A DNA stretch of 64,000 nucleotides from Nannocystales bacterium (lineage in GTDB: Bacteria; Myxococcota_A; Polyangia; Nannocystales; Nannocystaceae), in NCBI GenBank assembly GCA_050633305.1, contig JBOEGF010000018.1, positions 32,001 through 96,000 on the forward strand. The letters run 5' to 3'. Positions within the stretch are counted from its first letter, which is position 1, and each line of letters starts with the position of its first letter. Shown here piece after piece: positions 1 through 64,000 of this stretch. A model generated the notes under the pieces. That model saw only the letters and a list, made by a program, of their open reading frames with translations, had not been told where the DNA came from and did no database searches. The translations under genes were made by a program, and so were the position numbers.

Positions 1-2838
1 CGGTTTTGTGCCGGCCATCGCCCCTTCGCACAGGGGCAACGCCGGATCGGTCACGAGTTGCTCGGCCGTACATCGGGGGACAGAGGCCAACCCCGCGCAG
101 GCTGGACACGCACCGAGCGGGCGGTCGGGGCTGAAGTGCTCGGCGGTCCATCCCGACGGCGTGCCCGCACGGGACCACAACAGACGGAGCAGCGGACCAA
201 GCCCGGCTTGGGTGGCGACGCTGGAACGACGGCCCGCACGTGCGCCGCCTTGCGGGAGCGATACGACCGGAGTGAGTCCGGACGCACTCGTGAGTGGAGG
301 GCGAGGCTGCCGACGGATCTGCGAGCGAACGCTGAACGGCAGCGACTCCGAGAATCGGTGCCACGCTTCTGCTGCGAGGGTGTCGAACACCAACGAGGTC
401 TTGCCGCTGCCCGAGACCCCCGCGACGGCGATGAGTTTCCCGTGGGGGAGGTCGACGTCGACACTCTGCAGGCCGTGCGTGGTGACGCCACGCAGGGAAA
501 TGGAATCCGGAGGCAGTTTGGGGGGCCGTGTCGGGCGTCGGGTGGACAACGGCTCGAGGTCGAGGGAGACGCCCTGTGTCGCAACGCCGTCTCGCACCTC
601 GGTGCAGACGTCGGCGGCGGCCCAAACGTGGCGATGGTGAGAGATCGCGACCACGGTGTGCCCGGCGTCGACCAGAGCATCGATGGCACCGAGCAAGCGC
701 TCGATGTCGGTGGGGTGCAAGCCTCGGTCGGGTTCGTCGAGCAGGAGCAGCGATGGCTTCGCGCCCGTGGTGCCCAGAAGCGTCGCCAACTTGACGCGTT
801 GCGCTTCGCCGCGGCTGAGTTGGTGGCTGCCGTGTCCCAGCGGAAGATACCCAAGACCCAGTGTCTGCAGTGCGAGGGCCATGGCGTGCCCGGCGGGGTC
901 GGGCTCGAAGTACAGAACCGCCTCGTCGACGGTCATCTGTAGTACCTCCGCGATGCTCTTTCCGCGTAGCGTCACGCCGAGCATGGCCGGGGCAAACCGA
1001 GCGCCGTTGCACGTCGAGCACGGGCGCTCGACGTCTTCGAGAAGATGAAGACCGATGCGTTCCACGCCCAGACCCTCACAGTCTGGGCAGCGGCCAGCTT
1101 TGTTGTTGTAGGAGAAGGCGCTTGCAGCCAGCTTGGCGGCCTTGGCCTCGGGCGTTGCGGCGAACGCCTTGCGAACACGATCGAAGAGGCCGGTCCATGT
1201 GGCTGGCGTGCTCCGCGGGGTGCGTCCAATCGGGCGTGCGTCGACGGCCGAAACCGAGGCGCCCTCGCGCCCTTCGAGGGCATCGAACGGTCCGCCCGTC
1301 TCTCCCAACATGGCCGGCAGCAGAGTGCCGAACACCAACGAACTCTTTCCGGCCCCGGAGGGCCCCATCACCACGTTGAAGCAGCCCAGAGCGATGGAGA
1401 GGTTGGCGCCCTTGAGGTTGTGCAGTGTGGCGCCGCGTAGGGCGAGTGTGCCGCGAGCAGTCCTCGGCGAGTCGCGTCGAGCTGGGCAGGTCCCCAGCGG
1501 GTGCTGCTCGTCTTGCGTCTGCACGATGCGGCCGCCCTCCCGTCCCGCGCCGGGACCGATCTCGACCACGGCATCGGCGTGCCGAACCATGTCCGGGTCG
1601 TGCTCGACGACCAGCAGTGTGTTGCCCAGCGCCACGACTTCGTCGAGCGTCTGCCGCAGCCCGTGCTGAGCTTCGGGGTGGAGTCCGAGCGTGGGCTCAT
1701 CCAGCGCCACGAGTACGCCCGAGAGCTGGGTGCCGAGTTGGGCGGACAGGGCCAGGCGCTGCGCCTCTCCCCCGCTCAGCGAGTCGGCCGTGCGGTCCAA
1801 GCTCAGGTGGCCGAGACTGAGCGTCTGCATGCGTTGCAGTCGGTGCTGGACCGAGGGCTCGGTCGTCGTCCAGACCGGGTGCTCGGGGAACTCGCCAAGA
1901 CTGGCTCGGAGCGCATCGATCGGTTGCGCGAGCAGGCAGGGCAACGTCATCTCGGCGAGCAAGGCGTCGCGCCCAGGACGAGACAGACGCGTGCCGTGGC
2001 AGGCGCTGCAGTTCGTCGAGCGCACGAATCGCAGGATGTTGGGGTTGCGGTCGCGTTGCAGCGTGTCGCGGATGACCGGGACGAGGCCGCGGTAGTAGCC
2101 CTCTTCACGGGGTCGGGCCGTGATGCCCTCCCACTTCATGCGGGACTCGATGCTGTGCTTTCCGAACGGCACCTTCAGCGCCTGCGTCCCCTCCATGATG
2201 ACGTCTCGTTGCGCATCGGTGAGGTCCTTCCAGGGCGTGTTCACGTCGAAGCCGTGTGCCTGGCAGATCGTGTTCATCACCTCGAGGGTGACCTGGCTGT
2301 AGACCGTGTACCCGTTCTTCAGCGTCGGGACGAGGGCGCCGTCTCGGATGCTCTTGCTGGGGTCGGCGACGATGAGCGCTGGATCGACCTGGTCCTCGGC
2401 ACCCGAGCCACCGCAGGCCTCGCACGCGCCTGGTGCCACGTTGAAGCTGAAGTGGCTGCGGCTCAGGGCCTCGCCACCGGGGTCCACAGCCAAACGAGCG
2501 AACACCAGACGCAGCAGGTCGAGGACGCCACTACGAGTTCCGACCGTGGAGCGAGCGTTGGCGAGGCCATGCACGCCGACGGCGATCGGCGCGGGCAGGC
2601 CGGTCAGCGACGTGACTTCAGCGCGACCGAGCTTTCCGAACAGGTGCCGTGCGCGAGCAGAAAGACCGCCGAGGACTCTGCGCTGCCCTTCGCGAACGAT
2701 CGTGTCGAATACCAGGCTGGTCTTGCCCGAGCCCGAGGGGCCAGTGACCGCCGTCCAGCGCCCCCACTCGAGGTCTAGATCGAGGTCCTTCAAGTTGTGC
2801 GCGGTCGCCCCGCGCACGTTCACCGAGCGCTCGGTCAC
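1..2838 (-). CDS. uvrA: UvrA-like excinuclease ABC ATPase, double-length form, 3' end outside the window
   Basis: Not in the ORF track because it has no stop in the window. Translates as MTERSVNVRGATAHNLKDLDLDLEWGRWTAVTGPSGSGKTSLVFDT, with further in-frame Walker A motifs GPSGAGKS (~1342-1365) and GVSGSGKTSLVFDT (~380-420). GTG start overlaps the sulfotransferase stop (GTGA). Confidence 0.9.
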   Translation of the reverse strand, partial: MTERSVNVRGATAHNLKDLDLDLEWGRWTAVTGPSGSGKTSLVFDTIVREGQRRVLGGLSARARHLFGKLGRAEVTSLTGLPAPIAVGVHGLANARSTVGTRSGVLDLLRLVFARLAVDPGGEALSRSHFSFNVAPGACEACGGSGAEDQVDPALIVADPSKSIRDGALVPTLKNGYTVYSQVTLEVMNTICQAHGFDVNTPWKDLTDAQRDVIMEGTQALKVPFGKHSIESRMKWEGITARPREEGYYRGLVPVIRDTLQRDRNPNILRFVRSTNCSACHGTRLSRPGRDALLAEMTLPCLLAQPIDALRASLGEFPEHPVWTTTEPSVQHRLQRMQTLSLGHLSLDRTADSLSGGEAQRLALSAQLGTQLSGVLVALDEPTLGLHPEAQHGLRQTLDEVVALGNTLLVVEHDPDMVRHADAVVEIGPGAGREGGRIVQTQDEQHPLGTCPARRDSPRTARGTLALRGATLHNLKGANLSIALGCFNVVMGPSGAGKSSLVFGTLLPAMLGETGGPFDALEGREGASVSAVDARPIGRTPRSTPATWTGLFDRVRKAFAATPEAKAAKLAASAFSYNNKAGRCPDCEGLGVERIGLHLLEDVERPCSTCNGARFAPAMLGVTLRGKSIAEVLQMTVDEAVLYFEPDPAGHAMALALQTLGLGYLPLGHGSHQLSRGEAQRVKLATLLGTTGAKPSLLLLDEPDRGLHPTDIERLLGAIDALVDAGHTVVAISHHRHVWAAADVCTEVRDGVATQGVSLDLEPLSTRRPTRPPKLPPDSISLRGVTTHGLQSVDVDLPHGKLIAVAGVSGSGKTSLVFDTLAAEAWHRFSESLPFSVRSQIRRQPRPPLTSASGLTPVVSLPQGGARAGRRSSVATQAGLGPLLRLLWSRAGTPSGWTAEHFSPDRPLGACPACAGLASVPRCTAEQLVTDPALPLCEGAMAGTKP

Positions 2839-3803
2839 TTGATGAAGGCCGACTCGGCCTCGGCCTGTTCGGAGTGAACCCGCTCGATCCAGCGACGCAG
2901 TCGTCGTGCCACGAGCGACTTGGCCCACAGCTCAACGCCCATCCGTTCCTGGCGCATCTTGGTCCGCATGACTCGCTCCCGCATCGACAACGCGGCGATT
3001 TCGAGCGAACCGACTTCTGGGACATCGGAGACCTCGGGCATGTAGCCGCGCTTGAGCATCATGTCTCCGGCGCGCATTTCCACGTCGCGGGCCCATTGCT
3101 CCGGGTTCTTCCGCCAGGCGTCCGCGATCTTGCCGTCGACCTTGCTGTACGTCGAGTGCTGGTGGAACTCGAGCAGCGCGGGCTCGTACTCCACGCCCAT
3201 GAACTCGCACAGGCCGGTGAGCGCTTCTTTGGATCGTGTGGCGAGGTCTTCGAACCGCACCTCGGTCCACGCGTCGTCGTCGATTCGCTCGGCGAGGGCT
3301 TCCCACTCTTGCTCCGACTCCACCCACCGCTCGGCAGCGGCGTAGGGGGTCCCGTCCCAGCCCATGCGAACCGCGGAGGGAGCCACGGCGCGAGGGTCTC
3401 GTACGAGGTGGATGAATCGGGCGTGAGGCCAGTGGTCGAGTATGCGCGCGAAGTGCCGGTGCACGGTGCCTCCGATGGCGACGCAACCCTCGCCGCGCTG
3501 GTACAGCAGCGACTCGATCAACTCGCGGGCATTCCGGAACGGGTAGGCGCCGACGTCGAGCTTGGAGCGTCGGAACACCGAGTCGCCAGCGAGCCTGCCG
3601 ATCAGATCCAGCACCTCGGGGTGCGGCTGCCCCGGCGGTGTGTAGTCGACCAAAAACTCCATCTGGTGGGAGAAGCTGAGCTTGCTGTGCTGGTCGAGCA
3701 TCAGGCGCAGCAGCGTCGATCCGGACCGTTCCGCACCCACGACGAACGTCGGTGTCGCGGAGGTTTGCAGCCCAGGGACGGAAGGCTTTTCGTCACGCGC
3801 CAT
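2835..3803 (-). CDS. Sulfotransferase family protein (Sulfotransfer_3-like)
   Basis: 5'-PSB motif GAERSGSTLLR, 3'-PB motif HLVRDPRAVAPS, and RFEDL. Confidence 0.9.
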   Translation of the reverse strand: MARDEKPSVPGLQTSATPTFVVGAERSGSTLLRLMLDQHSKLSFSHQMEFLVDYTPPGQPHPEVLDLIGRLAGDSVFRRSKLDVGAYPFRNARELIESLLYQRGEGCVAIGGTVHRHFARILDHWPHARFIHLVRDPRAVAPSAVRMGWDGTPYAAAERWVESEQEWEALAERIDDDAWTEVRFEDLATRSKEALTGLCEFMGVEYEPALLEFHQHSTYSKVDGKIADAWRKNPEQWARDVEMRAGDMMLKRGYMPEVSDVPEVGSLEIAALSMRERVMRTKMRQERMGVELWAKSLVARRLRRWIERVHSEQAEAESAFIK

Positions 3804-3873
3804 GGCCGGGCGAGTATGGGACCGGCGCGCGGGTCGTTCAACGCTTTTTCGGGGACCTGATACGCTTGCGTTC

Positions 3874-5058
3874 GTGATGGAGACGACGCCCGACGGGTCC
3901 CCGGGCTTCTACGCTGCGCTCCCGGTCTTCGATCGTTTCGCCGAGGTTCACGACCCCGCGCGTTACAGCCCCGTGCCGCCCGATTGGGACGTGGTGGTGA
4001 CCGACGTGGAAGGCTCGACCAAGGCGATCGAGGCGGGCCGCTACAAGGACGTGAACGCGCTGGGCGTGGCATCGATCGTCGCACTTCGCAATGCGTTGCC
4101 TCGATTCGACGTTCCGTTCGTGTTTGGTGGCGACGGGGCGACTGTGCTCACACCGTCGTCCCGGCGGACGGAGGTCCACGCGGCGTTGCGGGGGATCCGT
4201 GTCATGGCGAAGGACGCGCTGGGGATGGTGATGCGGGCGAGCATGGTGCCCGTCGCCGAGCTCGAGGCCGCGGGGTGCGAGGTTCGGGTTGCGCGTTTCG
4301 GGGCCAGTCCCAATGCCACCTTCGCGATGTTCTCTGGGGCCGGCCTGAGCGAAGCCGAGCGGCGAATCAAGGACCCTTCCGAGGGGGCCGGCTACGCGGT
4401 GAGTGACGAAGGGCCGTCGGAGGCGAGCTTCGAGGGCTTCGAGTGTCGCTGGGAGCCTCTGGGTAGTCGTCGGGGGAAGGTGATCAGCCTGCTCGTGCAG
4501 GCGACGGCTGAGGACCGCACCGAGGCGGCGCTGGCCTATCACGAGGTTCTGGATGCAATTGCAGCCGTGCTCGGGGATACCGAGGGCCGACCGGTCGCAC
4601 CGGACAACCTCAACGTTGCCGCGCAAGGCCGCGCCTTTCAGACCGAGGCCCGCATCTGTGTCGGCAAGGCTGGGGGCCTGGGGGTGGTCGCACGGACCCA
4701 GGTGATCAAGGCGCAGGCTGCGGTGGGTCGCTACGGCATGGCGCGCGGTAAGGAGACCCTCGGATTCCCCGCCGACGTCTACCGCGACGAAGTTGTCGCC
4801 AACACGGACTTCCGCAAATTCGACGACACCCTTCGCATGGTCCTCGATGTCACCGACGAGCAACACCACGCGCTCGAGGCGGACCTGTCACAGCGTCATG
4901 CGGCGGGAAGCATCGTCTACGGAACCCATGTCGCGAACGCTGCTTTGATGACGTGTGCGATTACCAGCTATCGAGGCGAGCACGTTCACTTTGTCGACGG
5001 AGCAGACGGAGGCTATGCGTTGGCGGCAAAGCAGCTCAAGGCGCAGCGCAGCGGTTGA
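3874..5058 (+). CDS. DUF3095 family protein (nucleotide-cyclase-like)
   Basis: DVEGSTKAIEAGRYKDVN, FVFGGDGAT, DFRKFDDTLRMV, HFVDGADGGYALAA. Start is GTG 3874 or ATG 3877. Confidence 0.85.
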   Translation: MMETTPDGSPGFYAALPVFDRFAEVHDPARYSPVPPDWDVVVTDVEGSTKAIEAGRYKDVNALGVASIVALRNALPRFDVPFVFGGDGATVLTPSSRRTEVHAALRGIRVMAKDALGMVMRASMVPVAELEAAGCEVRVARFGASPNATFAMFSGAGLSEAERRIKDPSEGAGYAVSDEGPSEASFEGFECRWEPLGSRRGKVISLLVQATAEDRTEAALAYHEVLDAIAAVLGDTEGRPVAPDNLNVAAQGRAFQTEARICVGKAGGLGVVARTQVIKAQAAVGRYGMARGKETLGFPADVYRDEVVANTDFRKFDDTLRMVLDVTDEQHHALEADLSQRHAAGSIVYGTHVANAALMTCAITSYRGEHVHFVDGADGGYALAAKQLKAQRSG

Positions 5059-5118
5059 GGGCGGCGCCGCACGTGGCCTCGTCACGGCGTCTCGCTGGTC
5101 CTGGCCCGCTGGTGGCCT

Positions 5119-6555
5119 CTAGATGCTCGCCCAGCACATGACTTCAACTTCGAAGTCGTGGTCCAGGACCGCCGTGAGCAACTCCGCGACCTGTGTGACC
5201 GTGACGGTGTAGTCGGTGGGCGGGATGTGCCCGACTCCGACCGAGGTCACGTAGCGGCTGAGACCATCGTCGAAGGTCGATGTGGAGCATTGTTCCTCGA
5301 CGCCCGCGCAGGTTGCACCCGCTTGCAGGCTGAGCGCGGCCGGGAAACCGCTGGTGACCACGACGTCGCAGCCGCTGTTCGTTCCGGCCTGACCGGGGGA
5401 TGTCCACGCGTACGTGGCGGCTCCGAAGGTGTCGACCATGCCGTTGGAGAATTCGCCGATGTTCCCGCAAGAGGTTGTCATCGCGTGGGGTAACTCCGTG
5501 ATCGTGCCGGACACGGGGGCGCCGGCGAGTAGGCCTGAAGGACAAGCATTCGGTAGGACGTCGACGCTCAGCTCGAACTCTCCCGTGCCGCCGGCGGAGT
5601 CGACGATGAGGGTGACAGCATCGCCCGCTTGTAGGTTGCGGATGACTTCTCCGCCGACCTCTCCGGGGTTCGAGCCGTTGCACTGCAGGTCTTCGCCGCC
5701 GCACTCGGGTCCGACTTGGAGGTTCATGATCGGCTGGAAGTCGGTCGATGTTGCTCGGAAGCTGTGCAAACCGGTCTCTTCTGCGGTGTACCGGAACGCT
5801 CGCTCCGTCCCCGTGTCCCCTCCGCAGGGCGAGGAGAAGCTCGCGGTGCCTGCGATGTTGGTGAACGTTCCGGGAAGCGCCTCACCGTCGAGGTCCGAGT
5901 TCGGGCACGCGACCGGGTTGATGTTGAGGACGGCGTTGCCGTCCTGCCCGGTTTCGCCGTCCACGACAATGACGACCTGTTCGCCGGCCTCGTGGCGCCG
6001 CACGAGGCGAGAGGAAACCCCGCCATTCGCGTTGTCCGAGCACGCGATCTCTTCGCCATCGCAGGTCTCGAGGAGGTACAGCGCAGTGTCGAAATCCGAG
6101 CCTACGGTGTCGAACACGAAGTAGTCCGTGAACGGGGCGATCCATTGGAACGCAACGTCCTTCGCCGTCTCGCCTCCACATGTACCCGCAAAGCTGTCGC
6201 GCTGGGGCTGTGTATCCACGGACGCGACTTCTGTTCCTAGCGGCGGGTCGAGCAGCGTCTCGACACACTCGAGCAGCTCGACTCCGCCCGAGGTCGACTC
6301 CGAGCCCGTTTCGCCGCCATGGGTCGATGACCCTGAGGTGTCGCCGGTCGTTCCGCTCGCGTCCGTCGTGGTTCCGTCGAGTGTCGTGGCTCCCGTTCCC
6401 GTCGTGCCCTCGTCGACGGACGTCGATCCGCCCGGGGCAACGTCGCCCTGAGAGGTGGAGCTTTCGGAGGAACTCTGCTGCGCGTCTGTGGGAGGGTCGG
6501 AGAAACAACCAAGGCCAAGAGAGAGGACGAGGAGACCGGCGCTGCGGATCTTCAC
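5119..6555 (-). CDS. Secreted lipoprotein with Ser/Thr-rich linker and repeated Cys-containing PPC-like beta domains
   Basis: Lipobox LSLGLGC, low-complexity S/T/G linker, GSDFDTALYL...EIACSDN module repeated. Confidence 0.75.
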   Translation of the reverse strand: MKIRSAGLLVLSLGLGCFSDPPTDAQQSSSESSTSQGDVAPGGSTSVDEGTTGTGATTLDGTTTDASGTTGDTSGSSTHGGETGSESTSGGVELLECVETLLDPPLGTEVASVDTQPQRDSFAGTCGGETAKDVAFQWIAPFTDYFVFDTVGSDFDTALYLLETCDGEEIACSDNANGGVSSRLVRRHEAGEQVVIVVDGETGQDGNAVLNINPVACPNSDLDGEALPGTFTNIAGTASFSSPCGGDTGTERAFRYTAEETGLHSFRATSTDFQPIMNLQVGPECGGEDLQCNGSNPGEVGGEVIRNLQAGDAVTLIVDSAGGTGEFELSVDVLPNACPSGLLAGAPVSGTITELPHAMTTSCGNIGEFSNGMVDTFGAATYAWTSPGQAGTNSGCDVVVTSGFPAALSLQAGATCAGVEEQCSTSTFDDGLSRYVTSVGVGHIPPTDYTVTVTQVAELLTAVLDHDFEVEVMCWASI

Positions 6556-6642
6556 TTCAGCAATGGTAGTCGGCGCAGAGACGATGCTCGTCATCACCGC
6601 GATTGCATTGCGCGGGCGGGGCACGCGCGATGTGTGATGCCC

Positions 6643-7203
6643 TCACGGGCGAGCGCGCGTGTACACCCCAACCGGGCTCTCACCGAGCATCGAGTCCATC
6701 TGCTTTTCGAAACCGCACTTGTTGGCGACCCGGACGGAGGGTGCGTTGCTGTGCTCGATGATGCACGCCGTGCGTGCGAAAGGGAGCGCTTCGTCTCCCC
6801 ACGCGAGGCAAGCTTGCAGAGCCTCGGTGGCCAAGCCCTGACCCCAGTGGGTCTTCGCGATGCTCCAGCCCGCTTCCGGGGTGTCGTCGACGCCCGGGTC
6901 GACCGCACGCATGCCAGGGAGAAAGCCTGCTTCGCCGAGCACGGCTTGGTCCTCCAGAGACTCGAGGACCCAGAAGCCATAGCCCACCAGAAACCAGGAG
7001 CCGATGTGCCGTTGCACAGAGACGAACACCTCGGGACGTGGTCGGGTCCGCGCGCCGATGAAGCGGACGTGCTCGGGGTCGCCCCACATGGCGGCGAGCG
7101 GATCGAGATCGCTGAGGCGGTAGGGCCGAAGCCGAAGACGCTTCGTTTCGAGGACCGGGATCTCGGAGGGCTCACGCGAGCCGGCTGCGGGCGGTCCAGG
7201 CAT
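6643..7203 (-). CDS. GNAT N-acetyltransferase, RimJ/RimL family
   Basis: LETKRLRLRP, PEAGWSIAKTHWGQGLATEA, NAPSVRVANKCGF. Confidence 0.9.
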   Translation of the reverse strand: MPGPPAAGSREPSEIPVLETKRLRLRPYRLSDLDPLAAMWGDPEHVRFIGARTRPRPEVFVSVQRHIGSWFLVGYGFWVLESLEDQAVLGEAGFLPGMRAVDPGVDDTPEAGWSIAKTHWGQGLATEALQACLAWGDEALPFARTACIIEHSNAPSVRVANKCGFEKQMDSMLGESPVGVYTRARP

Positions 7204-7481
7204 GCAAAGAGGATAGACCGCCTGCGAGGGCACAGGCCGGCCTATCTCTAGCCGGCGCGGGCCTTGGGTGGCCCGCTGCGGCTCCGGGCCTCGTGTGGCG
7301 CCACCCCGTTGGTTGCGCAATGCCGAGGTTCTGCCATCCTCGCCGCGTGCCCAAGCGTCGCCGACCGGTTCCCCTCGTGGCGCATACCCACAAGCCCCGC
7401 GCACTCGCCATCTCGGCGATCGTCGAGTGTCTTGGGGAGACAAGCGCCATCATCGACGATCTCACGGAGTACTCGAACCGG

Positions 7482-7685
7482 ATGAGCACGTACCGGTTCG
7501 AACTCGATGCAAATGACCTCGCGGGACTCGAGTCGCACCTGGGTCTGTCCGGTATCTCGCTCGAGGCGCGAGACCCGGCAGGGCCCATGGACACGGACGA
7601 TGAGGGCTATCTCTTCGTGACCTTGGCCGTCACATTCCCAGACGAAGATGGGAACCGGAAGGTTCCGAACCCAGACTTGGGCTAG
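7482..7685 (+). CDS. Small acidic hypothetical protein
   Basis: ATG preceded by GGAG. Protein-like composition (MSTYRFELDANDLAG...). No family recognised. Confidence 0.4.
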   Translation: MSTYRFELDANDLAGLESHLGLSGISLEARDPAGPMDTDDEGYLFVTLAVTFPDEDGNRKVPNPDLG

Positions 7686-7695
7686 GGGCCGTGAC

Positions 7696-8196
7696 TCACC
7701 CCGTCGCGCCGAGTTGAACGGTGCTGTGCTGTTGCTCGGCGTACTGTTTGAGCTCGGCCAGAATGCCGCGAAACGACTTTGCCAGTCCGAACTTGAGCAT
7801 GGGGTACAAGAGGTACCCGTGGGGCTTGAGGTCCGGAACGACGACCCAGCGCAGTTCGGTTTCGGATGGCCCCAAGGCACGCAAGGACAGCTCGACCTGG
7901 TTTTTGTGCAGCGGTAGGGCCTTGGGCGCGTGCACCGGAACGACATCGAACTTCAGGACGTGGTTGGCCTTGTCGTAGTGCGTGATCGTCTCCCGGGCAG
8001 CGAAGCCGTCGGGGTCGTCGGTGAACGTGCAGTACCGTCCCGCCATCGGAGACTCGCCCACCGCATCGAGGTCGCGGAGCGCTTCGGAGGTCACAACGGA
8101 CTCGCTCCAACGTTGGATCCCGGTGAAATCGTCCGCGGCGATTGCCCAAACGTCGTCGATGGGGCAGCTGATGTGGGTCTTGAGTTCGATCTTCAT
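7696..8196 (-). CDS. SRPBCC (polyketide cyclase/dehydrase-like) family protein
   Basis: ISCPIDDVWAIAADDF...RWS N-terminal pattern, RETITHYD, C-terminal amphipathic helix LAELKQYAE. Divergent from a LysR gene. Confidence 0.8.
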   Translation of the reverse strand: MKIELKTHISCPIDDVWAIAADDFTGIQRWSESVVTSEALRDLDAVGESPMAGRYCTFTDDPDGFAARETITHYDKANHVLKFDVVPVHAPKALPLHKNQVELSLRALGPSETELRWVVVPDLKPHGYLLYPMLKFGLAKSFRGILAELKQYAEQQHSTVQLGATG

Positions 8197-8380
8197 GGTG
8201 TTGCTCGTATCGGTTGCCGAAGCGTACGCAGAAACTGTGATTGTCTTTTGATTTCAGTGTTTTGGTAGCCGTCAGACCGACCCGCTGCACTGGACACCAT
8301 GAATGTAGTTCTCCCGTTTTCGGTCTTCAACGTACGATATTGGTGTTCAAAAATGCGAAATGTGGAAAAGTTGCGCGCCG

Positions 8381-9325
8381 ATGAACTGGGACGATCTTCG
8401 CTACATCCTGGCGGTTTCGCGGGCCGCGACAGTTCTGGAAGCCGCGAGGTCGCTGCGGGTCAGTCCCACGACCATGGCGAGGAGGCTGAGGTCCCTCGAA
8501 GCGTCCCAGGGGACCGCGCTCTTCGAGAAGTTCAAACACGGCACCGTCCTGTCCGAAGCGGGTCATCGGGTTGTTGAGGTCGCGGCGGAAGTCGAGCGCA
8601 TGACCGCGCAACTCGATGCGGAGATTCACGGCCTGGACCGGAAGCTGGAAGGGTCGATCCGCGTCACGTCGGTCGACTTCTTGCTTCGGCACTGGGTCGA
8701 GGATTTCGGTGAGTTCCGAACCCTCTACCCGGGGGTCGACCTCGAGCTGACCTCGACCCTGTCGGTGGTCAACCTGACCCAGCGGGATGCCGACGTCGCA
8801 CTTCGGGTCGCGCGTACAGCACCCGAACACCTCCTGGGTGCCCGCCATGCCGAGTTCATGTACGCGGTCTACGGCGGGCAGGCGCTGACCGAGTCGCGGG
8901 AGCCGGACGCACCCTACTCAGCCTTCCCGTGGTTGTCCTGGGACCTCGCGTTCGCGCGCTCGACCGACGAATGGATCGAGAAGAACGCGGCCGGTGCCGA
9001 CATCTCGATGCGGTTCGGCCAGATGAGTGTGATGGTCGATGCGGTCGCTGCCGGTCTGGGGCTCACCATTCTTCCATGTCTCATCGGCGACGCCCATCCC
9101 GGGCTCAACCGCGTCGGGACGTACTTCGAAGGAGGGCTGCATCTGTGGGTGTTGACCCATCCGCAGCTCCGAGGCTCGGCCCGGATCAGCGCATTCACGC
9201 GCTTCGTCCGCGAGCGAATCCGGCGTGACCTCGACCTGATCGAAGGCCGTCGGCCCCGCTCCGCGAGCGGCATCGCATCACCCCGCACGTCGGCGGACGA
9301 GCTCGCGTCGTCGCAGGAGCGATGA
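8381..9325 (+). CDS. LysR family transcriptional regulator
   Basis: MNWDDLRYILAVSR...AARSLRVSPTTMARRLRSLE HTH; DADVALRV in the substrate-binding domain. Confidence 0.95.
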   Translation: MNWDDLRYILAVSRAATVLEAARSLRVSPTTMARRLRSLEASQGTALFEKFKHGTVLSEAGHRVVEVAAEVERMTAQLDAEIHGLDRKLEGSIRVTSVDFLLRHWVEDFGEFRTLYPGVDLELTSTLSVVNLTQRDADVALRVARTAPEHLLGARHAEFMYAVYGGQALTESREPDAPYSAFPWLSWDLAFARSTDEWIEKNAAGADISMRFGQMSVMVDAVAAGLGLTILPCLIGDAHPGLNRVGTYFEGGLHLWVLTHPQLRGSARISAFTRFVRERIRRDLDLIEGRRPRSASGIASPRTSADELASSQER

Positions 9326-9345
9326 CCGGAGCTCCGCACCGCGTT

Positions 9346-9972
9346 TCAAAGGCACACTGAGGTGTCGAGTTGGCAGGCCTTGTCGCATGGAACAGGGTCG
9401 GTGGCGTCGCCCAGACCAAGGTCGGCACACGATGGAGACTCGAGTTCTGGTTCGCAGGTCTCTGTGTTCGCGATGACTCCGTCCCCGCACCCCCACTCGC
9501 ATCCGCTGAAATCGAATCTGCAGTTCGCCGGGTTGCAGCCGAGTACGCCGCCTGTGAAAACATGGTCGGGGTTCAGGATATCCTGCATTCCGACGCACAC
9601 CGCGAACCCAACACCTGCCGGCGTACAAGGCTCAAGTCCGCAGTCGCAGTCCTCGCCGCAGTTGATGAGCCCGTCCCCGCACGGGGAGTCGCAGGCCGAG
9701 CCATAGCTGCTACTTGAACCGCTCGATGTGCTGGCGGTCTTTGTTCCGCTTCCGGTGTCGTCGTCCGTACTCGCGGAGGTGCTTCCTCCGGGTTGCGACG
9801 TGCTGCCCTCGGTCGAGGGCAGTCGTGGGCTGGAGGTGCTGACGTTCGAGATGCCCGAACTCGAGGAGCCGGTTCCTCCAGCGCCACCGGAGGACTCGGC
9901 GCTGGGGCTCGAGCTGCCACATCCACCCACGGCGACAGCAAAGACCCAACCCAGCCGCGATGGCGTGCGCAT
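9346..9972 (-). CDS. Cys-rich myxobacterial lipoprotein (CGDG-type Cys-rich repeats)
   Basis: Lipobox AVAVGGC, S/T-rich linker, CGDGLINCGEDCDCG and CGDGVIANTETCE repeats. Confidence 0.8.
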   Translation of the reverse strand: MRTPSRLGWVFAVAVGGCGSSSPSAESSGGAGGTGSSSSGISNVSTSSPRLPSTEGSTSQPGGSTSASTDDDTGSGTKTASTSSGSSSSYGSACDSPCGDGLINCGEDCDCGLEPCTPAGVGFAVCVGMQDILNPDHVFTGGVLGCNPANCRFDFSGCEWGCGDGVIANTETCEPELESPSCADLGLGDATDPVPCDKACQLDTSVCL

Positions 9973-10070
9973 GCCTGACTCTACCGGATTGGACCGGAGG
10001 TCGGAGAGGCCAGCCGTGCCCCGACGAGGCGCTGACCTCGTTCGGATGTGCTTGCGGCTTGCTGCTGTGG

Positions 10071-10203
10071 TGCTAAGGACCCTCGAACGAAAGCGATCGA
10101 ACATTGTAGTGCTCCCCACCGATAGTCCGTCGACCTTCTCCGCTTAGCGACCGGAGCAGAGCCGACGTGTCCGAGGACGGCGTTTGCCGCCCTCACGGTG
10201 AGT
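10071..10203. repeat. Degenerate direct repeat, left copy (pairs with 17171-17302)
   Basis: 10071-10180 aligns ungapped to 17171-17280 at 87/110 identity. After a 1-nt indel, CCTCACGGTGAGT is identical in both copies. Confidence 0.9.
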
Positions 10204-10254
10204 TTCTCGCGAGCCTGGCCTTCCGGATGGTCTCGCGAACACGGAGAGCAAACG

Positions 10255-10893
10255 ATGAAACGCTTCAAATACCCCCGTACGCGCCACCTGCCGTGGTCGC
10301 CCGGGGCCAGTAAAGATGACCTCATGGCGAAGGGCGTTGAGCCCTTCGTCGGGCAGCGCGTGATCGTGTCCGAGAAGATGGATGGTGAGAACACCACCTT
10401 GTATCGCGACCACGTTCACGCCCGCTCGGTCGACAGCCGCCACCACCCGTCACGGGATTGGGTCAAAGGCTTGCATGGCCGCGTCGCCTTTCAGATTCCC
10501 GAGGGGTGGCGGCTGTGCGGGGAGAACCTGTACGCGGTCCACTCGGTCGCGTACCGAGCGCTTCCGAGCTACTTCATGCTGTTTTCGGTCTGGGATGCGG
10601 CCAATCGCTGCCTTGGCTGGGATGAGACCACCGAGTGGGCCGAGCTGCTGGGCATCCGCACGGTGCCAGTCTTGTACGACGGCGTCTTCGACCCCGTTTG
10701 GTTTGAGGCCTTCTGCTGTGACACGGACGTGAGCGAGGGCTATGTCGTTCGGCTCGCCGACGGTTTCGAGTTCGCCGAGTTCGGCAAGAGCGTGGCCAAG
10801 TGGGTTCGCAGCGGCCACGTGCGAACGGACGAACACTGGATGCACAAGCCTGTGGTTCCCAACGAACTGGCCGAGGTGGAGGGAGAGTCGTGA
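10255..10893 (+). CDS. ATP-dependent RNA ligase family protein (ligase 1)
   Basis: KYPRTRHLPWSPG N-terminus, nucleotidyltransferase motif I EKMDG, then CGEN, FMLFSVWD, EGYVVR, KWVR. Confidence 0.9.
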   Translation: MKRFKYPRTRHLPWSPGASKDDLMAKGVEPFVGQRVIVSEKMDGENTTLYRDHVHARSVDSRHHPSRDWVKGLHGRVAFQIPEGWRLCGENLYAVHSVAYRALPSYFMLFSVWDAANRCLGWDETTEWAELLGIRTVPVLYDGVFDPVWFEAFCCDTDVSEGYVVRLADGFEFAEFGKSVAKWVRSGHVRTDEHWMHKPVVPNELAEVEGES

Positions 10894-12221
10894 AGAGGCT
10901 GGTCGAGAGCATCGAGGCAGGGGTACAGCCCTCGATCGCGGAATTCGTCGCGGGGCTCGGGGACGTCATTCCTGCGATGCGTCAGCTCGAGAGCACGCCG
11001 CAAGACCCCGGCTGGCACGCGGAAGGGAACGTCTTCATTCACACGGGGATGGTGTTGGACGCTCTGTACGAGCTGCTCGCGACACGGGCGGCATCGGTTG
11101 TCGGCCCACGACGCACCGCGCTGATCTTGGCTGCGGCGCTTCATGATGTCGCAAAGCCGTTGACCACCCGCCCGATGGAGATCCGCGGCGTTCAGCGGAC
11201 CGCGGCTCCGCGCCACGAGATGCGCGGTCGGTCGATGTTGTCCCTGTTGCTGATGGAGCAGGGGCTGGACTACCGGTTGATCGAGGGCGTCGCTGACCTC
11301 GTCGGCTACCACGTCGCGCCCAAGTTTCTGGTCGTCAAGGGGCGGGAGCGGGGAGCGTACTTGCGTTTGGCCCAGGCCGCGGACCCCGAGCTGCTGTACT
11401 GGCTCGAGCTGGCGGACATGATCGGGCGGACTTGTGTCGATCAGCGGAAGCAGATCGAGCACATCGAGATGTTCGGCCTCTTTGCCCAAGAGTACGGCGC
11501 CTGGCGGCGGTTCGCCGATGAGGCTCCTGCGTGGCGGGCGATGTTTCGCGATGGGGTCGAAGGAACTCCCGCGATGCAGGATCTCAGTCATGGGCAGTTC
11601 ATCCACGACCTGTGTGCGGGAACGGTATCGCAACCGGAGGAAGGCATCGCCCGCAGCTACCGATTTCGCCAGGGGTTTCCCGAACTGGTGATCACGGTCG
11701 GGCCCAGCGGGTCGGGGAAGTCCACTTGGGTCAAGCGGCATCTCGAAGACCACGTCTGCATCAGCCTCGATGACATCCGAAGCGAGCTCGGTGGGCGTGG
11801 CGATCAGTCTCGCAACGGTGAGGTCCGCCGCCTCGCGCGAGAGCGACTGCGCGAAGGGTTGAGGCAGAATCGAAAGACCGTCTGGGACGCCACCAGTCTA
11901 CGGCGAGACTTCCGGGACTCGCTGACGAAGCTGGCCTTCGATTACGGAGCGCTGGTCACCCTCGTTTGCTTTCCGCGGGCCCCACGGACCTACCATCGTC
12001 GAAACCGTGAGCGAGACAACCCGGTCCCTGCGAGCGTGCTCGACGGGCAGATCGAAGTCCTTCAGTGGCCCTCGCGTCTCGAAGGCCATCGTTGGCTCGT
12101 GGTGGACGAAGACGGAGCTGCGTTAGCCTACTACGGCGGGTTGGGCGAGGAGCTGCCGTACGGTGCTGCCTCGGCGCGTGACGTACTGCGAGAGTGGGAT
12201 GGCGAGGCGGTGGTGCGATGA
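10890..12221 (+). CDS. HD-domain phosphohydrolase fused to P-loop polynucleotide kinase (AAA_33-like)
   Basis: WHAEGNVFIHT, AALHDVAKP and ADMIGR (HD); GPSGSGKSTW, ISLDDIR and WDATSLRR (PNK-type kinase). GTGA overlap with ligase 1. Confidence 0.9.
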   Translation: MKRLVESIEAGVQPSIAEFVAGLGDVIPAMRQLESTPQDPGWHAEGNVFIHTGMVLDALYELLATRAASVVGPRRTALILAAALHDVAKPLTTRPMEIRGVQRTAAPRHEMRGRSMLSLLLMEQGLDYRLIEGVADLVGYHVAPKFLVVKGRERGAYLRLAQAADPELLYWLELADMIGRTCVDQRKQIEHIEMFGLFAQEYGAWRRFADEAPAWRAMFRDGVEGTPAMQDLSHGQFIHDLCAGTVSQPEEGIARSYRFRQGFPELVITVGPSGSGKSTWVKRHLEDHVCISLDDIRSELGGRGDQSRNGEVRRLARERLREGLRQNRKTVWDATSLRRDFRDSLTKLAFDYGALVTLVCFPRAPRTYHRRNRERDNPVPASVLDGQIEVLQWPSRLEGHRWLVVDEDGAALAYYGGLGEELPYGAASARDVLREWDGEAVVR

Positions 12222-12988
12222 TCGTGTTGCCTCAATACCCGCGGACCCTGCATCTGGGGGACTCCGGTGGCCAGCAGTCCAAACACCATTGCCCCTTCGG
12301 CGAGGTCGAAGGCCTTCATGTCGCGATCGAGGAGAAAGTTGACGGGAGTCATTGCGGGCTTGCGTTCGATGTCGAGGCCGAACTTCGGGTGTTTTCTCGC
12401 AACACGGTGCTCGAGCGCTCGCCCGCGCAGCGAGATTTTCGCCCCCTCGCTCGGCTTGCTCGTGAGCAGGTGGATGGACTCTGGGACGTGCTGAGCGACC
12501 GGTACGTGTTGTACGGGGAGTGGACCTGGGCCACCCATTCGATCTTCTACGACGCACTGCCGACGTTCTTCCTCGAGGATGACGTGTTCGATCGAAAGGC
12601 GGGTCGGTTTCTGTCGACGCTCGGCCGGCGGACCCTGGTTTCGAAGCTTCCGGTCGGGTTCGACTGTTCGGTGGCGCTGCTGCACGAGGGGACGGTCTCG
12701 GGTCTTGATGCGTTGCGCTCGATGGTGGGCCCTTCGCACTACAAGTCTCCGCGGTGGCGCGAACGGTGCCCGGCTGTTGCGTCGGTCGAGGACACCGACC
12801 TCATGGAGGGGCTGTACATCAAGGTCGAGAGTGAGGCGTTCGTCGAGCGGAGGCTGAAGTGGATCCGGCCAACGTTCCTGGGACACATTGCGAGTGCACC
12901 AGGGCACTGGCGCGATCGCCCGACGATGAAAAACCTCCTGGCGGAGAGGGCCGCAGTTGCCGCGACGGACACCGGAGCCGACCGATGA
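12218..12988 (+). CDS. ATP-dependent RNA ligase family protein (ligase 2)
   Basis: QYPRTLHL, EEKVDGSH, LYGEW, EGLYIK, KWIR. ATGA overlap with the HD-kinase gene. Confidence 0.85.
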   Translation: MIVLPQYPRTLHLGDSGGQQSKHHCPFGEVEGLHVAIEEKVDGSHCGLAFDVEAELRVFSRNTVLERSPAQRDFRPLARLAREQVDGLWDVLSDRYVLYGEWTWATHSIFYDALPTFFLEDDVFDRKAGRFLSTLGRRTLVSKLPVGFDCSVALLHEGTVSGLDALRSMVGPSHYKSPRWRERCPAVASVEDTDLMEGLYIKVESEAFVERRLKWIRPTFLGHIASAPGHWRDRPTMKNLLAERAAVAATDTGADR

Positions 12989-13036
12989 CATCGCCCCGAA
13001 AGGGGCAGGACGGCCTGCGGCCCGTATAGTTGTGGA

Positions 13037-14017
13037 GTGTGGGCACTGAAGAACCGCTCGCCGCATGGCGTCGGGCGGAACTGGGTCCGGGACGAGCATG
13101 GAGTGCATCACTGGCTCGTCGCTCTCAAGGCGACGTTTGAGATTGGCGCGGGCGGCACGCTGACGCTGGCAGACGAGCAACCCGAGCCCGCACTGGAGCC
13201 TGAGTACCGGGGGGAGCCGGGGAAGAGCAGCCTGGTGCAGGACGGCGAACTCAACGGCATGAAACCGACCACGGAGGTGCTGGTGCGCGGCATGGCGCAC
13301 GCTCCTGGGGGAAGAGCTGCGGAGTCGGTCCGGGTTTCGGTCCGTTGCGGCCCGGTCCAGAAGTCCATCATGGCGTATGGGCCTCGGGTGTACTTCGAGG
13401 GCGTCACAGGGGTCCGCACCACGGAACCGGCGCCGTTCGTCACCACTCCCGTCATGTATGAGCACGCGTTCGGGGGGTGGAACGATGATGACGACGACCC
13501 CGCCAAGCAACGGCTCGACGAGCGAAATCCGGTGGGTCGAGGTTTCGGCCGGTCGGCGAAAGACCTCGCCAACACATCGGCGCACACGCTGGAGAGTGAG
13601 GGGGACGGACCGGCGGGGTTCGGTCCGATCGACCCGAGCTGGCTTCCACGGCGCGGTTTCGCAGGAACCTACGACGCCGCGTGGGTGGAGAAGAAGAAGC
13701 CGCTTCTGCCCGACGACTTCGACCCTCGCTTCCACATGAGCGCGCCGTTGGACCAGCATGCGCCGACGTATCTGCGCGGGGGGGAGCCGGTCGGTGTGCT
13801 CAACATGACGCCCGAGGGACGGGTTGCGTTTCCGCTCCCGACGCTCGACGTTCGGATGACGTCGGTGTTCGGGCGGCGCAGGGTGAACCACGCAGGGGAA
13901 CTCACCACGGTGAGTCTGGACCTCGAGGCTCGCACCCTGCAGCTGTTGTTTCAAAGCAGCACGAAAGTCGCGGCGGCAGATGTCGATCGACTCGACTTCA
14001 CCGAGGTGATCGCATGA
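13037..14017 (+). CDS. DUF2169 family T6SS effector adaptor/chaperone
   Basis: LKATF, KPTTEVLVRGMAHAPGG, YEHAFGG, NPVGRGF, PAGFGPIDPSWLPRRGFAGTYDAAW, PLLPDDFD. Confidence 0.9.
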   Translation: MWALKNRSPHGVGRNWVRDEHGVHHWLVALKATFEIGAGGTLTLADEQPEPALEPEYRGEPGKSSLVQDGELNGMKPTTEVLVRGMAHAPGGRAAESVRVSVRCGPVQKSIMAYGPRVYFEGVTGVRTTEPAPFVTTPVMYEHAFGGWNDDDDDPAKQRLDERNPVGRGFGRSAKDLANTSAHTLESEGDGPAGFGPIDPSWLPRRGFAGTYDAAWVEKKKPLLPDDFDPRFHMSAPLDQHAPTYLRGGEPVGVLNMTPEGRVAFPLPTLDVRMTSVFGRRRVNHAGELTTVSLDLEARTLQLLFQSSTKVAAADVDRLDFTEVIA

Positions 14018-15042
14018 GCGTACTCGACGTCGTGGCGATGGGCGCCCGAACACCTGTTGGGTTGCGGGTCGACGCAACCGCGGCGGCGATTCGGTCTGGC
14101 CTTTCGGGCATCGCCGAACTCGCGTTTGTCGACGGCAAAGGGAGCCCCATCTGCGGCGCGGCCGACCGCCGTCTCGAACCCGCGGTCCGGGGCCACTCGC
14201 GCATGGCGGAACTCCAAGCATCGGCGCTGGAGGAGGCGCTGGGGAGCCTCGAGCTTACGGACGTGCCGTGTCGGCTGTGGTCGGTCTTACCCGAGACACG
14301 CCCGGGGTTTGGCGACGAGGACGCTCGGCGCCTCGTTGCCGCGGCGGCGTCTCGCCTCGTGAAGAGCGGGGCACGCGTCGAGACGCGCACGTGTGGCCGC
14401 GGTCATGCGGGCGCTGCTCAGGCGCTGGTACGCGCGAGCGCCGAGGAGAGCGAAGCGGTCCATGTCGTCGTCGGGGTCGACAGCTACCTGCACCCGCACA
14501 CCTACGTCTGGCTCGAACAGCAGGGGCTTCTCGCGCAAGAGGGCGCGCGCAACGGGGTCGTGCCGGGAGAGGCGGCCTGTTGTTTGGTCTTGGCATCGGC
14601 CGCCTTGCAGTCGCAGCTTCGTGTCCAGCCCCTCGCGCGGGTCGCCGGGGCCGGGCATGCGCGAGAAGAGCGGTTGCGGGACAGCGAATCCGGTTCACTG
14701 GGCGTCGGACTCACGCGCGCTGTGCTCGATGCGGGGGCGGGTCTCGCATTTCCGGACCAGGCTGCAGACGCCGTCTTCGCCGACCTCAACGGTGACCGTT
14801 ACCGAAGCGAGGAGTGGGCGTTCTTGGCTTTGCGGGCGCCGGTCGCCATGCGTTCCTTGCAGTACCGCTCGCCCGTCGGAAGCGTGGGCGACGTCGGGGC
14901 GGCGTTCATGCCCCTGTCGATCGCCTTGGCGGCCGAATCGTTTGCGCGCGGGTACGCCCCTGGGCCCCGCGCGTTGGTGACTGCGGGGTCCCACGGCGGA
15001 CTTCGGGGGGCTGTGTTTCTCGCGACAAAAGAGGCTGCATGA
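14014..15042 (+). CDS. Thiolase/beta-ketoacyl-synthase-like T6SS accessory protein (PRK06147-like)
   Basis: MGARTPVG, VGVDSYL, GVVPGEAA, DLNGDRYRSEEW, VGDVGAA. Lies between DUF2169 and DUF4150 with ATGA overlaps. Confidence 0.85.
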   Translation: MSVLDVVAMGARTPVGLRVDATAAAIRSGLSGIAELAFVDGKGSPICGAADRRLEPAVRGHSRMAELQASALEEALGSLELTDVPCRLWSVLPETRPGFGDEDARRLVAAAASRLVKSGARVETRTCGRGHAGAAQALVRASAEESEAVHVVVGVDSYLHPHTYVWLEQQGLLAQEGARNGVVPGEAACCLVLASAALQSQLRVQPLARVAGAGHAREERLRDSESGSLGVGLTRAVLDAGAGLAFPDQAADAVFADLNGDRYRSEEWAFLALRAPVAMRSLQYRSPVGSVGDVGAAFMPLSIALAAESFARGYAPGPRALVTAGSHGGLRGAVFLATKEAA

Positions 15043-16394
15043 GTGTCATCGTCAATGGACCGAAGACCCCCGTCACCGCAGGAAGCACTGGGATCGCGAT
15101 GGCGACGGTTCCCAACATTTGCAAGATGCCCGGGCCCCCAGCGCCGTTCGTGCCGACGCCGTTGCCCAACATCGGGAAGAGCGACAGTTCGCCGAAGAAG
15201 TACACCAAGAAGGTGAAGTTGGAGAGCAAGGCGGCCGCCATCGCGGGCGCGACGTTCACCTCCACCGGAGACGTGGCTTCGAAGGGGACCGGGGGAGGGC
15301 TCGTCTCTTCGAACACCCACGGGCCGACGAGTTTTGTCGGGCCGGGCTCCTTCGACGTGAAGTTCGAGGGCAAGAACGTACAGTTGCTCGGCGACCCGAT
15401 GCTCAACAACTGCGGCGGCAGCGGAAACCCACCCAACTCGGCGACGCTGGCGGGCGTGCTTCAGAAGCCGGGCCTCATTGCGGTGCTCGGCGACGAACCC
15501 TGCCCTGCGTGCGGGGAGACCCACGGAGACGACACCAAGCTCGAGGAGAGCGAGGATACGCAAGGGCTCTGCGACGAGCTCTTTGCGGCCGCAGACAAGG
15601 GGGTGAAGGAGGCCCAGAAAACGGCCGACGCGCAGCATAAGGCCGACTACGACGCCATGAAGCAGGCGTTTAAGGACCTCCAAGCCGCGATTGACGATGA
15701 ACTCGAGAGAGACGATCTCAGCAAGAACGCGCGCAGGAAGCTGGAGAAACAGAAGAAAAAGAAGGAGCCCAAGGAACCGCCGAAACGGAAGGTCGGGTAC
15801 ACCGCGATGGCGGGGGTCGTGAAGTGCAAACACGGCGAGGTGTTTGCGGGATTCTCTGGAACGCAGCGATGGGAGGTGTACGACGCGCTCCCCGGGGGCT
15901 GGCACAGCCCCAAGGCCTACGAGACCGATCGGCTCGTCGACAAGGTTGCGGCCAAGAACCTCTCCAAGGAGCGGGTGGGTGCGCACGTCAAGGCGAACCT
16001 GGATACGCTGTGGGACATCTGCGAGCGGGGGAACGCGGCTTTCCGTGCGGCTGGGGGAGCTGGATTTGCGTGGTACCCACCCGGTATGTGCGCCGCACAG
16101 CAGATGGTGGTGTTGGCGATGGACCATCAGTGTCGCCCGATCGGGCTGACTGAGCGCTGGTACAAGAACGGCGATCCCAACGCCGTGCCCGCCGGAGACC
16201 TATGGGTGCGGGACATGACGCCTTCGGGGCCAAGCGCGAAGCGAAAAATCGAGCCGTCGGAGATGGGCAAGAAGAAGGCGGTGCCGCCCTGCGAGACATG
16301 TCAGGTCATGCTTGCCGCCTTGCTCTGCACCCAAGACGGATTCACCGAGTGTGAATACAAGGCACCCAAGGCGGGAGTCTGCAAATGCACGTAG
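15039..16394 (+). CDS. DUF4150 (PAAR-like) effector with putative Zn-binding deaminase-like toxin domain
   Basis: N-terminal PNICKMPGPPAPFVPTPLPNIG...GSFDVKFEGKNV...GDPMLNN (DUF4150). C-terminal FAGFSG, PPGMCAAQQ, LTERWY, PPCETC. Confidence 0.8.
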   Translation: MSVIVNGPKTPVTAGSTGIAMATVPNICKMPGPPAPFVPTPLPNIGKSDSSPKKYTKKVKLESKAAAIAGATFTSTGDVASKGTGGGLVSSNTHGPTSFVGPGSFDVKFEGKNVQLLGDPMLNNCGGSGNPPNSATLAGVLQKPGLIAVLGDEPCPACGETHGDDTKLEESEDTQGLCDELFAAADKGVKEAQKTADAQHKADYDAMKQAFKDLQAAIDDELERDDLSKNARRKLEKQKKKKEPKEPPKRKVGYTAMAGVVKCKHGEVFAGFSGTQRWEVYDALPGGWHSPKAYETDRLVDKVAAKNLSKERVGAHVKANLDTLWDICERGNAAFRAAGGAGFAWYPPGMCAAQQMVVLAMDHQCRPIGLTERWYKNGDPNAVPAGDLWVRDMTPSGPSAKRKIEPSEMGKKKAVPPCETCQVMLAALLCTQDGFTECEYKAPKAGVCKCT

Positions 16395-16411
16395 TCGGCA
16401 GCGGTACCGCG

Positions 16412-17161
16412 ATGACCGAAAGCTTCGTCGCACTGGCGGAGTCCGTCGTGCCGGGGTGCGCCAAGACTTGGAAGGGGGCGACCGAGGACGAAGTCGATGA
16501 GATCGAGTTCTTCGCAGCCCAGGACTTGCCCCCGTTCTATCGCTGGTTTCTCGAGACCATGGGGGAGGACATGGGGTTGCTCGGGCACGCTTACCTCGAC
16601 CTGCGCGCAAAAACCGTACTTGCGGCGTATAACACCTTCGAGGTTCGGCGAGGCGAGGGGCCTCTGTACATCGGGCGCCATCCCGAGCCCGCGTTTCCCT
16701 TTCGCCAGTTCCTCGACCTGGACGCCCCGTGCCGCGAGGACGCCGCCGTCCTGGAGGAGCCCGAAGCCGGCGGCGATCGAACCCGGGCCTTCGAGACCCT
16801 GCGGGAGCAGCTCGCGTGGGGACTGTTGGTGCGATGCCGGCTCGCCACCGCACCGCAGCAGTTCATCGGCGCCGCGTCGAGCCCAGGTGGTGACGTCGTC
16901 GACGCGTTGCAGCCGGCCTTGGCCACCCTCGGCTGGAACTCGATGTTGGACACCGGCCGCTATTGCGGGTTGTACGAACGCGGACAGGAGTTGCTGCTGC
17001 TCTCCAACCGCGTGGATCCGAAGCGGCACGAGACACTCGTCGTGCAGGCGGGCGCGGCTGATGCCGTGACGCTAAGGGCGGCGCTAGGAGAGCTCGCGGT
17101 GACGGCGGACGTGAAGGTCGAAGCGCTGCGGTGGGAGCCTCCGCTGCCCGACGCAGGGTGA
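16412..17161 (+). CDS. Putative immunity protein, SMI1/KNR4 (SUKH)-like N-terminus
   Basis: GATEDEVDEIE...LPPFYRWFLETMG motif, directly downstream of the toxin gene. Confidence 0.7.
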   Translation: MTESFVALAESVVPGCAKTWKGATEDEVDEIEFFAAQDLPPFYRWFLETMGEDMGLLGHAYLDLRAKTVLAAYNTFEVRRGEGPLYIGRHPEPAFPFRQFLDLDAPCREDAAVLEEPEAGGDRTRAFETLREQLAWGLLVRCRLATAPQQFIGAASSPGGDVVDALQPALATLGWNSMLDTGRYCGLYERGQELLLLSNRVDPKRHETLVVQAGAADAVTLRAALGELAVTADVKVEALRWEPPLPDAG

Positions 17162-17170
17162 GCGTGGTTG

Positions 17171-17302
17171 TGCTAGGGACCGTCGAACGAGAGCGGTCAA
17201 ACGTTGTAGCGCTCCCTGCCGATCGTCCGTTGAGTCTCCCCGCGTCGCGACCGGAGCGAGTTCGACGTGTCCGAGGGCGGTTTCCCCGTCCTCACGGTGA
17301 GT
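17171..17302. repeat. Degenerate direct repeat, right copy (pairs with 10071-10203)
   Basis: Offset 7100 bp from the left copy. Starts 10 bp after the immunity gene stop. Confidence 0.9.
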
Positions 17303-17825
17303 CGAACGCGTGCTCAGCCTTTGGCTGGGTCTTGCGACGTACATCGAGTCCGTAAGCTAGGCGCACCTCACGAAGCCAGGTGCGTCTATCACCGAGTTTC
17401 CGCCTCGTTGGCGCGGAGCGAAGTCGCGCGTCGGCCCACCGCAGCAGCGCAGTCGTTGGGTCGTCATCAGAGCCTGAGCACCGCCGAGACGGGTGGCATG
17501 GGCCGGGTGTGCTCAGCGTCGTGAGGCACTGCGGCACCTCCGTCGGTCGTGGGAAGAGCCCTCGCTCCGTCGGGTCGGGGGGAGGGGCGTTTCCACCAAG
17601 CTGGGGGCTGAGGACAGCGGTATGCTTCGTGGCGTTGGACCGCAGGACGTCCAGCGCGCGGCCCGTTGTCGAGACCGGTGCCCAACACCGAAGGGTCTCA
17701 CTGTCTTGGTCTATGAGGTCCGCCTGGGTGACGTCTTGCGCTTCGAAGAGAAGCGCGCGCAGCACAGGCACTGCGTACTTTGCGTGCGCGATGGGTGCTC
17801 GCTCGCACGAAGGCATGCGTGTCAC
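17292..17825 (-). pseudogene. Possible decayed gene or hypothetical ORF ending inside the right repeat
   Basis: 177-aa ORF with patchy protein-like segments. Its TGA lies in the 13-nt block shared by both repeat copies. Confidence 0.25.
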
Positions 17826-17845
17826 CCCATCCTCCCTGAGACCGC

Positions 17846-18423
17846 CTACTCCAGCTTCAGGATCACGTCGCCCTGATCCAGATCCGACTCGTTCTCCGGC
17901 ACCACCGCAACCACTTTCGCGGTCTCGGGCAGCCCATCACCACCGTACGTGATCCGGTTGAAGGTCTTCATCACCTCCAACAGTGCGACCGTCTGTCCAA
18001 CCTTGACCGAGTCCCCCGGGGAGACGAACGGCGGCTGATCGGGCGCGGGCCTCAGATAAAATCGACCCGACAGCGGTGAACGGAAACTCAACCCGCCTCC
18101 ATCGGCCTGTGCTTCGACTGCGGCGGCCGTGGCAGAGCCCGTCGCGACCTCGAGGTCGAGGGTCAGCATGACATCGCCGTACGCTACATGAGCAGGCGCG
18201 TTGCCCTCACGCGCGGTGACCACCCCAACCACGCCGGTAGGCGCGACGACCCGGTGCAGAACACCCAGTGTTGCGATGAACCCAAGCGTGGCGCCGGGGC
18301 GGATCAGGCTGCCCTCGTCGGGCGCCTCTCTCCAATGCCCAACGGTGGGGCACAACAGGTGAACGAGGCTTCCATCGCGCTCGATCTTGGCGACGAGTTG
18401 GGGCTCGAATGCGCGTCCGGTTT

Positions 18424-18427
<4 letters not shown>
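17846..18427 (-). CDS. Biotin carboxyl carrier protein with an extra N-terminal biotinyl-like domain
   Basis: [14 protein letters not shown]...PFVSPGD...LLEVMKTFN biotinylation motif. ATG overlaps the carboxyltransferase stop. Confidence 0.9.
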
Positions 18428-20157
<1,730 letters not shown>

Positions 20158-20165
20158 GATCTTGG

Positions 20166-21530
20166 TTACTCCTGCGAGAAGCCCGGGATGGCGCGGGTGT
20201 CGTACTTGTTGGAGCGGAAGGGCTCGCTGGCCAAAATCTGCTGATGCATGGCCGCGGTGGTGTGGACGCCATCGCAGACGAGGTCACCGAGGGCGGCGAT
20301 CATGCGGTCGCAGGCTTGGTCGCGGGTTTCACCGTGGGTGATGACCTTGCACAACAGGCTGTCGTAGTGCGGAGGCACGACGTAGCCCGATTGCACGTGG
20401 GTGTCGACACGAACACCTTCTCCGGTGGGGCTGACCCACTTCTCGATCTTGCCGGGGCTCGGTCGAAAACCGTCGGAGGGGTCCTCGGCGTTGATGCGGC
20501 ATTCCAGCGCATGGCCGGTGAGTGTGATGTCGTCTTGCCGCCACCCGAGTTGATGGCCCGCGGCGACGAGGATTTGCTGCTCGACCAGGTCCTTGCCGCT
20601 GCGCACCTCGGACACGCAGTGCTCGACCTGCAGGCGGGTGTTCATCTCCATGAAGCGCAGCACGCCGTCTTGGTCGAGCAAGAACTCCATCGTGCCTGCG
20701 CCGACATACCCGATGGCGGCGGTGGCCTTGGCGGCGGCGTCGAGACTTGCTTGGCGGACGGCGTCGTCCAAGACCGGGGAGGGGCTCTCTTCGATGAGCT
20801 TCTGGTGGTTGCGCTGCACGGTGCAGTCGCGCTCGCCCAGGTGCACGACGTTGCCGTAGCGATCGGCCATCACCTGAATCTCGATGTGACGGCCGCCCTC
20901 GATGAGCTTCTCCATGTAGACCCGCGGGTCTCCGAAGGCGGCGCGAGCCTCGGCTTGGGCGTCGGCGTAGGCGGCAGCAACCTCATCGCCGCTGCGAGCG
21001 ATCCGCATGCCGCGACCGCCACCACCACTCTCGGCCTTGATGAGCACGGGGTAGCCCGTGGCATCGGCGACGCGGCGAGCATCGTCAGCGTCGGCGAGGA
21101 TCCCGTCGCTACCGGGGATGAGCGTGAGTCCAGCTTCGCCCATCGCTTTCTTGGCGGGCGTCTTCTTGCCCATCAGGTGCATCACGTGGGCGGGGGGCCC
21201 GAGGAAGGTCAGGCCGTGCTGTTCGCACAGCGCCGCGAACTGAGGGTTCTCCGCGAGGAAGCCCCAGCCTGGGTGGACGGCGGTACATCGCGACTGCCGA
21301 GCCGCTTGCACGACCTTTCCGAGGTCGAGGTAGCTGTGTGTGGAACGGGCAGGGCCCAGACACACGACTTCTCGGTCCTTCAGGTACGCCGCGCCGAGAT
21401 CGGCCTGTGAGGCCGCAAACACGGGCGTGATGCCCATGGCGTCGCAGGCCCGCGCGATGCGGACCGCAACTTCGCCTCGGTTGGCGATGAAGAGCCGGTG
21501 AAACAGACGAGGCGCACCCGCAGACGTCAT
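20166..21530 (-). CDS. accC: Biotin carboxylase subunit
   Basis: [68 protein letters not shown]. Confidence 0.95.
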
Positions 21531-21733
21531 CGCGGCGGACACTAGCAGGGCGGGCCGGTCCTGGCGAGATGGTAACGGCCCCGCGGATCGACGCAGACGC
21601 ACGGACGGAAGGCTCGCCCTGCCCCCGAATCGTCTGTAGAGGACCTTTCACGGGCCCGAGGCCGACCCGGTGGAGACGGGGGGGAACGACGGCTGCTGCG
21701 GTGGCCGTTTCCTCGCGGGCTCCCGCCCGCGGT

Positions 21734-22330
21734 TCACCGGAACATGTTCCGCAGGAACATGCCGACCCGTCGAAGAAGCTCGTCGGACGCTGGGTCTCGG
21801 AGGTCACCTTCGAGCCAGGTCGGGCCCATGCCTGGGCTCGGCGCGAGGCCGTGGTTGAACCGGGTCTTGGCGTCGCGCAGGCTCTCGGCCTCGGCATGCT
21901 TCTGCGAGAGACTCAGCCCGCCGCTGCGGACGAATTCCAGGACCGCTGGTAGCTCGCCGTAGTCGAAGAACGTGCCATGGCGGCGGCACACGTCGACCAC
22001 GACCCCGGAGATGGTGCCGAAGTTTCTCCGCAGCATCGCCTGCTTGCAGTGAGGGCAGTGCCGGTAGACGACCTTGCTGGTCACCAGCCCCACCGGCATG
22101 GTCTTCCTGCGAACGGCGTCGAGCGACGAGGGGCGGGCCGACTGCGCCGCAGAGTGCAGCAGTTGCCCGAGCGTGTCGCGGTCAACCCAGACGCCCGCGC
22201 ACGTCTCGCAGGCCTGGACCTGGACCGGCTCCTCGGGGGAGGGCCGGTACGGACTGTTGGACCGCGGCGGCCACAGGCGCAGGGGCGTACCGTCGGCACA
22301 CCCTGGGCACAGCAGTCGAGGCTCGGTCAT
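21734..22330 (-). CDS. Protein with two zf-TFIIB-like zinc ribbons
   Basis: CPGC...CETCAGVWVD and CPHC...DVCRRHGTFFDYGEL. Confidence 0.8.
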   Translation of the reverse strand: MTEPRLLCPGCADGTPLRLWPPRSNSPYRPSPEEPVQVQACETCAGVWVDRDTLGQLLHSAAQSARPSSLDAVRRKTMPVGLVTSKVVYRHCPHCKQAMLRRNFGTISGVVVDVCRRHGTFFDYGELPAVLEFVRSGGLSLSQKHAEAESLRDAKTRFNHGLAPSPGMGPTWLEGDLRDPASDELLRRVGMFLRNMFR

Positions 22331-22359
22331 AGGGACAGGTTACCAGCGAAACGCAGGGT

Positions 22360-24315
22360 TCATTCCGCCGCGGCGACTTCCACGGGGATCCCCGTCATCG
22401 TCAGTTGTCCGCTCACCCGCTCGATGTGTTCCGGGCCGCTCGGCAGAATGTCGTTGAGGCTCACGCCGTGCACGCCGTGGGGCATCACAACCGTACCTGG
22501 AGCGACGTCGGGTTGGGCGAGGACGCTGACCCGCATCGCTCCCGCGGATGTACGCAACTCGATCCGAGCGCCGTCGTCGAGCTCTCGCGAGGCGAGGTCG
22601 TCGGGGTGCATCCACGCGGATGCCTCCGGTTCACCGTCTCGCTGACCACCGTGGAGCCAGCTGTTGTGCCCCAGTCGTCGGCGTCGGCCGATCAGCCGCA
22701 GGCCGCCCACGGCCGGCTCGGGGGTGGTCTCGAGTCGCTGGAACTCCGCGGCGATGTCCTGGTTCCAAAACGTCACGCGGTTGCGTTGAAGGTACCGGCC
22801 GGGACGGGCCGACGGTAATGGAACGCCTGCGGCTGGAGCTGGAAACCACCGGGACAGGTCCTTTCGAAGCAGAGGCCACAGGGGTCCTCCAAGCCGCAGC
22901 CGGGTGGCGAGCTCGGCGAGAATCTGCGAGTCGTGTCGCGCTTCGCCTGGGGGCGGCATCAGCGGCCCGGACAGCTGCGCCCGGCCTCGTGCCTGAAACG
23001 GGATCGATGCCAGGCCGATGTCCCAGCGCTCCAACCAGCTCGTCGCAGGCAAGAACACGTCTGCATGGGCAGCTGTTCGACTCTCGAACATGTCGATGCA
23101 CGCGAGGAAGTCGAGCTGCGTGATCGCCTGCTCGAGCCGGGACCCGCCAGGAATCGAGCGGAGAGGGTCGCCACCGATCACGAGCAGCGCGCGGATGCGT
23201 TCGTCGCCGTCGGTGAGAATCTCATCCGCCAGGATCCCGCCGGGCAGCGAACGCACCGTGGACCGAAAACCACCGACGCGAGCGTGGGTTTCGGCGAGCA
23301 GCCCCGAGCGCCTGGCAATCCAACGGACGGGAGCACTGGTGCCTGCGAATACCGACCCTCCTTTCGCGTCGAGGTTTCCCGTCGCGTAGGCGAGGGCTTG
23401 CATGAGCACGTAGGCGATGGTCCCAAACCCGCTCATGTTTACGCCCACGCTCATGTGGAACGCGGTGCGATCGGAGCGCTCGAGGTCGGCTACGAGGGCC
23501 TCAAACGCCTCTTCGCTGATGCCTGTGCGCCGCAGGCATGCGTTCGCATCCACCTGTTGCGCGGCATTGAGGAGGTCTTCGAACCCCTCAACGCGGTCGG
23601 CCCGGTACGCGGGTCGTCCCACGCGTGCCAGAAGAGCGAGCAACAGCCAGGCATCGGTCGCTGGACGAATCGGGAGATGTCGCCCCCAACGTCTTGCGCT
23701 CTCGGTCCGTCGTGGGTCGACCCAGACGATCGTCCCGCCTCGTTTCTCGATGCCCCCGAATGCACCCGCGCTGCCTCCCTCGAGGTGCACGAAGCTTGAC
23801 TGGCTGACGTAGGGGTTGGAGCCGAATACGACCGCGAGGTCCGCGTGTTCGAAGTCGGGAATGGGGTGCACGAACGGGTTGCCGTGCACGAGCCGGCCGG
23901 CGGCGAACTTGTTGTTGCAGTCTTGGCTTCCCGCGAAGAACACGTTGCGGCTCCCGAGTTGCCCGACCATGTGCACGATCGCCGCAACGCCCAAGCTGTT
24001 GAACGCCATCGGGTTGCCGAAGTAGATGCCGACGCTGTGGGGTCCGTACTGCTTGCGAAGCCGGGCGAGCGTATCGGAGACGGAGTCGAGCGCTTGGTCC
24101 CAAGACGCCCGCTCTTGGCCGATTCTCGGGTAGACCACCCGGTCCGGGTGCGTAGCGACCTCGACGAAACGAGTTCCCTTCGCGCACGCAAACCCCCTGC
24201 TTGCGGGGTGATTCTTGTCTGGCCTGAGGCCTACGAGCGTGCCGGCTTCGTCGCGCTTGGCCACAAGACCGCAGGCGGCTTCGCAGATCCGGCAGAAAGT
24301 GTGGGACCGCTGCAC
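22360..24315 (-). CDS. Molybdopterin-dependent oxidoreductase with 4Fe-4S N-terminus
   Basis: CRICEAACG...GFACAKG, DVFLPATSWLER, MHPDD, PGTVVMPHG. Confidence 0.92.
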   Translation of the reverse strand: MQRSHTFCRICEAACGLVAKRDEAGTLVGLRPDKNHPASRGFACAKGTRFVEVATHPDRVVYPRIGQERASWDQALDSVSDTLARLRKQYGPHSVGIYFGNPMAFNSLGVAAIVHMVGQLGSRNVFFAGSQDCNNKFAAGRLVHGNPFVHPIPDFEHADLAVVFGSNPYVSQSSFVHLEGGSAGAFGGIEKRGGTIVWVDPRRTESARRWGRHLPIRPATDAWLLLALLARVGRPAYRADRVEGFEDLLNAAQQVDANACLRRTGISEEAFEALVADLERSDRTAFHMSVGVNMSGFGTIAYVLMQALAYATGNLDAKGGSVFAGTSAPVRWIARRSGLLAETHARVGGFRSTVRSLPGGILADEILTDGDERIRALLVIGGDPLRSIPGGSRLEQAITQLDFLACIDMFESRTAAHADVFLPATSWLERWDIGLASIPFQARGRAQLSGPLMPPPGEARHDSQILAELATRLRLGGPLWPLLRKDLSRWFPAPAAGVPLPSARPGRYLQRNRVTFWNQDIAAEFQRLETTPEPAVGGLRLIGRRRRLGHNSWLHGGQRDGEPEASAWMHPDDLASRELDDGARIELRTSAGAMRVSVLAQPDVAPGTVVMPHGVHGVSLNDILPSGPEHIERVSGQLTMTGIPVEVAAAE

Positions 24316-24487
24316 GACCGCAGGGTATCGCGCCGCTCCGGGCTTCCGTCTGTCGCGGCTGGGATCTGAAGCACAGCGTGGGATGGAACGCCGATTTGTT
24401 GTCGGGCTGGGTCGTCATCACACGGCGACGACCGGGGGCCGCGGGCAGCCGTTGCCCAGGCCCGCGCGGGAGGGCAAGCTCAACGCG

Positions 24488-24979
24488 GTGGTGCGGTTGC
24501 TCGTCGGCTCGGTGCTCGCTCTGTCGCTGCTCGCTTGCGCGCCGCAGTCGGGCCTTGTGCTCGAAGAAGAGATGCCAGATGCGACGGGCTGTGACGATGC
24601 TTTCTGCAAGAGCGGACTACGGGTCGCCCTTGTGAGTCCCGTCTTCATCCCGGGTGCGTACTCCTTCGTCTCGAGTGCGGATGGCGTGGAGACAGCCTGC
24701 GACTTCGTGGTCGGTGGGTTGGAGGATGGCTGCGGACCCGGCGGTCCTTGCCTGCTCGACGACGACTGCGACGCGACGGCCAACCTCTCGTTTTCGCCCC
24801 ACAGCGTTGTGGTGCAGGTCGGGCCGGGCGCGCCCGAGTTGGTCGAGGTCACGCTCTACCGCGGCGGTTCACCGATCGCAGCGAGCAGCTTCGCACCGGG
24901 GTACCAAATCTACGAGCCAGGGGGTCCGGGCTGCGAACCGGTCTGCGAGATTGCCTCCGCGCAGCTCGACATCCCGTGA
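24488..24979 (+). CDS. Cys-rich lipoprotein
   Basis: Lipobox LSLLAC; C-terminal PGGPGCEPVC. Confidence 0.7.
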   Translation: MVRLLVGSVLALSLLACAPQSGLVLEEEMPDATGCDDAFCKSGLRVALVSPVFIPGAYSFVSSADGVETACDFVVGGLEDGCGPGGPCLLDDDCDATANLSFSPHSVVVQVGPGAPELVEVTLYRGGSPIAASSFAPGYQIYEPGGPGCEPVCEIASAQLDIP

Positions 24980-25091
24980 GAGCGGCTCGACCTGGGCCGC
25001 AACTGCCGCACCCGAGCGCTGCGCGAGCCCCGATGCGGAAAGCGCCTTGCGCCAGGGCTCCGTTCGTGGTCCGTTGGTTTCAGGCCTGCAC

Positions 25092-25595
25092 ATGAGCACC
25101 CAGAACGTCGACGTCGAAAACCTCGAAGTGACCGGAAAAAAGCCCGAAGGAGACAGTGCCGAAGCGCTGAACTTCGCGGATGACGTCACGATCGTGGTCG
25201 CTCAGGCGTTCGGTCCGACCGGGGAGAACCTCGTCGGTGTCACGGACGTCAAGTTCGACGGGTTCTCGGCGATCAGCCTCATGGTCCGCAGTGGCGACCG
25301 CGAAGAACTCGTCCACCTGAGCCCGATCCATGGCGACGGCCGCAAGAAGGGACTCGACGGCCTCGCCAAGGGCTCCAAGTGCGAGCTCTTGTGCCCCGTC
25401 AGCAAGAAGCCCCTCGACCGCATTGGCAAGGTCGTCGATGACGGCGACGCGGAATACTTCGCCATCTACCTCACACCTAAGCTCGACCGCGGCTCCACGA
25501 TCTACATCAGCGATGTCTGGGGACACCATCACTCCCGCGTCGTCGACAACAACGAACTCATCTCGTATTGGGCTGCCACCGAAGACAACGCCTGA
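25092..25595 (+). CDS. Hypothetical protein
   Basis: Clean ORF with strong GC3 bias; HLSPIHGD and CELLCPV motifs. Confidence 0.75.
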   Translation: MSTQNVDVENLEVTGKKPEGDSAEALNFADDVTIVVAQAFGPTGENLVGVTDVKFDGFSAISLMVRSGDREELVHLSPIHGDGRKKGLDGLAKGSKCELLCPVSKKPLDRIGKVVDDGDAEYFAIYLTPKLDRGSTIYISDVWGHHHSRVVDNNELISYWAATEDNA

Positions 25596-25614
25596 GCGGA
25601 CTTGGGGGAGGCCG

Positions 25615-25944
25615 CTGTGGCGAGCGCTGGCGGTCGTGTACACCGCGGGGCTCCTGTTCTTGCTGTGGAGTCCTCCGTCGGGACAACCGCAGCTGTTTCC
25701 GCACGACGACAAGGTCTTTCATTGCCTGTCGTTCTGCGGCATCGGAGCGAGCTGGTGGTGGGCGACACGCCGTCCACCAGCCGTGTTGTTCATCGGCGGT
25801 GTTCTGGCCGTGGTCTCCGAGGTCGTCCAAGGCATGCTGCCTTGGCCTCGAACCACCGATGTTCTCGACATGCTCGCCGACGTCACGGGGGTGGCGATCG
25901 GAATGGCGGTCGCACGTGCGTGGGGCTCTCACCGCGACGTTTGA
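25615..25944 (+). CDS. VanZ family membrane protein (start uncertain)
   Basis: DKVFH, SEVVQGMLPWPRT, DMLADVTG. Confidence 0.8.
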   Translation: MWRALAVVYTAGLLFLLWSPPSGQPQLFPHDDKVFHCLSFCGIGASWWWATRRPPAVLFIGGVLAVVSEVVQGMLPWPRTTDVLDMLADVTGVAIGMAVARAWGSHRDV

Positions 25945-27401
25945 GCGCGGGCTCGAAACCGGTCGATGAACCATAGGCTTCCGCCGTAGCCGAGGCCGAA
26001 CGCAGCGAACGCGAGCGCTCGGCCCGGCATGCTGGAGAGCGACACGCCGCTCGCACCCGTGACGACGGCCGCGACCCCGAGCCCGATGAGGCCTGCGAAG
26101 ACCGGTGACGCCGTGACGGTGTCGATTCCCCAGACCCCCGCGAGGCGGTGGAGCAGGACCGCCTGCGCGATGGCCTGGCATAGGTATGCCGTCACGACGG
26201 AGAGTGCGGCCCCCACGAGGCCGAACTGCGGAATGGCGACGAGTCCGACGGCGAGCAGCACCGCGATCGTCATCAGGATGTTGAGCAGGTGCAGGCCGGA
26301 GTGCCCGCGCGCGTACAGGGCGACACCCGACAAGCCTACGGTGCTCACCACCAACCAGCCCGAGGCAAGGATGAGAAGCGGTGCGCTCGCTTGCGCGAAC
26401 TCTTCGCCGAACAGGGTGAGGACGTCGCTGGCAAACAGGAACAGAAACGCAACGACCGGAACTTGAAGCGACGAGACCAGGAACGAGGCTCGGGACAGCA
26501 CCTTCTTGAGCCTGGTGGACGAGACCGCCGGCTCGGCCGCAATCGCCGCGACGATGGGATCGAAGCTGCGGCGAATGGCCCGTAGGGCGTTGCTGATCTT
26601 GGTCACGATGCCCCACACCCCCGCGAGGCCGAAGCTCCCGGTGAGTGCTTCGATCAACAAGACGTCGAGGCGCTGGAGTGCGGAGTTGGAGACCTCCGCC
26701 GCCCACATGGGCACGGCGAAGCGGGCGAGGCCTGGAGGCGACGCCGTGCCGTTGGGTCGGCCTCGAAAACATCGCCGAAAGCCGACCGCTGCCGCTGTGA
26801 GGGCGAGCAGGTTCGATGCGAGGTACGCGACGCCCAAGCCGACCTCGAGGAATCCCGTCGCGGCGAGCCCGAGCGCGAACAGGGGGAACGCAACAGGGGC
26901 CAGCACATCCTTGACGATGACGTTCGTCTGCATGCGACGGGTGCCCATCGTCGCGTGTGTGAGGAGCTCGATCGCGACCAGGACCGGCAGGGAGAGAATC
27001 AACAGACGCAGCGTCGCGGCAGCTTCGGGCGGGCGACCCTGCGCGAGCATCTCCTGAGGTCCGACGAAGGCCAGGACGAGCAACACCACGACCGTCGAGG
27101 TTCCGACGCCGCGCAGCGCAGCTCGACGGAGCAGTGGAAGTGGCGAGCGGTCCTTCTCCCGCGGGATCCACCACAGCAGCGCCTTGTCCATGCCGACCAG
27201 GCTGACGCGCAAGAGCAGCAGCGTGATCGCTTGCGCCACATAGAACAGACCGAAGCGCTCCGTCCCGTACAGGGCCGCGACGGTGACCAGCAGGACAGGG
27301 TCGGCGAGTTTGAACAGGTTGCCGAGCAGATTGATCGCCGCTCCCCGACGGAGATCACGTTGATCCGCGCCCGCCGGGTCTTCGGTCTCGTTGGGGGTCA
27401 C
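25929..27401 (-). CDS. Oligosaccharide flippase (Wzx/MOP family)
   Basis: Many TM segments, FGLFYVAQA, RLDVLLI, IPQFGLVGAA. GTGA overlap with the glycosyltransferase. Confidence 0.85.
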   Translation of the reverse strand: MTPNETEDPAGADQRDLRRGAAINLLGNLFKLADPVLLVTVAALYGTERFGLFYVAQAITLLLLRVSLVGMDKALLWWIPREKDRSPLPLLRRAALRGVGTSTVVVLLVLAFVGPQEMLAQGRPPEAAATLRLLILSLPVLVAIELLTHATMGTRRMQTNVIVKDVLAPVAFPLFALGLAATGFLEVGLGVAYLASNLLALTAAAVGFRRCFRGRPNGTASPPGLARFAVPMWAAEVSNSALQRLDVLLIEALTGSFGLAGVWGIVTKISNALRAIRRSFDPIVAAIAAEPAVSSTRLKKVLSRASFLVSSLQVPVVAFLFLFASDVLTLFGEEFAQASAPLLILASGWLVVSTVGLSGVALYARGHSGLHLLNILMTIAVLLAVGLVAIPQFGLVGAALSVVTAYLCQAIAQAVLLHRLAGVWGIDTVTASPVFAGLIGLGVAAVVTGASGVSLSSMPGRALAFAAFGLGYGGSLWFIDRFRARAQTSR

Positions 27402-28546
27402 GCAGGAATCTCGCGGTAGACCTCGGCGTACGACGCGGCCACGCGGTCCCAACTGAAGCGGTCCTCGGCTTCGCGTCGAGCCGCCGACGCGAGCGATGCC
27501 GCCAGCGCCGTGTCGCCCCGGAGCCGCTGGATCGTCTGCGCAAGCGCTTCAGGGGCTTGAGCAAAAGTGATCAACGCGGTCTCACCTTGGGTCACAAGCT
27601 CGGGGATCGACCCGCGGTTGGTTGTCACGATCGGGGCGCCAACCGCCATCGCCTCGGCAATCGCGTTGCCAAAGCTCTCTTCCCAAGATGGAAGCACAAC
27701 CATCGAGGCGGTGGAGATCAGCTCGCAGAGCTCCGCCTCGGGAACCCAATCCCGAATGGTCACGCGTTGGGTCAAGCCGAGCTGCTCGATACGTGCCCGC
27801 ATCTGGGGCAGGGCCGGACCGCGGCCGACGAGGACAGCCGGTGGAGGATCGGGGAGTCGGCCGAGCGCTTCAACGAGGTCGAGGACGCCCTTCTCTTCGG
27901 CGAAGCGGCCGAAGAACAGCAGCTGCTCGGAACCTGGCGGCTGCCAGCGATGCTCGAAAAACACGCGCTCGACGCCGTTCGGCACGACGCGGATTCGCTT
28001 GGGGCGAAGTCCGAACACTCGTCGAAGGCGCGAGGCGGAGTCGCGACTGGTGGGGCAGTACCGGTCCGCCCCGGCCAACGCGATTCCCAAGGCAGCGTAT
28101 TTTCCATGCAGGAGCATGTGACGCATCCGCGCGACCGGCCGACGCCAGGACCCGTCGCTCATCGACGCGGGGAAGGACGGGTACCGGGGGGTCACCACGA
28201 ATGGGCCCGAGAACACCTTGCGGTGCCCCGCTGCGACCGCCGCCTCTTCGCCGTTGGAATGGACGACGTCGGGCGCCAGCTTCTCGAGTTCGGATGCGAC
28301 GGAGAACGAGGAGAGCGGACGCAACCACGACGATGGTCGGCTGCGCATCGCGACCAGCTTCGCCCACCGCACGCCATACGGAAGGTCGCTCGGGACACGG
28401 ACTTCTTCCCCGGGGGCCCGCGTGTAGACCACATCGACCCGGTGCCCCGACCGCGAGAGCGCGCATGCGAGGTTGTGGGCGGAGCGCTGTGCACCACCGG
28501 AGTACGCGGACCAGGGGGAGAAGTTGACGGTGAGTGCGACGTGCAT
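27398..28546 (-). CDS. Glycosyltransferase family 4
   Basis: GGAQRS, VPNGV, GRFAEEKG, PSWEESFGNAIAEAMAVG (Ex7E). Confidence 0.93.
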   Translation of the reverse strand: MHVALTVNFSPWSAYSGGAQRSAHNLACALSRSGHRVDVVYTRAPGEEVRVPSDLPYGVRWAKLVAMRSRPSSWLRPLSSFSVASELEKLAPDVVHSNGEEAAVAAGHRKVFSGPFVVTPRYPSFPASMSDGSWRRPVARMRHMLLHGKYAALGIALAGADRYCPTSRDSASRLRRVFGLRPKRIRVVPNGVERVFFEHRWQPPGSEQLLFFGRFAEEKGVLDLVEALGRLPDPPPAVLVGRGPALPQMRARIEQLGLTQRVTIRDWVPEAELCELISTASMVVLPSWEESFGNAIAEAMAVGAPIVTTNRGSIPELVTQGETALITFAQAPEALAQTIQRLRGDTALAASLASAARREAEDRFSWDRVAASYAEVYREIPA

Positions 28547-28547
28547 G

Positions 28548-29462
28548 TCAGGAGGCCTGTCGTTGTTGTTCGCGTGCGAGCCGTACATGGCCGTGCGCGG
28601 TGAACCAGGCGATCGATTGCTCGAGAGCGGCGGTGACCGAAGTTGCCGGCGGGAGCGAATCGCTGGTTGCGGGTGGAGGTGCTCCGGCGTCGCGGGGATC
28701 GAAGTCTTCGCGGAGGAGCCGGCGCACCCACGGGGTTGCGCTCCCCAGTCGAGAGTTCAGCAGGGCACCTGGTCGTGACCATGGACGCGAGCGCGGACCG
28801 AACCCATCCGCCCACAGCTCGAGCAACTCGCGGGCGTCCAACACCTCTCCGGGGAGCGACCATTCACTGTTGGGTGCAGCGTCGTCGCCCGCCAATCCGG
28901 CGAGTGCGGATACGACATCGGTGGCCGGGACCAGTGCCAACGAACCCGGTACGAAGGTTCGGATGCTGCCCGCGGCGAATCGCAGCATCGCTCGACCGAG
29001 CCAGGACGGGCCGACGTCGCCGGCGCCGACCGGACTGGGGTGACGCAGGACACGGACGTCTTGGCCGGCGGTGCGGGCGCTGGCGATCGCATCCAGCAGG
29101 CCACGACTCGCATCGGGAGCGGGGGAGGTCGGGACTCCCACCACCACGCGCTGCACCCCACCGCGTTGCGCGGCTTCGAGAACGGCGCGCGTGACGTCGG
29201 CGTTGTCGGTTTCCCGATGTCGGGTCGCCCGAGCAGATCCGCTGCTCGGGCCCTGCATCGCGACGTGGAGGATGGTTTCGCAGCCCTCTACGGCCCGGTC
29301 CGCATCCGCGGTGTTACGTAGATCACCGACCACCTCTGCAGCGATGGTTGGGCGACGCGAGATTCGTCGGAGGTCGGAGTTGCCCCACGGGTGTTGCTGG
29401 ATGTGCGTGCCGAGAAGGCTGCGCGCTCCTGCAACGAGGATGGACTTGGATCGAACGGACAT
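28548..29462 (-). CDS. Degenerate NAD-dependent epimerase/dehydratase-like protein
   Basis: ILVAGARSLLG Rossmann-like start, GDLR, VLEAAQRGGVQRVV, PVGAGD. No clear YxxxK. Confidence 0.65.
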   Translation of the reverse strand: MSVRSKSILVAGARSLLGTHIQQHPWGNSDLRRISRRPTIAAEVVGDLRNTADADRAVEGCETILHVAMQGPSSGSARATRHRETDNADVTRAVLEAAQRGGVQRVVVGVPTSPAPDASRGLLDAIASARTAGQDVRVLRHPSPVGAGDVGPSWLGRAMLRFAAGSIRTFVPGSLALVPATDVVSALAGLAGDDAAPNSEWSLPGEVLDARELLELWADGFGPRSRPWSRPGALLNSRLGSATPWVRRLLREDFDPRDAGAPPPATSDSLPPATSVTAALEQSIAWFTAHGHVRLAREQQRQAS

Positions 29463-29570
29463 CGACGGCGGTGCTGCCTGTTTCGTCGCCGACGACCTGG
29501 TTGTTCCATCCTATTTTCGCGCGGTCGGTAACGTCGGTCCTTCTTGCTTCGAATCTGCGCTCGGGAATCG

Positions 29571-30092
29571 ATGCCCCACGACGAAGATAAGAAGTCCGCG
29601 CCCCGCCCGCTGGGTCGGCGCGCCATGTTGACGCTCGCGGGTACGTTTGGCGTCTATGCGGGACTGACCGCAACACACCGGGGGGAGTTCTGGCCGCTCA
29701 GCATTTTCCCGATGTTCTCGTTGGCGGGGCGGCCATGGCGGCGGGCGCTGATGGTGGCACTGGCTGAACCAGCGGAGGCTTTCGTGTGGACGCCCACGAC
29801 GCTGGAAGCGCTGCCAGGATCTCCGGCGTCGACAACCAGCGTGGGGTTGAGCGCCAACGACATGTCGAAGTTCGTTCAGCTCACCGAGGACTGGGACGCC
29901 GCGCGCGTCGCAACCCTCCGGGAGTTTTGGCAGCCGATGCTCGACGAGGGGGCGACGTTGCTGCTCTATCGGGCCGACGGACACCTCGACGATGACGACG
30001 GCGTGATCACCGAACTGGTGCCGCTGGTCATGCTTCGACCCGAGGGGCACGAGGTCAATCCGAATCTGAACCAGCAGGGGGTCCCAAGTTGA
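29571..30092 (+). CDS. Exported or membrane-anchored hypothetical protein with WPLSIFPMFS motif
   Basis: GRRAML twin-arginine-like stretch, hydrophobic segment, GEFWPLSIFPMFS. Confidence 0.75.
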   Translation: MPHDEDKKSAPRPLGRRAMLTLAGTFGVYAGLTATHRGEFWPLSIFPMFSLAGRPWRRALMVALAEPAEAFVWTPTTLEALPGSPASTTSVGLSANDMSKFVQLTEDWDAARVATLREFWQPMLDEGATLLLYRADGHLDDDDGVITELVPLVMLRPEGHEVNPNLNQQGVPS

Positions 30093-30994
30093 AGGCTGCA
30101 AGACTCGCCGATCGGCTCGCGACAGAGTTGTTCGATTTCGGTCGGCGTTCGACGCCCGGAGAAGTGCTGTTCGCCCGGATCTTCGAGGTCCTGGTGGTGC
30201 TTTGGACCCTGCAACACTGCTGGGAGTGGGCGCCGTACATCCAGCGGATCGAGGCCGTCGTCCTGCCGCTCGGGTTGGCGAACTACGTCGATGTGTCGGT
30301 CTTCTTCGAAGACGGCTTGTCGTACGGACTGGCGGCGGGTGTGACCCTTGCCCTCGTCGCCGGGTTCTTCCGGTGGACGAAGGCGGCGTACCCGGTCGCG
30401 CTTCTTGGGTTTCATCTGCTGTACGTGTCGCGCTACTCGTTGGGCGAGATCAGCCACGGGTCGAACTTCATCGGCCTCGCGTTGCTGGCATTCGCAATCG
30501 GGACCGTTGCCTTCTCCGACGACGCGACCTCCACGTTCCGTTTTGCGTTCGGGTTCCTCTTCTTCATCTATGGGGTCGGTTACACCTCCGCAGGCGTATG
30601 CAAACTGATCGGAACCGGCCTCGACTGGCCACATCCGGCCCACTTCGCGCTATGGGTCGGTGAGCGAACCGTCGACGTGACGTCGCGCGAGGGGGTGTTC
30701 GAACCGACCGTGCTGCAGCGCATCGGTCTCGCCTACCCGTGGCTGGGGAGTGCCTCGCTCGCGTTCGGTCTGGTGGCGGAGCTGGCCGGGGTCCTGATGT
30801 GGATCCGCCGCTACCGGATGCCCGTCTTGCTCGCACTGCTGGCGATGCACATCGGGGTCGATCTCACGCTCGACATCCTCTTCCTACACAACATCATGAT
30901 CCTCGCGCTGCTGGCCCTGCCGTGGTCGAAGCTGATCGACGCGGCTCTGGTGCGCGTGAGATCGGCCCCGGCCGCGCCGGGCTCCGGCGTGTAG
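30089..30994 (+). CDS. HTTM-like polytopic membrane protein
   Basis: GEISHG, YTSAGVCKL...GLDW, LVAEL, AMHIGV motifs. TTGA overlap with the upstream gene. Confidence 0.7.
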   Translation: MKAARLADRLATELFDFGRRSTPGEVLFARIFEVLVVLWTLQHCWEWAPYIQRIEAVVLPLGLANYVDVSVFFEDGLSYGLAAGVTLALVAGFFRWTKAAYPVALLGFHLLYVSRYSLGEISHGSNFIGLALLAFAIGTVAFSDDATSTFRFAFGFLFFIYGVGYTSAGVCKLIGTGLDWPHPAHFALWVGERTVDVTSREGVFEPTVLQRIGLAYPWLGSASLAFGLVAELAGVLMWIRRYRMPVLLALLAMHIGVDLTLDILFLHNIMILALLALPWSKLIDAALVRVRSAPAAPGSGV

Positions 30995-31028
30995 CGTCCG
31001 GATGAGCCCCGAGGAGGGGACAAGGCCC

Positions 31029-31063
31029 AAAAAATGAGGGGCGCTCCAGATGGAGCGCCCCTC
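31029..31063 (-). terminator. Rho-independent terminator after tRNA-Ser
   Basis: GAGGGGCGCTCCA-GA-TGGAGCGCCCCTC inverted repeat followed on the minus strand by ATTTTTT. Confidence 0.85.
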
Positions 31064-31066
31064 TTG

Positions 31067-31153
31067 CGGAGTCGGAGGGATTCGAACCCTCGGTACCGTT
31101 TCCAGTACGCAGATTTAGCAAACCTGTGCCTTCAGCCTCTCGGCCACGACTCC
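31067..31153 (-). tRNA. tRNA-Ser(GCT), CCA not encoded
   Basis: GGAGTCG/CGACTCC acceptor stem, CAGGT-TTGCTAA-ATCTG anticodon arm, long variable arm, GAGGGTTCGAATCCCTC T arm. Confidence 0.97.
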
Positions 31154-31250
31154 ACACAAACGCTGCTTTTGGGGGCAGGAACCTAAACCCAACTCCGCTC
31201 GGTTGCAAGCCCGCATTGCACCCGGCGACCGGGAGTCGCACACTGGCTCG

Positions 31251-31994
31251 ATGAGCGAGGTGCCCTCGTCCAAGCCGCGGCTCAGCGGTGCGCTTCTGGA
31301 GGTTGGCCTCGCGATCGCGGGCCTGCTCGCGGGTAGCCTCGTTTTCCTCGTTTTGGGCGTGTTGGGGTTGGTCCCGACCGAAGGGGCGGTTGGGCTCGGC
31401 GCCCGGATGGCCGCCGGCCCGGCAATCACGCTCATCGCAGTGGCGGTCTACCGAAAACTCTCGGGGATCGTCGACGCCAACGATCTTCTGCAGTTCGGGC
31501 CGCCGCCTCCATCGGAAGCGCTGTTTGCGCGGGCGTCGTTCGGTCGCTCGGTTGGCTTCGTGCTCCTGGGGATCGTGGCAGCGATCGGGGGCAGCTTCGT
31601 TCTCGGGCTCGGGCTCGAAGCGTTGGGCGTCGCGGTCGAGGAGCAGGAGGCGATCGTCGAGTTGATCGAGGGGTTCAAGTCCGGCGGCGAGCAGTTGCCG
31701 ATGATTCTCTTGGCGGTGTCCGCGTTGGCGCTCGCGCCGGTGGCCGAAGAACTGCTCTTCCGCCGCATGGTGTTCCGCCGGATCGCCTCGCGCGGTAGCA
31801 GCTGGCCCGAAGCCTACGCGCTGTCCGCGGCCGCGTTCGCTGCGATCCATACCAACCCGGTCGGGTTCTTGGTTTACCTGTGGCTCGGAGTCGTCTTCGC
31901 GGAGTCGTACCGCCGCACGGGTCGAATCTGGGTGGCGATGCTGGTGCACGCCGGGAACAACGCGTTTGCGCTCAGCCTGCTGGTCTGGGGCTGA
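31251..31994 (+). CDS. CPBP family (CAAX/Abi) intramembrane metalloprotease
   Basis: APVAEELLFR, FAAIH, HAGNN. Confidence 0.93.
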   Translation: MSEVPSSKPRLSGALLEVGLAIAGLLAGSLVFLVLGVLGLVPTEGAVGLGARMAAGPAITLIAVAVYRKLSGIVDANDLLQFGPPPPSEALFARASFGRSVGFVLLGIVAAIGGSFVLGLGLEALGVAVEEQEAIVELIEGFKSGGEQLPMILLAVSALALAPVAEELLFRRMVFRRIASRGSSWPEAYALSAAAFAAIHTNPVGFLVYLWLGVVFAESYRRTGRIWVAMLVHAGNNAFALSLLVWG

Positions 31995-32850
31995 TCCGCA
32001 CGTCTCCGCTGAAGGTGGCGAGCTCGAGTCGTGCCGCGCCATCGCGGTGTTGTCGGACGTGCCGACCTCGTGTTCGGATCGGCGGATCGACCAAGGCGTC
32101 CTCGACCACGCCCGAGAAAGTCTGCGCGCTCAGGCGCACGCCCTGTTTGGGGTCGAGTTGTGCGCTGATGTTGCCGGAGTGGGCGTCGAGCGTGTGCTCG
32201 CCTGATGCGAGCCCGCCTTCGAAGCCGATATCGCCGCTGATCGTCGAGAGCCGGCTGCGTTGTAACTCTGCATTGGCGATGGCGATGCCGCCTGAGATCG
32301 TCTCCGCTTCGAGTCGCCCGCGGGCCTTGGCGACCCGTACGTCCCCGCTCACGGTGGAGAGCTCCGCTTCTTTCGACACACCCACCACCCGGATATCGCC
32401 GCTTGTGGTGCTCGCTTCGACGCGCGTCGGCGAGCCGCCGACCGAGATGTCCCCCTGCAAGGTCGAGACGTGGGCCTCCCCCTGCAAGCCGACGATGGTG
32501 ACGTCGCCGCGTCGAGTGTGAACGGTCACCCGGGCGCGTACCGGGACCGACAGTCGCACGCGGCCACTACCCGGTGCCGCGATCCCGCGGACCACCACTT
32601 CGACGCGCCGTTTGCTTCCGACCAGGTCGACCGAGAATCCTGAGGGGAGTGAAGCTTCGGCGACGGACACCACGTGCGTGGTCGTCGTCTCGATCTCGAC
32701 GTCGAGGTCCCCCACGTCGGCTTCTACGGCGACGTTGGGCCGTGTTTCGATGGAGCTGGCAGACGTGTTCGCGGCTGCGTTGCGGTGCACGAGCCACACG
32801 GAGGCTCCGGCCGCACCTCGAAGCCACGCCCTGCGCCCGAGGACCCTCAC
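31972..32850 (-). CDS. DUF4097 beta-strand-repeat protein with Tat-like signal
   Basis: GRRAWLRGAAG N-terminus; repeated TxSGD units. GTGA overlap with the upstream gene. Confidence 0.8.
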   Translation of the reverse strand: MRVLGRRAWLRGAAGASVWLVHRNAAANTSASSIETRPNVAVEADVGDLDVEIETTTTHVVSVAEASLPSGFSVDLVGSKRRVEVVVRGIAAPGSGRVRLSVPVRARVTVHTRRGDVTIVGLQGEAHVSTLQGDISVGGSPTRVEASTTSGDIRVVGVSKEAELSTVSGDVRVAKARGRLEAETISGGIAIANAELQRSRLSTISGDIGFEGGLASGEHTLDAHSGNISAQLDPKQGVRLSAQTFSGVVEDALVDPPIRTRGRHVRQHRDGAARLELATFSGDVRISPRPAG

Positions 32851-33368
32851 CGACGCACCCCCGTTGCGCGAACCAGCAAGGAGAGCTGCCGATCGTAGGC
32901 GTGCCGGAGCATACGCTGAAGGTGCGCGTCGCCGGGATGTTGCACCAACGCCGCGCGGGACTGATCGACCGCGTCTCCGATAGTCGCGAGGTTCTTGTCG
33001 TAGACCGCGAGCAACGCGGGGTCGAGGTCGCTTCGACGTCGAGCGTATGCCTGCTGAAGAGCGACGACCGCTGTCTGGAGATCGTCTTCGGCGGGGAGGA
33101 GGGCTTCGTCCCGTGGAGCCCATGTGTCGGAGGACGGCAGGCCCGAGAGGGTGGGGTGCACCGAAGAGACCGCGGGGTCCAGCGTCATGAGGCCGAACAC
33201 GTTCAGCAACACCACGGCGGCGGCCATCAACCACGGTGCGAGTGACCGACGTACGGGCGTTTGAAGCTCGGCCTCGATGCCGGACCAAAGTTGGGCCTGC
33301 AGTTGTGCGGGAACGTTCGGGGTCTCCAGCTCCTGATCGAGCAGACGGTCGAGCTCGTCGTCGGTCAT
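32847..33368 (-). CDS. Putative membrane anti-sigma factor
   Basis: LWSGIEAEL, single TM WLMAAAVVLL, C-terminal NLATIGDAVDQSRAALVQHPGD. Coupled to the ECF sigma gene. Confidence 0.7.
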   Translation of the reverse strand: MTDDELDRLLDQELETPNVPAQLQAQLWSGIEAELQTPVRRSLAPWLMAAAVVLLNVFGLMTLDPAVSSVHPTLSGLPSSDTWAPRDEALLPAEDDLQTAVVALQQAYARRRSDLDPALLAVYDKNLATIGDAVDQSRAALVQHPGDAHLQRMLRHAYDRQLSLLVRATGVRR

Positions 33369-33916
33369 GACAGAGCCTCCTTCAGCAGCGCGCGGGCGCG
33401 GTGCAGCTGCGCCTTGGTCGTGCCGATGCTCGAACGCATGACCTCCGCAATCTGGGCGTGGGAGAACCCCTCGATCGCGTGCAGCACGAAGACGGTGCGG
33501 GCTCGGTCCGGCAACGAGGCGATTGCGCGGTCGAGGTCGAGACCGGCGTCGACCCGGGCTTGGGGGGGGCCAATCTCGTTGGGCCCCGCGGCGCGTTGTT
33601 CGCGAAGAACGCGCCGCTGGTCGGAGCGCCGCTCGCCCAGCACGATGTTGATCGCAAGTCGGTGCAGCCACGTGCCGAAGGCTGCATCGCCCCGGAATCC
33701 TCCAAGGCGCTCCCATGCCCGGACGAACACCTCTTGGGTCCTGGCCTGGGCATCGTGGTCGTCACCGCCCGAGAGCCGCCAACACAGGCGGAGGACCGAG
33801 CCCACGTGATCGCGGTACAGCTGCTCGAACGCCGCCACATCACCACGCTGCGCCCGAGTGACAAGGTCACAGCGGCGGGGGATCTCGAGACGAGCAGCGG
33901 CGGCCACAGTGGTCAC
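33365..33916 (-). CDS. ECF RNA polymerase sigma-70 factor
   Basis: AQRGDVAAFEQLY, QEVFVRAW, FGTWLHRLAIN, GFSHAQIAE...GTTKAQLHRAR. Confidence 0.95.
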   Translation of the reverse strand: MTTVAAAARLEIPRRCDLVTRAQRGDVAAFEQLYRDHVGSVLRLCWRLSGGDDHDAQARTQEVFVRAWERLGGFRGDAAFGTWLHRLAINIVLGERRSDQRRVLREQRAAGPNEIGPPQARVDAGLDLDRAIASLPDRARTVFVLHAIEGFSHAQIAEVMRSSIGTTKAQLHRARALLKEALS

Positions 33917-34002
33917 GGCGCCTCTTGGATGCCACGGGGGGCTGAAAGGTTTGAAAGTTTTTTCGTCTTCAACCTCTGGGCTTCCGGCGGCATCGAAGCG
34001 CC

Positions 34003-34761
34003 ATGACCCCCCGTCTCCTCCCGTGTCTTTTCCTAACCCTCCTCGCCTGTACTCCCGGCTCCTCTGCCTTCGCGGAGGATTCCTCTCCGGCCCAACAGTC
34101 CGGCAGCGAGTTCACCTGGTCTGACACCGCCACGGCGGGCAGTTCGGTCCGCCTCTCCAACGTTCATGGGGATGTTCAGCTCGTCAGCTCCAAGGACAAG
34201 ACGATCCGAGTGCGTGCGACGAAGTCCGGCCGCGATGCCGAACTGGCCGAGGTCATCGTCGAGACCGTGGGCGACGACGTCAACATCAGGACGAAGCTTC
34301 CCGAGGGCCGCAAGCACAACCGGTCGACCGATGTTCGCGTGAACTACGTCGTGGAGGTGCCGGCGGGCATCGCGTTCAACGCCAACGTCGTGTCCGGAAA
34401 CATCCACGCCCGGGGGATCGATGGTCCTCTCGACCTCGAGGCGGTCTCGGGAAACATCGATGCCGCCGGATCCGGAGATCTCAGGGTCACCACGGTCAGC
34501 GGTAACGCGACGGTGGAGCTGCCCGCGGGGTCCCGTCGGGCCATGCTCGAAGCGGTCAACGGATCGCTGGAGGTCTCGGTGCCAACGTCGTTGGGGCTGG
34601 ACCTCGCCGCAACGTCGATCAATGGGCGAATCCAGTCCGAGGTCACCCACGAGCGCACCACGAAACTCGTGGGGTCGGAGGTTCGCATCTCCAGAGGCGA
34701 CCGCGCCGCAACCGTCCGGCTGGAAACCGTCAACGGCGCCATCCAGATCCGCAACGGCTGA
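34003..34761 (+). CDS. DUF4097 beta-strand-repeat lipoprotein
   Basis: Lipobox LLAC; repeated VSGN/VNG units. Confidence 0.8.
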   Translation: MTPRLLPCLFLTLLACTPGSSAFAEDSSPAQQSGSEFTWSDTATAGSSVRLSNVHGDVQLVSSKDKTIRVRATKSGRDAELAEVIVETVGDDVNIRTKLPEGRKHNRSTDVRVNYVVEVPAGIAFNANVVSGNIHARGIDGPLDLEAVSGNIDAAGSGDLRVTTVSGNATVELPAGSRRAMLEAVNGSLEVSVPTSLGLDLAATSINGRIQSEVTHERTTKLVGSEVRISRGDRAATVRLETVNGAIQIRNG

Positions 34762-34834
34762 TGCGTCGTGCGGTCGCGGGGATGGTCGCACGGCACTGGC
34801 ATCTCGGGCCCACAGACGGCACGCTTCGGCACCC

Positions 34835-35965
34835 ATGGCCGACGCGAAGCCCAAGTCAAAAGCGTTCAAGGACTGGTTCGACAAGCCGGCGGCCAAAGCC
34901 CTCGGAGCCCAGATGCAGGGGGCGTGGTCCGGGTTCGACACGGCAGCATTTCAGCGCCGCGCCACGAAAGGGCTGCTCGACCTGGAGTTCTCAGGCCGCG
35001 TGCAACAGTTCGCCGATGCCCTCGCCGCGGGTCTCCCCGATGACATCCCGAAGGCACTCGGTATCATCGCCGACAGCCTCCCGGAGATCATGCCCGGCGC
35101 GGACAGTGTGACAGACGGCTGGCTGCAGTGGCCGGTTGGGCAGTTCATCGCCGACCACGGAGTGCCGCACTTTGAGGAGTCGATGCACGCCATGATCGAG
35201 CTGACGCAACGGTTCTCGTCCGAGTTCGCGGTGCGTCCCTTCGTAGACCAACGCCCCGTGGAAACCTTTGCCCGGTTGCAGGAGCTGACCTCACACGAGA
35301 GTCAGCACGTGCGTCGTTGGTGTAGCGAAGGCGTGCGGCCCCGTCTTCCTTGGGGCAAGGTGCTCAAGGCGTTGGTCGCCGATCCCGGCCCGATCTGGCC
35401 GATTCTCGATGCGCTCCAAGGGGACGACGAGCGCTACGTGCAACGCTCGGTGGCCAACACGCTCGGGGACATTGCAAAGGACCACCCCGAGGCCGCGGTC
35501 CGGTGGGCAAAAGCGTGCGCGAAGCGGGGCGGCGAACATGGGCTGTGGATCGCCAAACATGGCCTTCGGGGCCCGATCAAGGCGGGCCATGCCGGCGCCC
35601 TCGCGGCGGTTGGGTTTCTCCCGCCGAAAAAGGTGACAGCCACACTCTCCGCCTCGCCGAAGACCGTCCGGGTGGGAGAGGCGGTCGAGCTTCACGCAGA
35701 GTTGGGGACCACGCACTCCCGCAAGCAAACGCTTCTGGTCGACTACATCGTCCACTACGTTCGCAAGACCAAGACCGGTGGGGGCAAGACCTTCAAGTGG
35801 AAGACGGTCGAGCTTCCCGCTCGAGGGAGCTTCGAGCTGACGAAGCGACACTCGATGAAGACCACCACCATTCGCGCCCTGTACCCCGGCCGTCACCGGG
35901 TGGAGTTGTTGGTCGGCGGCGAGGTCCTGGCGGAGACCGCGTTCACACTCAAGCCAGCTCGGTGA
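34835..35965 (+). CDS. DNA alkylation repair protein (HEAT-repeat glycosylase-like) with C-terminal beta domain
   Basis: LTQRFSSEFAVRPF, HVRRWCSEGVRPRLPW, YVQRSVANTLGDIAKDHP, YPGRHRVEL. Confidence 0.88.
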   Translation: MADAKPKSKAFKDWFDKPAAKALGAQMQGAWSGFDTAAFQRRATKGLLDLEFSGRVQQFADALAAGLPDDIPKALGIIADSLPEIMPGADSVTDGWLQWPVGQFIADHGVPHFEESMHAMIELTQRFSSEFAVRPFVDQRPVETFARLQELTSHESQHVRRWCSEGVRPRLPWGKVLKALVADPGPIWPILDALQGDDERYVQRSVANTLGDIAKDHPEAAVRWAKACAKRGGEHGLWIAKHGLRGPIKAGHAGALAAVGFLPPKKVTATLSASPKTVRVGEAVELHAELGTTHSRKQTLLVDYIVHYVRKTKTGGGKTFKWKTVELPARGSFELTKRHSMKTTTIRALYPGRHRVELLVGGEVLAETAFTLKPAR

Positions 35966-37166
35966 CGATCTCGATCTTGCCCGCGCAGAGGGTGCGATGG
36001 ACCGGGCATCGGTCGGCGATCTCCAGCAGCCGCGCGTGCTGGGTTGCATCGAGTTCGCCGCGTAGCTCGATTCGCCGGTCAATGCGATCTACCTTGGCTT
36101 TCGGGTCGTCGTGTTCGCCACAGGTCTCGCAGTCCGCCGCGTGCACCTTGGCGTGCCGTAGGTGGCAGACCGCCTGGTCCAGCGGCCAGCCCTTGCGGTC
36201 GGCGTACATGCGCAGCGTCATGACCGTACAGGCGCCGAGCGAGCTCAGCAGCAGACCGTAGGGACTTGGGCCACGGTCCTCGCCGCCCATCTCGCGGGGT
36301 TCGTCGGCGATGACCGAATGCTCGCCCACCGTCAGCTCGGTGGTGAACGCTCGCTGTGGACCCCACGCGGTGACGTCGTCGCTCGCTGAACTCGACTCGT
36401 CCGAACCCGGCAGGAATCGTTGCGCCCACGCGGCGATCACGTTGGCGGCGAATCGGGCGTCGGCGGGACGGGTGAGGAGATGGTCCGCACCATCGAGGGC
36501 GACGAAGCTCTTGGGGTGCTTCGCTGCCGTGAAAATCTCCGCGGCATTCTCCACCCCCACGACTGTATCGCCGGGCGCGTGCAGGACGAGCAGAGCACGT
36601 CGGAGTTCGCCGATTGCGGTCTGCATCTCATGAGCGCGCAGGTCCTCGAGAAAGCTGCGCCTGATCGTGAACTGTCGTCCCGCGAGGTTCACGGCGGCTT
36701 CGCCTTCTCGCTCGACCGTTTCGATTTGGTCGTCGATCAGCGCCAGGACATGATCCGGCCGAGCGGGGGCGCCGAGCGTTGCGACTGCGGCGACGCTTTG
36801 CACGGAGGCCGCCGCACGGAGAACGGCCGCACCACCAAGGGAGTGGCCGATCAGAAGCTGAGGGGACGCGTGGTGCAGCTCCAGCCATTGGCAGGCGCCG
36901 ATCAGGTCCTGCACGTTGCTGGAGAAGTGGGTGTCCGCGAACTCGCCTTCACTGTCGCCAAGGCCTGTGAAGTCGAAGCGAAGCACCGCCCAGCCATGCT
37001 CCACGAGCGTGCGAGACACATGCACGGCCGCCGTCAGGTTCTTGCTGCACGTAAAACAGTGGGCGAAGACCGCGTACGCTCGGGGCTGGTCGCGAAGCGG
37101 GAGGTCAAGACGTGCTGAAAGCTGTTCGCCGCGCCCGTTTCCGAAGGTCACACGCCGGGTCTTCAC
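35949..37166 (-). CDS. Bifunctional alpha/beta hydrolase - OsmC family protein
   Basis: FAHCFTCSK, FDFTGLGDSEG, GHSLGG, GADHLL; ADEP, GACTVMT, CPVH. Confidence 0.93.
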   Translation of the reverse strand: MKTRRVTFGNGRGEQLSARLDLPLRDQPRAYAVFAHCFTCSKNLTAAVHVSRTLVEHGWAVLRFDFTGLGDSEGEFADTHFSSNVQDLIGACQWLELHHASPQLLIGHSLGGAAVLRAAASVQSVAAVATLGAPARPDHVLALIDDQIETVEREGEAAVNLAGRQFTIRRSFLEDLRAHEMQTAIGELRRALLVLHAPGDTVVGVENAAEIFTAAKHPKSFVALDGADHLLTRPADARFAANVIAAWAQRFLPGSDESSSASDDVTAWGPQRAFTTELTVGEHSVIADEPREMGGEDRGPSPYGLLLSSLGACTVMTLRMYADRKGWPLDQAVCHLRHAKVHAADCETCGEHDDPKAKVDRIDRRIELRGELDATQHARLLEIADRCPVHRTLCAGKIEIVTELA

Positions 37167-37176
37167 ACCGTGAGCG

Positions 37177-37192
37177 TGGCACACCTGTCGCA
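37177..37192 (+). promoter_or_regulatory. Possible sigma-54 promoter upstream of the mscS-family gene
   Basis: TGGCACACCTGTCGCA fits GG-N10-GC with TGGCAC at -24. Confidence 0.35.
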
Positions 37193-37250
37193 TACGCGGG
37201 CAAGGTGGGGCCACCATTCGGATCGCGGGGGTGTTATCACTGGGTTTCTC

Positions 37251-38168
37251 GTGGACGCGCCGTTCTTCGATGATCTCTCCCGGGCCCTGGGAATGACCCT
37301 GCTGGAGGTGGGCGACCTTCGAGTCACCCCACTGTTCCTGCTGAAGTTCGTCGTCCTCTTCGCCGCGCTCGTCGCCCTGTCCAGGTTCGTCCGACGCAGA
37401 CTGGTCCTGCGGCTGCTCCGCAACGCGGAGATCGATCCCGGGGTCAAATACGCGGTCGCTCGAATCGCGGCCTATGGCGTGTGGGTGTTGGGGTTGCTCG
37501 TCGGGCTACCGCTGGTGGGCATCCAACTCAACAGTCTGCTCGTCGCCTTTGGTGCGGTGGGCATCGGGATTGGACTTGGACTTCAGAAGATCGCCGAGAA
37601 CTTCATCAGCGGCATGATCCTGTTGTTCGCCCGCCCGGTGAAGGTTGGCGACCGAGTCCGACTCGGTGACGTCGAGGGGACCATCATCGAGATTCAGGGA
37701 CGGGTGACGCTGGTCCGCGACAACAACAACGTCGTCTACCTCGTCCCCAACGCCACGCTGGTCTCGGACCTGGTGGTCAACCTGACGCACAACGACCGCG
37801 TGGTCCGCTACGTGTTCGATGTGGGCGTCTCGTACAACGCCGATCCCAAGACGGTCAAAGAGCTCCTGCTCACCGTAGCCTCTGAGCACCCAGCGCTCCT
37901 CGACGACCCCCCGCCTGATGTCCTGTTCGTCGGGTTCGGGGACTCCTCCATCAACTTCAAGCTGCGCGGGTACTGCAAGGAGATGATCGAGGTACCCGAC
38001 CAGCTCAAGAGCGAGATCAACTTCGCCATCTGGTACGCGCTCAAGGAAGCGGGCATCGAGATCCCATTTCCCCAGCGCGACCTGCACATCAAGTCTGGCT
38101 TCACGCTCGAAGGTGGTCGCTTGGCGACTGTGGCCAAGGTCCCCAGACCACCGCAGACCGGTGCGTAG
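37251..38168 (+). CDS. mscS: Small-conductance mechanosensitive channel family protein
   Basis: GIGIGLGLQKIAENFISG, RPVKVGD, VPNATL, GVSYNAD, FGDSSINF, GIEIPFPQRDLH. Confidence 0.93.
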   Translation: MDAPFFDDLSRALGMTLLEVGDLRVTPLFLLKFVVLFAALVALSRFVRRRLVLRLLRNAEIDPGVKYAVARIAAYGVWVLGLLVGLPLVGIQLNSLLVAFGAVGIGIGLGLQKIAENFISGMILLFARPVKVGDRVRLGDVEGTIIEIQGRVTLVRDNNNVVYLVPNATLVSDLVVNLTHNDRVVRYVFDVGVSYNADPKTVKELLLTVASEHPALLDDPPPDVLFVGFGDSSINFKLRGYCKEMIEVPDQLKSEINFAIWYALKEAGIEIPFPQRDLHIKSGFTLEGGRLATVAKVPRPPQTGA

Positions 38169-38248
38169 CGACCAGCCACGACGAAAGAGCGTTCGCCTGT
38201 CGAAAGCGCTTGCGAAGCTGAGGCCCCGCTGCTATCAACTCCGCCCAC

Positions 38249-38322
<74 letters not shown>

Positions 38323-38330
38323 CTGCTGAG

Positions 38331-38366
38331 AACCGCCTCCACAAAAGTGGGGGCGGTTTTCGTTTT
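38331..38366 (+). terminator. Rho-independent terminator after tRNA-Arg
   Basis: AACCGCCTCCAC-AAAA-GTGGGGGCGGTT hairpin followed by TTCGTTTT. Confidence 0.85.
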
Positions 38367-38468
38367 GGTTCGCGAGGCTGGGGCACGTGTCGGGCAGATG
38401 TTCGGCGGAGTGGGACCGGTCTGGGAGTCGGGGTTGGGATGCGTAGCTCCCGCGCGGTTCACGTACAG

Positions 38469-38963
38469 ATGACGGGCGTCGAGCCCTCGGGCGAGTTTGA
38501 TCCCTCGCGATACGATTCCAGCGTGAACGGCACGCAAGAGGCCGTCGCTGTCGAGCTCAGCTTTGGGCAGCCTGAACACGGCTGGATGCCGGTCGACCTT
38601 CGGATCGGCGAATTCACGTTCCGGACCAAAGCGTCGAACGTGCTCAACGACCCGCTCGCGGACTTTCTCGAACTTCGCGTGTTCGTCCTTGGCGAAATGC
38701 TCGGCCACCACCTCGTCTCGCTCTGGCTGGAGCCCGCGGCGTACATCGTAGAGGTCACCCGGGTCGACCAGACGCTCGCCTCGGTCAAGGTCTGGTTCGA
38801 GGAGGACTTCGTCGCTCCGAAGCTGCGCAACACGAGCAAGTGCGTCTTTGCGGGGGTCGTGGAACGAAGCAGGACCGCCCGCCGAATCGAGCAGGTGACC
38901 TTCCAAGGGCGCATACGCCCAACTGTCACGCCAAGGACAGCCTTCATCCGCTGGGAGCTCTGA
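38469..38963 (+). CDS. Hypothetical protein (start uncertain)
   Basis: Protein-like ORF (PEHGWM, WLEPAAY). No family recognised. Confidence 0.6.
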   Translation: MTGVEPSGEFDPSRYDSSVNGTQEAVAVELSFGQPEHGWMPVDLRIGEFTFRTKASNVLNDPLADFLELRVFVLGEMLGHHLVSLWLEPAAYIVEVTRVDQTLASVKVWFEEDFVAPKLRNTSKCVFAGVVERSRTARRIEQVTFQGRIRPTVTPRTAFIRWEL

Positions 38964-39010
38964 AGCTCGTGGGCGGCAACTCGAACACAGAGTCCGCGAG
39001 GTGCAAGAAC

Positions 39011-39832
39011 TCACTCTCCGCGGGAGACGCGACGTTCGCCGCCGCAGGCAGAGATCGCCCAACCTCCGTCGACGTCTCGGATCGCGATGGCCGGCGGCTC
39101 CATGGTCAGCTCCTTGCCTGGCCGGGAGCGCTCCCGGCTGACGCGCACCAGCAGCGGCCCGTCATCAGCTTCGAGCACGACCACAGCTTCGGCGCGGTAT
39201 GTCCAACACCACGACCGGTCGTCATCGAACGCACTCGACGACTGCTCGACGTCGACCGTGAACGGAGGGCCCGCCGCTCGCGCTTGGATCGAATCGCCGC
39301 AGCGACCGTAGCTCCCAAGGGCGAGGCCGGGGAGAATGACGAGCCGAGCTGGGTCCGAGGAGAGCACCAAGTGGTAGGCTCGCGCCGACGTTCCTCCGGT
39401 GGAGACAAGCCATGGCGGATCCCCCTCGCAGGCACGCCCCTCACACAGATGGACCCGCGCTGCCTCCTCGTCGTCGGGAGGTGTCTCTACTTGATCAGAG
39501 AGCTTGCCGATCAGCGTTCGGTACGCTGACAGCCAACCCGCGAAGTGGCAGGTGGATCCCTTCACCCGCAGGACCTCGGCGGTGCAGCCCGACCGCCCAG
39601 TCCACCGCTCGAGGGTCACCGGGGGCGGTGGAAATGGTTCGACGGCAGATCGGTTGACGTTGTCGGCCGGCATCGCCGGGGCCGGGACCATATCCGGGGT
39701 CGGCCTCTCCGTCTCGACACGGGCAGCTTGCGGGGGCTCAGGTGGCTCGGTCTCCTCGGGCGTCGCAACGGACGGTGGCGCGCTGCAGGTGAGCCCCAGC
39801 GCCGCGACCGCGGTCCACATTCTCCAGAGCAT
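39011..39832 (-). CDS. Hypothetical exported protein or lipoprotein
   Basis: Signal-like N-terminus ending LGLTC, Pro-rich linker, several Cys. Confidence 0.65.
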   Translation of the reverse strand: MLWRMWTAVAALGLTCSAPPSVATPEETEPPEPPQAARVETERPTPDMVPAPAMPADNVNRSAVEPFPPPPVTLERWTGRSGCTAEVLRVKGSTCHFAGWLSAYRTLIGKLSDQVETPPDDEEAARVHLCEGRACEGDPPWLVSTGGTSARAYHLVLSSDPARLVILPGLALGSYGRCGDSIQARAAGPPFTVDVEQSSSAFDDDRSWCWTYRAEAVVVLEADDGPLLVRVSRERSRPGKELTMEPPAIAIRDVDGGWAISACGGERRVSRGE

Positions 39833-40481
39833 CGGCACCTGACGCGGCGAGTGCAGCACGAGCTGGGGACTCAGCGCCAGCGCGTAGGGCCGGGGTTGCA
39901 TGGCTGGCGCCACCGGCGGCTCCGCGGGAACTCGACAGGCTGAAGTGCCGGGGGCAAACAGCCAGCGCCTGAGCCGCCTATCGTTGCAGACTCAACGACC
40001 TCAAATCGGGGAAGAGTGTGCGTGCTTGCTGTTGGGGCGGGGCTCAACCGGGTGGGTCTGTGGCCTCCTACAGCCTCCACATCGAAGGGCTTCCTCGTCC
40101 CAGTTGTTTGAGCTGCTCGACGCATAGTCACCGACACCAGGTCCATGGGGCAGCCCGTGCCGGATCGGGCGAGTTCCCCTCGGTAGCCGTTGAACCTGCC
40201 GCGCGGTGGCTCTGCATTCTGTCTGCGACCCACGACCGGCCCAATAGCGCTCGGCCGTTCACCGCGCCAGGTCCCCCGTGGAGGGGCAGCTGAGCAAGGA
40301 GTGGCGTCATTTCGACCAATGGGACGGGGAATCAGCGTTCGCATTGCATCGCAAAACTGCGAGGCGAACTCGCAGTCCTCGATACATGTATACATTCGAT
40401 GATCCGCGTCGTGACCCGGAGCACCGCCGGGGCCTGGTCGGGGGTTGGCGGCTGCACGCCTGCGTGCTGCTCGCACGGCTT

Positions 40482-41267
40482 CTAGCCCGGCCCTTCGGGA
40501 ACTTCGCAAGCCCTCGTGACCGTCGACGGTTGAGCGCCGTCGAGGATTCCGTCACGGCAGTCGAGGAAGGCTTGCACGCAGTCGGATCCGGCTGCCGGGG
40601 CGCAGCTCACCTGCAGCTGTGCGACGACGGACTCGGTGTAGTTCAAGACGCTCGTGCCCACTCCGCCCACCCCGGTCGACCCCTTCATGGGCTCCGGAAC
40701 GAAAAAGGCGTCGTCGATGCAGTTCTTCGAATCCGGCAGGCACGTCGTGCACAGGGTTTCCGCGAGCTGAGTTTGCGTCGTCGTCGGCGTCATCGACTTG
40801 GTCGCCTGATGGATGCACAGCCTCTGCTCAAAGCTCGTGGGCGAAGCGCAGCCATCGGGGAACCCGCAGCTGGCACGCGCCTCGAGGAGCTCTTCGCGTT
40901 CGACGTCGAAAACCTCGACGCACGCCGTGAACTCGGCAAGGTCGCACTCGTCGAGCGTCTCGCCGCACGCCTCGACGAACGCGGCCGCCGCATCGCAATA
41001 CATGGTCAGCGCCGAGGACCCTCCCGTGTCGGTCCCGGATTCGTCGTTGGACGTCGTGCCGGATTCTGCCGACGAAGCATGGGTGTCGCCCTCGCCCATC
41101 GAGGTGGAGGCTTGCGTGGTCGTGCCGCTGGACGCCGAGGTGTTTTCCGCCGAGCCGCCTGCGGGGCCCGAACCGTCGCCCGCGTTGTCACCACACGCGG
41201 TAAGAACAGCTGCGACAACGCACGTGAAAAGTAGCCCTCGAAGCACATCCCGGACGACGGCCTGCAT
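40482..41267 (-). CDS. Cys-rich lipoprotein
   Basis: Lipobox VLTAC, S/T-rich linker, many Cys in the mature domain. Confidence 0.75.
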   Translation of the reverse strand: MQAVVRDVLRGLLFTCVVAAVLTACGDNAGDGSGPAGGSAENTSASSGTTTQASTSMGEGDTHASSAESGTTSNDESGTDTGGSSALTMYCDAAAAFVEACGETLDECDLAEFTACVEVFDVEREELLEARASCGFPDGCASPTSFEQRLCIHQATKSMTPTTTQTQLAETLCTTCLPDSKNCIDDAFFVPEPMKGSTGVGGVGTSVLNYTESVVAQLQVSCAPAAGSDCVQAFLDCRDGILDGAQPSTVTRACEVPEGPG

Positions 41268-41599
41268 CGGGGAAACGTCGCAGGGTCGGGTCGATCGTTC
41301 CCGACCGAGCAGACTCGGCGGACGGACTGGCAGCGTCCTCACCGAACCAGGTGTTCCAGAGCGCGAGCATCTTCCTGCCCCCGTTCGAGCCGCCAAACCG
41401 TCCACGCTGGCACACCCCGGGAGCAAGAGCTTGTGAGAATCGGACACCGAGTCGGTCTAGCCGGCGGTCGGTTAACCCTGTGATTAATCGTCCCACCGCG
41501 GGCCTTGGCTGGGCAGGGACCCCGTTCACGAGCGGACTCCGGCCAGGCTCCTCATCGCGAGAGCCACACGCGCCCGCCGCCGCGGTCGCGTTGTGGCTG

Positions 41600-41790
41600 C
41601 GGCGCGGAGGGTCCGGCGGGACCAACTCGAGTTTTGTGAGTGGAAGGATGACGGGGATGGCGCATGCGGGCGGGCGCGAGCGTTGCGGCGATCTGCACGT
41701 GCAGCCGCCGCCCTCCGCGTCCGCCGATCCGGCCGTCGTTCCTGGATCGTCGGTGCCGCCCGAGTCGTTGCTGGGCTCGCCGCGCCGAGC
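41600..41790 (-). pseudogene. Remnant of a MYXO-CTERM-type gene 3' end
   Basis: GEPSNDSGGTDDPGTTAGSADAEGGGCTCRS followed by a decayed hydrophobic segment. No intact upstream ORF. Confidence 0.4.
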
Positions 41791-41860
41791 CCGTCGAGGC
41801 ACAGCTCCCGAAGCGGTCGAGGTTCGGAGGGGCAGCGTCGGCGACCGCCACCGTACACTC

Positions 41861-41933
41861 CACCCGTCTCGGTCACCGGTCGTGACATCGGTCGACGGAA
41901 GCGAAGCTCGTACGTCCGACTCGTCGAGGGGCG
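41861..41933 (+). pseudogene. Degenerate copy of tRNA-Arg(ACG) (pseudo-tRNA or att relic)
   Basis: 41888-41930 matches tRNA-Arg 38276-38318 at 35/43 without gaps and keeps the ACG. Weak CACCC match to the tRNA 5' end at 41861. Confidence 0.75.
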
Positions 41934-41978
41934 TTCGTCTTCGGCATCACGCGTGTGACCCGGCAGCTCGCGGCCGTC

Positions 41979-42899
41979 TCACGATTGGTGGACCGGCGCG
42001 GCGCAGGATGTCGCCGGAGTTCCGAACGCGTCCTTCCAGGCCGCGCGTTCGTGGGCGGGCAAGATGAACAGGGAGGGGTCTTGGTCCGAGAGTGCCCGCA
42101 ACCGGGCCACGTTTCGGTGCGCCTCGGGTTGGTCGACATCGGTGCGTCGCATGGCAGGGGTTTTTCCGCGAAGCCGCTCGAGCTGGGTTCGGCTGTTGAT
42201 GGCGTCGCCCACGTGAAAGACGCGGCGCCCGTCCGGGAGCGTCACGAACACGCCCACGCTTCCGGGGGTGTGGCCTGGCATGGGGACGACGACGAGGCTC
42301 CCGTCTCCGAACAGGTCGGCGTGACGCTCGAAGATCTCGTAGGGCCCGCCGGAGAAGTCCAGCGGCTCGAGTTGATCGACGAGTGCCTCGGCGTGCGCGG
42401 GGATGACCTCTTCGGTGAGGGCGTGGCGGCCGCGCTCGATGAGGGCGGCCTCGGCCTGGGAGACCCACACGGGGATGGGCGGGAGGTCGAGGATGCCTCC
42501 GATGTGGTCGAGGTGGGCGTGGGTCGGAAGGACGGCACGGACTTCGCTGGGGTGGACGCCAAGCTCGACCAAGAGAGCATCCATGGGGGTCTTGGGCTTG
42601 AGCGCCCCGGGGAAGGTCTTGAACCATCGCTTCGTGCCCCCTCGATAGACCTGCACCTCGGCGTCGAAGTTCGAGCTGTTACCCGCGTCGATGAGCACGG
42701 TGCCGCGATCGGGATGCCGCACCAAGATCGCCGACGCGGTGAACCCGAGCTTTCCGCGGCTCTCGATCCAGCACGCCTCGACGCTGGCGTCGGTCGAGCG
42801 GGCGACGCGGGAAGGGGGCTGGACCGGGTCGAGACGAGGTCTGCATCCGGATCCGAGCAACAGCAGCAGCGTGCCGAGTGCGGCAGAGTTCGTTCGCAT
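41979..42899 (-). CDS. MBL-fold metallo-hydrolase lipoprotein (AHL-lactonase-like)
   Basis: THAHLDHIGG, DLFGDGS, PGHTPGS, VGDA, PAHE; lipobox LGSGC. Confidence 0.9.
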   Translation of the reverse strand: MRTNSAALGTLLLLLGSGCRPRLDPVQPPSRVARSTDASVEACWIESRGKLGFTASAILVRHPDRGTVLIDAGNSSNFDAEVQVYRGGTKRWFKTFPGALKPKTPMDALLVELGVHPSEVRAVLPTHAHLDHIGGILDLPPIPVWVSQAEAALIERGRHALTEEVIPAHAEALVDQLEPLDFSGGPYEIFERHADLFGDGSLVVVPMPGHTPGSVGVFVTLPDGRRVFHVGDAINSRTQLERLRGKTPAMRRTDVDQPEAHRNVARLRALSDQDPSLFILPAHERAAWKDAFGTPATSCAAPVHQS

Positions 42900-42956
42900 G
42901 TTCTTGATCCTAGCGACCCGAGGTATGATGAAAAATGAAACGTTGTCAGGTCTTAC

Positions 42957-43931
42957 ATGAGCACTTTCGATGTACGGTCCTTCAACCTCAATCTTGTTTC
43001 GGCGCTAGACGCACTTCTTCGGCATCGGGCGGTGGGCGCGGCGGCGCGGGAGGTCGGGGTGAGTCAGAGCGCGATGAGTCACAGCCTGGCCAAGCTGCGT
43101 GAGCAGTTGGGAGACCCGTTGCTCGTCCCCCAAGGGCGAAGGTTTGAACTCTCGGCCCGCGCACGGGCGATCGCCGCCGACCTACCGGAGCTCCTCGACC
43201 GCTTGGGCGCAACGCTTGGCGGAGGGGCGTCGTTCGACCCCCGAACCGCGGAACTCACGATCCGGATCGCAACCGTGGACTACTTCGAGCTGACGGTGTT
43301 GCCGTCGTTGATGCTCTACCTTCGGGAGCACGCACCCCGGATCCGTCTGTCGATCGAACGGCTGACTCCAGATTCGGCGGCGCTTCTCCAATCGGGTCAT
43401 CTCGACTTCATCTTCGGCGGCACGATGTTGGTTCATGGCGCGGGGCTCGAATGTGCCGAGCTGTTTCAGGAGCCGTTCACCGTCATTGCACGCGAGGGCC
43501 ACCCCACGATTCGCCGCCGGCTCACGCTGAAAGCCTACCTCGGGGCTGTTCACGTGGTGGTGCGATTCGAGGGACGTGGCGTTCCGGTGGTCGATCGTGT
43601 TCTCGAGCGCGCGGGCCATCAGCGCACGGTGGGGCTGTATGTCCCCCACTTCGTCACCGCACCGCTCGCGGTGTCCGAGTCCGACATGATCTGCACGATC
43701 GCGCGCACGGTCGCGGAGCGGGCCCGTGCCTTGGTCGGACTTCGGTTGTTCACGCCACCGATCGAGCTTCCCCTCGCGTTGGTCCGGATGTGGTGGCCAC
43801 GGGTCCAGGAGCACGACCCTGGGCGCACGTGGTTCCGACGACTCTTGCTCAGCGGAAAGGGGATGCCGCCTGAACTCGGCCGGCGGGTTCGAGCGGCTCA
43901 AGCGGGCTCCGAGAGCGGCAGCGGGCCTTGA
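42957..43931 (+). CDS. LysR family transcriptional regulator (NodD/LeuO-like)
   Basis: FNLNLVSALDALL...SQSAMSHSLAKLREQLGDPLL, FDPRTA. Confidence 0.95.
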   Translation: MSTFDVRSFNLNLVSALDALLRHRAVGAAAREVGVSQSAMSHSLAKLREQLGDPLLVPQGRRFELSARARAIAADLPELLDRLGATLGGGASFDPRTAELTIRIATVDYFELTVLPSLMLYLREHAPRIRLSIERLTPDSAALLQSGHLDFIFGGTMLVHGAGLECAELFQEPFTVIAREGHPTIRRRLTLKAYLGAVHVVVRFEGRGVPVVDRVLERAGHQRTVGLYVPHFVTAPLAVSESDMICTIARTVAERARALVGLRLFTPPIELPLALVRMWWPRVQEHDPGRTWFRRLLLSGKGMPPELGRRVRAAQAGSESGSGP

Positions 43932-44057
43932 CCGATGAGCGCTGGCGCCAATGTGGACCGACCCGCATAGTGACGGAACCATGCATGCTCAGCCGTTGTC
44001 CCCGAATCGCCTCATGCCTCCGGTCCTGGACGTGCGGTGCGGTGACCGAGGTGCAGC

Positions 44058-44996
44058 ATGACCGAGCCCGAAGCCGTTCAGGCCGCCCTTGACCACGCGC
44101 TGCGGCTCTCCTTGGCCAACCCCGAGGGCACGGTCGCGACCTACATCCCCGAACTCGGCAGCGTCGACCCCGATCGCACCAGCGCGGCTGTTGTGCTCAA
44201 CAGCGGCCAGGTGATCACCGCCGGAGAGGTCAGCGAGCACCGGTTTACCCTTCAGAGCGCGGCCAAGCTGATCGTCTTGTGTGGGGCGCTCGAAGAACTG
44301 GGGCCCGACTGCGTGTTTTCGGCGGTCGGCTCGGAGCCTTCGGGGGAGAGCTTTTCGTCCATCGCGCGGCTGGACTCCCGAGGGCCGCAGGCGGCAAACC
44401 CCATGGTCAACTCCGGAGCGATCACGTTGTGCGGGCTGATCGAGGGACAGGCGGAGGAGCGGATCGCGTGGATCGAGCGCTGGGCGAGCAAGCTGTGTGG
44501 CGTCGCCGTGGACGTCAACGCGCGTGTGCAGGCCTCGGAGCGCCGCACCGGAGACCGCAACCGCTCGATCGCCTATTTGCTGCGGAGCAATGGGTCGCTG
44601 TCCGGGTCCGTCGACGACGTGCTCGACGCCTACTTCGCGTTGTGTTCGCTGGAGGTCTCGGTCGTTGAGGCGGCGCACCTGGGCTGTGTTCTGGCGAACG
44701 GCGGTGTCGCTCCGTCGGGTGAGCGAATCGTCAGCGTGGACAATGCCCGACGGGTTGTTTCGCTCATGGCGAGCTGTGGGATGTACGACGAGTCGGGTAC
44801 GTACATGATGAAGACGGGCCTACCGGCCAAGAGCGGCGTGTCGGGAGTCATCGTCGCGTCGGCGGTTGCGGCAGGAGGCATCGCGGTTTGCAGCCCTCGG
44901 CTCAACAAGCGCGGGGGCAGCGTGCGCGGCCACGTAATTCTCGAACACCTCTCGGCCGCGCTGGGTTGGCACTTCGCCACGCAGACTCCGGCATGA
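44058..44996 (+). CDS. glsA: Glutaminase A
   Basis: ATYIPEL, FTLQSAAK (SxxK), EPSGESF, NPMVNSGAI, CGMYDESG, GLPAKSGVSG. Confidence 0.95.
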   Translation: MTEPEAVQAALDHALRLSLANPEGTVATYIPELGSVDPDRTSAAVVLNSGQVITAGEVSEHRFTLQSAAKLIVLCGALEELGPDCVFSAVGSEPSGESFSSIARLDSRGPQAANPMVNSGAITLCGLIEGQAEERIAWIERWASKLCGVAVDVNARVQASERRTGDRNRSIAYLLRSNGSLSGSVDDVLDAYFALCSLEVSVVEAAHLGCVLANGGVAPSGERIVSVDNARRVVSLMASCGMYDESGTYMMKTGLPAKSGVSGVIVASAVAAGGIAVCSPRLNKRGGSVRGHVILEHLSAALGWHFATQTPA

Positions 44997-45019
44997 GCTG
45001 AAGTTCTCTGCGCTACTGT

Positions 45020-45439
45020 GTGACGGTGCAGCCGTTCCACCTTGCCATCGTCGTCGATGATCTCGATGCTGCTCGTGCGTTCTACGGGGGCACGCTGGGG
45101 TGTTCCGAAGGCCGGAGCAGCGATGCGTGGATCGACTTCGACCTCTTTGGGCACCAGCTCGTGACGCATCACCACGCGTCGGGGCCGGGCTCCTCTGTCA
45201 CCAATCCCGTCGACGCCCACGACGTTCCGGTGCCGCACTTTGGTGTGGTGTTGTCGTGGGGGCAGTTCGAGGCGTTTGCGCAACAGCTGCGGGACGCAGG
45301 CGTCGTGTTCGTCATCGAACCAACGGTCCGGTTCGCGGGGGAGGTCGGCGAGCAGGCGACGATGTTCTTTCGGGACCCGTCGGGCAACGCCCTCGAGTTC
45401 AAGGCATTCCGGGAACCCTCCCGGCTGTTTGCCACCTAA
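45020..45439 (+). CDS. VOC/glyoxalase family protein
   Basis: [41 protein letters not shown]. Start may be GTG 45026. Confidence 0.93.
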
Positions 45440-45455
45440 CAGACCGTGCCGCGCT

Positions 45456-46517
45456 CTACAACGCGACGCCTTCCCCGTCTTCCTCGCCTTCCTCGGCGGG
45501 TGTGTCGGGCTTGGGCATCGCGATCTCCGCCCACACCAGATAGTGGTCGCTCACGTCGCGGTACGGGTCCTCCTCGATCGGGATGGAGGGCCACGGCGAG
45601 TCATCGGGATCCTCGACTTCACGAACGACCTCATTCACCGCCGACGTTGTTGCGCTGCGCAGTTCGAGCCCGCACGAGATGATGTGGTCGCTGGGGTCGC
45701 CCGCGGTGTTGGTGGGTCCACTGTCCGCGGCAGAGTCGGTGCAGTCGTCGTCCTCCACCTTGTTGTGGCGGGCCGCCAGGATGCCCGGGGTGCGACGCGC
45801 GTAGTCGTCGTCGTACGGGTGGGACCTGGAGCCGAAGGTTCCAGTGACGAGAACGGGTCCACCGTCCAGCGACCGAGACAGCTCCCGCCGCAAGGATCGG
45901 GCGGCCTTCCGGCGCTTGGATGCGTATGCTGGTTGTTGCGACTCACGCAAGTGGAGAGCGACCACGGCGACCGTGTCTCCGGAGGGGAGCTCGACGTCGA
46001 CCGCCAGCTGCTTGTCGATGGAGGTCTGAAATCGGCGGACGTTGCTCATCGAGAACCGGGAGAGGATCGCGACATGCTGCCCGGTCGCCTTGTCGTGGGT
46101 CGGAAGGCAGGCGACCTCGTACCGATAGCCACCCCCGGCGAGGACAGCGTCGGCGACCTCCATCGCCTCCCGCTCTCCACCGATCTCGGTCAGCGTGACC
46201 ACGTCCAGTTCTTCGGCGACGAGGATCTTGGCGATGCTGTCGCGCTTCCACGTCCAGTCCTCCGCTGTCTTTGCGCGGTGGGGGCGGGCCTTCTTGGGCC
46301 GCTTGTCGACGTCGTCGAATGCCCACTCGACGTTGAAGGTCCCGACCGCGATCGCGTCCTCGGGGACCTTCGGGGGCGGCGGGGGCTCGGGTTCCGGTTC
46401 AGGTGGCGACTCTGGGCCTTCGGCGACGACGGGAGGCGACTGCGGTGGGGGCGCGGTCTTGCACCCCAAAGTAGCGACGGAGGCGAGGACACAGGTGCAC
46501 ACCAGAGCAGACTTCAT
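45456..46517 (-). CDS. Endonuclease/exonuclease/phosphatase (EEP) family lipoprotein
   Basis: Lipobox ATLGC, GTFNVEW, DVVTLTEI, ALHL, C-terminal SDH. Confidence 0.85.
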   Translation of the reverse strand: MKSALVCTCVLASVATLGCKTAPPPQSPPVVAEGPESPPEPEPEPPPPPKVPEDAIAVGTFNVEWAFDDVDKRPKKARPHRAKTAEDWTWKRDSIAKILVAEELDVVTLTEIGGEREAMEVADAVLAGGGYRYEVACLPTHDKATGQHVAILSRFSMSNVRRFQTSIDKQLAVDVELPSGDTVAVVALHLRESQQPAYASKRRKAARSLRRELSRSLDGGPVLVTGTFGSRSHPYDDDYARRTPGILAARHNKVEDDDCTDSAADSGPTNTAGDPSDHIISCGLELRSATTSAVNEVVREVEDPDDSPWPSIPIEEDPYRDVSDHYLVWAEIAMPKPDTPAEEGEEDGEGVAL

Positions 46518-46621
46518 TGCGAGTCCTCCGTAACGCCGACGATGAACGTTCGCCGTTTCGGGTTGGGCCGAATCTTTGGGTCCGTCCCGTAACCGATCGT
46601 TTCCCCCCGCGTGAGGGGGGC

Positions 46622-47827
46622 ATGGAGAGACAAAACGACGTGGTCGTGGTGGGCGCCGGGATCGCTGGACTGGCATGCGCTGCCTTGCTCGGTCGTGCCG
46701 GGCGCTCGGTAACCCTGCTCGAGGCCGGCGCGGAGCCCGGCGGCCTGGCTCGCACCCGCGCGAAGGACGGGTTTTTGTTCAACCGTGGCGCTCATGCGCT
46801 GTATCGGGGGGGCGCGGCGCAGGCGGTGCTCTCATCGCTGGGGATCGAGCCGGTGGGACGTCCTCCGAGCTTGGGTGGGGTGGCGTTCTATCAGGGGCAG
46901 CGTCACCGGCTCCCGACGACCCCGTGGGGCATGCTGACGACAGGATTACTGAGCCTGCGGGGTCGAGGGGCGACGCTCAAGACGTTCGCTCGGCTTCCCC
47001 GGATCCAACCCGGCCCAGGTTCGGCCGCAGCGTGGTTGGAAGAGATCACCCCGGATGCCTCTGCCAGGGCGTTTCTTGCGTCGATGCTCCGGTTGTCGAC
47101 GTACTCCGGTGACCTCGGGAAGATCAGCGCGGCCGCGGCCGCGGACGCGTTGCGGCAGGCGTCGCAGCACGGCGTGGTCTACCTCGATGGCGGGTGGCAG
47201 CAGCTGGTCACCCGCTTGGTCGAATCCTGTGCGGCGGCGGGTGTGGAGATCGTGTGTCGAGCCCCGGTCGAGCAGGTTGTCGCTGGACAGGTCACACTGC
47301 GCGACGGGACGCGCCTGGACGCCGAAGAGGTCGTCCTTGCGGTGGCGCCCTCGGTGGCCCGTCGGTGGGTGGACGTGCCAGAACTCGGACACGCCCAGGT
47401 CGCGTGCCTGGATGTGGCCCTGCGCGAGCGTCCCAAGGGTCCCGGGCTCGCGTTCGACCTCGACGACCCGATGTACCTGTCGGTGCATTCAGATACGGCA
47501 GCCCTCGGGCCGAAGGGTGGTGCGGTCGTGCACACGCTGCACTACGGGGCGCCCGACGATGCGCGCAAGAGACTCGAAGGCCTCCTTGATCGGACCCTCG
47601 CTGGATGGCGGGACGACTGTGTCCACGCCCAATTCCTGCCGAAGATCACGGTGACGGAGGGCATCGTGCCCCCGCAGGGGAGACGGCCGGGGGTCCGGGT
47701 TCAGGGGATCTGGCGGGTCGGGGATGCGGTTGGGGAGCATGGTGCGTTGGCAGATGCGGCGTTCGGTTCGGCTCAGGAGGTTGCGCGTGCGATTGTTGAC
47801 TCCGCGGCGGGAGGCCGCGCCGCCTGA
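46622..47827 (+). CDS. FAD-dependent oxidoreductase (phytoene dehydrogenase/amine oxidase-like)
   Basis: VVVGAGIAGL, GGLART, FNRGAHALY, YLDGGWQQL. RBS GAGGGGG. Confidence 0.88.
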   Translation: MERQNDVVVVGAGIAGLACAALLGRAGRSVTLLEAGAEPGGLARTRAKDGFLFNRGAHALYRGGAAQAVLSSLGIEPVGRPPSLGGVAFYQGQRHRLPTTPWGMLTTGLLSLRGRGATLKTFARLPRIQPGPGSAAAWLEEITPDASARAFLASMLRLSTYSGDLGKISAAAAADALRQASQHGVVYLDGGWQQLVTRLVESCAAAGVEIVCRAPVEQVVAGQVTLRDGTRLDAEEVVLAVAPSVARRWVDVPELGHAQVACLDVALRERPKGPGLAFDLDDPMYLSVHSDTAALGPKGGAVVHTLHYGAPDDARKRLEGLLDRTLAGWRDDCVHAQFLPKITVTEGIVPPQGRRPGVRVQGIWRVGDAVGEHGALADAAFGSAQEVARAIVDSAAGGRAA

Positions 47828-47830
47828 CGC

Positions 47831-48766
47831 ATGTCCGCCGACCCGAGCACCGAAGCGATCTACGAGGCCCACGGCGACTACCTGTGGGGGCTCGCGTTTC
47901 GCATGCTCGGCGTTCGGGCGGATGCGGACGAGGTCGTTCAGGACGCCTTCGTTCGGTTGCTGCGGGCAGAACCCGACCGGACCGCCGCGATGAGACCGTG
48001 GCTGGTGCGAGTGACGATGAACCTCGCACGCGACCGCCTCCGGGCGCGCAAGCGCGAGACGTACATCGGGCCATGGCTTCCGGCCGTGACGGACTTGGGC
48101 ACGGGTGAGCCGGCATCGCTCCCGGGGGCCCGCTACACCGGGGTGGAGAGCTTGTCGCTGGGGTTTCTATGGGCCGCGGAGCAGCTTGATGACGTTCAGC
48201 GCGGGGTGCTCGTGTTGCGTGACGTCCTCGGGCATTCGGTTCGCGAGACCGCCGCGGCGCTCGAGCTGAGCGAGTCCAACGTCAAGGTCATCACGCATCG
48301 GGTTCGCGGACGCATGCGGGAGTGGGAGGCTTCGCAGAGGCGCAGCCTTGCCGTTCCCCACGAGCAGGTGATCGACGCGATGCGTCGGTTCTTCGGATCC
48401 GTCGCGGCAGGAGAGCGGGAGGAAGCCGAGGCTGCGCTCGCCGAAGATGTCCGGATGTTGTCCGACGGAGGCGATGAATTCTTCGCCGCGCGGAAGCCCG
48501 TCGTCGGCGCCGCCAAGGTCGCGGGGTTCTACGTCAAGATCGCGGCTGGAGAGGTGGCCGCCCCTACGCTCGAGATCCGAACGCTCGGAGGGATGCCGAC
48601 GCTGATCGTGCGCCGCCCGAAGGCCAAGGACAACAACGCGCCCGCGGCCTGCATTCAGGTCGAGTTGAACGAGTCCGGTCGGATCTCCCGCATCTACTCC
48701 GTCTTGGCGACGGCGAAGGTTCGGGGGATGCTCAGCGACCGAGCGCGTTCTGGATGCCCGTCATGA
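47831..48766 (+). CDS. ECF41/SigJ-like sigma factor with C-terminal SnoaL-like domain
   Basis: LAFRMLG, VQDAF, RETYIGPWLP, LRDVLG, SDGG. Confidence 0.88.
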   Translation: MSADPSTEAIYEAHGDYLWGLAFRMLGVRADADEVVQDAFVRLLRAEPDRTAAMRPWLVRVTMNLARDRLRARKRETYIGPWLPAVTDLGTGEPASLPGARYTGVESLSLGFLWAAEQLDDVQRGVLVLRDVLGHSVRETAAALELSESNVKVITHRVRGRMREWEASQRRSLAVPHEQVIDAMRRFFGSVAAGEREEAEAALAEDVRMLSDGGDEFFAARKPVVGAAKVAGFYVKIAAGEVAAPTLEIRTLGGMPTLIVRRPKAKDNNAPAACIQVELNESGRISRIYSVLATAKVRGMLSDRARSGCPS

Positions 48767-49646
48767 GGTCGTCGTCGGACGCGAAGAGTTCGTCGACTTC
48801 GTCTTGCTCGAAGAACCAGTCTCCGGGGCGACGGAACATCATGGGGTCGCGCTCCAAGGCGAGCTCGAGTCGCTCGGCAAGCTTGCGGGGGGATGCGCCT
48901 TCGACAAGCTCGATCTGCTGCTGCGCCACGAGCGTCTCGATGAAGGCGACGAACGGGTCCTTCTGCGCGGGAGCGCCCGACTCGTCGTCGTCCTCGAAGT
49001 CGTCGTCCTCATCGCCCAGCCCGGCGATCGCGGCGAAGAGCCGGGAGGCGACCGCATCGGAGGTCTTCTTCTCTCCGGTGCTTGCCTTGGCGGGCTTGCT
49101 GCCACCTGCGCCCGCGCTGCCAAAGAGGGAGCGAAGGTCGGGAAGTGCGGCGTCGTCCATGGCGTCGCCGGGAAGCGAGAGGGCGTCGGGGAACGGTGCT
49201 CCGCCGGGTGTTCGTGCGGCGTCGGTCAGGTGGGGGATCGACGGCCAGCGCGGCTCTGGCAGCTTGTCCTCCTTGGCGAGCACCAAGACGTACTGGGCAC
49301 CGATGCTCTCCTCGCAGTCGGGAAAGACCTCGTACAAGGCGCCCCAGTAGGAGCCGGCTTCGACGTCCCAGCTGCCCTGCGAGTCCCCGAGCTTCGTGCC
49401 GATGTGCACCGGGCCAGCGACGTTCAGGGGGAACGCGAAGGCTGAGTGCAGCACGTCGGCCACGGTGGGCAGGTCGTCTTCGGAGACAAGGCGCACGTTG
49501 AACGTGCCCTTCTCACCCAGCTCGATGCCGAAAGCTTGCGCGTCGGCGAGGGCCTTCGCCTGGGACTTTGATGGGTCTGCGTCGGCGTGATCGCCGACGT
49601 ACACCACGATGCGTCCCTCGGACGCTTTGCACTCGAGCGTGGCCAA
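48732..49646 (-). CDS. Hypothetical acidic protein
   Basis: Clean ORF with coding-like bias; ends DEVDELFASDDDL. Confidence 0.7.
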   Translation of the reverse strand: MATLECKASEGRIVVYVGDHADADPSKSQAKALADAQAFGIELGEKGTFNVRLVSEDDLPTVADVLHSAFAFPLNVAGPVHIGTKLGDSQGSWDVEAGSYWGALYEVFPDCEESIGAQYVLVLAKEDKLPEPRWPSIPHLTDAARTPGGAPFPDALSLPGDAMDDAALPDLRSLFGSAGAGGSKPAKASTGEKKTSDAVASRLFAAIAGLGDEDDDFEDDDESGAPAQKDPFVAFIETLVAQQQIELVEGASPRKLAERLELALERDPMMFRRPGDWFFEQDEVDELFASDDDLMTGIQNALGR

Positions 49647-49742
49647 AGCAGAGCGAGCGTCGTGCGAGGGCGCAGCGGCGTCAACCCCTGGCGCGGACCG
49701 AATCGCCGAAATCGCGTGAGGTTTCGGGCCGGAAAACCCGCG

Positions 49743-50477
49743 CTAGTCGTTCCCCGTCACAGTGAGGCTCCAGCTCGCCCCGACGGTGCATTCATCCGCT
49801 TTGGGGAAGATCTCCACGGCGACAATCGCATCGTCGTCGGTGTTGTTGGCCAGCGCTCCCTCGCCCCAGTCGAAGCGGACCGAGTCCGGCCCTGTTGTCT
49901 CGGAGGCCGCTTCGAGTCCCCCACACCCGTTGGCGTCCCCGGGGTCGCCAAGATACGCGCGCAGGTCCCAGTCCCCGCCGGTGCTGTCGAGGTCGAGCGT
50001 CACGCTCATCGCGGAGCCGAAAACACTGCTGTCGTTCTCGCTGACCTCAACCTGCAGCCACACCGGCTCCGTCCCCGTCTCGCCGATCGAGGGGACGGTG
50101 GTGTCTCCGGACACACCGCCCAGGGTGCTGGAGCTGTTGCACGTGGTCGGGAAATCGCACGGAAATGTCCCCGCGTTGCTGCCCGAACTGGAGGACGCGT
50201 CGCCGTTGGAGGACTCCTGCTGGGCCCCGGAGCTGGAGCCTGTGGACCCGTCGCTTTCCTCCTCCCCCTGGGTCGCAGCCCCGCTCGTGCTCGTGGTGTC
50301 CGAGGGCGGGTTGATGCCGGTGGTGAAGGGGCCGTCGGTGGTGCTGTCTGCGTCGTCGTCCGTCGCAGGTGGTGGCGCCGTCGTGATCGCGGGCCCAGCC
50401 GGGTCCGCTGAGCTTGCGCACCCGATCAACGCTACGCACACGCTCGCGCAGCCGCTCCACACCCGCCAACACACCAT
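49743..50477 (-). CDS. Ser/Thr-rich lipoprotein with PPC-like C-terminal domain
   Basis: Lipobox ALIGC, LGGVSGD, DWDLRAY, WSLTVTG. Confidence 0.75.
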   Translation of the reverse strand: MVCWRVWSGCASVCVALIGCASSADPAGPAITTAPPPATDDDADSTTDGPFTTGINPPSDTTSTSGAATQGEEESDGSTGSSSGAQQESSNGDASSSSGSNAGTFPCDFPTTCNSSSTLGGVSGDTTVPSIGETGTEPVWLQVEVSENDSSVFGSAMSVTLDLDSTGGDWDLRAYLGDPGDANGCGGLEAASETTGPDSVRFDWGEGALANNTDDDAIVAVEIFPKADECTVGASWSLTVTGND

Positions 50478-50508
50478 CCGAGTCTACCAAGACCCGGCTC
50501 TCGCGGCG

Positions 50509-50880
50509 TCATCCTTCGTCGAGTTGGGTCTTCAGACTGCCGTCGGCGATGGCTTTCGCCAGATCCGTGAAGCCTCCGAGAAGCGCGCCCCGGACAAACA
50601 CCTGTGGAAAGGTGGGCCACCCGCTCCACATCTTGATCGCCAACCGCGGCTTCCATTGCGACATGTAGCTGCCGTACTCCAGGTAGGTGAACGGGAGGTC
50701 GGCCTGCTTCAGAGCCGCGCGCGCCTTGCGAACGAAGGGGTTCTGCGACATCCCGACCAGGACCAAGGGCTCGCCTTCGACCGCCTTGGCAACCTCGTCG
50801 ACGACCTCGCGGTGAAAGTCCGCGACCTTCGTTGCGGTGCGTTCCGTGTATGCCGAGTCCGAGAGCAGGGGCCGTGCCAT
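50509..50880 (-). CDS. Glutaredoxin-like protein
   Basis: VVDEVAKAV, GMSQNPF, SGWPTFPQVFVRGALLGG. Confidence 0.88.
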   Translation of the reverse strand: MARPLLSDSAYTERTATKVADFHREVVDEVAKAVEGEPLVLVGMSQNPFVRKARAALKQADLPFTYLEYGSYMSQWKPRLAIKMWSGWPTFPQVFVRGALLGGFTDLAKAIADGSLKTQLDEG

Positions 50881-50946
50881 GGCGACGGCTTAGCAGGTTT
50901 GACTCGGCCCTCCACCTGCGCGGTTGCTCAGGTCTTCTCCGCATGC

Positions 50947-51702
50947 ATGCACGCGGACTTTTGGGTTGCGGGGCCTCGCGTCGGGGCCTCGCTGGACACG
51001 GTGAGGTCCTCCGGGCTCGCGACGAGGGCGAGCTCTTGCGGGCCGCGGCGCGAGCGGGTGGGCCCTCCGCGGCGCAACGCCGGACCGTGGTCGCGGGCTT
51101 GGCGGTACGGCTGGGCGGGTTCTCCAAAGCCGCGGCCTCGAGCTTCGGGCTCTGGGCTGCGATCGCAGCCGCCGGTCTTGTCGTGGTGGGTGGCGACTTG
51201 GGTCTCGTTGCGCAGGACGACCCGCCCGCCTCCTCCGAGCGCTCCGATGTCGCGGTCATGCGTAGCGCGAAGGAGCCCGAGCCTACGGTCCAGGAGCCAG
51301 CGGCACCGGCAACCCCCGATCCGCGGGTGACGCCGATGACCCGAGCCCCATCGCCCGAGGCATCCAAGCCCGTGCCGCGTCGGACCGTCATCTGCGGTCG
51401 CAGCCCCGGCCCCTGCGCCGACCCTCGCGGCCGAAGCGAAGCTGGTGCGGGCGATCAAGGCAGCGGTCTCGACCGATCCCGCACGGGCGCTGAAACTGGT
51501 CGCGCAGCACGACGCCCTGTTCCCACGAGGTGTGCTCGCAGCCGAAGCGACCACGCTGCGTATCGAAGCGCTTTGCTCTCTCGGGCGCGACACGGAGCCC
51601 ATACCGCTGGCGCGTACCGTTCCCGCGACGCATCCATCCGCAGTCGTCAGCCGCCAACGTTGCCCAGAAAAGAGCGCGAGTCCGATCCGGAACGGAGAAT
51701 GA
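50947..51702 (+). pseudogene. Frameshifted myxobacterial membrane protein (TM, Pro-rich linker, TPR-like helix pair; anti-sigma-like)
   Basis: TM and PEP linker are in one frame; LAAEAKLVRA...DPARALKLVAQHDALFPRGVLAAE...IEALC is in another. The shift lies at ~51340-51390. Start uncertain. Confidence 0.6.
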
Positions 51703-51790
51703 AGCCGCCGAAGCCTGCGGGGGGTCCGCTTCGAACCATCACTGTGACAGTTTTCCGGAACCTCGTCGCTAGGCTGGGTGTCGGAGACTC

Positions 51791-52609
51791 ATGGACCGCG
51801 CCGCCCTTGTCACGATGATTGCCTTGTGCGGCTGCAACCACGCCGCGGAGACGAGCCCTTCGAGCCACACCGCATCCACGCTCCCGCTGGTTGTGGCTCC
51901 AGCGGCGGCGCCCCGAGTCCGGGTGATGACGTTCAATGTGAACTTTGGCGTCGCGGATGCCATGGCGAATCTGGAGGCGATCGAGTCTTTGGACGCCGAT
52001 GTCGTGCTGCTGCAGGAGACGACGGCGGAGTCGGAGGACAGGTTCCGCGACGCGCTTTCGGACCGGTACCCGAACATTTTGTGGCAGGACTGCTGCAACG
52101 CGGGCGGTTTGGGCGTGCTCTCGAAGTACCCGATCGCATGGGACGAGTACCTCCAGCCGGACGCGGGATGGTTTCCCGGATGGTTGGTGGCCGTGCAGAC
52201 CCCAATCGGGGAGGTTCAGTTTCTCTATGTGCACCTTCGGCCGCCCGTGAGCGACTCGGGAAGCTGGGTGACCGGGCACTTCTCGACTCGGAAGATTCGG
52301 GCCCAGGAAATCGAGGGCTTCTGGACCGCGGTCGACACCGACGTCCCTGTGATCGTTGCGGGCGACTTCAACGAGGGGGCCGATGGACGCGCGGTGCAGT
52401 TTCTCGCGGACAAGGGCATGCGCAGCGCGCTGGTCCAGGTCAACCCCAAGGCCGACACCTGGCATTGGCCTCTGAAGGTCGGCGAGCTGTCCTCGATGCT
52501 GGATCACATCGTCTACGACGCACGGCTGTCGTTGCTCCGTGCCGACGTGCATGAACTCGGGCGTTCGGACCACTATCCCGTGGTCGCTGAGTTCGGGCTT
52601 GCCCCCTGA
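51791..52609 (+). CDS. EEP family protein (exported)
   Basis: MTFNV, DVVLLQE, LSKYP, HLRPP, AGDFN, LDHI, SDHYPV. Confidence 0.92.
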   Translation: MDRAALVTMIALCGCNHAAETSPSSHTASTLPLVVAPAAAPRVRVMTFNVNFGVADAMANLEAIESLDADVVLLQETTAESEDRFRDALSDRYPNILWQDCCNAGGLGVLSKYPIAWDEYLQPDAGWFPGWLVAVQTPIGEVQFLYVHLRPPVSDSGSWVTGHFSTRKIRAQEIEGFWTAVDTDVPVIVAGDFNEGADGRAVQFLADKGMRSALVQVNPKADTWHWPLKVGELSSMLDHIVYDARLSLLRADVHELGRSDHYPVVAEFGLAP

Positions 52610-52622
52610 TACGCTCGCCGGT

Positions 52623-54032
52623 ATGCGACGCGCAGCGCTTCTCCTGGTTGTCGGTCTAGGATGCGGGCGTTCGTTCGAGAGCTTGCCTCCTCCTCCAGTG
52701 CCTATCGAGGCGGTTGCGTCGGCCGAGCCGCAGCCCGAGGCGGAGACGACTCCGGTCTCCCGAGGACCGGCGGAGGTCGATGCCATGCTGGCCGAAATCG
52801 ATGCGTCGCGGATGGCCCAGAGCATTGAGATGCTGGTCGGCTTTGGGACACGGCATACCCTGTCGGTGACGGATGACCCTGCGCGAGGGATCGGCGCGGC
52901 GCGTGCTGGGCTCGCGGCCCGGCTGCGGGCTTCACCGCGGCTGGAGGTGACGATGGACATCCACAGGATTGAGCCCGACGGCCGTCGCGTCGACGCCCCG
53001 ACCGAGGTTGTGAACGTCGTGGCAACGCTGCCCGGGACGATGTCCGAGGCGGCAAAACGTCTGTACTACGTGATTGGCCACTACGATTCGCGGGTGACCG
53101 ACCCGATGAACCGCTCCGCCGACGCGCCGGGAGCCAACGACGATGGGTCCGGGACGGCGGTGGTGTTGGAGTTGGCCCGCGTCATGTCGCAACACAAGTA
53201 CGACGCGACCCTCGTCTTCATGGCGACCGCGGGAGAAGAGCAGGGCTTGCTGGGGGCACGGGCTCACGCGCAGGCGGCGAGCAAGGCAGGGCTCGATATT
53301 CGCGGGGTGTTGTCGAACGATATCGTCGGCGACCCGAGCGGCCCCAGCGGGTCGAGCTTCGACGGTGAGGTCCGGGTGTTCTCGATCGCGCTCGAGAACC
53401 CACTGGACGACACCGAGTTGGCCGCGCTGCGCACCCTGGCGGGCACCCACGATGGGGAGAGTCGGCAGCTCGCGCGGTTTGTGCACGCGGTCGGGCAGCA
53501 ACACGCACTCGCGGTTCAGGCGAAGCTCGTCTTTCGACGGGACCGGTTCCTTCGCGGTGGAGACCACACGGCGTTCAATGAGGCTGGATTTGCGGCGGTG
53601 CGCTTCAGCGAGGTGGAGGAGAACTACGACCGGCAACACCAGGACGTCCGAACCCAAGACGGGCGGAAGTATGGGGACTTGGCGGAGTTCGTGGACCCCG
53701 AGTACTTGGCGGGGGTCGCTCGTCTCAATGCGGCCACGCTGGCGCACCTGGCCAACGCCCCTTCGATGCCCGCCAACGCACGGATCGTGGCCGCAGGGCT
53801 GAGCCACGACACCAACCTGCGTTGGGAGCCCAGCCCCGAGCCGGATGTCGCTGGGTATGAACTCGTCTGGCGAGAGACGACGGCGCCGCAGTGGAGTGGG
53901 GTGAAGGACGTGGGAGTGGCGGTGGATGTCACCGTGCCGATGTCCAAGGACAATGTGTTCTTCGGCGTACGAGCCTACGACGCGCAGGGGTATCGGAGTC
54001 CGGTGAGGTTCATGAGCGTGGCCCGGGAGTAG
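52623..54032 (+). CDS. M28 family metallopeptidase lipoprotein with Fn3-like C-terminus
   Basis: GHYDS, GANDDGSG, GEEQGLLG, NDIVG, GGDH, RQH. Confidence 0.92.
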   Translation: MRRAALLLVVGLGCGRSFESLPPPPVPIEAVASAEPQPEAETTPVSRGPAEVDAMLAEIDASRMAQSIEMLVGFGTRHTLSVTDDPARGIGAARAGLAARLRASPRLEVTMDIHRIEPDGRRVDAPTEVVNVVATLPGTMSEAAKRLYYVIGHYDSRVTDPMNRSADAPGANDDGSGTAVVLELARVMSQHKYDATLVFMATAGEEQGLLGARAHAQAASKAGLDIRGVLSNDIVGDPSGPSGSSFDGEVRVFSIALENPLDDTELAALRTLAGTHDGESRQLARFVHAVGQQHALAVQAKLVFRRDRFLRGGDHTAFNEAGFAAVRFSEVEENYDRQHQDVRTQDGRKYGDLAEFVDPEYLAGVARLNAATLAHLANAPSMPANARIVAAGLSHDTNLRWEPSPEPDVAGYELVWRETTAPQWSGVKDVGVAVDVTVPMSKDNVFFGVRAYDAQGYRSPVRFMSVARE

Positions 54033-54187
54033 GGATCTCGGAGGGACTGCCTGCGCTCAGATCCCTGGCCAGTCGGTCCAGCCGTCGCAGGAGTGCCTTG
54101 TACTCGGCGAGCCGCCGCAGGCGACGCCGAGTACAAGGATCAGCGCAGGGGCGAGCTTGTCACTGCGGGCTGTGTACGCAGATCCCT
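54031..54187. repeat. Nested inverted-repeat element between convergent genes
   Basis: Perfect 14-bp IR CCTTGTACTCGGCG (54096-54109)/CGCCGAGTACAAGG (54125-54138). Outer 8-bp IR AGGGATCT (54031)/AGATCCCT (54180). Confidence 0.6.
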
Positions 54188-56214
54188 CAGGCCGCGCGCC
54201 GTCGACGGCGACGAAGGCGGAACGTTCCGAACAGCAGCAGGGACAAGAGGCCTGAGCCGATCCCGCTGGCTGACCCCGTGCTGCTGCAGCCACCACGGGT
54301 ACCCGGTTGAGGGCCGTCGTCGACGGCGGTCGCGGTCTCGCCGTAGACCTCCTCGCAGGTCGGGGGGTCCGGGATCTCGAAGCGGTCCGCGGAGGGCGTT
54401 GAACTCTCACACATCACGCCATGGATGCCGTCGCGGTCGGCTTCGATCAGCCAGCCACTGTCGCCACATGCCGGTGGCGCCGGAGCACAGACTTCGAGTT
54501 CCTGAAGCGGTCCGGTGTAGTTGCGTGCCCCGCTATCCCCGACCGGGTTCGTGTCGCCCTCGCAGGTGACGGACCCAAGCGTGTCATCGATCAGCGCCGA
54601 GTCCCCGCTCCCACAATCACAAGTCGGGAAGCCTCCCACGGCGACGCAATCCCCCGTGCCGCAGTCGTAGCCGTCGCAGACGTCGGGAAGCTCGGTGGTC
54701 AGCCCGAGATCGACGGTCCCGACTGCGGGCACGCAGGTGACCGACTCGGCGCCGTCATAGTCGGTGAAGCTCTTGGCGACGAACCCGTCGTTGCAGTCGC
54801 AGCCGGCCTTTCCGGATGCTCCGACGACACACGACCCCTCGCCGCAGTACATCGCGGTGCATTCTTGTTGACGCAAGTTCTCGGCGTACGCGTCCTGGTC
54901 GATCACGTCGGTGTCGCAGCCAAGCAGCGAGTACTCGAGTCCTTCGAGCCGCAGCGCACCCTGGGCCTCAGCGGGCGCACCAACGCCTTCAAACATCGGG
55001 TCGAAGGTCATCTCCTCCGGGGACAGCCGGGTCGTGAGACGTGTGAGCACGGTGTACTCCTCCGCGAGCCGGTTGGTGAGTTCGATGCTCTCCAGAAGAC
55101 CTTCGACGCTCGCACAATCCCCCGCGTCCCATTCGGAGTCCGGGCACTGACACTGCGTATCGTCGGCGATGCCGCACCAGTCGCTGCTTCCACAGCATCC
55201 GCTCTCATCGGAGAAACCTGGGCGAACCGGAGCGCCTTCGTACTCGCGAACGAACGCGTCTCCTCCCGCTTCGTCGATCGACGCGGCGAGGACCATCGGG
55301 TAGTTGTTGCGGCCTGATGGGTCTCGGGCGATGCGGGCGGCATCGAGTTGGGCCAGAGGGTGACCCACCGGCGCGTAAGACTCGTCCGAGTAGATGAACG
55401 CGGACACGGTCATGTGGGGCTCGGCCGCGACCGCGGTGAGTTGCAGCGGAATCATGGGCTGCGTCCCCGCGTAGGTGATCTTCAGCGGCTTGATGGAGTC
55501 CACGCCGGCGCCGGCGACCAGCTTGGCGGCGACGAAGACCATGCCTCCATCGATGTAGGGCTGCATGTAGGGGGTCATCGTCTCGTTGACGATGAAGCCG
55601 TTCTCTTGCAACCAGTCGACGGCGAGGGCCGCGTCGTCCGCACTGAATGTCACGGTTTCGTAGTCCCCGACCGTCTGCATGTCGATGACGTCGACACCGC
55701 CAGGAGGCTCACCCGTGCCTTCCCCGTCTCCGTCCGTACCCCCCGGGCCTCCGTCGTCCCAGGTGTCATTCTCTCCTTCGCCGGGGACGTCACACTCGGG
55801 TGCGGGGTGGTACTCGCACGTGAACTCGGGGACGGGGCACAGGGACTCGTATCCGGCGAATGCGATGGGCGCAGTGCCCTCGTCGACCAGGCCGAATGCG
55901 ATGGTGTGGGAGATCTCCAGCTCCGGGACATTGGGCACTGGGACAATCCAAGCGAACTGCTCCGGATCACCCGCGTAGCGGATCTGTACGTGCGCGCTGA
56001 CCGTCTCTTCGCCCACCTCGAAGATGATCTGCTCGGCCTGCTGATTGACCGCGAAGTTGTTGGTATCGAGGGCGACTGGATCGGGCGGAGAGAGACAACC
56101 ACACGCCTCGGCGCGGGAGGGGGTGAGGGCGGCGGTGGAGAACACGAGCGCGGCGACGCAGAGCGCACTGGCACCCGCCGCGGTCGTTGAACGACGCAAC
56201 ATTCTAAGATTCAT
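54187..56214 (-). CDS. DUF2330 domain protein with EGF-like Cys-rich modules and MYXO-CTERM anchor
   Basis: AEACGC, QQAEQIIF, FAWIVPVP, WLQENG, PMIPLQLT, LTRLTT; C-terminal GGCS-TM-RRRRRR. Confidence 0.9.
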   Translation of the reverse strand: MNLRMLRRSTTAAGASALCVAALVFSTAALTPSRAEACGCLSPPDPVALDTNNFAVNQQAEQIIFEVGEETVSAHVQIRYAGDPEQFAWIVPVPNVPELEISHTIAFGLVDEGTAPIAFAGYESLCPVPEFTCEYHPAPECDVPGEGENDTWDDGGPGGTDGDGEGTGEPPGGVDVIDMQTVGDYETVTFSADDAALAVDWLQENGFIVNETMTPYMQPYIDGGMVFVAAKLVAGAGVDSIKPLKITYAGTQPMIPLQLTAVAAEPHMTVSAFIYSDESYAPVGHPLAQLDAARIARDPSGRNNYPMVLAASIDEAGGDAFVREYEGAPVRPGFSDESGCCGSSDWCGIADDTQCQCPDSEWDAGDCASVEGLLESIELTNRLAEEYTVLTRLTTRLSPEEMTFDPMFEGVGAPAEAQGALRLEGLEYSLLGCDTDVIDQDAYAENLRQQECTAMYCGEGSCVVGASGKAGCDCNDGFVAKSFTDYDGAESVTCVPAVGTVDLGLTTELPDVCDGYDCGTGDCVAVGGFPTCDCGSGDSALIDDTLGSVTCEGDTNPVGDSGARNYTGPLQELEVCAPAPPACGDSGWLIEADRDGIHGVMCESSTPSADRFEIPDPPTCEEVYGETATAVDDGPQPGTRGGCSSTGSASGIGSGLLSLLLFGTFRLRRRRRRAA

Positions 56215-56501
56215 CGGTTTTTATCCAAAGCCCACGTTGGGCAGTTCAAGACAAGCCATACGACACCCAAGTGTGCCGTGAAACGAGCCTAACACACCGA
56301 AGTGCCAGTGGCAGTGCGCGGGTGTCATGACGGGACAGCGAAAGGTCGGCCCGGGTTTCGCCCCGGTTGCAAGGCCGGGCCCGCGCGGCGCTCAGTCCGA
56401 GGACACCCGAGGACGCGCCGGAACCGCGTTGCGTACAGGCGCTCGCTCTTCCGGGTGTCGCGGGAACAGAGCGACGGGAGGGCATGTATAGTTGAACGAC
56501 G

Positions 56502-56744
56502 ATGCTCTTGACCGTGTTGTTTTCCATCGCCGCAGCGGGCGGAGCCTACGCCGTCGCCAAGAAGAAGCGGACGAACAGCGGCTCTGCTGCGGCCGTGGGC
56601 ATCGCAGCGGGAGCGGGCACCGGCGCTGCGATCACACTGTTCGCGGCGACGTGGCCGCTGTTGTTCTTGTTCGGATTCCCCGCTGCCGCCGTCTACTACT
56701 ACGGCAAGGCGAAGGGGCAAAAAGCCATCGGCCCCGGTCGCTGA
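56502..56744 (+). CDS. Small membrane protein
   Basis: Two to three hydrophobic segments, coding-like codon use, TATAGT upstream. Confidence 0.7.
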   Translation: MLLTVLFSIAAAGGAYAVAKKKRTNSGSAAAVGIAAGAGTGAAITLFAATWPLLFLFGFPAAAVYYYGKAKGQKAIGPGR

Positions 56745-56745
56745 C

Positions 56746-57708
56746 TCACCCGCGCCAGGACCACAGGTCCGAGCTCCAGGCCAGCGTTCGCGCTCCGGTC
56801 TCGAGTTCGAAGACTTCGACCGTGACGCCGTGACTCTCGGCGGTGAAGACGGCGAGCCCGCGTGGGTTCGACTGGGCCATCACGCCGGGCTTGGCGGGCG
56901 GATCCTCGAGCACCACCATCTGAACGATCATGTAGCCGCGCCCATTGAGCACCTTGCGGTCGGCGGCACAGACCTCGGTGGTCCATCGCTGCGCGCCATC
57001 GCTGCCCACTGCGCGCAGCGGGAATCGAAAGCCACCCGAGCCTGGCTCGAACATCGCGACGTAGAGCGTCGTCCCGGCACGAGCCCGAGTCACTTCGATC
57101 GCAGTGCCCGGCGAGGCCGGTATCGGGCCCAGTTCGACGCGTGCGCTCGAGAGGTCGTATGCCAGCGTCCCGCCGGACTCGACGAGCGGGGAGGTGCCGC
57201 GAATGAGCACGCCACCGGGGCCGCGCTTCAGCTCGCCTCGGCGGTCGCCGTGTCCGCTTTGTGCAATCTGTAAATCGTACGCTGTCGTGGTGCCGTCGCC
57301 CCCACGCGCGGACTTGAGCGTGTCCACCCACCACTGCGGTGGCGCCATCCGAAGTGCCGCGCTGAACCGAGGGAGCATGTTGTCGACGGCTGCTTCCTCG
57401 ATTCGTCCGTTGTGATCGAAGCGCCGCTGAGCCTCCCATTGTGCGAGTAGAGCTGCGCTTGGCGGAGCGTGGTCCGGGCTCAACGAGCTGAGAGCCGCCG
57501 CGCCGCGTTGCATCAACGCTGGCCCATCACAGCGAAGCGCTTCGGCTTCGACCTCGGGCGCGTTCGCGCCAGGTTCGGGCGTGTCTTCATCAGGAGCGGG
57601 CATCGGCGACGGCGGCTGGGAGACTGCCGGTTCGGATCCCGCATCGGTCTTTGGCTCAGTGCCGGCGCACCCGGAGAGCAGGACCATCGCGAGGCTCAGC
57701 CGGTTCAC
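56746..57708 (-). CDS. Hypothetical lipoprotein
   Basis: Lipobox LLSGC and Pro-rich linker. Confidence 0.75.
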   Translation of the reverse strand: MNRLSLAMVLLSGCAGTEPKTDAGSEPAVSQPPSPMPAPDEDTPEPGANAPEVEAEALRCDGPALMQRGAAALSSLSPDHAPPSAALLAQWEAQRRFDHNGRIEEAAVDNMLPRFSAALRMAPPQWWVDTLKSARGGDGTTTAYDLQIAQSGHGDRRGELKRGPGGVLIRGTSPLVESGGTLAYDLSSARVELGPIPASPGTAIEVTRARAGTTLYVAMFEPGSGGFRFPLRAVGSDGAQRWTTEVCAADRKVLNGRGYMIVQMVVLEDPPAKPGVMAQSNPRGLAVFTAESHGVTVEVFELETGARTLAWSSDLWSWRG

Positions 57709-57891
57709 AACACGAAGATAACATCAGCACGGATCCTCGTTGCAGTGGCTGACCCTGCACCGATCCCATTGGTCGCCGTTCTCCGGTGCCTCGAACTCTT
57801 GAAAGCAAGGGTCCGCCGCAACGAGGGACGTCTCGTCGCGGCCGTGCTCTCGAACGAGTGTGACGTCGAAGCCAGGATCCCCACCTGGGCA

Positions 57892-59301
57892 CTACTGGCT
57901 CTCGGTGAAGAAGAACCCGACCAAGCACATCTCGTCTTGGGTTCCGAAGCCGGCCTGGAGTGGGTCGGTCTCGGCGCTGGTATCGAAGTCGCACTCCACG
58001 TGGAGACTGTCGGTGTCACGGACGGTCACGGGCTCGTCGTAGAAGTAGGTCCGCTGCCAGTTGTAGTCGTAGCGGTCCACGTCGGCCGCACACTCCATGC
58101 CGTCAGCACGCTCGAACTCCACGGCCATCTTGCGCCCGTGCTCGTGCATGTGGGGCAGGACGCCCAGGACGTCGATCGAGTCGAAGTCGTACCCGTCAAA
58201 CGCGAACATCTCCCGGAACGTCGCGTTCCAGTTGTATTTCACGCTCTCCATGCCCGGCTCGAGCGTCTCGCCGCCCCCGCCAAAGGACTGGAACAAGAAG
58301 GGGTCCCACAAGACCTGGAAGCCTTCTTGCTCCACCTCATCGGCCCACTTCAGACGGACCTTGGACGCGTCGATGCCCCCACCTTCGTCGAGCAGGTTGT
58401 AGTGCATCTGGACGACCATCAAGTCGCCCGGGGCGAACCGAACCCCGACCCCCTCGGGGTAGTTGAGGGCGCCTTGTCCCGGGGCCCAGGTCACCGGTAC
58501 CCCTTGCGGAAGAATGCCATCCCCGGCAGCGCCGTAGCAGGGCCAGCCGGGTTTGTCGTCGAGGCCTTCGAGGACGTTGATCGCAGCCGTGTTGTTGAGG
58601 AACTCAGGGTCCACCCGGAAGCCCAGCACGTGGTGGACGAGTTCGTCGTTGTCGGGGAGCACGTCATAGCCGACGAGGTAGCGGTCTTGCTCGAGGCCCA
58701 GCTCGATCGGGAAGCAGCGGTAGTCGTCGAGGGCGAAGCCGAGGTCTTCTTGGGTGCCGGGCTCGTACTCGGGAATGGTGACCACCTCGGTCTCCCCCTC
58801 GAGGGTGGGGAGGGTGGGGGGCTCGGGAGCTTCCAGTGTGTCGTCGCCCGCAACCATGCCACCGTCGACCCACGCGGAGATGGTTGCGATCTCGTCGTCG
58901 GTCAACCAGCGGGCGTCGTCGAAGTCTTGGCAGCTTCCGTCGGCACGGACGCCGTACGGGGGCATCGTCCGGGCCTCGACCACGACCTTGATTGCGGCGG
59001 CAAGACCGGCGACCTCGTCGTAGGTGTCGAGCCGGAACGGCGCGATCGAACCCTCGGTGTGGCAAGAGACGCAGTGCTGGGCGAGCAAGGGGCGGACGTC
59101 CTCGTAGTAGTCGACATCCGATGCCGCGCCGCTGGAGCTCTCGTCCGCGGCACCCGAGCTCCCGCTCTCAGACCCGTGTGCGCCGGTCGTCGCAGCGGCG
59201 TCTGTCTCGCCTTCGGCAGCCGGGGCGGGTTCGTCGGTTCCGCAACCAACCGGAAGAGCGAGGGACAGGAGCAAGCAAGTGGAGTAGGCGCGAACGGTCA
59301 T
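57892..59301 (-). CDS. Copper type II ascorbate-dependent monooxygenase-like lipoprotein with heme c motif
   Basis: Lipobox PVGC, CVSCH...MPP, DDYRCF, VHHVL, QMHY, PHMH, DEMC. Confidence 0.9.
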   Translation of the reverse strand: MTVRAYSTCLLLSLALPVGCGTDEPAPAAEGETDAAATTGAHGSESGSSGAADESSSGAASDVDYYEDVRPLLAQHCVSCHTEGSIAPFRLDTYDEVAGLAAAIKVVVEARTMPPYGVRADGSCQDFDDARWLTDDEIATISAWVDGGMVAGDDTLEAPEPPTLPTLEGETEVVTIPEYEPGTQEDLGFALDDYRCFPIELGLEQDRYLVGYDVLPDNDELVHHVLGFRVDPEFLNNTAAINVLEGLDDKPGWPCYGAAGDGILPQGVPVTWAPGQGALNYPEGVGVRFAPGDLMVVQMHYNLLDEGGGIDASKVRLKWADEVEQEGFQVLWDPFLFQSFGGGGETLEPGMESVKYNWNATFREMFAFDGYDFDSIDVLGVLPHMHEHGRKMAVEFERADGMECAADVDRYDYNWQRTYFYDEPVTVRDTDSLHVECDFDTSAETDPLQAGFGTQDEMCLVGFFFTESQ

Positions 59302-59487
59302 CGACTTCCCGGTAGGTTTCCCCGCCGGGAGTATGCGCCTGCTCGGCTGTCGCGCCAAGGGACCTGACACTGAGGCGCGTTCGTCGCCGCTCGGCACGGA
59401 CGGATCGGGGTCGTTGCGTGCCGCGGGGCAGTGCGTTCCGGGGTTTGGGGGGATGCGGGCCGCCGAACCGTTCCTACACTCGACAGC

Positions 59488-60507
59488 ATGATTCTGGAGT
59501 CCGTACCCCTCGGGTTTCCGTGGCCCACGCTCGACCCGTTTCTCTTCTGCGCCTACCACCTCGACGAGTATCCCGCGGGCAACGAGTCGATGGGCCCCGA
59601 TCCGGCGCTGCTCGAGGGACGAAGGATCGGCAGCGACTTCGAGGTCCGCGACGGCTGGCGCATGTATCACGGAGACGTCGTGCCCGGATTCCCACGGCAT
59701 CCGCATCGAGGGTTCGAGACCGTCACGGTCGCGCGTCAGGGGTTGCTTGACCACTCGGACTCCTTGGGCGCCACCGCGCGCTTCGGTCGGGGTGACTGTC
59801 AGTGGATGACCGCCGGCAGTGGGATCGTGCACTCGGAGATGTTCCCGCTCATCGATCGGGAGTCCGGCAACACGGCGGAACTCTTCCAGCTATGGCTCAA
59901 TCTTCCGGCCAAGAACAAGATGGTCGACCCGGCGTTCAAGATGCTGTGGGCGGCCGAGATCCCCAAGGTGACGCTTCGTGATGACGACGGTCGGGAGACG
60001 TTGGTGACGGTCAACGCCGGCAGCCTCGAAGGGCACGCTGCACCCGCGCCCCCACCCAATTCCTGGGCGTCGCAGCCGGGCTCTCATGTCGCCATCTGGA
60101 CGGTGGAGATGCAGCCGGGTGCTCACGTGACCCTGCCACCGGCACCGAAGGAAGCGCATCGGATGATCTACTTCCATCGCGGGCAGCGTCTCGGGGTTGG
60201 GGAGGGGGCGCTCGATGTCAACAATGCCGCACTCGTTCAGTCGGACGCTCCACTGGTGCTTCACAATCTTGGTGATGTCCCTGCCGATATCCTGCTGCTC
60301 CAGGGACGGCCGATCGGAGAACCAGTCGCGCAACACGGTCCGTTTGTCATGAACACTCGCGCCGAGATCGAGCAGGCGTTCGCCGACTATCGACGAACCC
60401 AGTTCGGGGGCTGGCCGTGGAAGCACGATGCTCCGGTCCACGAGCGCGGCCAGCGACGGTTTGCGATGCATGCCGACGGCCGGCGAGAAGACGCCCCCGC
60501 CGGGTAG
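59488..60507 (+). CDS. Pirin family protein
   Basis: DPFLF, HPHRGFETVT, HSDSLG, WMTAGSGIVHSE, QLWLNLP, GPFVMNT. Confidence 0.95.
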   Translation: MILESVPLGFPWPTLDPFLFCAYHLDEYPAGNESMGPDPALLEGRRIGSDFEVRDGWRMYHGDVVPGFPRHPHRGFETVTVARQGLLDHSDSLGATARFGRGDCQWMTAGSGIVHSEMFPLIDRESGNTAELFQLWLNLPAKNKMVDPAFKMLWAAEIPKVTLRDDDGRETLVTVNAGSLEGHAAPAPPPNSWASQPGSHVAIWTVEMQPGAHVTLPPAPKEAHRMIYFHRGQRLGVGEGALDVNNAALVQSDAPLVLHNLGDVPADILLLQGRPIGEPVAQHGPFVMNTRAEIEQAFADYRRTQFGGWPWKHDAPVHERGQRRFAMHADGRREDAPAG

Positions 60508-60579
60508 TGCGGCCCAGTGGCCAGCGAATTCGGAACGATGCGTCACATACTCCGCCGTCGCCCGCGGGGCTAAGGGGCA

Positions 60580-60604
60580 GTGTCAGGCCGTGTGTGCCTG
60601 ACAC
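60580..60604. promoter_or_regulatory. Perfect 9-bp inverted repeat (possible operator) upstream of the PNGase F-like gene
   Basis: GTGTCAGGC-N7-GCCTGACAC overlapping the -35 region of a TATTCT box. Confidence 0.4.
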
Positions 60605-60632
60605 CGGCCCATCAGCTGTCTATTCTCCGCGT

Positions 60633-62387
60633 ATGAAACGCAGGACTGTTGGCCTCGCCGTTGCGTGTCTGGCCGGGTGTGGAGGCAGCTCTGGGGGCGC
60701 GGGTGAGGACTCCGGAAGCAGCTCGTCGGGCGGAGGCACGGGGACGGGCCTCACCACCGCGGTGGCCGAGTCCTCGACCAGCGGTGCGCCGACCGGTTCG
60801 AGTTCCGGCGTGGCAGACAGCAGCTCGGGGGACGGATCGTCGAGTTCGGGCGGAGAAGGTCTCGACCCGCTGTGCGACGAACTCGGTCTCCCTCGTGCAG
60901 ACTTGCTCGCGCGGGACGGGGATGCGTGGGGACAGGTTGCCGGAGACTTCCGGGTCGAGACGACGTTCGGGCCCTGGTCGCTGTCGGAGAACTTCTCAGG
61001 CTGTGACTCCTACGTGTTCATCAACGACCAGGGCAGCGCGACCGCGTCGGGTCTACGCAGTACGGCGAGCACCGAACTGTTCGAACGCTCGGCGCTCAAT
61101 GTGCACTACTTCTTCCTCACAACCTCCGGTGACGCGGTCGACGGTGCCGAGGCGTGGCAGACGTCCATCGGTGGCGCGTTGGCAGGGCTTGATATGGCCG
61201 CGCAGGACCACTGGTCGTCGCGCGTGCACTTCGTAACCGACGCCTCTGGCAGTATCGCTGACTTCCTCAGTGCTCGACCGGACCAGGTCACGTTCGCAAT
61301 CGACCGGGGACAGCGCTGGGACGACCCCGGCTCGACGAGCGACACCACGGGCGGAAGCTTTGCCCCCGCGGCGCCGGTGCTTGGCTACACGGCGCGCTAC
61401 TACAACGCTCGTCACGCTCGAGATCTGCGTCTCGCCGCGCAGCGAGATGTAACCGAGGTCGTGGTGTTGGACGAGGTTGTGTTCGAGCCGGAGTGCGATG
61501 GCTCCTGCTCAGGTCTCCCGAACGGGCCGTTCTCCAACAGCAACAACTGGGCGGCATGGCCTGCGGAGTTTCCGGACGCCGAGACGATGGCGGGATTCGA
61601 CACGATGGACGTCGTGGTGACTGCGCAGTGCGGTCCCGACCCGGACGCTGACTGCGGTCACTGGGACTATGAGGCGATGCTCAACCTCTGTGACACGGAC
61701 GCTTGTGACGCGCAGGTCAACGAACTGGCACGGTGGATCACCCCGTACTCGCGTCCTGGGATCCGTCGTTGGGTGTTCGACGCCTCGCATATGCTTGGCT
61801 TGGTCCGAGAGGGCGGCACACGTTGGGTTCAGTTCGGGATGGTCTGGAACATGAACCCGTCCGTTTGGGATATCCGTGTCCGACTGCGGGACTCGGGCAA
61901 GGATGGGTCGGTACAGGCGACCGTTCCGGCGTTCGCAGGAAACCGTGGCTTCAACGACGACTACAACACGTGGGAGCCCGTCTTGTTTACCCCGCCGGCG
62001 GGCACGACTCGCGTCGAGTTCACCGCGCTGATTTCGGGGCACGGCCAGGAGGCGAACAACTGCGCCGAGTGGTGCGAGCATCAGCATGAGTTCACGGTCA
62101 ATGGCGAGGCCGTGCATCTTCGGGAGTTCCCCGGCGAGGTCGCCGCGCAGCGTTGTGGGGAGGCCGTCGACGACGGGGTGGTTCCGGGTCAGTGGGGGAA
62201 CTGGACCCCGGGACGGGCGGGATGGTGCCCCGGTGCTGCGATCGAACCGTGGGTCATCGACATCACCGATGCGGTGAACATCGGGCAGGTGAACACCATC
62301 GCGTACCGGGGCCTGTTCGCGGGGGTGCCGGTGGAGGGCGGGCGGGGCCGGATCCGCCTTTCGAGCTACGTGACGTTTAGCGAGTAG
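60633..62387 (+). CDS. Peptide-N-glycosidase F-like lipoprotein
   Basis: Lipobox LAGC, CGHWDY, ELARWITPY, ISGHG...CAEWC, GRAGWCPG. Confidence 0.85.
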   Translation: MKRRTVGLAVACLAGCGGSSGGAGEDSGSSSSGGGTGTGLTTAVAESSTSGAPTGSSSGVADSSSGDGSSSSGGEGLDPLCDELGLPRADLLARDGDAWGQVAGDFRVETTFGPWSLSENFSGCDSYVFINDQGSATASGLRSTASTELFERSALNVHYFFLTTSGDAVDGAEAWQTSIGGALAGLDMAAQDHWSSRVHFVTDASGSIADFLSARPDQVTFAIDRGQRWDDPGSTSDTTGGSFAPAAPVLGYTARYYNARHARDLRLAAQRDVTEVVVLDEVVFEPECDGSCSGLPNGPFSNSNNWAAWPAEFPDAETMAGFDTMDVVVTAQCGPDPDADCGHWDYEAMLNLCDTDACDAQVNELARWITPYSRPGIRRWVFDASHMLGLVREGGTRWVQFGMVWNMNPSVWDIRVRLRDSGKDGSVQATVPAFAGNRGFNDDYNTWEPVLFTPPAGTTRVEFTALISGHGQEANNCAEWCEHQHEFTVNGEAVHLREFPGEVAAQRCGEAVDDGVVPGQWGNWTPGRAGWCPGAAIEPWVIDITDAVNIGQVNTIAYRGLFAGVPVEGGRGRIRLSSYVTFSE

Positions 62388-62394
62388 CGGGTCT

Positions 62395-64000
62395 TCACAT
62401 GCCGTAGGACTCGGCGACCGCACGCTGCCGTGCAAGCTCGTTGGCGTAGGCTGGCCCATGCGCTGCCACGAGCGCTTCGCAGAGCTCGACCCACACGGCC
62501 GGTCCCGGCCACGCGTTGGCAGCCGCGGTCAGTGCTCCGTGCAGCTGCTCGAGGTCCGCGGTCGCGGGCACGGCCGCAAACAGATAGATCCCCGGCACAT
62601 CCTCGTCTCCGGGCGCAGTGAGCCGATACTCCTCGCCGGAGCGCTGTTGGAGCCGGAGGGAGAAGTCTCCCATCGTGTCGACGAGCTTCTGCAGCGCCTC
62701 GGGCCCGGGATGCACCGCGTCGATCGTGAAGGCCCGGCGCTCGCCTTGGCGGAGGGTGTCGAGCTCTCGGTAGGTGAAGAGTGTGTGCTCGTCGGTCTCG
62801 TCCCGCTCGACGGGCGCGGGGTCGAAGAGCACCACGTCGTCCTGTCGTTCCCGGGCTTCTCGGTCTCCACTGATCGTTTCGATGCGCGCCGTGACCGGTC
62901 CAGTGCGTGTCGCCCAGTAGGTGTGCCCGCGACCGGTCCGAATCCACGCGCCACCCCAATGCTCGTCGATCGGAGCATCGCCGGGCGCGACGTCCATGCC
63001 GAGGCGGGCCGCTGATGCCCGGACGATGCCCCAGCGCTCCAACGCAGTGGCGGCGACCATGCGGTCCCAGTCGTGTGGTCCCGGGTCGTTGCACTCTACC
63101 AAGACGCCCGAGAGGGCAAGCGCGTCCTCCCAACGCCGCTGTTTCGCCGCGATCTCGCAGAGCCGGGCGCGGGCGGCGTCTGCTTCGGGATCGTAGACGA
63201 GCATCTCCTTGAACCCCTCCACGGCCAACGCCAAGCGGCCGGCCTTTTCGTGGCTCGTGGCGAGCAGCCATCGGCCCAACGGATCATCTGCCTCGAACCG
63301 CTCTTGGACCAGGGTCTCGAGGGCTTCGTGCTGCCCCGTGTCTCGAAGAACGCCGCCGAGGACCTTCGCGACATCGCGAGCGTCCGGGTGGGCCTGAAGA
63401 AAGGTCTCCAGAGACCGCCGTGCTCCTGACGTGAGGCCGAGCTGAGAGAGCAGGGAGCCGCGCAGGATGGCCAAGCGCGCGTCGTCGGGCCAACGCGAGC
63501 AGCCAACACCGAGCAACTCGAGCGCTGCGTCGTCGGCCTTGGGGAGCGTCTCCGAGTTGAGGGCGTCCGGTCCGGTGATGCCCGCGTCCATCGACACCAG
63601 GGGTGTTTGCTCGAGGAGGGTTCGGGTCTGCGCCAGGGCCTCGTCGAGGTGGTGGGGCGCCTTGAGCTCGTTTCGGGCTTGCGTGGCGAGCTGTACGAGC
63701 GTCTGCCCCTGGTGTCGCAAACCACGATGGGCGGCGAGTCGAGCGGCCATCAACGCCGTCTCCGCGGTACTCCACAGTGCGCCGTTGGCCTCGAAGCGGT
63801 GGACGACGGCGGCGGCCTGGCGCCCGAGAGCCGTGGTGTTGTCAAGGCACTGCGCTGCCACAAGTCGTTCGACCACCGCCAACCAGTCGCGGCCGTCGCT
63901 GTCATCGATCTCTTCCAACGCGGGGAGCGTGAGGGCTGCATCTTTGGGTTGCCCAACTGCGGCCAAGGCCTCCGCCAGCGCGACCTTGTACCCGAGTGCG
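62395..64000 (-). CDS. TPR-containing hypothetical protein, 5' end probably outside the window
   Basis: Helical TPR-like repeats; RTGPVTARI and DVVLFDP in the C-terminal region. The frame is open to the window edge. Confidence 0.75.
   Translation of the reverse strand, partial: ALGYKVALAEALAAVGQPKDAALTLPALEEIDDSDGRDWLAVVERLVAAQCLDNTTALGRQAAAVVHRFEANGALWSTAETALMAARLAAHRGLRHQGQTLVQLATQARNELKAPHHLDEALAQTRTLLEQTPLVSMDAGITGPDALNSETLPKADDAALELLGVGCSRWPDDARLAILRGSLLSQLGLTSGARRSLETFLQAHPDARDVAKVLGGVLRDTGQHEALETLVQERFEADDPLGRWLLATSHEKAGRLALAVEGFKEMLVYDPEADAARARLCEIAAKQRRWEDALALSGVLVECNDPGPHDWDRMVAATALERWGIVRASAARLGMDVAPGDAPIDEHWGGAWIRTGRGHTYWATRTGPVTARIETISGDREARERQDDVVLFDPAPVERDETDEHTLFTYRELDTLRQGERRAFTIDAVHPGPEALQKLVDTMGDFSLRLQQRSGEEYRLTAPGDEDVPGIYLFAAVPATADLEQLHGALTAAANAWPGPAVWVELCEALVAAHGPAYANELARQRAVAESYGM

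Follow-up and report, generated by a model that had tools for sequence, protein, structure and literature searches.

In a 64,000-nucleotide stretch of a Nannocystales bacterium contig (hereafter the window), seven genes lie between two direct repeats, with a set of end-healing and ligase genes at one side and a toxin–immunity module at the other. The question that this locus raises is whether it represents one exchangeable unit, in which RNA repair gives a second line of protection against an RNA-damaging effector, as the initial annotation proposed. Its basic description was borne out. The seven co-oriented open reading frames are all present, with 4-nt GTGA or ATGA overlaps at four of the six gene junctions and a gap of 48 bp (12989-13036) between ligase 2 and the DUF2169 gene. 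The two repeats (10067-10203 and 17167-17302) are real, with 80% identity over 138 nt (E 1.6e-26), and the gene identities hold, as does the reading of the DUF2169 and PRK06147-like proteins as type VI secretion system (T6SS) adaptors. The features of the locus are as follows.

10052..10079, + strand: predicted promoter of housekeeping-sigma type for the ligase operon (TTGCGG, 16 nt, TG-C-TAAGGA)
10067..10238, + strand: repeat copy 1, which corresponds to the -10 region of ligase 1 and its 5′ leader, defined from alignments
10255..10893, + strand: ligase 1, ATP-dependent, adenylyltransferase domain only (PF09414, E 1.8e-32)
10890..12221, + strand: HD-Pnk, HD phosphoesterase and P-loop polynucleotide kinase (HD and AAA_33 matches)
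12218..12988, + strand: ligase 2 (PF09414), of a clade distinct from ligase 1 (28% identity)
12983..13036, + strand: upstream region of the toxin module, with a -10-like TATAGT at 13025-13030, 6 nt before the GTG
13037..14017, + strand: DUF2169 (TvpA) PAAR chaperone (PF09937, E 2.8e-81)
14014..15042, + strand: PRK06147-like (TvpD) co-chaperone (NF004798, E 1.2e-55, full length, at 189 bits under the curated equivalog cut-off of 342)
15039..16394, + strand: toxin, 451 aa, with a DUF4150/PAAR-like domain (aa 21-125) and, at the C-terminus (aa 248-451), a putative TrcP-type zinc deaminase domain
16089, 16152, 16290 and 16299, + strand: predicted catalytic residues C351, E372, C418 and C421 of the toxin
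16412..17161, + strand: SUKH (SMI1/KNR4)-like immunity protein, the start of which may be 16385
17167..17337, + strand: repeat copy 2, which begins at the -10 region and ends before the ribosome site
17511..17813, - strand: remnant of a 240-aa gene

Our reading is that the stretch is probably a mosaic of two independent units that have met at a variable site. A PADLOC search gave no match better than E 0.019.

The toxin is the most informative of the seven genes. Among the family sequences, C351 is conserved in 77 of 77, E372 in 77 of 78, and C418 and C421 both in 76 of 76. When the toxin was aligned by hhalign with TrcP homologues, a probability of 96.4 (E 1.5e-9) was obtained, with a score of 55.7 compared to at most 18.5 in 25 shuffles. 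The four residues align to C282, E303, C324 and C328, which are present in Vibrionaceae homologues of the TrcP-like pseudouridine synthase, and the Cys-to-Glu spacing is 21 in both. According to the part of PMC9553926 used here, these TrcP residues are needed for editing. In addition, when the genome was searched with the family profile, the sole other match was to a TrcP-like pseudouridine synthase, in its N-terminal domain. For the N-terminal half of the toxin domain, an MxGV strand aligns with TrcP, at a score of 14.7 against a shuffle maximum of 18.7. The structure model of the domain (pLDDT 93) matched blasticidin S deaminase best (PDB 3oj6; Z 5.0, rmsd 2.9, 77 aligned residues) and the top 10 rows were all deaminases; since fold Z-scores were at most 5.2, in the range that the tool terms common, the assignment was made by motif and profile and not by Z alone. 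General searches were silent. Pfam found no family in 26 members of the toxin domain (one match at E 0.06), a PDB sequence search gave no match, Foldseek returned nothing at E <= 0.001 and the ESM Atlas gave unnamed matches only. Furthermore, a search with the toxin profile in 400 other genomes sampled from across the phylum, with only eight candidates scored per genome, gave no match.

Judged by its motif and profile, the C-terminal domain is probably a TrcP-type zinc deaminase and thus a base editor rather than a nuclease. This speaks against an RNA-cleaving effector at the locus, and the ligases would therefore receive no direct substrate from the toxin. The likeliest activity would be C-to-U deamination of RNA, with tRNA first, and we tentatively hold that a TrcP-type toxin acting on RNA comes close to an even call. 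A possible, if rather doubtful, alternative leaves the mosaic as it is and has the toxin deaminate either DNA, as DddA and SsdA do, or free nucleotides. DNA is the target of the T6SS deaminase toxins that have been characterised, as far as described in the parts of PMC7901873 and PMC12494967 used here; the fold matches include DddA and a T6S deaminase of P. syringae, and the helical tRNA-binding domain of TrcP is missing from the toxin. However, by sequence profile the toxin is closest to TrcP, which edits RNA, and none of 77 family sequences has the canonical H/C-x-E motif of DNA deaminase toxins, the third position being A (67), G (9) or M (1).

The gene downstream of the toxin encodes its putative immunity protein. 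Pfam gave no match for this ORF, and the SUKH call comes from ESM Atlas features (0.94-0.95) and structure matches to SMI1/KNR4 clusters, the top Atlas cluster containing PF09346 in 20% of its members. At all 19 genomic toxin loci, and at 21 of the 22 from metagenomes, the toxin is followed by a SUKH gene. The predicted complex of the toxin domain with the SUKH protein scored 0.65, while the best control scored 0.00. Of 157 solved complexes 116 attain a score of 0.65, as do 2 of 215 mismatched pairs. The runs had at least 74% of contacts in common, and the pLDDT of the partner was at least 84.

The rest of this unit is consistent with an orphan type VI secretion spike module. The DUF4150/PAAR-like domain matches PF13665 with 60 bits (cut-off 31), and the genome encodes two full TssC, one Hcp and eight VgrG proteins over the cut-off. 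The DUF2169 and PRK06147-like proteins would act as chaperones that load the DUF4150 domain on a VgrG from another locus; the spike would then deliver the deaminase to neighbouring bacteria, and the SUKH protein would neutralise it at home. Both delivery by the T6SS and toxicity of the deaminase are thus predicted from gene content. The module may also have its own promoter. Homology to congeners that lack the upstream ligase begins at 12982-12983, and in 15 of 18 loci the DUF2169 start is preceded, at a distance of 5-14 nt, by a TAnnnT element, compared to a background of 1.2%.

The other unit resembles a LigB/HD-Pnk-type end-healing and sealing operon, which would have its own promoter and leader. 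Ligase 1 carries an intact motif I (EKMDG) and is the orthologue of the first gene of the ligase operon of D. radiodurans MP1 (54% over 207 aa). HD-Pnk shows 39% identity to the third gene of that operon, its kinase part is similar to structures of Pnkp kinases (E 2e-9), and the motifs HAEG..H, HD, D176, GPSGSGKS and DDIR are all in place. In other genera of the family HD-Pnk has a ligase partner to which ligase 2 is about 40% identical. HD-Pnk enzymes turn 2′,3′-phosphate and 5′-OH ends into ligatable ends. Extrapolating from the orthologues, the HD-Pnk of this operon would heal such ends and the ligases would subsequently seal them, on RNA or DNA. Nick-sealing RNA ligases of the Rnl5 type have an N-terminal OB domain and a length of about 340 aa; these features are missing from the two ligases, which have 212 and 256 aa, and the best match to the D. 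radiodurans RNA ligase gene had an E of 0.03. The label 'RNA repair' is not established, because in Deinococcus the ligB operon is induced by radiation and linked with DNA repair, and LigB by itself is not demonstrated to join ends of DNA or RNA in the portions of PMC6300522 and PMC5397189 used here.

To what extent do the two units occur without each other? At the same site, five of six congeners are empty of the repeat, the ligase and the toxin module. In G001 the toxin module is present without ligases or repeats; as its lipoprotein gene is truncated at the 5′ end, the two halves may once have been joined there, with the ligases lost since. In both G003 and G005, the leader with ligase/HD-Pnk and the toxin module are on different contigs. 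In the fetched flanks of 58 out of 60 other ligase/HD-Pnk loci, homologues of DUF2169, PRK06147, PAAR-like and SUKH proteins were all absent; 54 had 1 kb or more of downstream sequence, and among 164 flanking ORFs we found one PAAR-like match. From the toxin side, 32 of 33 other toxin matches are without a ligase/HD-Pnk partner; two 27-aa ligase matches inside toxin genes (L224 and L225) were dropped as spurious. None of the 22 metagenome toxin loci contained repair genes, on contigs that are mostly short and of which five show 1 kb upstream. The halves do co-occur in one independent case, L156 from another genus, where ligase, HD-Pnk, a DUF4150 protein with a related deaminase domain and SUKH follow each other in one direction. 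At the corresponding site L170 carries a 28-codon PAAR remnant.

This second adjacency raises the explanation that ligase/HD-Pnk genes are recruited repeatedly beside this toxin family as a second line behind SUKH. Deaminated bases would become strand breaks, through uracil excision in DNA or through nucleases in tRNA, and the operon would heal and seal them. The two independent adjacencies share gene order and toxin family and involve different ligase and HD-Pnk clades. A further joint case is rarer than expected by uniform chance (1-11% from the repair side; less than 1% from the toxin side, by a hand estimate of 28 loci x 2 / about 9,000 genes), and no terminator was called in the 48-bp gap, so that read-through is possible. 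However, the partner is missing at nearly all of the other loci counted above, the toxin module has its own -10-like element, and the deaminase itself makes no broken ends. Moreover, both sites are hotspots: seven congeners differ in content at the site in the window, and the DNA after HD-Pnk is different in each of L156, L169, L170, L171 and L172. A functional link between repair genes and toxin is thus unlikely, and recruitment for that purpose has little probability. The fullest form of the idea, an RNA-editing TrcP-descended T6SS toxin in myxobacteria with ligase/HD-Pnk operons repeatedly upstream that repair the resulting breaks, is more doubtful still. The coupled system is weakly supported, and the toxin itself is a real lead.

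In the mosaic reading, the repeats require another explanation than cassette ends, and comparison of related loci provided it. The pattern TTGC-N15-TGCTA occurs once in the window and 13 times in the genome, and it is found once before the ligase in eight of eight related loci (L105-L112; expected 0.002). A strict sigma-70 scan made no call at 10052..10079, which on this conservation may act as the promoter of the ligase operon. Copy 1 carries a conserved TTG-TAG (10104-10109), and its CTCCC (10112-10116) can pair with the GGAGAG ribosome site (10243-10248); in the predicted consensus fold, CUCUC is paired with the ribosome site in seven of eight sequences at most columns. Copy 1 has a -35 box, whereas copy 2 has neither this box nor a ligase downstream. 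The two copies are 75% identical over 150 columns, the identity of the leader between species being 68-75%, and weak likeness extends to 10238/17337 (71% over 52 nt). The initial annotation would have been undermined by a repeat that is common genome-wide; this was not seen, as these two are the only strong copies in the 11-Mb genome. An RNA model of the repeat, searched in 72 genomes, found strong copies in G000 (two), G003 and G005 only, and four weak matches (G068, G071, G073 and G077) directly upstream of a ligase operon. Going by this model and the congener site comparison, the leader appears to be absent at toxin-side loci. Other identities for the repeat were rejected: Rfam gave no match in the region, single-sequence z-scores for a stable structure were -0.6 and +0.2 (+ strand), and the two best weak matches elsewhere in the genome, in tssC genes, vanished with a four-sequence model and were therefore taken as chance.

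The 'repeats' are thus the ligase leader and a decayed, promoter-truncated orphan duplicate of it, and not recombination ends. They flank the seven genes closely, and to that extent the proposed bracketing stands. They are not symmetric ends, as the -35 box is present at copy 1 only, and the variable island (about 7250-17500 relative to congener G002) exceeds the bracketed 7.1 kb. Next to it lies the gene remnant at 17511..17813, which is 41% identical to aa 23-172 of the gene that is intact at the empty site of G002, with a deletion and with the 3′ part gone. That the repeats are ends of one mobile cassette that excises or inserts by recombination between them is very improbable: although they closely flank the genes and exist in just two copies, their identity is only 75-80%, none of the seven genes is a recombinase, none of six congeners showed an empty site with a lone repeat, the island continues about 2.8 kb beyond copy 1, and the repeat sequence is promoter and leader at other loci. 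Likewise, one exchangeable repeat-bracketed unit is not what we found, since the repeat accompanies only the ligase operon and either half is found in the absence of the other. As this locus illustrates, a duplicated promoter and leader can mimic the ends of a cassette.

Each part of the mosaic can be compared with a known system. The repair unit shares with the D. radiodurans ligB operon (DR_B0100-DR_B0099-DR_B0098, old tags assigned by gene order and not from the record) a LigB-type ligase followed by HD-Pnk. In contrast to that operon, the TIGR02452/PARG middle gene is absent here, ligase 1 overlaps HD-Pnk directly, and a second ligase comes after HD-Pnk. The toxin unit has TvpA/DUF2169, TvpD/PRK06147 and a DUF4150 effector in an order identical to that of the class II Tvp cluster (P. 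aeruginosa PA0097-PA0098-Tse7; PMC13373197, in the part used here), again followed by an immunity gene. It differs in that vgrG and TvpC/DUF6484 are missing, the upstream genes are ligases with the VgrGs encoded elsewhere, and the toxin domain is a predicted TrcP-type deaminase with SUKH immunity.

The SUKH-paired toxin deaminases YwqJ, XOO_2897, BURPS668_1122 and MafB19 (PMC3239186) likewise combine a C-terminal deaminase-fold toxin with PAAR delivery and SUKH. According to the table rows of that paper, these clades have H/C-x-E in helix 2, whereas C-A-A/G is found here; its main text mentions neither 'RluA' nor 'DUF4150'. A toxin of the TrcP-type kind was not found in the literature searched. 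With the cytidine deaminase domain of TrcP itself, a tRNA C-to-pseudouridine editor (PMC9553926, in the sections used here), the domain shares three zinc cysteines, a glutamate that lies 21 residues past the first Cys and is shifted to the next strand, the GxCAA motif and PDB 3oj6 as best structural match. Unlike TrcP, it lacks the long tRNA-binding helical domain and the RluA pseudouridine synthase (no PUS match), has CxxC instead of CxxxC with a preceding loop that is 25 residues longer, and is fused to a PAAR-like N-terminus. As described there, TrcP homologues all keep both domains and the deaminase forms a separate family. In about 80 sequences, a predicted TrcP-type active site is thus carried by a PAAR-like spike and accompanied by a cognate SUKH gene, which makes these a candidate new effector family, and the compact predicted deaminase (about 200 aa) has a substrate that would be readable by sequencing.

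We found the seven co-directional open reading frames, their four 4-nt overlaps, a 48-bp gap and the two repeats as described in the initial annotation. Families were called with Pfam and NCBIfam, and the features in window coordinates are:

10067-10238, repeat copy 1, before ligase 1
10255-10893 (+), ligase 1 (PF09414)
10890-12221 (+), HD-Pnk (HD and AAA_33)
12218-12988 (+), ligase 2 (PF09414)
13037-14017 (+), DUF2169 protein
14014-15042 (+), PRK06147-like protein
15039-16394 (+), DUF4150/PAAR-like toxin (Tox-PAAR-like)
16412-17161 (+), SUKH-like protein
17167-17337, repeat copy 2, after the SUKH-like gene

The seventh gene gave no match in the Pfam search and was grouped with SMI1/KNR4 proteins on its features and predicted structure. 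That the repeats bracket a single repair-toxin cassette, as had been proposed, is largely unsupported: the halves separate, and the repeat is upstream sequence of the ligase operon. Two tRNA genes (31067-31153, −; 38249-38322, +) are distant from the island.

The content of the site, from the biotin-carrier gene (17846) to the gene at 3682-5058, differs in all seven genomes of the genus. The congener G002 has an intact 240-aa gene beside a GNAT gene, of which the window retains only a remnant, so the insertion, at about 10 kb, is larger than the bracketed 7.1-kb segment. At this site, G002, G003, G004, G005 and G006 contain neither repeat nor ligase nor toxin module. G001 harbours the toxin module there, across two contigs, without ligases or repeats. 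The Cys-rich probable lipoprotein gene divergent from the ligase promoter (9346-9972, −) is reduced in G001 to its last 89 codons; because of this truncation, the ligases may have been lost or may, equally well, never have been there. In G003 and G005, toxin module and ligases lie on different contigs. Homology of the toxin module begins at 12982-12983. Of 18 loci, which are kin and not independent, 15 have TAnnnT 5-14 nt 5′ of the start of DUF2169, versus a background of 1.2%. The module thus carries its own predicted promoter.

Identity between the two repeats is 80% across 138 nt (E 1.6e-26), and the 11-Mb genome holds no further strong copy. G003 and G005 have one copy each, immediately 5′ of the first ligase and with no adjoining toxin module. 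When a sequence model from four copies was run on 72 genomes of the family, these four were the only strong matches; four weak ones lie just 5′ of the ligase operon in G068, G071, G073 and G077. The motif TTGC-N15-TGCTA, conserved in the aligned ligase upstream regions, has a single occurrence in the window (10052) and 13 in the genome, and lies once 5′ of the ligase in each of the eight related loci L105-L112 (expected 0.002). We read it from its sequence as a predicted −35 box plus an extended −10 box, which a strict scan for sigma-70 promoters did not call. Copy 2 starts 5 nt past the stop of the immunity gene, lacks the −35 box, stops short of the ribosome site and has no ligase downstream. 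It is 75% identical to copy 1, between-species copies being 65-75% identical, and both share a 3′ stretch absent from the congener copies. Copy 2 is best read as an old, decayed duplicate.

In L105-L112 (8/8), a start codon with an immediate stop, (T/G)TG-TAG or TAA, lies 120-170 nt 5′ of the ligase (window 10104-10116), the genome rate being 0.08 per 250 nt. The distant loci L064 and L117 have ATG-TAG, and the pair is missing in 8 of 12 distant loci. A CU-rich stretch 3′ of it could pair with the ribosome site; speculatively, the two possibly form a translation-sensing attenuator.

Functional coupling between the two halves appears unlikely. Using tblastn with the window's proteins, we screened 60 other ligase/HD-Pnk loci, 25 with an HD-Pnk closely related to that of the window and 35 of a second clade; three duplicate loci and two partial matches to HD alone were excluded. 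Of the 60, 54 extended 1 kb or more downstream, and 58 lacked any toxin-module gene. Pfam searches of 164 flanking ORFs gave mixed neighbours with one PAAR-like match. From the toxin side, one of 33 other matches in the family adjoins an HD-Pnk match by coordinates, as do none of 22 metagenome loci, where 1 kb of upstream sequence is available for only 5 and 1 kb of downstream sequence for 9. Two exceptions count against independent halves. L156 carries ligase, HD-Pnk, a DUF4150 gene whose C-terminal domain is related, and SUKH, in a single orientation (7988-11876). At the corresponding site of a congener of the L156 genome (L170), 28 codons of the PAAR gene remain. Given 4-8 PAAR-like genes in each genome, the uniform chance of one more adjacency is 1-11%, and from the toxin side below 1% by a hand estimate. 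The L156 site is also a hotspot whose DNA differs in each of five genomes, so the true chance is higher than uniform. A deaminase does not cut the backbone; the toxin would therefore give the ligases no direct substrate, and a link would require secondary cleavage. The ligase and SUKH genes of L156 read as split; L157, in the same assembly, also has splits, and those of L156 may be sequencing errors.

HD-Pnk enzymes heal ends of both DNA and RNA. The complete ligase-HD-Pnk-ligase triad is found in 6 of 8 close loci. In ten second-clade loci (L177, L179, L181, L185, L189-L192, L196, L198), a class I methyltransferase gene lies directly 5′ of ligase and HD-Pnk in the same direction, an arrangement we take to resemble Hen1-type RNA repair operons. 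Ligase 1 shares 54% identity with the first gene, and HD-Pnk 39% with the third, of a three-gene operon on the D. radiodurans megaplasmid, by gene order the ligB operon. According to PMC6300522 and PMC5397189, this operon is radiation-induced; end-joining of DNA or RNA was not shown for LigB alone, and in one study DNA was ligated with DR_B0098 and PprA.

The C-terminal toxin domain had no Pfam match and no PDB sequence match. In 79 sequences (five repetitive matches dropped), C351, E372, C418 and C421 are almost invariant; Ala or Gly occupies the position of the usual catalytic Glu. Deaminases filled all top ten rows of a fold search with the domain model (pLDDT 93), led by blasticidin S deaminase (Z 5.0, by itself weak; rmsd 2.9; 77 aligned). 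The only other match of the toxin-family profile in the genome was the N-terminal domain of an RluA-type protein, whose Vibrionaceae homologues have C282, E303, C324 and C328. According to PMC9553926, TrcP requires these residues to edit C to U in tRNA, and the TrcP model also matched PDB 3oj6. In a profile alignment, the toxin family matched seven TrcP-like domains over their C-terminal half at probability 96.4 and E 1.5e-9 (score 55.7, with no more than 18.5 across 25 shuffles), but over the N-terminal half it did not exceed the shuffles run for that half. The genome's own TrcP-like deaminase and pseudouridine synthase (L203:967-2364, contig G000:C14) retains each of the four catalytic residues and has a helical insert that is short. 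Kinship with TrcP would make RNA the likeliest target, with about an even chance; DNA or nucleotides are the rival targets.

A SUKH homologue lies 3′ of the toxin in 19/19 genomic and 21/22 metagenome loci. The predicted toxin-SUKH complex scored 0.65 (best control 0.00). Among solved complexes, 116 of 157 attain this level, as do 2 of 215 mismatched pairs. Runs agreed in 74% or more of their contacts, with partner pLDDT of at least 84. This modelling supports binding. At L166, L215-L217 and L229, SUKH paralogues form arrays of two or three 3′ of the toxin.

Two full tssC genes, one hcp and eight vgrG are encoded in the genome; no vgrG adjoins the toxin module. We propose that the module would load the PAAR-like spike on a VgrG supplied in trans, that the spike would deliver a zinc deaminase and that SUKH would block it in the producer cell. 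A PAAR-like paralogue (G000:C12:1318-1989) has residues 2-228 in common with the toxin, apparently not the toxin domain, which is consistent with tip swapping. In the congener locus L013, DUF2169 overlaps the PAAR toxin directly, without a PRK06147-like gene. The toxin's named relatives come from Myxococcota, Nannocystis among them.

In a partial literature search, including PMC3239186, PMC7901873 and 10.64898/2026.07.13.738213, no publication turned up that links a TrcP-type domain with a toxin, or the ligase/HD-Pnk repair operon with a DUF4150 module. Supplements of toxin surveys may list the deaminase domain already; the toxin is a variant worth testing, not met in the literature covered. 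Both halves are of known kinds, and the class II Tvp clusters (PMC13373197) have the same DUF2169, PRK06147, DUF4150 order as the window's module.
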